27,843 bases of DNA. Origin: Promethearchaeota archaeon. Its GTDB lineage: Archaea; Asgardarchaeota; Lokiarchaeia; Sigyniarchaeales; SOKP01. The translations under genes were made by a program, and so were the position numbers. This document shows, piece after piece, positions 1-27,843 of the stretch (positions are counted from its first letter, which is position 1; the number at the start of each line of letters is the position of its first letter). The stretch spans positions 1 to 27,843 of the forward strand of contig JBHLON010000039.1 of NCBI GenBank assembly GCA_048940445.1. Reading direction: 5' to 3'. The notes under the pieces are model-generated. The model searched no databases. It was not told where the DNA came from and saw only the letters and a program-made list of their open reading frames with translations.

Positions 1-473
1 ATACTTGGATTTTTTTCAAATTTTTTCAAAAAAGTTTCTAATTTTGTCTCTGGATACTGATCTGCGATAAGAAAAACCTTATTTTCACCAGTTGCTTTAC
101 TTTCAGCTATCCATTTATTTTTTTTCATGTTTGAAAGTCCAATATAGAACATACTTCTGGCAAATTTAGACTTTTTTAAGAATTCTTTTATGGGAATTTC
201 TTTGACATCATTTTTGATCAGTAATTGTAAAAGTTTTCTTTCAGGTAAACCCTCTTTCAAGTACTTTTTTCCTTCTTCATTTAGCGATACTTTATTTATC
301 TCTTTCTCTTTAAAGCCCGCAAGATTATATTCTATTAAATCATTAATGGCTGACATTAATACTATATAATCAAGATTTAATTCTTGTGCTAACTCTCCTG
401 CAATAAGGTTTTCTTCTCTTTCTTTTAAAATCTTTAATATTGATATAACTTGTTTCCTAAGTTTGATTGACAT
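1..473 (-). CDS. pheS: Phenylalanine--tRNA ligase alpha subunit, archaeal/eukaryotic type (N-terminal part; runs off window start)
   Basis: Manual translation from ATG at 473 is open to the window edge: MSIKLRKQVISILKILKE...ELAQELNLDYIVLMSAINDLIEYNL...VSLNEEGKKYLKEGLPERKLL...FYIGLSNMKKNKWI. The L-x-EEG-xx-Y-xx-EGLPE motif and winged-helix-like N-terminus are typical of archaeal/eukaryotic PheRS-alpha. Not in the ORF track. Confidence 0.88.
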   Translation of the reverse strand, partial: MSIKLRKQVISILKILKEREENLIAGELAQELNLDYIVLMSAINDLIEYNLAGFKEKEINKVSLNEEGKKYLKEGLPERKLLQLLIKNDVKEIPIKEFLKKSKFARSMFYIGLSNMKKNKWIAESKATGENKVFLIADQYPETKLETFLKKFEKNPS

Positions 474-500
474 CTAATTCCATCTAAAAATTATTACTTT

Positions 501-515
501 TTAATATATACTTTC
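501..515 (-). promoter_or_regulatory. Putative archaeal BRE/TATA promoter for pheS
   Basis: Minus strand reads GAAAG-TATATATTAA about 30 nt upstream of the pheS ATG. The AT-rich background lowers specificity. Confidence 0.4.
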
Positions 516-648
516 TAAATTTTTAATCTATTTAAATCTTACGCGTAAATATTAGCTTAAAATAACACTATCTCGAACTAGAACAGCGTTACATACATTA
601 AGGGAGAAATAAATTAAACATATTTAATCTATATAAATTTATTCCGCA

Positions 649-689
649 GCCAAGGGAAAAATTGAACATAATTGTTTTATTCCCTTGGC
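649..689. other. Inverted repeat / stem-loop in the coaD-pheS intergenic region
   Basis: GCCAAGGGAA (649-658) and TTCCCTTGGC (680-689) form a perfect 10-bp GC-rich inverted repeat. An inner AACA/TGTT (665-668/673-676) can extend the stem. Confidence 0.6.
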
Positions 690-824
690 AAAATAAAGAA
701 TTGAAAGAAAAGTAAACCATGCTTGAGATAATATGTAAGATATAATTCAGTAATTGCGTTCTTCAATTTATATCCATCTCAGGCAATTAATATAATACTA
801 GATATACACAAATCTTAAAAAATT

Positions 825-1271
825 TTACTTTAAATTCTGACGAATAGATGTAGAACTAATTTTCTTTGAATTCTTATCTTTTATTAAGGGTATCACAATT
901 AAAATTAATCGATTCATCCCCTTCTCTTCTCTGAGATCATTTAATTTCAATGCGTTTGAATATGTTTCTTCACTCACAATTAAACCTTCATATTCAGGAT
1001 TTTGAGAATATTTAGCCATGTCATCCCAGCTTTTTATTTCGACTATATTAACTCTATTTAAATCAGCAACGGACTTAAGAAAGGCTCTTAAATTTTGCTT
1101 TCTCGTAGCATAATTTTCTAATTTCGAATAAGCTTTTTTATTCTTCAACAAATCTTGTGATGTTAAACCTATTTCAATTTGATGCGATAATCTTAATGCT
1201 GTTTTTAATAAATATTTATGACCTTCATGTAAATGATCAAAAGTCCCACCCAGACCTAATTTGTTTAAAAT
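825..1271 (-). CDS. coaD: Phosphopantetheine adenylyltransferase (archaeal/eukaryotic-type cytidylyltransferase family); probable ATT start
   Basis: The reading frame of track ORF 825..1151 extends 40 codons upstream, giving (I/M)LNKLGLGGTFDHLHEGHKYLLKTA...IGLTSQDLLKNK. It carries GGTFD-x-LH-x-GH (HxGH), IVSEET and KISSTSIR, the archaeal PPAT signatures. Confidence 0.9.
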   Translation of the reverse strand: MLNKLGLGGTFDHLHEGHKYLLKTALRLSHQIEIGLTSQDLLKNKKAYSKLENYATRKQNLRAFLKSVADLNRVNIVEIKSWDDMAKYSQNPEYEGLIVSEETYSNALKLNDLREEKGMNRLILIVIPLIKDKNSKKISSTSIRQNLK

Positions 1272-1305
1272 AGGGGAACACCACTCTTAATTAAGGATTA
1301 GTAAT

Positions 1306-1740
1306 CTATTTTTCAGATTTGATAATTTCTTTCTTTAAATCTTCTTTTTTTAAAGCAACGGATTTCTTTAATTTTACGCTATAGATTTGGTTTACTTCCA
1401 TTGCTTCATTGCATTCATTACAGGTGTCCACTTTTTTAAAAACAAAATCACCATACTGATAATTTCTCACCTTAATGACACCGCATAAATTACACTTTAA
1501 AATAGAGAGGGTTTGTCTAACTGGTTCAGAAGGATGTCTTTGAACTTGTAGGAGGGTAGATCCTAAACAAATAAGTGTAAAGCCTATGAAGAAATTGTAA
1601 ATTTGATTTTCCCCACCACCTAAGTAAATAAACACTGCACCGACTACAATTAAAACTATCATTAACAGATTTTTTAAAATGCTTTTTAGCGAAATCTTTT
1701 TCTTTAAGACTTTTTCATCTTCATCCTCATCGTCGATCAT
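1306..1740 (-). CDS. Conserved archaeal membrane protein: 2 TM helices plus C-terminal CxxC...CxxC zinc ribbon
   Basis: Two hydrophobic helices, then KCNLCG-VIKVRNYQYGDFVFK-x-TCNECN-EAMEVNQIY. Divergent from DUF1512. Confidence 0.75.
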   Translation of the reverse strand: MIDDEDEDEKVLKKKISLKSILKNLLMIVLIVVGAVFIYLGGGENQIYNFFIGFTLICLGSTLLQVQRHPSEPVRQTLSILKCNLCGVIKVRNYQYGDFVFKKVDTCNECNEAMEVNQIYSVKLKKSVALKKEDLKKEIIKSEK

Positions 1741-1888
1741 GTATCTTTCTTAAATCCTCTGGCTTCTTTTGAAATCTATTCTTTATAATAGAAAAGAATA
1801 TAAAACTAAATAAATTTTGTTATTATGAAAACTAAACAGATTAGAAAGCGAATAAATTAAAACTTATAATTAGAATAAAAAGATAATT

Positions 1889-3040
1889 ATGATCTGGAAT
1901 TTAATGCAATTTGGGACTCAATTAGATCCACTTAGCCTAGTAATTCAAATATTATGGTTTGTATTGATCTTTGTTTCAATTTTCTATGGAACTCGGATTC
2001 AAGCTTGGAGGTCACAAAAAGAAATAGAGTCTGGTTTAGCTAAGCTTAAGGAATGGGATGATGAATGTAAACAACTATTACTAACTAATGTCAAGAAGTA
2101 TGCAGATAAAAAAGAAACTGACAAAGACTTAATGCTGAAAATTGAAGATTTTTTAACCTTTATCGCAATTACTCCAGTTTCGCTTGATCCATTTGGAATT
2201 GTTCCCAAAATTGATCATGTAATTGACGTAAGAGATAACAGATTTGAAGAAGAAGTAAGTACATTAGCACCAAATGTAATAAAGGGCTCTGCCGATTCTC
2301 AAAACATGGAAAATTTGTTTGAAGCCGTAATGGCTGTGGATTATGTTTACCGCTTAGTCAAACACTTTCTAATTTTAGGGAAAAAGACCAAATCTTATAT
2401 TCTATTGGTACAGATTTCAATGCAAATGAACTTAATCACAGCAATGGCAAAATCTTATTATCATGCTGCTAAAGCTTTCTCAGAGGGAAGCCCTATAGGA
2501 GACGCTCTAGGACCTCTTGTGGCAGGTAATTTTGTTAGAAATATCACAGAAAGAGATGATGTTCAGGCAGAAGAAATTGCAAAAGATACAATAGTACAAG
2601 AGATTAACTTTGAAGATAGACTTGTTTACGTTGTTCGAGCAAAAGGACCAGGTGGGACTGTGGGAAAACCAGGAACGGCTATAAAAAAAATTGTCGAAGA
2701 ACATGGAGATAATATCTCTAGAATCATTATGATTGATGCAGGATTAAAACTTTCTGGAGATAAGACAGGTTCAATTGTTGTTGGTGTAGGCGCTGCAATT
2801 GGAGGGATTGGTGTAGAAAAGTATTATATTGAAGACTCATCAACAAAAAAAGCAATTCCTATTGACGCTTTAGTATGTAGAGAATCATTAGAAGATGCAA
2901 TTACAACAATGCGAAGAAGTATTACTCAAAGTGTTCCAAACTTAGTGGAAAAGGTTAAAATGGCAATAAGAAAACGTACTGAGAAAGGGACAAAAGTCAT
3001 TGTGGCAGGTATTGGAAATACAATAGGTATAGGAGTCTAA
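1889..3040 (+). CDS. DUF1512-family archaeal membrane-anchored protein
   Basis: N-terminal TM; PVSLDPFGIV, PIGDALGPLVA, RAKGPGGTVGKPG, IIMIDAGLKL, GVGAAIGGIGVEK and the terminal GIGNTIGIG are motifs I recognise from DUF1512. Confidence 0.8.
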   Translation: MIWNLMQFGTQLDPLSLVIQILWFVLIFVSIFYGTRIQAWRSQKEIESGLAKLKEWDDECKQLLLTNVKKYADKKETDKDLMLKIEDFLTFIAITPVSLDPFGIVPKIDHVIDVRDNRFEEEVSTLAPNVIKGSADSQNMENLFEAVMAVDYVYRLVKHFLILGKKTKSYILLVQISMQMNLITAMAKSYYHAAKAFSEGSPIGDALGPLVAGNFVRNITERDDVQAEEIAKDTIVQEINFEDRLVYVVRAKGPGGTVGKPGTAIKKIVEEHGDNISRIIMIDAGLKLSGDKTGSIVVGVGAAIGGIGVEKYYIEDSSTKKAIPIDALVCRESLEDAITTMRRSITQSVPNLVEKVKMAIRKRTEKGTKVIVAGIGNTIGIGV

Positions 3041-3168
3041 TAACTTATTTACATATAAATTACAAAACTGTAATAATATTTTCTAAACCTATATTTGACA
3101 AAATTAATTTAAAATCAAAGCTAATATCAATCATAAATCTAAAAAATTTCAAATAAAGAGTGATAATA

Positions 3169-3627
3169 ATGAAAGTATTTTCGGAAGAATGGTCAGATGC
3201 TTATGTGAAAGCTCTTAACAATAATCCTAACTATAGAGCTGCAGCTTCTTGGTGGGAAGGAGATTTTATCTTTATTGTTGAACCAAGCGGAAATTTAGAT
3301 CACGAAATTAAAATGTTTATAGGATTGTATAAAGGAGATTGCACAGGAGCGAAAGTTTTTGCTCCAGGTGAAGAATATGACGTTCTACCACCTAATTCCC
3401 CTCCCAGACCATTAAAAGAAGGTGAAAAAGTTGGTGCAGAATTTGTATTTTCAGGACCTTATGATAATTGGGTAAAGGTTCTAAAGAAAGAACTAGATCC
3501 TATACAAGGGCTAATGGCAGGGAAGTTTAAGCTAGTTGGGAACATGGCAAAAGTTATGCGTGCTACAAAGGCAGCACAAGAAATGGTTGTAGCCACTACA
3601 ATGGTTGAAGGCACGGAATTTTATTAA
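3169..3627 (+). CDS. SCP2 sterol/lipid-binding domain protein
   Basis: FSEEW...LNNNPNY...WEGDF; FVFSGPYDNWVKVLKKELDPIQGLMAGKFKLVGNM matches the SCP2 C-terminal signature. The ATG at 3169 (after an SD-like GAGTGAT) is preferred over the GTG at 3160. Confidence 0.85.
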   Translation: MKVFSEEWSDAYVKALNNNPNYRAAASWWEGDFIFIVEPSGNLDHEIKMFIGLYKGDCTGAKVFAPGEEYDVLPPNSPPRPLKEGEKVGAEFVFSGPYDNWVKVLKKELDPIQGLMAGKFKLVGNMAKVMRATKAAQEMVVATTMVEGTEFY

Positions 3628-3915
3628 CACAAAATTTTCTCTTTTTTATTTTATTGGTGCTATTAGAGATTTATTTTTAATTTCATTTGGGATTATCTCC
3701 AAAACACAAAGTTAAACTGGTGTATTTAAGTTCTTTTAGTTAATTTAGATACTTGTTATTTAATTCATTTTACTAAACCTTTGGAATTATAGGAAGAATT
3801 CAGTATAATCTCGCATAATGTAAACAATTGATAATAATTGGACTATAGTAATATTTAATACCCTATTCATTTTCTATAATTATTAACCAATTTAACTAAA
3901 AATATGTGATAAAAA

Positions 3916-4920
3916 ATGGGCTTATCCACAAAAAAATATTATGTAAAAGATTTAATCATAGACGATGAATATGGAACTATAAGCAGTAAAGCAACCATTA
4001 ATGAAGCCGCAAAAAAGATGAAAGAATTAGGCATACCTGACTTAGTTGTCGTAGAAGAAGGTACTGAAAAAGTTTTGGGAATAGTTGGCGACTTCGATAT
4101 CGTTCAAGATGTCATAGCGGAAGGATTAGACCCAAACACCTCAAACGTGATTAAAGCAATGTATAAAATCCCACCAGTGACATTAGACACTCCTGTAACA
4201 GAAGCGTTTACAAGAATGAGAGACTTACAAGCGAATGTCGTACCTGTTGTAGAGAATGACAAATTACTAGGCGTTTGTTCAATTCATGACACTTGGAGTT
4301 ATATTCCTGATGAGAACGTCGATGAAATTGGTCTTATACAAGTTAACAATACACGGATGGCAGAATTTCTATTTACAACCGTGTTTTCAATTTTAGCAGT
4401 TCTAATTGGAATAATCTTACCTTTTGGGGGTGCTTATGGACTTTTTGCAGCAAATCAGATAAATTTATCTAGTTTATTTGGCATAGTATTTCTTTTTAAT
4501 GGAAGAGTAACGTTTCAATTGTTCGAAGCAAAGGGCATTAATTATTTTGTCTCATATGGTGATATATCTGCTTTAAATGGACCGATTTGGATATCAATAA
4601 TGGTATTTAGTGTTTTAATTATAATTTTTGGGGTAATAAGTTTAATCTCTCTAATTTATGTTAGCTATACGGGAAAAAGGTATAATCTTACGGAACTTTT
4701 ATTACGAAATGTTTTTCCAATACTTCTCATCGTTTTTATGGTGATTGAATGGATCCTATTTGGAAGTGCATTTGCGCTCTCTGGATTATCAACTGTTGTT
4801 GCCCCCGATGCTTTAGGGTTATCTATGTCAATAATTTCAATGGTTCTGATAATCGCAGCAATAAACCATGACCGATTTTTCAGACAAAAAGGAACATCGA
4901 GAAATAGAGAGGTGAAATAA
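3916..4920 (+). CDS. CBS-domain pair fused to a C-terminal four-TM membrane domain
   Basis: Two CBS repeats (ATINEAAKKMKELGIPDLVVVEE...VLGIVGDFDI; DTPVTEAFTRMRDLQANVVPVVENDKLLGVCSIHD) followed by four hydrophobic helices. Confidence 0.8.
   Translation: MGLSTKKYYVKDLIIDDEYGTISSKATINEAAKKMKELGIPDLVVVEEGTEKVLGIVGDFDIVQDVIAEGLDPNTSNVIKAMYKIPPVTLDTPVTEAFTRMRDLQANVVPVVENDKLLGVCSIHDTWSYIPDENVDEIGLIQVNNTRMAEFLFTTVFSILAVLIGIILPFGGAYGLFAANQINLSSLFGIVFLFNGRVTFQLFEAKGINYFVSYGDISALNGPIWISIMVFSVLIIIFGVISLISLIYVSYTGKRYNLTELLLRNVFPILLIVFMVIEWILFGSAFALSGLSTVVAPDALGLSMSIISMVLIIAAINHDRFFRQKGTSRNREVK
4909..4915 (+). promoter_or_regulatory. Shine-Dalgarno GAGGTGA for the 4925 gene, embedded in the end of the CBS gene
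   Basis: GAGGTGA ends 9 nt before ATG 4925; the intergenic gap is only 4 nt. Confidence 0.7.
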
Positions 4921-4924
4921 GTAA

Positions 4925-5032
4925 ATGCCTCGAGGTGGTGGATCTAGAGGTGGCGGATTCAGAGGCGGCGGTGGTTTCAGAGGCGGCGGCTTTGGTGGAG
5001 GTGGATTTCGAGGTGGCGGTTTTAGAGGAGGT
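4925..5032 (+). repeat. GC-rich coding repeat for the (F)RGGG tract
   Basis: Encodes MPRGGGSRGGGFRGGGGFRGGGFGGGGFRGGGFRGG with mixed Gly/Arg/Phe codons; much higher GC than the flanks. Confidence 0.85.
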
Positions 5033-6421
5033 CCTGCTAGTTTCCGTACTGGTGGTTATCGATCAAATGGTGTACCTTTTGGCAGGACCGGAGCATCACG
5101 AATAGTTTCACGTACTCCACGTGGACCTTATAGGCATTCATACTATCGTCCCTATAGAGGTTACTATTGGTGGGGATATAGACCATGGTACTGGCGTTGG
5201 TGGTATTCTCCATGGTGGTCTGGATATTGGTATAGACCTTGGTACTATAGCCCTGCGTATGTAGGCGGTGGAATTTTTTTCGTTATTATACTTGGATTAA
5301 TTATTCTACCTTTTCTTGGTGTAGGATTATGGTTTCCTTTCACAAGTGCTGACTCCACTGGAACCGTGAACTATCGATCTACTGAGACTCTTTATTATAA
5401 TGAATACTGGTATGAACATGAATATACAAATATAGGTAATACCATTACCTATTCAGTTGACTCACGCGACAGTTTAATAACATTTGCGATTTGGGATCAA
5501 CCCTTTGATAATTTACCTACTATTAATATACCAGGTAGTAATCCTCTTGATTCATTTAACCTGACCTATAATGAATATCAGTATTTTTGGCTTTTCTTAA
5601 ACCCAGATTCATCTATTACTTATAATTTTGATGCAAATAGTTCTGTTGATTTCTTTATAGCAGACGGTTATCAACTTTACCAATGGAATCAAGGAGGAAG
5701 TCCCAGTTTTTACAATGAAAGTTTAAATACCCTGGGTGAAACTGGATCTTTACAAATTTCTGAGGCAAATGATTACTATTTAGTATGGTATAATGATCTT
5801 TCTGGAACTGTTAACGTTAATTATACTGTAAGTTATTATGCTGCAAATGTTATTGATTTTTCTGGAGCTTATGCAGTCCATGAAGCTGTTTATATTACAA
5901 ATGGAATGTTTACCGTTCCTAATTCAGGTGATTGGTACTTCTTCATATATTTTGATCCTTTTTATTCACCGAATGTATCAACTACAATTACTTTTGACGT
6001 TACATATGATACAGGAGTGACCTATGCTGAAAGATGGACCGATATTTCATGGGTGTTAATTATAATATTAGTAATAATTGTAATTATCGTTATTGTAGCT
6101 TTCGCAGCAAGAAGAGGCCAAAAAACTCAAAGCCTAAAAGCAAAGAAGGAAGAAAAACCAGAAACTGCTAAGATAGCCAAGGAGACTAAAGAAACCAAGG
6201 AGGTTGCTGAGGTTGAGCTTGGAAATTGTCCTCGTTGTGGTTTCAGTGTCAGAAAAGACGCAAATTTTTGTCCGAAATGCGGTGCCAAGATAGAAGGTAG
6301 AAGTATTGGGACCTCAGAAATAATAACTCCTGCTGAAGCTAAAGTATGTTCCTTCTGCGGAAGTAAGCTCTCAGAAAAAGATAAATTCTGTATCTGGTGC
6401 GGAACACCCATTGAAAAATAA
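4925..6421 (+). CDS. Two-pass membrane protein: RGG/Tyr-Trp-rich N-terminus, duplicated extracellular beta-domain, C-terminal double zinc ribbons
   Basis: Six RGG in aa 3-36; Y/W/R/P-rich aa 68-112; TM about aa 117-139; about 230-aa domain with 5 N-x-S/T sequons; TM about aa 374-395; CPRC/CPKC and CSFC/CIWC zinc ribbons. Confidence 0.85.
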   Translation: MPRGGGSRGGGFRGGGGFRGGGFGGGGFRGGGFRGGPASFRTGGYRSNGVPFGRTGASRIVSRTPRGPYRHSYYRPYRGYYWWGYRPWYWRWWYSPWWSGYWYRPWYYSPAYVGGGIFFVIILGLIILPFLGVGLWFPFTSADSTGTVNYRSTETLYYNEYWYEHEYTNIGNTITYSVDSRDSLITFAIWDQPFDNLPTINIPGSNPLDSFNLTYNEYQYFWLFLNPDSSITYNFDANSSVDFFIADGYQLYQWNQGGSPSFYNESLNTLGETGSLQISEANDYYLVWYNDLSGTVNVNYTVSYYAANVIDFSGAYAVHEAVYITNGMFTVPNSGDWYFFIYFDPFYSPNVSTTITFDVTYDTGVTYAERWTDISWVLIIILVIIVIIVIVAFAARRGQKTQSLKAKKEEKPETAKIAKETKETKEVAEVELGNCPRCGFSVRKDANFCPKCGAKIEGRSIGTSEIITPAEAKVCSFCGSKLSEKDKFCIWCGTPIEK

Positions 6422-6510
6422 CTAACATTAGTAAAATTATAATAATTTTCAAACTTTTTTTTCTCATATTTGGAATCATAAGAAAATGAGTTAATTCTAG
6501 GAACATTAAG

Positions 6511-7209
6511 ATGCTGTTAAAATTTCTAATATTATATTTACGTGCTAAATTTGAGAAGGTTGTAGCGAATAGCATTTTAATGATAATTTTATTCTTTTGG
6601 TTTGTTCCAATTGAAATTTTGATTAATTTGAAATGGTATTTATATCTTTTATTTTTTCTATCATTCCTATTTATCCTATATTTGCTAATTTTAAGACGAA
6701 TTAAAAGAACTTGTATAATACTGGATTCAAAATTAAATCGTGATAATTTTTCAGAACAAATGGGCATTGAACCTTTAAATAATGGAAAATTAATGAAATC
6801 TTATAGAAGATGGTTGATAGACGATGCAAAAAACCATCACATAGATATTAATTTTAAGTCAGAAACTAAGTACTATGGCACAACGTGCTGTTATTATTGT
6901 TGTTATTGTACTGTTCCATTATTGTTAGTCTTTGGAACATTTTCGCTTGTCTATTCACCACAATTTGCACGATGGGTAATTTCACCATCCGTAATTTTCT
7001 TAGCTATCTTAATTTTTTTTCTCATTGAAAGATCATCCAATAAGGAAATCTATAAAAAATTAGATTCTGAAATGAAACGAATATTATTTGAAGAAGAGAC
7101 ATCTTATAAGCCTTTAAAAAAAAGAAAAATGACATTTAAATATAAAGCATGGTTGTTGGAAAATCAGAAGAAGGAAGATTCCTTTTTCACTGATATGTAT
7201 AAAAAGTGA
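6511..7209 (+). CDS. Hypothetical membrane protein with a two-fold internal repeat and a Cys-rich motif (start uncertain; alternative ATG 6580)
   Basis: Two (TM-TM-helical) units sharing LDS-xxx-R-xx-F-x-E-xxxxx-PL-xxx-K-xxxx-Y-xx-WL; CCYYCCYC before the third TM. Confidence 0.65.
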   Translation: MLLKFLILYLRAKFEKVVANSILMIILFFWFVPIEILINLKWYLYLLFFLSFLFILYLLILRRIKRTCIILDSKLNRDNFSEQMGIEPLNNGKLMKSYRRWLIDDAKNHHIDINFKSETKYYGTTCCYYCCYCTVPLLLVFGTFSLVYSPQFARWVISPSVIFLAILIFFLIERSSNKEIYKKLDSEMKRILFEEETSYKPLKKRKMTFKYKAWLLENQKKEDSFFTDMYKK

Positions 7210-7316
7210 TTTCTCAGTGAATTTTTTATCAAATTATTATTTAGTTACCTAATTTTGAATAGATTTATTAGATCAATTTAATTGAGTAATTTATAATAGC
7301 TTTATTATTAGCATTT

Positions 7317-8123
7317 ATGTCTGCTTATGACCAAGATTTTTCTGATGTAGCCCAAGATGCCAAAGTCTTTTTCTTTGATCTAGATGGTACTATTTACTTA
7401 GGTGAAAAGCTGTTTGAGGGCGTTATTGACCTAATAAGATTATTAGAGAAAAAGAATAAATTCTTTTTTTTTCTGTCCAATAATTCCAGTAAATCAACTT
7501 CAGATTATCTATTGAAATTAAATAATATGAACTTGAATATAACTCGAGAAAACATTATTTTATCACAGCATCCAACAATCGATTATCTAAAAAAAAATAA
7601 TTTTGAGAAGATTTTCTTATTAGGGACTGATTCTCTTAAATATGAATTTTTAAGTGAAGGTTTTATCTTAACGGAAAAGGATCCTGAGATATTAGTGTTA
7701 GCTTTTGATCAAGAATTAACTTACGAGCGATTAGTTCGCGCTTCCTATCTCTTACAAAATGATATTCCTTATATAGCAACACATTTAGACGATAAATGTC
7801 CAACTCAAGAAGGGTATATTCCTGATGCAGGAGGGATTGCCGCATTATTATTTAAAGCTACTGGTAGAATGCCGAGAGTTTTTGGAAAACCAAACAAGGA
7901 AATGCTTTTATTTAAGCTCCAAGAGTTACAAATTCATCCTAAGGATGCAATTATGTTTGGAGATAGATTATATACTGATATCAAAATGGGAATAGAAGCA
8001 GGAGTAGTCACTTGTGGTGTATTATCTGGAGAAATCTCTCTTGAAATGATAGAGGAGAATAGTGATTATAAACCAGATTTTGTAATTAATGGAATCTGGG
8101 AACTATTTGAAATATTGAAATAA
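7317..8123 (+). CDS. HAD-superfamily subfamily IIA (NagD-like) phosphatase
   Basis: FDLDGTIY (motif I), LSNNS (II), GKP (III), GDRLYTDI (IV). Confidence 0.92.
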   Translation: MSAYDQDFSDVAQDAKVFFFDLDGTIYLGEKLFEGVIDLIRLLEKKNKFFFFLSNNSSKSTSDYLLKLNNMNLNITRENIILSQHPTIDYLKKNNFEKIFLLGTDSLKYEFLSEGFILTEKDPEILVLAFDQELTYERLVRASYLLQNDIPYIATHLDDKCPTQEGYIPDAGGIAALLFKATGRMPRVFGKPNKEMLLFKLQELQIHPKDAIMFGDRLYTDIKMGIEAGVVTCGVLSGEISLEMIEENSDYKPDFVINGIWELFEILK

Positions 8124-8290
8124 AAGGATTCATATATTTTAAATAAAATTCTATAAAGAAAAATTTTATTTCAGAATATAGATTTATAAACTTAAGAGTA
8201 TTAAAGTTCAAGTCACTTGAACGAAAATGATTTGGTTTTTATCTTTTTAATCATATGAATTGAGTAATACTATGAAATTGGAAAAATAAA

Positions 8291-10996
8291 ATGACCGCTA
8301 CTGAAACTAACAAATATGTGTATAACTTTAGTGAAGGAAAGAAAGAGTTAAAAAACTTATTGGGCGGAAAAGGAGCAAATCTTGGGGAAATGACTAATTT
8401 AGGATTAAATATTCCACCAGGATTTACAATTACAACAGAAGCTTGCTTGTTATACTTTCAAAATCCTGATAAAATAATGGCTAAAATTGAACCATTAGTA
8501 ATTGAACATCTTAAAGAATTAGAAAACAAAACAGGGAAAAAGTTTGGTGATACAAGAAATCCCCTCCTTGTTAGTGTGCGAAGTGGAGCTCCACAGTCGA
8601 TGCCTGGAATGATGGATACAGTTTTAAATCTGGGGTTAAATGACCAATCTGTCAAAGGGATGGCAGAACAAACGGATAATCCTAGATTTGCCTATGATTC
8701 ATATCGTAGATTTATCCAGATGTTCGGAGATGTAGTAATGGGATTAGGAGATGAGAAATTTGAGAGAATTCTTGATAAATATAAAATAAATATCTCCAGA
8801 AAAGCTCAAGATACTGATTTAACAGTAAAAGATTTACAGAAAATAATCGCAGATTATAAAGCATTATATGAGAAAGAAATTGGTTCTCCCTTCCCCCAAG
8901 ACCCATATAAACAACTTTTTCTTGCGATTGATGCTGTTTTTAAATCATGGAATAATAAACGGGCTTTAATTTATAGAAAGCTTAATGATATTCCCGATTA
9001 TGGGACTGCAGTAAATATTCAAACCATGGTTTTTGGAAATAAAGGATGGGATTCTGCAACTGGAGTAGCCTTTACAAGGGATCCCTCTACGGGAGAAAAC
9101 ATAAAGTTTGGAGAATATTTATCAAATGCCCAAGGAGAGGATGTGGTTGCTGGGATACGTACTCCGAAAAAACTTGAAGAAATGAAAAAAGAGTTCCCAA
9201 AAATTCATAAAGAGTTATTAAACACGATGGAAAAACTTGAGAATCATTATAGGGACATGCAAGATATAGAATTTACCATCGAAAATGGAACTTTGTTCAT
9301 ACTTCAAACAAGGAATGGAAAGCGTACTCCTTCAGCAGCAGTTAAAATAGCTGTTGATATGGTCAAAGAAGGTTTAATTTCCAAAGAAGAAGCAATAATG
9401 AGTCTGGATCCTAACAAAATTTCAAAATTATTATTTAAAAGTATTGATGATCATGCTGTTATCCATGTTTATGCTACTGGTATTAATGCATCTCCTGGAG
9501 CTGTCTCAGGTAAAGCAATCTTTGACGCTGATAAAGCAGAAGCAATGGCAAATGCTGGAGAAAAAGAAATTATTTTAGTTAGACCTCAAACTAAACCTGA
9601 AGATGTACATGGATTATTCGCCTCAAACGGTGTACTTACACAATTTGGAGGAAAAACATCCCATGCAGCTGTTGTAGCAAGGGGGATGGGCAAACCAGCA
9701 GTAGTGGGTGCTCAAGATATTGAGATTGATGAAGAGAAAAGAGAATTCAAGGTTGGGGAGACTATTGTCAAAGAGGGGGATTATATAACTATTGATGGTA
9801 CAACTGGTCGCGTAATAGGGGGGAAAGTTCCATTAATAGAGCCAGAAATAAAAGGAGAATTTTTAGAATTACTAAATATGGCAGATAAAATTAGGACTCT
9901 TGGAATACGAGCAAATGCAGATACTCCTATAGATGCTATGAAAGCTATAGAATTCGGTGCTGAAGGAATTGGATTAACTAGGACGGAACATATGTTTATG
10001 GCACAGGATAGATTGCCAGTAGTTCAGGGAATGATTTTAGCTCGAACTCAAGAAGAACGCCAAGATGCATTAAATAAGATTTTACCAATGCAAAAAGGAG
10101 ATTTTTATGAGATATTCAAAATTATGGAAGGAAAACCTGTTACAATAAGATTATTAGATCCTCCATTGCACGAATTTTTGCCTGATTTAAACATAGTACA
10201 GCAAGAATACCAAGAGTTAAAGATGACAAATGAACTATCGAAATCACTTCTTAACATTAGTCCTTTGGATGATGAAATTAAAAAGAAAAATAAAGTTATA
10301 TCTTTAATCCGTTCATTATCAGAAGAAAATCCAATGATGGGACTTAGAGGCTGTCGCTTAGGGATTGTATGGCCAGAGATAAATGAAATGCAGGTTAAAG
10401 CTATTTTTCAAGCTGCATGTGAATTAAAGCTTAAGGGAGTTGATGTGATCCCTGAAGTGATGATTCCATTAATAGGGATGCTTTCTGAATTACAATTAGT
10501 AAAATCACAGTTACTAGAGATTGCAGAAGAAACTATAAAAGAATATGGTGTAGATTTAGATTACAAATTCGGGACAATGATTGAAATTCCACGAGCTGCC
10601 TTAACTGCTGATGAAATTGCTATGGAAGCAGAATTCTTTTCATTTGGAACTAATGATTTAACCCAAATGACCTATGGATTCAGTAGGGATGATGCTGAAG
10701 GTAAATTTTTGCCTATTTACCTAAATAAGGAAATCTTAGAATCGAATCCATTTGAGATCTTAGATCAAGATGGCGTAGGAAAACTTGTGAAAATGGCCAT
10801 AGAGCTTGGGAGAAAAACGAGAAAAAATCTAAAATGTGGTATCTGTGGAGAACATGGGGGCGAACCAAAATCTATTAAATTTGCAAATTCTATTGGTATC
10901 GATTATGTTTCTTGTTCTCCATTTAGAATTCCTGTTGCTCGATTAGCTGCTGCTCAAGCTGCGATTGAACAAAAAAAGAGCAAAACAAAGAAATAA
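8291..10996 (+). CDS. ppdK: Pyruvate, phosphate dikinase
   Basis: LLGGKGANL, LLVSVRSGA-x-SMPGMMDT, GGKTSHAAVVARG (phospho-His), FSFGTNDLTQ, CGEHGG; 901 aa. Confidence 0.97.
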   Translation: MTATETNKYVYNFSEGKKELKNLLGGKGANLGEMTNLGLNIPPGFTITTEACLLYFQNPDKIMAKIEPLVIEHLKELENKTGKKFGDTRNPLLVSVRSGAPQSMPGMMDTVLNLGLNDQSVKGMAEQTDNPRFAYDSYRRFIQMFGDVVMGLGDEKFERILDKYKINISRKAQDTDLTVKDLQKIIADYKALYEKEIGSPFPQDPYKQLFLAIDAVFKSWNNKRALIYRKLNDIPDYGTAVNIQTMVFGNKGWDSATGVAFTRDPSTGENIKFGEYLSNAQGEDVVAGIRTPKKLEEMKKEFPKIHKELLNTMEKLENHYRDMQDIEFTIENGTLFILQTRNGKRTPSAAVKIAVDMVKEGLISKEEAIMSLDPNKISKLLFKSIDDHAVIHVYATGINASPGAVSGKAIFDADKAEAMANAGEKEIILVRPQTKPEDVHGLFASNGVLTQFGGKTSHAAVVARGMGKPAVVGAQDIEIDEEKREFKVGETIVKEGDYITIDGTTGRVIGGKVPLIEPEIKGEFLELLNMADKIRTLGIRANADTPIDAMKAIEFGAEGIGLTRTEHMFMAQDRLPVVQGMILARTQEERQDALNKILPMQKGDFYEIFKIMEGKPVTIRLLDPPLHEFLPDLNIVQQEYQELKMTNELSKSLLNISPLDDEIKKKNKVISLIRSLSEENPMMGLRGCRLGIVWPEINEMQVKAIFQAACELKLKGVDVIPEVMIPLIGMLSELQLVKSQLLEIAEETIKEYGVDLDYKFGTMIEIPRAALTADEIAMEAEFFSFGTNDLTQMTYGFSRDDAEGKFLPIYLNKEILESNPFEILDQDGVGKLVKMAIELGRKTRKNLKCGICGEHGGEPKSIKFANSIGIDYVSCSPFRIPVARLAAAQAAIEQKKSKTKK

Positions 10997-11094
10997 TAAA
11001 TTAATTTTTTAAAAAATTCTTATTATCCTTATAAAATTACTAGTTTCATAAAGATTATATCATAAAATTTATTTATTATTTTAAAAATAACTTA

Positions 11095-12216
11095 TTGACT
11101 GGAAAGATGACATTAACTTTAGATGAAAGGATTGCATTACTACAAGAAGTTGGTGAAGAGATAATAGATTTAGATGAACTAAGAGAGATGATCCAATGGA
11201 AAATTGATCATAACCAAGAGATTTATGCCTATGATGGTTTTGAGCCTAGTGGAAATATTCATATTGCTCAGGGTTTACTTAGGGCAATAAATGTAAATAA
11301 AATAACCAAAGCTGGAGTGCGATTTAAGTTTCTTGTTGCTGATTGGCATGCTGCAGCAAATCTGAAATTTGGTGGAGATTTAGAAGTAATTAGAAAAGTT
11401 GGGGATTTTTTTATTGAGGTTTGGAAAGCTTGTGGGATGGATTTAAGCAAAGTAGAATTTATATATGCTTCAGATCTAGTGAAGGAACCAGCCTATTGGG
11501 AATTAGTATTAAAAATTTCGATAAATTCTACTCTTAAAAGAGTGAAAAGATGTACACAAATAATGGGTAGAGAAGAATCTGAAAAGCTAACAGCCTCTCA
11601 AATTCTCTATCCCTTGATGCAAACAGCTGACATTTTTTATCTTCCAGCAGATATATGTCAATTAGGATTAGATCAAAGAAAAGTTAATATGTTAGCTAGA
11701 GAGCTTGCTCCTAAACTGAATAGACCTAAACCAGTAGCAATTCATCATCATATGTTGATGGGTTTAAATAAACCTCCAGATACTGACTTAGCCGGAATTG
11801 AAAGGGTAATAAAATTAAAAATGTCAAAATCAGATCCTGACACTGCAATCTTTATGTTAGATTCTTTTGAAGATATAAAAAGAAAAATAAATAAAGCATA
11901 TTGTCCTCCAAAAGAAATCAATGAAAACCCAATTTTAGAATATTGTAAATATATTCTTTTTGAACTGATTGATACCTTTGAAGTAGAGCGCCTTGAAAAA
12001 TATGGGGGAAATATAGTTTACACTTCATATAAAGAATTGGTAAATGACTATAAAACTGATAAGTTAAATCCTGCTGATTTAAAACCCGCTGTAATTAAAT
12101 ATCTAGATCAACTACTAGACCCTATAAGAAAGCACTTTAAACGCAATAAAGTTGCGAAACAGTTATATCTTTTTGTCCAAGAAGCGGATGAAAAAGATAA
12201 AAAAAGGAAATCATAA
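11095..12216 (+). CDS. tyrS: Tyrosine--tRNA ligase, archaeal/eukaryotic type (start TTG 11095 or ATG 11107)
   Basis: YDGFEPSG-x-HIAQ (HIGH variant), YPLMQ-x-AD, QLGLDQRKVNMLARE, KMSKS. Confidence 0.96.
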   Translation: MTGKMTLTLDERIALLQEVGEEIIDLDELREMIQWKIDHNQEIYAYDGFEPSGNIHIAQGLLRAINVNKITKAGVRFKFLVADWHAAANLKFGGDLEVIRKVGDFFIEVWKACGMDLSKVEFIYASDLVKEPAYWELVLKISINSTLKRVKRCTQIMGREESEKLTASQILYPLMQTADIFYLPADICQLGLDQRKVNMLARELAPKLNRPKPVAIHHHMLMGLNKPPDTDLAGIERVIKLKMSKSDPDTAIFMLDSFEDIKRKINKAYCPPKEINENPILEYCKYILFELIDTFEVERLEKYGGNIVYTSYKELVNDYKTDKLNPADLKPAVIKYLDQLLDPIRKHFKRNKVAKQLYLFVQEADEKDKKRKS

Positions 12217-12233
12217 GTTTAAAAGAATGATTT

Positions 12234-12863
12234 ATGAATAAACTGCTTTTAATTGGAGATAGTCATGTACCAAAAAGGGCAACGAGTGTATCTGAACGCA
12301 TTCAAATTAAATTAAAAGAATTGAGTAAATCTAGCTTATTTGAATATACTTTTTTTACCGGAGATGAGATAAATTATCCTCAATTCATGGAACTTTTAGA
12401 TTTAATTACTAAAAGAGATTTGTATAGAGTCATTGGAAACATGGATTATTATTATGGAAATAGGAATGCACCTCTCTATCAAGAACAAGAAATCAAGTTC
12501 GATAGCGGAGAAGTTTTAATAATAGGTTTGACTCATGGAGCAGAAATCGAACCCAGAGGGGATAAAATGCAATTAGAGCTTCTAGCAATGGAAAAGAAAT
12601 GTAATATTTTAATTTCTGGTCATACACATAAAGAAGAAATTTTCCTTACGAAAAACGGGATTCTATTATTAAATCCTGGAAGCGTGACTGGAGCATGGTC
12701 CTTTGTTGCCAGTCAAATTCCGTCATTCATTGTTTTAAATGTAGATAATAAAACTTGCGACATTGTAGTTTATTTATTTCAATTAGACAAGGAATCAGAG
12801 GAAATAAATGAAGATAAATATTATTTTTACTTTGAAAAAAATAAAATTTTCCATAAATACTAA
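12234..12863 (+). CDS. Metallophosphoesterase of the MJ0936/YfcE/Vps29 family
   Basis: IGDSHVP, TGD, GNMD, THG, ISGHTH, NPGSVTGAW, PSF. Confidence 0.88.
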   Translation: MNKLLLIGDSHVPKRATSVSERIQIKLKELSKSSLFEYTFFTGDEINYPQFMELLDLITKRDLYRVIGNMDYYYGNRNAPLYQEQEIKFDSGEVLIIGLTHGAEIEPRGDKMQLELLAMEKKCNILISGHTHKEEIFLTKNGILLLNPGSVTGAWSFVASQIPSFIVLNVDNKTCDIVVYLFQLDKESEEINEDKYYFYFEKNKIFHKY

Positions 12864-12873
12864 TCAAATAGCA

Positions 12874-13305
12874 TTACTTTTTATTCATGTGTTTGATCTT
12901 ATCCAAAACAAGTATTTTTGGCAACTTTAGCAAAATTCCAAAATAACCTTTTCCTGTATTTCCCTTTTTATATCGTAATTTTCTAAAACCAAATTTATTT
13001 TTTTTGAACATCATATGAAGAGTTGAGTACTGGCCACTAGAGAAATACATTAAATCTTCTGGATCAGAGACTATTTCCAAATCATATTGTTCTAATTTGT
13101 CACGTCCTAGTTTGTAATTGCCATCTTTAGCAACTAAATTTACCCAAAATGTATAATCTTCTTGGATTTGAAGACCCAAATTAATCTTCGCTTCAAATTT
13201 CTTGAGATTTTTTAAATTTTTAGGATTCTTTCGTTTATCTTCTATAATACTTTCTATTACTCCATTAAAAGTTATAAATAAATTCTCTTTTTCAGACTCT
13301 TTCAT
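12874..13305 (-). CDS. Divergent SCP2-like domain protein
   Basis: KINLGL...FWVNLVAKDGNYKLGRDKLEQYDLEIVSDPEDLMYFSSGQYSTLHMM...KLRYKKG follows the SCP2 beta/alpha pattern. SD-like AGGGTG lies upstream. Confidence 0.55.
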   Translation of the reverse strand: MKESEKENLFITFNGVIESIIEDKRKNPKNLKNLKKFEAKINLGLQIQEDYTFWVNLVAKDGNYKLGRDKLEQYDLEIVSDPEDLMYFSSGQYSTLHMMFKKNKFGFRKLRYKKGNTGKGYFGILLKLPKILVLDKIKHMNKK

Positions 13306-13404
13306 TTAAAAGCACCCTAATTAGCGAGTATTTTTGTAGCTAAGTTTGCATTTAATAATTTATTTAATTTAATAAAGATATTAGTATAATTAATATCCAT
13401 ATTA

Positions 13405-13420
13405 GAGAAAATTATATAAA
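13405..13420 (+). promoter_or_regulatory. Putative BRE/TATA promoter of the Fe-ADH gene
   Basis: GAGAAAA-TTATATAAA about 25-30 nt upstream of ATG 13444; SD AGGTGA also present just upstream of the start. Confidence 0.5.
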
Positions 13421-13443
13421 AATGTAAAAAAGGTGATTTACGT

Positions 13444-14640
13444 ATGTGGTTCTTTTTCTCTCCAAATATTATCTATGGACCAGATTCATTAGACTTTTTT
13501 GAAAATATTTCTGGAAGTAAATGTTTTATTATAACTGACAATGTTCTTGAAAATTTAGGAGATCTTAAAATATTAACGGATAAATTAGAAAAATTTGGTA
13601 AATCTTATACAGTATTCAATGAAGTGCTTCCAAATCCAAGAGAAGAAGGTGTTTTAAAAGCCAGAAAGCTATGCTTAGAGTACGAACCCGACTTAATAAT
13701 TGCACTTGGAGGAGGTTCTGTAATGGATACAGCAAAAACAGTATGGTGTCTTTATGAAAATCCAGACTTTCAACTAGATGATATATATGTGTTCAGATCA
13801 GATCTTTATGACATGGGAAAAAAAGCTAAACTGATAGCAATTCCAACAACATCTGGAACAGGAGCGGAAACTACATTTGTAACTGTAATCTCTCGTTATG
13901 AGGAAGAAATTTGGAAAAAATACTTATTTATCCATAGAGGTTTAATCCCCACCTATGCTATAGTAGACCCAATCTTTCCAATGGATATGCCCCCTGAATT
14001 AACCGTTAATACTGCATTTGATGCATTAGCACATTCAATTGAGGGTATCGGGTCACAATGGAAGAATGAATTCAGTAATGCATTAGCATTAAAAGCCATT
14101 GAACTAATATTTAAATATCTACCAACTGCTTATAAAGATGGAAAAAATGAAGAAGCTCGAGATTACTTGCACCAAGCGGCTACACTTGGAGGATTAGCAT
14201 TCGGGAATTCCCAAGTACATATTGGTCATACATTAGGGCATAGTTTTGGTTCACTATTTCATGTCGCACATGGGAAATCTGTAGGGATAGCGCTTAAATA
14301 TGTTACTCAATTCATCCTTAATGACCCAAATACAGATGAAGCCATAAAAATCTACGCTAAAATAGCAAAACAGTTAGGGTGGGTTGAGTGGAATGAAAAC
14401 GATCGAAAAGCAGCTGATAAAGTTATCGAGAAAATAGAAAAATTAGCAAGTGAAGTGAAATTTCCTTTATCGTATAAAGAAACAGGAGTCTCACAAGAAG
14501 ACTTTGATAAAAATCTTGATATTTTAATAAATTTATGTTATCAAGATGCAAGTTCAACTTTAACTCCTAGATCAGTTTCAGCAGAGGAATTTAAAAAATT
14601 ATTCAACTATTCTTATGCTGGAAAAGATATTGACTTCTGA
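13444..14640 (+). CDS. Iron-containing alcohol dehydrogenase
   Basis: ALGGGSVMDTAK, IPTTSGTGAE, DALAHSIE, GHTLGH...HVAHG metal ligands. Confidence 0.93.
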   Translation: MWFFFSPNIIYGPDSLDFFENISGSKCFIITDNVLENLGDLKILTDKLEKFGKSYTVFNEVLPNPREEGVLKARKLCLEYEPDLIIALGGGSVMDTAKTVWCLYENPDFQLDDIYVFRSDLYDMGKKAKLIAIPTTSGTGAETTFVTVISRYEEEIWKKYLFIHRGLIPTYAIVDPIFPMDMPPELTVNTAFDALAHSIEGIGSQWKNEFSNALALKAIELIFKYLPTAYKDGKNEEARDYLHQAATLGGLAFGNSQVHIGHTLGHSFGSLFHVAHGKSVGIALKYVTQFILNDPNTDEAIKIYAKIAKQLGWVEWNENDRKAADKVIEKIEKLASEVKFPLSYKETGVSQEDFDKNLDILINLCYQDASSTLTPRSVSAEEFKKLFNYSYAGKDIDF

Positions 14641-14761
14641 ATATCCTTTTTTCTAATTATAATCAACATTTTCCAAAATGTTAAACATAAATATAATATT
14701 CTTTTATTATTTTTTTGTAGCTTAGAAAATTGGTTTAATAATACAATTATTTAGATTTTAA

Positions 14762-16492
14762 ATGACTCTTCTGGACATAGAACAAAAATATTTGAAAAGT
14801 CTAGAATTATCTTTAGGATTTCCTATTCCTGAAGTGTCAGAGATACATAGCTATACTATTGGTTACACATTAACAAATGGTCACATTTCGGGATTGAGTC
14901 TCTTCTCTTCTAATTTAAAGTTTCTCCCCGAAAAAATTAATGTTCTGAGCAATTTAAAGCAACTTCTTTTAAGGGGAAATCGGCTAAAAGTTATACCAGA
15001 AGAATTATCGTTTATTTTATCATTAAATAATTTAGACTTAAGTGAAAACAATTTAATCAAGCTACCTAAGGCGATTTTTTCACTTAATTCCTTAAAGGAG
15101 TTATCTTTAGAGGCTAATAAGTTAATATTTATACCCGATTCAATAGGATCTTTAAAATCTCTTGAGGTATTAGATTTAAGTGGCAATATAATTACTAACG
15201 TGCCTAATTCACTCTGTATATTGTCAAATTTAAAAATGTTGGATTTAAGTAGAAATCTACTACATGAACTTCCTGAAACGATTGGAGATTTGAGATCATT
15301 AGAAATATTGTATCTTAGCAACAATGATCTGACTAAACTTCCAGAATCAATTAGCTCATTAAAATCTTTAAAAAGGCTCAATTTGAGGAATAATCAATTA
15401 GAAAGGCTTCCAAATTCAATTGGAGATTTAGCTTCTTTATCTTCTTTATTTTTAAAAGGAAATAGATTATTAAGTCTTCCTGATTCAATTGGTAAGTTAT
15501 ACAACCTTAAATATTTAGGCTTATCTAATAATCAATTAAAAAGCTTACCTAAAGATATAGGTTCACTAAATTTATTAGAAAGTCTAAGTTTAGGATCGAA
15601 TTTTTTAACTGAAATTCCACATTCAATCAGTTCACTTAAGTCATTGCTAAAATTAGGGCTTTCAAATAATGATCTCAATTCTTTACCAGAGCTTTATAAT
15701 TTAATTTCTCTAAAAATTCTAAATCTAGAACGAAACAATTTAAAGAAAATTCCAAATTCAATTAAAAATCTTACTGCTCTTGAGACATTAAAATTGGATC
15801 GAAACGAACTCGAAGCTTTACCATCAGATATTAAATTCCTCAACTCATTAAAAGAACTCGATTTATTTGATAATAAATTAGAAAACATTCCAAATACTAT
15901 TGGTGATTTAAAATCTTTAGAAATTTTAGATTTAAGTAAAAATTTATTAAAAGATTTACCAGAGAGTTTGGGGTTATTATCATCACTAAAAGAATTAGAT
16001 ATTTCTAATAACAGATTAGAATGTTTACCTAATTCAATTGGGAAACTGTATATGTTAAAAAATTTTATACTAGGGTTTAATCGTTTGAATTCTATTCCGA
16101 AATCAGTTGGACAATTACAAAATTTAGAAACTTTAGATTTAGGAAAAAATCATTTAAACAGTGTCCCAGATACAATTGGGTCTCTAAAATCACTTAAAAG
16201 GTTGTATTTGTATTATAATGAAATAGATGATATCCCCGCATCTATTGGAAACCTTGAATCTTTAAAATATTTATATTTAGGAAATAACAACTTATCAAGA
16301 CTACCCAATTCTATTGGCAAACTCAAGTCTCTAAAATATTTATTCCTAAGGGCAAATAGTCTTTCTGAGTTACCAAGATCAATTGAATCCTTGCCCTCCC
16401 TTAAATATCTCAATATTGAAAAGAATAATGAAATCAAATTTCCTTTTATATTAGATAGATTAAAAGCTCAAGATGTAAAAGTTATTAAATAG
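14762..16492 (+). CDS. Stand-alone leucine-rich repeat protein (about 23 LRRs of 23 aa)
   Basis: Repeating LxxLxLxxNxLxxLPxSIGxL; short N-cap (EQKYLKSLELSLG...GYTLTNGHISGLSL); no TM or other domain. Confidence 0.95.
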   Translation: MTLLDIEQKYLKSLELSLGFPIPEVSEIHSYTIGYTLTNGHISGLSLFSSNLKFLPEKINVLSNLKQLLLRGNRLKVIPEELSFILSLNNLDLSENNLIKLPKAIFSLNSLKELSLEANKLIFIPDSIGSLKSLEVLDLSGNIITNVPNSLCILSNLKMLDLSRNLLHELPETIGDLRSLEILYLSNNDLTKLPESISSLKSLKRLNLRNNQLERLPNSIGDLASLSSLFLKGNRLLSLPDSIGKLYNLKYLGLSNNQLKSLPKDIGSLNLLESLSLGSNFLTEIPHSISSLKSLLKLGLSNNDLNSLPELYNLISLKILNLERNNLKKIPNSIKNLTALETLKLDRNELEALPSDIKFLNSLKELDLFDNKLENIPNTIGDLKSLEILDLSKNLLKDLPESLGLLSSLKELDISNNRLECLPNSIGKLYMLKNFILGFNRLNSIPKSVGQLQNLETLDLGKNHLNSVPDTIGSLKSLKRLYLYYNEIDDIPASIGNLESLKYLYLGNNNLSRLPNSIGKLKSLKYLFLRANSLSELPRSIESLPSLKYLNIEKNNEIKFPFILDRLKAQDVKVIK

Positions 16493-16563
16493 AATTTTAG
16501 TTTTTACAATTTTATGAAAACATCATTTCAAATTTGAAAACTAAAAAGCTTAAAATTTAAGAG

Positions 16564-16575
16564 ACTTATATAAGT
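16564..16575 (+). promoter_or_regulatory. Putative TATA box (palindromic ACTTATATAAGT) of the AOR gene
   Basis: TTATATAA about 30 nt upstream of ATG 16606; SD-like GAGGG also present. Confidence 0.45.
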
Positions 16576-16605
16576 ACATAATTAAGATATTTAGAGGGAA
16601 AAGAT

Positions 16606-18444
16606 ATGAAAGGATTTATTGGAAGATTATTAAAAGTTGATCTAACAACTAATAAAATCTCTGAGGAGTCTCTTAATGAAGAAATAGCAAAAGAATTTTT
16701 AGGAGCAACAGGTTATTGCGCAAGATATTTGTATGACAAAATAGACGGAGAAACAGATCCTCTGGATCCTGAGAATATTTTAATATTTATGACTGGACCT
16801 CTTTGTGGTTCGAATGCTCCTACAAGTGGAAGATTTTCAATATGTTCTAAATCACCTTATACACGAATTTGGGGAGAATCAATATGTGGTGGCTTTTTTG
16901 GACCAGAATTGCGAAAAGCTGGGTATGATGGAATAATAATTACCGGATCCTCACAAAATCCTGCTCTTTTAGAAATAACTGACGGTGAAGCCGAACTTAA
17001 GGATGCCTCCTTTATATGGGGAAAGGGAACTTTTGAAACTACTCAAATTCTTAAAGAAAAATCTGGTTCAAATTTAACAAGAATCGCATGCATTGGTCAA
17101 GCTGGTGAGAATCTAGTAAAATATGCAACTATTGCCTCCGAAGATAAAGCTGCTGGAAGAACAGGTATGGGGGCTGTAATGGGGTCAAAAAAATTGAAAG
17201 CAATAACCATTAGAGCCTCAAAAAGAGCATATGAACCAGCTTATCCTGAAAAATTTAAAGATGCTGTTAAAAAAGCTACAGAGGATATATTGGCTTCTTT
17301 TCCAACTCAAATGTTTGGGATTTTGGGCACCTCTGGAGGAGTGGATAAATATAACTCAGAGGGTGAATTACCGATAAAGTATTGGACTCTAGGTACATGG
17401 GATGGAGCATTTAATATTTCTGGAGCAACAGCATCGGAAAAATTATTTTCAAGAAATTATCCCTGTTTTTCATGCCCTATTGGCTGTGCTAAAAAAGCAA
17501 TGATAAAAGAAGGTGAATATAAAACCGATTATGAAATTGAAGCTGCTGAATATGAAACTGTTGTGAGTTTTGGATCCTTAATTCTTAATGATAATCTTGA
17601 ATCGATACAAAGAGCTAACTATTTATGCAATGATTTTGGATTAGACACGATTAGTGGTGGCAGTGCAATTGCTTTGATTTATTATTTATATAATAACGGA
17701 AAAGTAAACTCTTCTGATATTGATGGATTGGAACCAAAATGGGGAGATATTAAACCAGCATTAGAAATGATAAAGAAGATAGGAATTCGAAAAGGAATAG
17801 GTGATATTTTAGCAGAGGGCTCAGATGCAATAGGTAAAAAGTTTAACGTCTCTAGTGATCAAATTGCTACAGCTTATGGTATGGAAATACCTTACCATGA
17901 TCTAAGACGTTGTTTTGGAATGGCGATTGCTTATGGTATCTCACCAACAAGAGGACCTTGCCATATGGGCTGTGATGCATATTATGTGTTTCTAGGAGTT
18001 CCACTTCAAGAATTTGGTGTAAATTTAGACGTCGATTGGTATTCAGATGGGGAAGATATGGTAGAATCGTGTGCAAGAATTCAAGATTATAGATCAATAT
18101 ATAACTCATTAGTTTTATGTGGCTTTGCAAACCCTCCTCCTTCAATGATTATTGAAATGTTAAATACAGCAACAGGTTTAGACTTTGACCTTGAAAAATT
18201 CAAAATACTTGGTGAAAGAATCTTTATGATGAAACGGTTATTTAATTTAAAGATGGGGGTAACCCCTTCAGATGATAAGTTGCCTAAAATTGTTCTCGAT
18301 CCACTCAATGAAGGAGGTTCTGCTGGAAAAGCTCCAAATTTTGATAAGTTAAAATTAGCTTATTATAAATATAGGACATTTGATCCTAATACTGGATATC
18401 CAAGTAAAGAAAAATTAAAGAGCCTTGGTTTGGATAAACTCTAA
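16606..18444 (+). CDS. aor: Tungsten-type aldehyde:ferredoxin oxidoreductase family protein
   Basis: SKSPYT, AGYDGIIITG, GRTGMGAVMGSKKLKAI, CFSCPIGC ([4Fe-4S]), EYET, CNDFGLDTIS, MEIPYHD, SLVLC. Confidence 0.93.
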   Translation: MKGFIGRLLKVDLTTNKISEESLNEEIAKEFLGATGYCARYLYDKIDGETDPLDPENILIFMTGPLCGSNAPTSGRFSICSKSPYTRIWGESICGGFFGPELRKAGYDGIIITGSSQNPALLEITDGEAELKDASFIWGKGTFETTQILKEKSGSNLTRIACIGQAGENLVKYATIASEDKAAGRTGMGAVMGSKKLKAITIRASKRAYEPAYPEKFKDAVKKATEDILASFPTQMFGILGTSGGVDKYNSEGELPIKYWTLGTWDGAFNISGATASEKLFSRNYPCFSCPIGCAKKAMIKEGEYKTDYEIEAAEYETVVSFGSLILNDNLESIQRANYLCNDFGLDTISGGSAIALIYYLYNNGKVNSSDIDGLEPKWGDIKPALEMIKKIGIRKGIGDILAEGSDAIGKKFNVSSDQIATAYGMEIPYHDLRRCFGMAIAYGISPTRGPCHMGCDAYYVFLGVPLQEFGVNLDVDWYSDGEDMVESCARIQDYRSIYNSLVLCGFANPPPSMIIEMLNTATGLDFDLEKFKILGERIFMMKRLFNLKMGVTPSDDKLPKIVLDPLNEGGSAGKAPNFDKLKLAYYKYRTFDPNTGYPSKEKLKSLGLDKL

Positions 18445-18450
18445 AAAAAC

Positions 18451-18484
18451 TTTTCTTACTTTTTATTTTAATCTTTTTAATTTT
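18451..18484 (+). terminator. Putative archaeal oligo-T terminator after aor
   Basis: Several T-runs directly after the stop codon (TTTTCTTACTTTTTATTTTAATCTTTTTAATTTT). Confidence 0.35.
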
Positions 18485-18549
18485 AAATTTAATAGCTAAG
18501 AAATCTGATTTATTTAAAATTTAAATATTAGAGGGATTTAGATAACAAT

Positions 18550-20562
18550 ATGCCTAGCTTAAATACTATTAAAGTAAAATTATCTGATGAGTTACCTCCT
18601 AATCCTGCCTTTGAAGAAGGTATAAGAAGAGCTCCTAATCGTGGATATTACCTATCACGAAAAGAGACAGCATTAGCATTAAAAAATGCGTTGAGATATA
18701 TCCCTGAAAAGCTTCACTTAAAATTGATTCCAGAATTTTTAGATGAGTTGATTAAAAAGGGAAGAATTTATGGATATAGATATATGCCGCATAGAGAAAT
18801 AAAAGCTAAAGCTATAGAGGAGTATAAAGGGATTTTAGAAGCGCGAGCAATACAATTAATGATTGATAATAATTTAGATCCAAATGTGGCTTTATATCCA
18901 TATGAATTAGTAACATATGGGGAAAGTGGTCAAGTATGTCAAAATTGGATGCAATATCAATTGATAAAGAAATATCTTGAAATAATGAATGAAAATCAGA
19001 CTCTGGTAGTGATGTCAGGACATCCTTTAGGACTTTTCCCTAGTAAACGGGAAGCACCCAGAGTAATTATGACAAATGGTCTAATGGTTGGGATGTTCGA
19101 CACACCTCAAGATTTTCGATTATCGGCAGCATTAGGTGTTGCTAACTACGGACAAATGACTGCGGGTGGGTGGATGTATATAGGCCCTCAGGGGATAGTT
19201 CATGGCACATACATTACTTTACTTAATGCTGGAAGATTATATCTTAACATTTCTCCCAAAGAAGGTCTTAATGGAGTTTTATATTTAAGTTCTGGGCTAG
19301 GTGGTATGAGTGGTGCCCAAGCAAAGGCAGTTGAAATAGCTGGAGGTATAGGAGTATTAGCTGAAGTAGATATGTCACGAATTCAAACCAGGTATGAGCA
19401 AGGATGGGTTAGTAAAATATCGGACAATCTTGAGGAAATTTTTAAATTAGTTGATGAATATAGAAAGAAAGGTGAAACTATATCTATTGCATATCATGGT
19501 AATATAGTGGATATTTGGAAGTATGTAGTAGATAAAGATATAAAAGTTGAATTAGCATCAGATCAAACTTCTTGTCATGCAGTTTATGATGGAGGTTACA
19601 CTCCTATGGGAATGAGTTTTGAGGAAGGCAGAGAATTATTAAAATCTAATCGAGAAAAATTTGTTAGTCAAGTTAATGAATCATTGAAGGAACATTATAG
19701 ATTGATTAAAATAATGTCTCAGAGAGGCACAAAGTTTTGGGATTACGGCAATTCCTTTCTTAAAGCTGTTTACGACGCGGGGGTTAAAGATATAGCGATT
19801 AAAGGTGATCCTAAAAATGGGTTTATATTTCCCTCCTATGTACAAGACATTATGGGTCCCCTTTGTTTTGATTTAGGATATGGTCCATTTCGTTGGGTTT
19901 GTCTCTCTCTAAAACATTCAGATTTAATTAAAACAGACAAAGCCGCAGCATCTTGCATTGATCCAAACAGAAGAGCTCAAGATCGTGATAATTGGTTTTG
20001 GATAAAGAATGCTGAAAATAATAATTTAATTGTAGGGTCTCAAGCTCGTATATTATATGCTGATAGAGAAACTCGAATAAAAATAGCATTAACTTTCAAT
20101 AAGATGATTAGAGACGGAGAAATAGGTCCTATAATGTTAGGTCGAGACCATCATGATACAGGTGGAACAGATTCACCATTTAGAGAAACATCAAATATAC
20201 TAGATGGGAGTAATTTAATGTCAGATATGGCACATCATTGTTGGGCAGGTAATATAGCAAGAGGGATGACTATGTGCGTACTTTCTAACGGAGGAGGAGT
20301 TGGCACCGGGAAAGCTATAAATGGTGGCTTTGGATTAGTATTGGATGGTTCAGAAAGAGTGAATAATATTATTAAACTTGCAATTGATTGGGATGTTTCT
20401 TGTGGTGTAGCTCGGAGAGCTTGGGCGCGAAATGAAAATGCACTTGAAGCTGCAAAGGTATGGAACATGGAACATAAAGAGGGTTATATAACAATACCAT
20501 TTGTAGCTGACGATGATTTAGTGAATAATTTAATAGATGAATTCTTTAAAAGCAATAAATAA
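18550..20562 (+). CDS. hutU: Urocanate hydratase (long, about 670-aa form)
   Basis: LALKNALRY, MIDNNLD, ELVTYG, GQMTAGGWMYIGPQGIVHGT, GLGGMSGAQ, SDQTSCH, GYGPFRWVC, GRDHHD, SPFRET. Confidence 0.97.
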   Translation: MPSLNTIKVKLSDELPPNPAFEEGIRRAPNRGYYLSRKETALALKNALRYIPEKLHLKLIPEFLDELIKKGRIYGYRYMPHREIKAKAIEEYKGILEARAIQLMIDNNLDPNVALYPYELVTYGESGQVCQNWMQYQLIKKYLEIMNENQTLVVMSGHPLGLFPSKREAPRVIMTNGLMVGMFDTPQDFRLSAALGVANYGQMTAGGWMYIGPQGIVHGTYITLLNAGRLYLNISPKEGLNGVLYLSSGLGGMSGAQAKAVEIAGGIGVLAEVDMSRIQTRYEQGWVSKISDNLEEIFKLVDEYRKKGETISIAYHGNIVDIWKYVVDKDIKVELASDQTSCHAVYDGGYTPMGMSFEEGRELLKSNREKFVSQVNESLKEHYRLIKIMSQRGTKFWDYGNSFLKAVYDAGVKDIAIKGDPKNGFIFPSYVQDIMGPLCFDLGYGPFRWVCLSLKHSDLIKTDKAAASCIDPNRRAQDRDNWFWIKNAENNNLIVGSQARILYADRETRIKIALTFNKMIRDGEIGPIMLGRDHHDTGGTDSPFRETSNILDGSNLMSDMAHHCWAGNIARGMTMCVLSNGGGVGTGKAINGGFGLVLDGSERVNNIIKLAIDWDVSCGVARRAWARNENALEAAKVWNMEHKEGYITIPFVADDDLVNNLIDEFFKSNK

Positions 20563-20577
20563 TAAATATTAGTTCTT

Positions 20578-22092
20578 ATGATAGAAAAATTCAAATTTGG
20601 TCAAGATCGCTTAACTGTTGATATATTGTTAAAATTAGCAAGAGGAAACCTTCAAGGTATATTAACTGAGCAAACTAAATCAAAAATTAATAAAAGTTTT
20701 GAAGCAGTACAAGCAATTGCAAAAGGAGATAAACTTGTATACAGCATAAATACTGGTTTTGGATCTCTATGCACAACTAAAATTTCAAGAGATGAAACAA
20801 GGAAACTTCAAGAAAACTTACTTAAAAGCCATAGTGCGGGAATAGGAAATCCTGTAGATCAAGAGATTGCTAAATTAATGTTAATTATTAAGGTTCATAC
20901 TTTATCTAAAGGATATTCGGGTTGTTCTTTAGAACTAATTAGACGTATTATGTGGCATATAGAAAATAATTATATTCCTCTAGTACCCGAACAAGGTTCA
21001 GTTGGTGCTTCAGGGGATCTTGCACCTTTAGCGCATTCATTTTTACCATTGATAGGATTAGGTTTTCTATCGAAAGATGGAGAAAACTATCGACCATCTA
21101 AAGAAATATTAGATGAAAGTGGGTTAGAACCATTAAAGCTTCATGCTAAAGAAGGCGTTGCTCTGATTAATGGCACCCAATTCATATCAGCTTATGCTGT
21201 AAAGATAATTGAAAATTTTATTAATTGCATTGAGCATGCAGATATAATAGGAGCTACTACTCTCGAAGCATATTTAGGATCACCCCAACCTTTTGATGAA
21301 AGGTTGATAAATCTTAGACCACATCAAGGAGCCCAAATTGTTGCGAGAAATTTTAGAGAATTTCTAAAAGAATCCCAATTTGTAGAATCTCATAAGGATT
21401 GTGGAAGAGTACAGGATCCATATTCTATTCGGTGCATACCACAAGTCCATGGGGCTTCTAGAGATGCTTTAAGTCACTTAATTGAGAAAGTAGAATGTGA
21501 ATTAAATTCTGTAACAGATAATCCTATAGTTTTCAGTGAACATGATACTGTAAGCGGAGGAAACTTCCATGGTCAGCCACTTGCCTTACCATTAGATTAT
21601 GTAGGTCTAGCTGCATCTGAAATAGGAAACATTTCTGATCGTAGAATTTATCTTCTTTTAGAAGGAAAATGGGGTCTTCCTCCTTATCTCATCAAAGAAT
21701 CTGGACTAAATTCTGGTTTTATGATAGCACAATATATTTCAGCAGCTCTTGTAAGTGAGAATAAATCTATGTGTTTTCCTGCCAGCGCAGATAGTATTCC
21801 TACTTCAATGGGTCAAGAGGACCATGTTAGTATGGGCTCAATTAGTGCTAGAAAAACAATAAACATTGTAGAAAATCTTGAAAAAATTTTAGCAATTGAA
21901 CTTTTATGTGCTTCACAAGCTTTTGATTTTAGGAGACCATTGAAATCAAGTAAAATTTTAGAATCTTGCCACAGTTATATTCGAACAGTGATTCCTCATA
22001 TTCATAATGATGTAATTCTCTCAGAATATATAGAAGCAAGTTTGGATATTTTAAGAAGTAAAAAATTAATTGAATTAGTCAATCTAAGATAA
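20578..22092 (+). CDS. hutH: Histidine ammonia-lyase
   Basis: NTGFG, LLKSH, GSVGASGDLAPL (MIO-forming ASG), LINGT, QDPYSIRCIPQVHGA, GGNFHG, QEDHVSMG. Confidence 0.97.
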   Translation: MIEKFKFGQDRLTVDILLKLARGNLQGILTEQTKSKINKSFEAVQAIAKGDKLVYSINTGFGSLCTTKISRDETRKLQENLLKSHSAGIGNPVDQEIAKLMLIIKVHTLSKGYSGCSLELIRRIMWHIENNYIPLVPEQGSVGASGDLAPLAHSFLPLIGLGFLSKDGENYRPSKEILDESGLEPLKLHAKEGVALINGTQFISAYAVKIIENFINCIEHADIIGATTLEAYLGSPQPFDERLINLRPHQGAQIVARNFREFLKESQFVESHKDCGRVQDPYSIRCIPQVHGASRDALSHLIEKVECELNSVTDNPIVFSEHDTVSGGNFHGQPLALPLDYVGLAASEIGNISDRRIYLLLEGKWGLPPYLIKESGLNSGFMIAQYISAALVSENKSMCFPASADSIPTSMGQEDHVSMGSISARKTINIVENLEKILAIELLCASQAFDFRRPLKSSKILESCHSYIRTVIPHIHNDVILSEYIEASLDILRSKKLIELVNLR

Positions 22093-22105
22093 GCATATAG
22101 ATAAA

Positions 22106-23449
22106 ATGTATGTAACAACCACAGTACCAGTAAAAAAAACAAAAAGAAAGAGAGAATCATTAAGTTCTGTTATGAATAAAGGAAGTTCTCCAAGTTTGAT
22201 AATAATCCATGCAAATCAGTTAGTTACTTTAGATTCAAAATATGGCGTTCCACGAATAGGAGATCAAATGAAAGAGCTTGCAATCATAGAGGATGGAGCT
22301 ATCGCAGTTAGGGATAATATTATTGAATTTGTTGGGACTACTGAAGAGCTATATTCTTTTTTCAATATAAACAGAGATACGGTAATAATAGATGCAAAAA
22401 ATAGACTTGTTACTCCTGGATTTGTAGATCCTCACACTCATATTATCTTTGATGGTTCAAGAGAAGATGAATTAGAAATGAAACTAAATGGGTTGAGTTA
22501 TCTTGAAATTTTGAAAGAGGGTGGAGGGATTTTAAAAACAGTTAGAGCAACAAGAGAAGCAAGTTTGGAGAAATTAGTGGAGAATGGGAGAAAGATATTG
22601 GATCGTATGATAAAATTTGGCACTACTACGATTGAAACTAAATCAGGTTATGGTTTAGATGTAGAAAATGAAATTAAATCTCTAAGGGCAATTAAAATGT
22701 TAAACAACGAGCATCCAATTGATATTATTTCAACGTTTTTAGGAGCCCATATGATTCCAATAGAATTTAAAGATAAAAAAGAAGATTATGTAGATTTAAT
22801 AATATCGGAGATGATTCCTAAAATTGTTGATGAAGATTTAGCTGAATTTTGTGATGTATTTTGTGAGGAGGGGATTTTTTCGATTGAGGATGCAAGAAAA
22901 ATATTAACTATTGCTAAACATTTTGGTTTAAAACCTCTAATTCATGTTGATGAGATTTTTGATACAAACGGAGCCTTATTGGCAGCTGAATTAGATGTTA
23001 CTCAAGCTGGGCATCTTTTAAAATCGAATGACGATGGATTAAAAGCAATGGCTAAAGCGGGAGTAATAGCAACGCTCCTACCCGGAACACCTTTCTCATC
23101 AATGTTAAAGGAATATGCCCCTGCTAGAAAGATGATTGACTTTAGAATTCCGGTTGCCTTGGCAACAGATCTTAACCCCAATTGCTGGACAGAATCGATA
23201 CAAATGATAATGTCATTGGCTTGCTACAATATGAAGATGTTTCCTTCTGAAGCCTTAACTGCAACTACACTTAATGCTGCATGCGCAATCCAAAGACAAG
23301 ATGAAATAGGAAGTATTGAAATTGGTAAAAAAGCAGATATTTTAATTTTTAATATCCCTAACTTTAACTTCTTACCTTATCAATTTGGGATTAATTTAGT
23401 TGATAAAGTTATTAAAAATGGAAAAATAGTATGTAAAAATAATTTATAA
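22106..23449 (+). CDS. hutI: Imidazolonepropionase (start may be ATG 22172)
   Basis: PGFVDPHTH, GGGILKTVRATR, ETKSGYGL, FLGAH, CDVFCE, ALATDLNP. Confidence 0.96.
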   Translation: MYVTTTVPVKKTKRKRESLSSVMNKGSSPSLIIIHANQLVTLDSKYGVPRIGDQMKELAIIEDGAIAVRDNIIEFVGTTEELYSFFNINRDTVIIDAKNRLVTPGFVDPHTHIIFDGSREDELEMKLNGLSYLEILKEGGGILKTVRATREASLEKLVENGRKILDRMIKFGTTTIETKSGYGLDVENEIKSLRAIKMLNNEHPIDIISTFLGAHMIPIEFKDKKEDYVDLIISEMIPKIVDEDLAEFCDVFCEEGIFSIEDARKILTIAKHFGLKPLIHVDEIFDTNGALLAAELDVTQAGHLLKSNDDGLKAMAKAGVIATLLPGTPFSSMLKEYAPARKMIDFRIPVALATDLNPNCWTESIQMIMSLACYNMKMFPSEALTATTLNAACAIQRQDEIGSIEIGKKADILIFNIPNFNFLPYQFGINLVDKVIKNGKIVCKNNL

Positions 23450-23458
23450 TGATTTTAG

Positions 23459-24376
23459 CTAAAAATTAAAATAGTATTCTAATAAATGCTTTTCTTCAAG
23501 TTTAGGGGGATTCTGTAGCTGTAGATAATATTCTAAAGTATTAAGTGCAGCTCCAAGTGGTAGAACTCCCACTAATTCAGTACCTATTACATTAACTCCA
23601 TATCGTGCGGCCTCAATCCTTACAAGCTCAATTTGTCTATAAAGTGGAGTCTTTCTATAATTGATATTACTTATTCCAACTTGGACATAATCTTTTCCCT
23701 CTAACACAGTACCCATTGCTTTAACATTAACCAAACCGCCAGATCGTAAATGAATAGCCTTGGCAACTTTTTTAGCGATTTTCACATCTTTAGTTCCAAG
23801 GTTGATATTAAAACTGATGAGAGGTAATCTAGCTCCTGTGATCATCGCTCCTGCTGTTGGATGTAATTCTGAAGGCCCAAAATCAGGCTTACGTTCAGGA
23901 TCTAATTTAATAGCTTCTTTTAACCCCTCATATTCCCCTATTCTTATATTATCTATATTTTTTCTCTCTAATTTACGAGCAGATTCCTCATATAAATAAA
24001 TTGGAATGTTCTCTTTCACCATTATTTCAGCAAATTTTATAGATAAATCAATAGCTTCCTTTATTGTGACATTTTGAGCTGGAACAAATGGTACAACATC
24101 TACAGCACCGATTCTGGGGTGTTGTCCTTTATGTGTATTCATATCAATTAATTCGATTGCTTTCTTGGAAGCACTTATATTTGCTTTTAAGACAGCTTCT
24201 GGAGTTCCTAGAAAGGTTACTACAGCACGATTATAATCCTTATCATATTGTACATCTACAATTTTAGTATCTGGTGTTTCTTTAATTTTATTTACTATTC
24301 TATCAATTATACTAGCATCTTTTCCTTCACTATAATTGGGAACCGATTCTACAATTTTCTTCTTTGAACTTTCCAT
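23459..24376 (-). CDS. Glutamate formiminotransferase (FTCD transferase domain only, no cyclodeaminase)
   Basis: ESVPNYSEG, DKDYNRAV, HKGQHPRIGAVDVVPFVP, IRIGEYEGL, GARLPLISFNINL, ELVG; 305 aa. Confidence 0.93.
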   Translation of the reverse strand: MESSKKKIVESVPNYSEGKDASIIDRIVNKIKETPDTKIVDVQYDKDYNRAVVTFLGTPEAVLKANISASKKAIELIDMNTHKGQHPRIGAVDVVPFVPAQNVTIKEAIDLSIKFAEIMVKENIPIYLYEESARKLERKNIDNIRIGEYEGLKEAIKLDPERKPDFGPSELHPTAGAMITGARLPLISFNINLGTKDVKIAKKVAKAIHLRSGGLVNVKAMGTVLEGKDYVQVGISNINYRKTPLYRQIELVRIEAARYGVNVIGTELVGVLPLGAALNTLEYYLQLQNPPKLEEKHLLEYYFNF

Positions 24377-24519
24377 TTTAATTTCCTCATCAAAAAATTC
24401 TTAGTTAGTTTAAGATGAATGCAGTTATAATTAAGAATAATCCCTTCTCTTATAGCTTTTATTAGCGAAATTTTTAATATGATCTTCAAATTTATTTAGG
24501 ATACTTAATTTTTTATCTA

Positions 24520-25533
24520 ATGAAAAAAAGAACTAAACGCATCATTATTGGATGTGTTACTATCGTTATAATCATATTAATGATAGTATATGTCGATTTT
24601 CAAAAAATAATTATTAATTTACAAAAAATTTCGATTTTAGGAATATTCTTGTTTTCTATTACTTATACAGTTGCATTTGTATTTCGAGCTTTAAAATTAC
24701 AAACTACATTTAAAGCCATTAAATTAAAACCAAGATATTTAACTATATATGGGGCTATCGGTACAGGTTGGGCTATAAATGAATTGACTCCCGCAAAATT
24801 GGGAGATATTGCAAAAATGGAATACATACATCAAAGAGAATCTAATGTTCGTCTTAGTAAAAGCGTGGTTGCGGTTCTAATTGATCGCTTTATTGATTTA
24901 ATAATATTATTTTCAATAACATGCTTTACTCTAATATATATTTACGTAATAAATGTTTCATATCCATCTGATCTAAATCTATTTATTATTTTTGGTGCGT
25001 CAATATTATTTTTAGGCGCAATAGCACTTGTATTGCTTTTTTTTAAAACAGAGGGTGTTTTAAACTTTATAGGTAAAATTTCAATCAGACTTAGGAATTT
25101 TTTGGAGAAATTTATTTATCGATTTGTCGAGGGGTTAGATGACTTTAGAAAAGACAAAAAAAGGATAATACAGATATTAGTATACAATGTACCCACTTGG
25201 TTCTTTGAATCCCTTACCTTAGTCATCATTTTTTATCTAACAGGTTATGAAGTAGACTTTTTTATTATCATCTTAGCCCAAATTATTACATTCTTCACAA
25301 AGACTATCCCAATCACACCAGGAGGTTGGGGGGTTTCTGAGTTTGTCGGTGCTGCAATTATCTCTTTATTTGTTCCTTTTTATCCCAATACTGAGATATT
25401 ATCTCTTTTTATAGTGGACCATATGTTAAGAGTAATCTATGTCTTCATATATGGAGGAATTTCTACAATTGCCATTAACTTTAAATTCAAAGAAGTAAAC
25501 GTTGATCAAATCAGCAGAAGTTCTGCTACATAA
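24520..25533 (+). CDS. LPG-synthase-TM / flippase-like (UPF0104/AglD2-like) membrane protein
   Basis: About 8 TM; NELTPAKLGDIAK, DRFIDL, IPITPGGWGVSE. Confidence 0.85.
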   Translation: MKKRTKRIIIGCVTIVIIILMIVYVDFQKIIINLQKISILGIFLFSITYTVAFVFRALKLQTTFKAIKLKPRYLTIYGAIGTGWAINELTPAKLGDIAKMEYIHQRESNVRLSKSVVAVLIDRFIDLIILFSITCFTLIYIYVINVSYPSDLNLFIIFGASILFLGAIALVLLFFKTEGVLNFIGKISIRLRNFLEKFIYRFVEGLDDFRKDKKRIIQILVYNVPTWFFESLTLVIIFYLTGYEVDFFIIILAQIITFFTKTIPITPGGWGVSEFVGAAIISLFVPFYPNTEILSLFIVDHMLRVIYVFIYGGISTIAINFKFKEVNVDQISRSSAT

Positions 25534-25539
25534 AAAATA

Positions 25540-26253
25540 TTATAAATACTTTAATCTCAATTTGAATAAGTTAATAAGGATTAATATTGGATCTAAGATT
25601 TTTATTTTTGAACCTTCTTCATGTTTCCATTCAATTGGCAGTTCATAAATCATATATTTGTGTTTCCTTGCATTATATAGTATCTCTACATCAAATTCCC
25701 ATCTAAAAGATTTAAGGTTCTTGAATAAAATAACTGCTACTTCTCTTTTAAATCCTTTAAAGCCGCACAGTAAATCATTTATTTTTATTCGAAATAGGAA
25801 ATTTGAATATAAATTAAAAACCTTGCTTAATAATCTCCTACTTAAAGGTTGGGGGATTTTTATTTTAGAAGATTGTTTAATTCGTGAACCAATAATTATA
25901 TCAAAATTATTTTGTTGGAATTTGTTTAATATATTTAATATTTCAGTTGCTGGCGTTGAGCCATCAGCATCCATAAAAACGATAAATTTGCCTCTGGCTT
26001 TTAGGACCCCTCGTGATATAGCAAAACCTTTTCCCATATTTTTTTTATAATTGATAAGTTTTATAAACGGTTTATCTTTTTGAATTTTCTGAGCAATCTG
26101 TTCCGTTTTATCACTGGATCCATCATTAATAATAATTATTTCATAATGATTTAGATTTTCACTCAAGAAATTAATTAAAGTATTTAAGAAATGTGAGATT
26201 CTTTTTTCTTCATTATAAGCAGGTATTAAAATGCTTATTATTATTCCTTCCAT
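25540..26253 (-). CDS. GT2 polyprenyl/dolichyl-phosphate hexose synthase (ALG5/DPM/AglD-like)
   Basis: IPAYNEEKRI, INDGSSDKT, NMGKGFAI, FMDADGS, IIGSR, DLLCGFKGF, WEFDVEIL, PIEWKHEEGSK. Confidence 0.9.
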   Translation of the reverse strand: MEGIIISILIPAYNEEKRISHFLNTLINFLSENLNHYEIIIINDGSSDKTEQIAQKIQKDKPFIKLINYKKNMGKGFAISRGVLKARGKFIVFMDADGSTPATEILNILNKFQQNNFDIIIGSRIKQSSKIKIPQPLSRRLLSKVFNLYSNFLFRIKINDLLCGFKGFKREVAVILFKNLKSFRWEFDVEILYNARKHKYMIYELPIEWKHEEGSKIKILDPILILINLFKLRLKYL

Positions 26254-26403
26254 AATTTTAACAAATAGATCTCAATCAGTTTAAAATTTTTAATTAATTT
26301 TTGAATATAGTATTCTATTCTTAAGAAAATTTTAATTTAATTGATCTTTGTAGTTCTTATTATTTCAAATTTTAAAGTTTAATAGATCGATTTTCATAAC
26401 ATT

Positions 26404-27489
26404 ATGTTCTTTAAAGATCAAGAAGGTTTGTGGAAAGTCAAAAATTATCGTTTATTAGGGCTGTTATTTGTATCTGTCGGAGTAATAATAAGAATCATTA
26501 TGCTTATCTATTATTATATAGTTCATCTTGATCCAACTTTTCCATGGGGAGATATCATGATAAATTATCACACAACAGATACTATGTTTACAGGTGAATG
26601 GATCTGGGCTCCGACAAAATTAGAATATCCTCCATTAACTTTATATTTGCTCTTAATATTAAAAGTTCTTTCTTTTGGCGTATTTGAATTATTTGTCTTT
26701 TATGCCTTTCTTTTAGAGATGCTTACTTCTCTTTTATTTTATTACATTCTTAAGAAATTTAACATTTCAAATGCACTGTTTGTTCTAGGTGTTTTTTTAA
26801 TTAACCCATTTGTTTTTTTAAATAATGTATTCAGCCCTTTTAATTGTGGTTATCATATTACTGATAGTATATTTTATCTGTTTCTAATTTTAGCTTTATA
26901 TTCTTATCCAAAAGAAGATAAAAGATTATTTTATCTGTTTTCTGGATTAACTATGTGTGCTAAATGGTTTACTTTACCAGCTGCCCCTTATTTTTTCTTT
27001 AAATTTCTTATAAGTAAAGATTGGAAAGAACTAAAAAGAATTTTAATCTACTTAGGATTACCTATTTTGATTTTATTAATTTCTCCGTTGTTATACTTAC
27101 CAAACTATATCGATCTTTATATTGGTTGGATTTCGGGCTCGAAATCTGCCCTTCCTTACCAACCACCTGTATATATAAAATTAATATTATTTGGGGGAAT
27201 CTTCTTAATTTATTTAATATTAAGAATACGAAAGGCAGATTTAGTTGAGATAACTTTTTTCTCAGTTATCGTCATGTTTTCTCTCATGTTTTGGAGAAGG
27301 CCTTACGTAAGATATCTAACCCCACTCGTATTATATGGTAATTTAAAGACAAACGAAAACATTTTGACGATTGATCTTAATTTAAAGATTACTCGTATTC
27401 ACTTTAGGATAGGAAATTATCTTTTTACTTATCTCTTATCAATTTTGGGATGCCTTGTAGCAATTGCGATGATAATTTTTATTCTTTAA
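26404..27489 (+). CDS. GT-C fold polytopic glycosyltransferase (GT87/DUF2029/PIG-M-like)
   Basis: About 10 TM; WGD in the first loop, EYPPL, INP, TDSI, AKWF, RYL. Confidence 0.65.
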   Translation: MFFKDQEGLWKVKNYRLLGLLFVSVGVIIRIIMLIYYYIVHLDPTFPWGDIMINYHTTDTMFTGEWIWAPTKLEYPPLTLYLLLILKVLSFGVFELFVFYAFLLEMLTSLLFYYILKKFNISNALFVLGVFLINPFVFLNNVFSPFNCGYHITDSIFYLFLILALYSYPKEDKRLFYLFSGLTMCAKWFTLPAAPYFFFKFLISKDWKELKRILIYLGLPILILLISPLLYLPNYIDLYIGWISGSKSALPYQPPVYIKLILFGGIFLIYLILRIRKADLVEITFFSVIVMFSLMFWRRPYVRYLTPLVLYGNLKTNENILTIDLNLKITRIHFRIGNYLFTYLLSILGCLVAIAMIIFIL

Positions 27490-27619
27490 AAAATTCAATT
27501 ATCCATTTAACCAAAACTACTTATAAAAAAATAATTGTTTTTAACCTTTTATTTGTAAATTGGGATGATTTAATTATAAAAAGAAGAACTATCTAACATA
27601 AGAGTAGGCTTATATTGAT

Positions 27620-27843
27620 TTAACCAGCTAACTGAATACTAGTAGGAAGTACTATTGCTTTAGGTTCTTTTCCATAAGATAATTCTAACTTTTTTATCAA
27701 GTCGTCCCATTTGTTAAATAACTCAACTGATTCAGGAAAGAAATGATTTTTGTCATATTCATTTACATTGGGAGAAAATAAATATACATTTCTTTTTTTG
27801 ACAAAGGCTCTCCAAACGACACTTTCAATTAAATTCTTATATA
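27620..27843 (-). CDS. C-terminal fragment of a CDS running off the window end; possibly a LarA (lactate racemase)-superfamily protein
   Basis: Manual translation: YKNLIESVVWRAFVKKRNVYLFSPNVNEYDKNHFFPESVELFNKWDDLIKKLELSYGKEPKAIVLPTSIQLAG*. The VYLFS...G-x-x-PKAIVLP ending resembles LarA C-termini. The ORF is clear; the family call is weak. Confidence 0.4.
   Translation of the reverse strand, partial: YKNLIESVVWRAFVKKRNVYLFSPNVNEYDKNHFFPESVELFNKWDDLIKKLELSYGKEPKAIVLPTSIQLAG

Follow-up and report, generated by a model that had tools for sequence, protein, structure and literature searches.

Do two adjacent genes of an Asgard archaeon, here called A and B, encode a single membrane module, and if so, which of their parts are linked and what might the module do? 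The genes lie in a window of 27,843 nucleotides (the whole stretch of DNA that was analyzed), and their host is a Lokiarchaeia archaeon whose close relatives are Promethearchaeota and Lokiarchaeia records. A sequence-only reading of this DNA had proposed a membrane complex that couples a CBS pair and an extracellular cue to an RNA-binding or condensate-forming tail.

Genes A and B are tightly spaced and encode membrane proteins

Gene A (positions 3916 to 4920, forward strand, 334 amino acids), delineated from its open reading frame (ORF), Pfam matches, and an AF2 model, encodes a CBS pair followed by a four-helix membrane domain. Gene B (positions 4925 to 6421, forward strand, 498 amino acids) encodes a two-pass, APD-like membrane protein without a RING finger. 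The TAA of A and the ATG of B are on the same strand with a spacing of 4 nt, and a Shine-Dalgarno (SD)-like GAGGTGA (4909 to 4915, forward strand) lies within the last codons of A, 9 nt 5' of the ATG of B, so that both ORFs and the motif are where the earlier reading had placed them. A run of eight T residues 3' of B (6455 to 6462, forward strand) is likely to be an archaeal terminator. Distinct homologous A/B junctions have a gap of 0 to 9 nt and an SD-like motif in 57/57 cases, and 35 of the 57 homologous loci have six or more T residues within 45 nt 3' of B. By a crude ORF-based background, ~10% of same-strand neighbor pairs in the window's genome are equally close. The closeness of A and B exceeds chance expectation, and the two genes are almost certainly cotranscribed. 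Scans for sigma-70 promoters and hairpins, with models that do not suit archaea, gave chance-level results only, and a search of Rfam gave no match.

Both products are membrane proteins, as had been claimed, with four transmembrane (TM) helices in the AF2 model of A and two TM segments in B. The claim that neither has a catalytic domain also holds in Pfam and NCBIfam. HisKA, HATPase, and the MCP signal domain are absent, and the cytoplasmic parts consist of the CBS pair, a low-complexity tail, and zinc ribbons, in agreement with the statement that this is not a histidine kinase or chemoreceptor.

Gene A combines an acidic CBS pair with a four-helix domain

The CBS pair of A (Bateman module; residues ~8 to 131, positions 3937 to 4308, forward strand; Pfam E value, 3.7e-13) is acidic, and structure comparison gives it a Bateman fold (Z, 16.5; root mean square deviation [rmsd], 2.5 A over 120 residues). 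The ribose-phosphate motif of CBS domains is G-h-h-S/T-x-x-D/N (PMC11172384). The second motif of A is canonical (G-V-C-S/T-x-x-D125, residues 119 to 125), with the S/T and the D each kept in 88/88 homologues, and the first (residues 55 to 61) is a deviant, acidic variant, G-h-h-A-D-F-D. The CBS assignment made earlier is thus borne out by two repeats, a Bateman fold, and one retained canonical nucleotide site, and the pair probably binds a nucleotide. The net charge of the first 140 residues is -6 to -20 over 119 loci, and the CBS core domain in the window has a net charge of -8, compared with -3 to +2 for other CBS domains of the same genome.

The remainder of A (positions 4351 to 4863, forward strand) comprises four TM helices (residues 146 to 171, 224 to 252, 258 to 288, and 299 to 316 in the AF2 model; pLDDT, 82) and a small outer loop domain. 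Searches of Pfam, viral folds, PDB sequences, and Atlas features (≤0.81) gave no convincing family match for this part. Its occurrences are essentially confined to fusions with this CBS pair, in genomes that have the window's subfamily of B. Its topology recalls claudin-like tetraspans, a likeness that we take as a lead only; the Cys signature is absent. In genus g20 (L092:7020-7934 and L099:5670-6584), A is ~30 amino acids shorter and the outer loop is missing; in genomes G008 and G151, A is interrupted by TGA.

With the CBS-regulated membrane proteins MgtE and CNNM/CorB and the stand-alone CBS regulators DarB and AcuB, A shares a Bateman module through which adenyl nucleotide could gate a partner. 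In contrast with these proteins, A has a four-helix domain for which our searches gave no family match, one of its nucleotide motifs is acidic, and its partner is a GOLD receptor candidate rather than a transporter or enzyme. A could also be a small nucleotide-gated channel or transporter that follows MgtE/CNNM-like logic, with B as an accessory subunit. The order of CBS domains and then TM helices is that of MgtE, there are weak MgtE matches, driven by the CBS part (which also fills the fold-search lists for whole A), and polar residues are conserved in the membrane domain (E278/W279, D298, and R/D near 318 to 319). However, there are four helices only, and, as described below, linkage to B persists where A has no membrane domain. 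We therefore regard a channel as very unlikely.

B has a basic Gly/Arg tail and a double zinc ribbon

The N-terminal tail of B (positions 4925 to 5245, forward strand), predicted to be cytoplasmic, contains RGG/FRGG repeats, a conserved PFGRTG motif, and a Trp/Tyr/Arg-rich segment. It has 18 Arg/Lys residues and no acidic residue, for a net charge of +18. TM1 (approximately 5261 to 5332, forward strand, from hydropathy) follows, and TM2 (approximately 6041 to 6112, forward strand) precedes a basic stretch. A double zinc ribbon with four CxxC motifs (6227 to 6406, forward strand; DZR E value, 1.5e-11 in Pfam) forms the C-terminal end, with all eight Cys residues invariant and no RING after it. 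The combination of RGG tail and zinc ribbon that had been noted in B is therefore present, with six RGG in the first 60 amino acids, the highest count among the reading frames of the genome (the next best has three). By the positive-inside rule, both tails of B would be cytoplasmic.

RGG boxes bind RNA in eukaryotes, and the sequence-only reading had taken the RGG-aromatic tail to bind RNA or ribosomes or to form membrane condensates, with the CBS protein as regulator. RGG repeats are retained in 76/76 homologues examined (median, 4), with ~20 Trp/Tyr residues in the following 62 amino acids; ribosome-bound archaeal CBS proteins are among the PDB sequence matches; and such a role would be compatible with the model that we favor if the CBS pair masks the tail. 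The tail also shares clustered (F)RGGG repeats with the GAR/RGG domains of fibrillarin, nucleolin, and Gar1. In contrast with those domains, it is short (~40 amino acids) and is part of a membrane protein with no RNA-modifying domain. Moreover, the tails of the sister subfamily described below are R/S/G-rich with mostly 0 to 4 strict RGG, and protist tails are Gly/His-rich with almost no Arg, which indicates that the RGG motif itself is not conserved in the sister groups. Arg would be favored by the positive-inside topology alone, and no RNA-related family recurs among the neighbors. An RNA or condensate function is rather improbable, though still a serious alternative, and the tail may instead be a docking site for the CBS pair.

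The predicted B ectodomain is homologous to eukaryotic APD1-4 proteins

Between the TM segments lies an acidic ectodomain of 234 amino acids (positions 5339 to 6040, forward strand; Asp/Glu, 27; Arg/Lys, 3), modeled by AF2 (pLDDT, 93.8) as two nested beta-sandwiches, one inserted into the other, with a detectable internal repeat. The inner domain (positions about 5519 to 5854, forward strand) has the p24 GOLD fold by structure comparison. Its best match is p24beta1 (Z, 13.4; rmsd, 1.4 A over 87 residues), and it matches TMED1 with an E value of 1.3e-7. B resembles p24/TMED cargo receptors in the GOLD fold of the inner ectodomain (Z, 12.6 to 13.4, top three of four p24-type entries) and in its placement on the outer membrane face. 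It differs from them in having two nested domains, two TM helices, and long cytoplasmic tails, in lacking a signal peptide or coiled coil, and in sharing only 10 to 15% identity. GOLD-like folds are widespread among prokaryotes, and such a fold is no indicator of function.

APD1-4 (ABERRANT POLLEN DEVELOPMENT) of Arabidopsis are transmembrane RING E3 ligases (Luo et al. 2012, as cited in PMC6118397 and PMC13210498), with a domain set of Pfam PF16040, PF16041, and zf-C3HC4_3. Pfam APD1-4_N gives window B an E value of 0.036, under the cut-off, and matches 54 of 79 homologues, three of them over the cut-off; APD1-4_M is faint only. An ectodomain profile searched against PDB sequences gave no match. 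Against 1.8 billion proteins, an Asgard ectodomain profile recovered eukaryotic proteins from Balamuthia, Pellita, and Chrysoparadoxa; the Balamuthia and Chrysoparadoxa proteins, when scanned, carry both APD domains. Among Atlas structures other than its own, plant APD clusters come nearest, with TM scores of 0.57 to 0.60 across both nested domains (for the plant APD-RING cluster, 0.60 over residues 15 to 219, 180 residues), while prokaryotic entries in the same list cover mostly the inner domain. Comparison of the ectodomain with an APD template by hhalign gave an E value of 1.3e-18, with 3 archaeal rows among the 18 of the template. Based on the homologues that pass the Pfam cut-off, the recovery of protist proteins, and the plant structure match, we conclude from profiles and models that the ectodomain of B is homologous to eukaryotic APD1-4 proteins. 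The ectodomain, previously of no recognized kind, can thus be described as a nested double GOLD-like domain.

B and APD1-4 share a cytoplasmic N-terminal tail, a TM segment, a homologous nested ectodomain, a second TM segment, and a Cys-rich tail. Protist members of the family begin with a Gly-rich tail as B does, and many protist-type homologues have a Gly-rich tail and an aromatic stretch ahead of TM1. In contrast with APD1-4, B has a double zinc ribbon instead of a C3HC4 RING and an Arg-rich rather than a His-rich tail, has an operonic CBS partner, and falls in the sister subfamily of the eukaryote-related group. Because it has no RING, B is not a strict APD member.

Five NxS/T sequons are present in window B, and the family mean is 2.8 observed versus 3.0 in shuffled sequences. 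N-glycosylation sites are thus not enriched in the family, and the description of the ectodomain as "glycosylated" is unsupported. The ectodomain of B is also found fused into a probable beta-propeller protein or behind a TPR-like region (P0241 and P0242).

A and B are inherited as a unit in Asgard archaea

Linkage was surveyed in 161 genomes of the class by comparing the tables of A and B orthologues by eye. Orthologues of each gene are present in 107/161 Lokiarchaeia-class genomes, with A directly upstream of B in 104/107, and all five linkage exceptions (G132, G014, G135, G068, and G130) are cut by contig ends. With these queries, A and B are missing together from families f4 to f7 and several genera. 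Because the surveyed genomes are kin, the cases counted are not independent of one another. Family f16 (Heimdallarchaeote), which is probably Hodarchaeales (so labeled in one NCBI record, although NCBI labels are inconsistent), has the pair in 19 of 22 genomes, adjacent in 19/19. It includes Heimdallarchaeote SZ_4_bin2.246 (PMC10833476). The pair is also found in the cultured "Ca. Lokiarchaeum ossiferum" (NEF87_001692 and NEF87_001693, with a sister-type gene, NEF87_002101) and in "Ca. Harpocratesius repetitus." Lokiarchaeia-type RING-less pairs on short contigs of other-class genomes (L122, G229:C11; L129, G201:C264) are probably binning contamination.

The flanks of A/B are metabolic genes that are lineage specific and differ between lineages, which indicates that the unit is self-contained. 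In the window, the flank upstream of A (1889 to 3627) encodes a DUF1512 protein and an SCP2 sterol-carrier-like protein, syntenic in close relatives only. A gene-neighborhood comparison across Asgard genomes had been suggested as a check on the pairing; rather than homologues that occur independently, it shows a conserved, single-copy, two-gene unit. A and B probably work as one unit, and they are likely to form a physical complex. A complex prediction for A with residues 46 to 498 of B, without controls, gave a score of 0.30 (mark, 0.32) and is evidence neither way. The parts are known (CBS, GOLD, APD ectodomain, and zinc ribbon), and in the literature that we searched, neither the pair, nor an Asgard APD homologue, nor the locus tags are described, in keeping with the earlier statement that no prokaryotic system of this architecture has been described; a listing in tables of eukaryotic signature proteins (ESPs) in less accessible papers or supplements is possible.

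A soluble CBS partner points to the Gly/Arg tail

In two other Asgard families, f14 and f15, the same CBS subfamily is a soluble protein of 135 to 158 amino acids with shared motifs and no membrane domain (81 to 104 bits, compared with ≤28 for other CBS proteins; the match is reciprocal). All 11 soluble copies, from 10 genomes, adjoin a gene with a Gly/Arg tail. Of these partner genes, seven are APD-like, two run into contig ends, and two have no ectodomain. One of the latter consists of tail, TM hairpin, and zinc ribbon and lies upstream of the CBS gene, so the order is reversed; the other has only the tail and a single TM segment, with no zinc ribbon, and may be a decayed copy. A third ectodomain-less partner, on a metagenomic contig, starts 1 nt 3' of the CBS gene; a complete APD-like gene lies immediately upstream. 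These natural deletion variants of B are at L198:1416-3542, L180:2675-3624, and L184:930-1837. The soluble CBS gene beside a Gly/Arg-tail gene and the ectodomain-less partners are new here.

Since partners can lack the ectodomain or the zinc ribbon, what minimally accompanies the CBS gene is the basic aromatic tail together with TM1, and the three ectodomain-less partners suggest that the conserved link is probably that of the acidic CBS pair to the basic tail. A direct CBS-tail contact is somewhat favored by this genomic evidence, with complementary charge as weak evidence. A look for a TM-TM interface had been proposed as a check, but because the CBS partner is soluble in f14 and f15, the ancient link seems instead to be that between the CBS pair and the tail of B. 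The Gly/Arg tail is lost in a metagenomic group without CBS neighbors, and tails of eukaryotic homologues are Gly/His-rich. The tail can nevertheless exist without a partner in cis, as shown by second-copy APD-like genes of Lokiarchaeia and by the single-GOLD proteins P0298 and P0334, which keep a Gly/Arg tail and have no adjacent CBS gene.

These loci also bear on whether B is a structural cell surface or adhesion protein whose operon reflects coregulation without a complex. An acidic, beta-rich ectodomain and CBS-less tandem paralogue arrays in one lineage would fit such a role, but the genes stay linked where the ectodomain is lost, where A has no membrane domain, and where gene order is reversed, which makes such a role unlikely. 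One metagenomic contig (L134:3356-9685) carries four tandem paralogues of the B subfamily; they lack the Gly/Arg tail, and no CBS gene accompanies them.

RING-like fingers were probably gained independently

An ectodomain tree, which is unrooted and quick, has several long branches, and includes protist and presumed-eukaryotic rows and no plant or animal sequences, places the window's subfamily (Lokiarchaeia, f16, and the metagenomic group) on one side of a long branch (SH-aLRT, 100) and a second Asgard subfamily, together with the eukaryotic rows, on the other. The second subfamily is found in families f14 and f15 (NCBI labels one of the records as Euryarchaeota) and as a second copy in some Lokiarchaeia.

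Full-length B orthologues of f16 end in a conserved RING-like finger, C-x2-D...C-x2-C...C-x2-C...C-P-Y-C, for which zf-RING_4 is the best match in 16/16, below the cut-off. A module that is a membrane ubiquitin ligase system ancestral to APD1-4, with the RING lost in Lokiarchaeia, would account for this finger in all full-length f16 orthologues, for the TM-ectodomain-TM-finger layout shared with APD1-4, and for the E2 genes in the window's genome. However, the finger is of the C4C4 type with Asp as second ligand, not C3HC4. Related fingers match at 11 places in a single f16 genome; among the five genomes tested, they are expanded only in that genus, and the window's genome has no copy. The eukaryotic ectodomains are placed with the sister subfamily, which has no RING. 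Uniting f16 and the eukaryotes in one clade is rejected (AU test P value, 0.0005, under the tree model used), and with it a direct origin of eukaryotic APD from the f16 form that bears the finger. The protist homologues retrieved have no RING. Given the rejected clade and the expansion within the f16 genus, RING gain looks independent, which is the simpler reading, and we consider an ancestral ligase distinctly unlikely.

RING types on related membrane proteins vary: C4C4-like in f16, RING-H2-like in P0334, and C3HC4 in plants. P0334 (L197:3001-4125, Heimdallarchaeota labeled; P0337 is similar) has a Gly/Arg tail, a TM segment, a single GOLD-like domain, a second TM segment, a zinc ribbon, and a RING-H2-like finger, and is another candidate membrane E3. 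In the f16 genus, two-TM proteins at L170 and L172 (G227) carry the same C-x2-D finger, with no match to the APD ectodomain profile. PY motifs in eukaryotic tails are weakly in excess (7 observed versus 2.3 expected, in 5/21 proteins).

A/B as a candidate CBS-gated receptor or adaptor

We propose that A and B form one membrane module in which a CBS subunit gates an APD/GOLD-type receptor or adaptor, a model to which we give, as a whole, slightly less than an even chance. The nested GOLD-like ectodomain of B would bind a protein or glycoprotein partner outside the cell or in the membrane, and its cytoplasmic zinc ribbons would recruit a downstream effector. A would be the regulatory subunit, its acidic CBS pair docking on the basic Gly/Arg-aromatic N-terminal tail of B. 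Adenyl nucleotide at the single canonical CBS site would alter this docking, so that the energy state of the cell gates B. In the window's subfamily, the four-helix domain would tether the CBS pair beside B. Recognition of an RGG tail by a CBS domain would, if true, be a new kind of interaction to our knowledge.

The likeliest output of such a module would be the handing of membrane proteins to sorting or to turnover linked to ubiquitin; as window B has no RING, a separate ligase would act in trans. The varied RINGs on relatives and the E2 genes point weakly in this direction; no ubiquitin or ESCRT gene family is among the recurring A/B neighbors, and a ubiquitin or sorting output is possible but doubtful. 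More speculative still, and rather improbable, is an energy-gated GOLD-type cargo receptor whose CBS subunit reads adenyl nucleotides and masks or releases the RGG tail and which feeds membrane proteins to the ubiquitin-ESCRT pathway; it would have passed to eukaryotes as APD, which lost the CBS partner and gained RING or PY-type tails.

Asgard archaea encode ubiquitin and ESCRT machinery, according to passages of PMC9192718 that name no membrane cargo receptor or membrane ligase, and A/B is a conserved, testable candidate membrane receptor for this context. The APD family, orphan E3s in plants whose substrates are themselves unknown (PMC13210498), is extended back to archaea by B, with a nested double GOLD-like fold as its ectodomain, and a CBS pair acting on the Gly/Arg tail is suggested as its ancestral regulatory partner.

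Other genes in the window

Two ORFs, at 6511 to 7209 (232 amino acids, hydrophobic) and 26404 to 27489 (361 amino acids), are without a Pfam match. A leucine-rich-repeat protein of 576 amino acids is encoded at 14762 to 16492, and positions 18550 to 24376 hold a histidine utilization cluster (urocanase, aromatic amino acid lyase, amidohydrolase, and formiminotransferase).

Follow-up and report, generated by a model that had tools for sequence, protein, structure and literature searches.

An Asgard membrane protein family with an inner ectodomain homologous to the luminal part of eukaryotic APD1-4 RING ligases

The window analysed here is a stretch of 27,843 nucleotides from the assembly of a Promethearchaeota archaeon (GCA_048940445.1, contig JBHLON010000039.1). 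It carries, on the forward strand, a gene for a two-pass membrane protein (P0001) that lies directly downstream of a gene for a CBS domain containing membrane protein. The span on which a preliminary description of this DNA had focused, 5342-6043, corresponds to residues 140-373 of the open reading frame 4925-6421 (+). The features of the two genes are as follows.

3916..4920, + strand: upstream partner, a 334-residue protein in which a CBS pair at the N-terminus precedes a C-terminal membrane domain of several helices (open reading frame; Pfam CBS, E 3.7e-13)
4925..6421, + strand: P0001 gene, encoding a 498-residue two-pass membrane protein (open reading frame and translation)
4925..5104, + strand: RGG/FRGG tail, predicted to be cytoplasmic, residues 1-60, starting MPRGGGSRGGGFRGGG (sequence; conserved in the family)
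5126..5260, + strand: Trp/Tyr/Arg/Pro-rich juxtamembrane tract, residues 68-112 (sequence; many W/Y/P positions invariant)
5270..5332, + strand: first transmembrane helix (TM1), residues ~116-136 (hydrophobic stretch)
5363..5494, + strand: N-terminal strand block of the putative outer sandwich, residues 147-190, holding unit A1 (AF2 strands; paired by profile alignment with the beginning of the inner domain)
5525..5854, + strand: inner GOLD-fold domain, residues 201-310, units A2 and B2, homologous to APD1-4_N and APD1-4_M
5873..6010, + strand: C-terminal strand block of the putative outer sandwich, residues 317-362, unit B1 (AF2 strands; paired by profile alignment with the last part of the inner domain)
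6044..6109, + strand: second transmembrane helix (TM2), residues ~374-395, followed by RRGQK (sequence and family alignment)
6110..6223, + strand: Lys/Glu-rich linker, predicted to be cytoplasmic, residues 396-433 (sequence; variable across the family)
6227..6400, + strand: double zinc ribbon, C435-x2-C438-x10-C449-x2-C452 and C475-x2-C478-x10-C489-x2-C492 (Pfam; all eight Cys invariant)

The ectodomain of P0001 is the beta-rich region between TM1 and TM2 (residues 137-373). The Arg-rich N-terminal side of TM1 suggests, by the positive-inside rule, that the N-terminus is cytoplasmic, and since basic residues occur at the cytoplasmic ends of both TM1 and TM2, residues 137-373 should face outward. 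The tail that follows TM2 matches the Pfam families DZR (PF12773; E 1.5e-11, 44.7 bits, above the cut-off of 27.3) and Zn_Ribbon_1 (E 4.5e-12), and a C-terminal RING is absent by Pfam scan, in agreement with the earlier reading that the protein ends in CxxC zinc ribbons rather than a RING. A RING-like resemblance of the second ribbon (zf-C3HC4_3, E 0.027, 14.7 bits, cut-off 27) was rejected as evidence of membership.

A word-seeded search retrieved 295 homologues of P0001, and all the names given by the sources are Asgard: Lokiarchaeota/Promethearchaeota, Thor-, Heimdall- and Hermodarchaeota, and Kariarchaeaceae. Identity to P0001 is 55-75% across forty full-length members, which are collinear with it in all modules; about 100 positions are invariant in their alignment, including all eight cysteines. 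Among 301 genomes sampled from Asgard, the window's phylum, this family (Loki-type below) was found in 101. The complete nested ectodomain occurs mainly in three coded families of these genomes, f1 (49/68), f2 (6/7) and f24 (19/21), and f9 gave inner-domain-sized matches only. The window's own genome (3.64 Mb, 93% complete) has a single copy of the gene.

Several relatives carry additional domains. P0127, P0139 and P0161 (~555-590 residues) extend the C-terminus beyond the two zinc ribbons by a third Cys/His module, with the pattern F-C-x6-H ... CxxC-x4-CxxC-H-x10-CxxC, and their RING-like Pfam matches are weak (zf-RING_4, E 0.0097; zf-UDP, E 0.03). Presumably they belong to f24, whose open frames span 554-594 residues. 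In P0122 (875 residues) a full nested ectodomain is fused to N-terminal TPR repeats, and in P0123 (652 residues) it is followed by a WD40 beta-propeller.

The ectodomain is built from two copies of one repeat unit in the nested order A1 (residues 155-191), A2 (212-247), B2 (274-304) and B1 (327-361). This order, and the strings quoted for the units in the preliminary description, are all present in P0001. For the repeat test, an outer profile (N block joined to C block) was compared with the inner profile by hhalign, using the 40 family members. The two align over 89 columns in nested register with a score of 31.3 (P 6.8e-5, probability 63%). Column shuffles of the outer profile (n=100) score 12.2 +/- 2.5 on average and 19.3 at most, and since none of the 100 reaches 31.3, the P-value and the shuffles together indicate that the nested repeat is more than chance.

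An AF2 model of the ectodomain, computed from the 40-sequence alignment, is all-beta (pLDDT 89.9, pTM 0.78) and has four N-terminal strands, a middle part of eight strands and one helix, and four C-terminal strands. The strands of the N block are at model residues 12-22, 26-33, 38-45 and 50-55 (pLDDT 86-92) and those of the C block at 182-187, 189-195, 200-207 and 217-227. In an exhaustive structural search, solved GOLD domains match the contiguous middle only, at model residues 66-174 (protein residues ~201-310); they cover the whole inner domain, which is thus assigned to the GOLD fold. A few sandwich modules (CorA, CBM4 and MopE) span from model residue 4, 12 or 13 to 226 or 227 with ~95-106 residues aligned, which agrees with a second sandwich built from both flanks. 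The match ranges in the predicted model therefore support well, if indirectly and not by a direct view of the coordinates, a GOLD sandwich nested in a second sandwich, and to this extent the earlier suggestion of one GOLD-type beta-sandwich inserted into another agrees with the model. The two flanking strand blocks resemble a diverged copy of the inner GOLD domain. Birnavirus VP2, a protein of nested jelly rolls that was among the Foldseek hits, was set aside (TM below 0.3, rmsd about 16), and a sequence search of the PDB with the ectodomain gave nothing meaningful (best E 0.68).

Of particular interest is the relation of this ectodomain to the APD proteins of eukaryotes. Arabidopsis ABERRANT POLLEN DEVELOPMENT 1-4 (APD1-4) contain the Pfam families APD1-4_N (PF16040) and APD1-4_M (PF16041) and a C-terminal RING (zf-C3HC4_3). 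PMC13210498, citing Luo et al. 2012, describes plant APD1-4 as transmembrane RING E3s that belong to the endomembrane system and have no known substrate. The inner unit of P0001 had been likened to the two APD domains, and in Pfam this likeness is borne out in part. APD1-4_N is the only family matched by the P0001 ectodomain (13.7-14.1 bits, E 0.04-0.05, residues 210-248), at a score below the gathering score of 27 bits, and it is matched by 32 of the 40 family ectodomains at E<=1 (best 1.7e-7). APD1-4_M has no match in P0001 and matches three of the 40 relatives (best E 0.054), and the GOLD family EMP24_GP25L (PF01105) has no match in P0001 at E<=10 or in the 40 ectodomains at E<=1.

When the family ectodomain profile was run with hmmsearch against 1.84e9 proteins (representatives), 118 hits were obtained at E<=1e-3, and the weaker ones (1e-9 to 1e-3) cover profile positions ~62-180, which correspond to the inner domain. 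In a scanned subset of 76 hits, APD1-4_N is present in 26 (best 1.2e-48) and APD1-4_M in 18 (best 2.4e-40), many of them above the Pfam cut-offs; those with a source name belong to the plant Brassica or to Amoebozoa (Balamuthia, Pellita, Cochliopodium and Planopodium). An independent plant profile was made by collecting APDs from the Brassica protein outward, all of which have a RING and both APD domains, and by cutting the luminal domain from 24 of them. In hhalign, this profile aligns with the whole family ectodomain at 87% probability (E 3.7e-6, 132 columns) and with the inner domain alone at 92.6% (E 4.6e-7). The outer flanks of the Loki-type and plant proteins do not align significantly (E 0.26, 0.089 and 0.38), so that for the outer sandwich homology to the plant flanks would rest on structure, and the outer and inner parts of the plant domain give no repeat signal against each other (E 0.66). 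In one Brassica cretica gene model, P0217 (610 residues), APD1-4_N and APD1-4_M each occur twice and a RING is absent; tandem APD genes were probably fused or truncated in its annotation.

Structural comparison points in the same direction. The nearest non-self ESM-Atlas clusters of the ectodomain model are Streptophyta APD RING proteins (TM by query 0.55-0.56). The match takes in 170-179 residues over model positions 18-222, that is, beyond the inner domain, and in one of the matched clusters 99% of the members have a RING. Single GOLD-like domains with transmembrane helices and zinc ribbons are also widespread in bacteria and other archaea in the ESM-Atlas, so the resemblance to APDs is partly generic to the fold. 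From the Pfam hits in relatives, the retrieved eukaryotic APDs, and the profile-profile and ESM-Atlas matches, we conclude that, as had been proposed, there is homology between the inner GOLD domain and the luminal APD1-4_N/M domain found in the eukaryotic APD membrane RING ligases.

A second Asgard family, the Heimdall-type, is closer still to the eukaryotic proteins. Its members P0178, P0185, P0197/P0303 and P0224/P0304 (362-384 residues) score 32-36 bits on APD1-4_N, above the Pfam cut-off, and consist of a MRRGGGSRGGGFRGGG start, a transmembrane helix, the ectodomain, a second transmembrane helix, a Pro/Gln-rich linker and one zinc ribbon. P0303 is HeimC2_37210 (OLS20438.1) of Heimdallarchaeota LC_2. 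The homologue in P0001 had been called possibly unreported, which holds for the searchable literature, where no paper linking APDs to archaea was found, but not for the databases: NCBI already names P0304 an 'E3 ubiquitin-protein ligase APD1-4 domain-containing protein'. Both OLS20438.1 and MHA2169273.1 exemplify the Heimdall-type. Full-length matches to the Heimdall-type profile were found in f16 (6/11) and in two f2 genomes, with more partial ones in f27, and one genome of f2, a sister family in the same order as the window's, carries both the Loki-type and the Heimdall-type, which suggests that the two are paralogues. In the reciprocal direction, the Heimdall-type profile reaches the window gene at E 6.2e-13.

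The amoebozoan APD-like proteins, though retrieved by the ectodomain alone, start with MGRHGGGSRGGGG, MPRHGGGSRSGG or MGKHGGG, and end in Pro/Tyr-rich tails without a RING. A Gly/Arg-rich N-terminus is thus common to the Loki-type, Heimdall-type and amoebozoan proteins, the plant proteins excepted. By hhalign, the Heimdall-type aligns with the amoebozoan set over the whole ectodomain (100%, E 8.6e-39, 193 columns), the amoebozoan with the plant set at 99.7% (E 2.8e-25, 202 columns) and the Heimdall-type with the plant set over the N flank and inner domain (98%, E 1.4e-13, 153 columns). The Loki-type aligns with the Heimdall-type over the inner domain only (98.4%, E 9.4e-15) and with the amoebozoan set over the inner domain and part of the C flank (97.9%, E 3.4e-13, 129 columns); these pairwise values are not fully independent, because the Heimdall-type and amoebozoan sets were first found via the Loki-type profile. 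Loki-type, Heimdall-type, plant and amoebozoan APD-like proteins form one superfamily. Five proteins of the Amoebozoa-type (P0175, P0238, P0195, P0246 and P0207) have His/Gly-rich N-termini with an Asgard-like start, M-[PG]-[RK]-H-G-G-G, and the Pro/Tyr-rich tails that stand in the place of the RING (e.g. APPAYNP) may be PY-type ligase-recruiting motifs. The Balamuthia gene takes up 1322 bp for 337 codons and its translation is non-collinear, and it therefore has introns; a CUE-domain gene adjoins it.

The CBS-membrane gene upstream of P0001 is also conserved. Its stop codon ends 4 nt before the ATG of the P0001 gene, and a CBS-membrane gene (50-54% identical, gaps of 1-3 nt) lies directly upstream of the family gene in three other Asgard contigs (L001-L003), where the neighbours beyond the pair are otherwise varied. 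A CBS-only homologue, 40% identical to the CBS part (E 8e-20), adjoins a Heimdall-type gene. A CBS gene thus lies beside both types, and the linkage predates the split of the two families. A complex prediction for the CBS-membrane protein and residues 105-400 of P0001 scored 0.00, a value that carries no weight either way.

P0001 shares with the eukaryotic APD1-4 proteins two transmembrane helices around an extracytoplasmic or luminal all-beta domain, an ectodomain core in the form of a GOLD sandwich whose single helix follows the fourth inner strand, homologous inner domains, and a cytoplasmic zinc-binding tail after TM2; the sequence thus upholds the common TM-ectodomain-TM-zinc-domain layout that had been noted at the outset. 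The two differ in that the tail is a double zinc ribbon in P0001 and a RING in APD1-4, in that the N-terminus has an RGG repeat in P0001 and is Ser-rich and acidic in plant APDs, and in the flanking strands, which are longer in P0001 and there resemble a second copy of the inner domain. With the Heimdall-type, P0001 shares the whole layout (RGG start, TM, ectodomain, TM, zinc ribbon) and an adjacent CBS-domain gene. The Heimdall-type, however, is shorter (365-385 residues), has a single zinc ribbon and a Pro/Gln-rich linker, and passes the APD1-4_N cut-off, and its CBS partner lies downstream and lacks a membrane domain, whereas that of P0001 lies upstream and has one. GOLD domains are also known from p24/TMED cargo receptors and Sec14-like proteins (PDB 5azw, 5gu5, 7rrm and 1o6u); p24 proteins, unlike P0001, are single-pass, have a coiled coil and a COPI/COPII-binding tail, and lack an enclosing second sandwich.

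In the preliminary description the P0001 lineage was read as possibly ancestral to the eukaryotic ectodomain, and the shared layout, the match to APD1-4_N as sole Pfam family and the plant APD clusters, which come closest among non-self structures and match both domains, are all in keeping with P0001 as a direct ancestor or orthologue of the APD ligase ectodomain. The phylogeny contradicts this. For the inner domain, an unrooted maximum likelihood tree was computed from 94 rows and only 116 columns (LG+C20+F+G4). A split with support of 99/97, in a run whose bootstrap had not settled, sets every eukaryotic and Heimdall-type row apart from the rest, and the two are intermixed inside a 33-row clade. 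The Loki-type and the divergent nested relatives lie outside this split with weak support (60/83), and P0001 is outside the clade that holds the eukaryotic APDs. An AU test, for a group named after the tree had been seen, rejects a clade of eukaryotes and Loki-type (p 0.0014, at a cost of 69 log-likelihood units). Taken with the alignment of the Heimdall-type and amoebozoan proteins over the whole ectodomain, where that of the Loki-type is essentially confined to the inner domain, and with the paralogy suggested by the f2 genome that has both types, these results make direct ancestry unlikely. P0001 is better described as a genuine archaeal relative of the eukaryotic APD luminal domain, though not the closest one, so that the earlier reading is supported in part.

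Two further readings concern the resemblance itself. P0001 might be a generic prokaryotic surface protein that has only a common GOLD/PPC-like sandwich in common with APDs: sandwiches of the GOLD, PPC and CBM-like kinds fill the fold-search lists, single-domain clusters from bacteria and other archaea reach TM 0.4-0.45, and the APD1-4_N score of P0001 is sub-threshold. Yet the hmmsearch E-values are significant across the whole library, about a third of the scanned non-family hits are Pfam-positive APDs, profile-profile probabilities reach 98% through the bridging Heimdall-type family, and features that lie outside the searched region (the Gly/Arg N-terminus, the hairpin of two TM helices and a neighbouring CBS gene) are shared as well, so that we consider this reading very improbable. 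The Asgard genes might also have been acquired from eukaryotes by horizontal transfer, as an unrooted tree with eukaryotic and Heimdall-type rows intermixed would allow; but both Asgard families have prokaryote-type zinc ribbons and occur in operon-like pairs with CBS genes in several Asgard families, the Loki-type is 55-69% identical over many genomes, and the eukaryotic genes have introns and different tails. We give transfer hardly any credence. Our analysis instead makes it probable that P0001 belongs to a family of two-TM (hairpin) membrane proteins, conserved in Asgard archaea, with a nested GOLD ectodomain and an APD-homologous inner domain, and that within the superfamily the Loki-type is a side branch (paralogue), while of the archaeal proteins the Heimdall-type stands nearest to the eukaryotic ones.

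The function of such a protein can be addressed only tentatively. P0001 may be a transmembrane adaptor or receptor, in which the outer GOLD module would bind a surface or secreted ligand, or self-associate like p24 GOLD domains, the cytoplasmic RGG tail and zinc ribbons would recruit partners, and the presumably co-transcribed CBS membrane protein would make both proteins responsive to adenine-nucleotide status. The eukaryotic form of this chassis would face the lumen, and its tail would have turned into a RING in plants and into a Pro/Tyr-rich segment in Amoebozoa. For P0001 itself, ligase activity is not among the predictions.

Relatives of the chassis occur in plants and Amoebozoa, and the amoebozoan ones keep an M-x-R-x-GGGSRGGG start. 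It is conceivable, though we would not call it likely, that the chassis (RGG, TM, GOLD in sandwich, TM, zinc finger) with its CBS protein is an Asgard invention that was inherited by the last eukaryotic common ancestor and whose tail was later swapped for one with a RING or one rich in Pro and Tyr; the Asgard protein may already deliver clients from the surface or the membrane to the archaeal ubiquitin/ESCRT machinery. If so, it would be one of the rare eukaryotic signature proteins embedded in a membrane, and its 'outside' would have become the lumen of the endomembrane system. A 2024 ESCRT survey mentions a GOLD domain for a methanogen adaptin-like protein only. In the searchable literature, no fold or function is assigned to the luminal domain of the 'orphan' APD1-4 E3 ligases, which is assigned here to the GOLD fold. 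Asgard relatives that share the full-length architecture of the eukaryotic proteins, and the Asgard family nearest to them, are identified, and provide a testable case in which an archaeal extracellular face corresponds to a eukaryotic luminal face, which bears on the origin of the endomembrane system. To the description of the window's own family, the analysis adds a nested domain duplication and a conserved CBS partner.

The surroundings of the gene pair offer some further observations. Positions 1889-12216 of the window are largely syntenic with the Lokiarchaeota contig L003, with open reading frames matched by length, order and strand; the order in L003 is DUF1512, SCP2-like, CBS-membrane, the P0001 family gene, small open reading frame, HAD hydrolase, PPDK-like (901 residues) and class-I aaRS. 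Downstream of the P0001 gene, at 6511-7209 (+), lies a candidate hydrophobic open reading frame of 232 residues without a Pfam match (best E 0.35), and the frames downstream of the family gene in related contigs are of other sizes (150 and 261 residues). On a Heimdall-type contig (L004:7172-8076), the two genes after the Heimdall-type gene encode a 146-residue CBS-only protein and a 152-residue mini-protein with an RGG start, one transmembrane helix, a Pro-rich linker and a zinc ribbon, which resembles an APD-like protein without its ectodomain.
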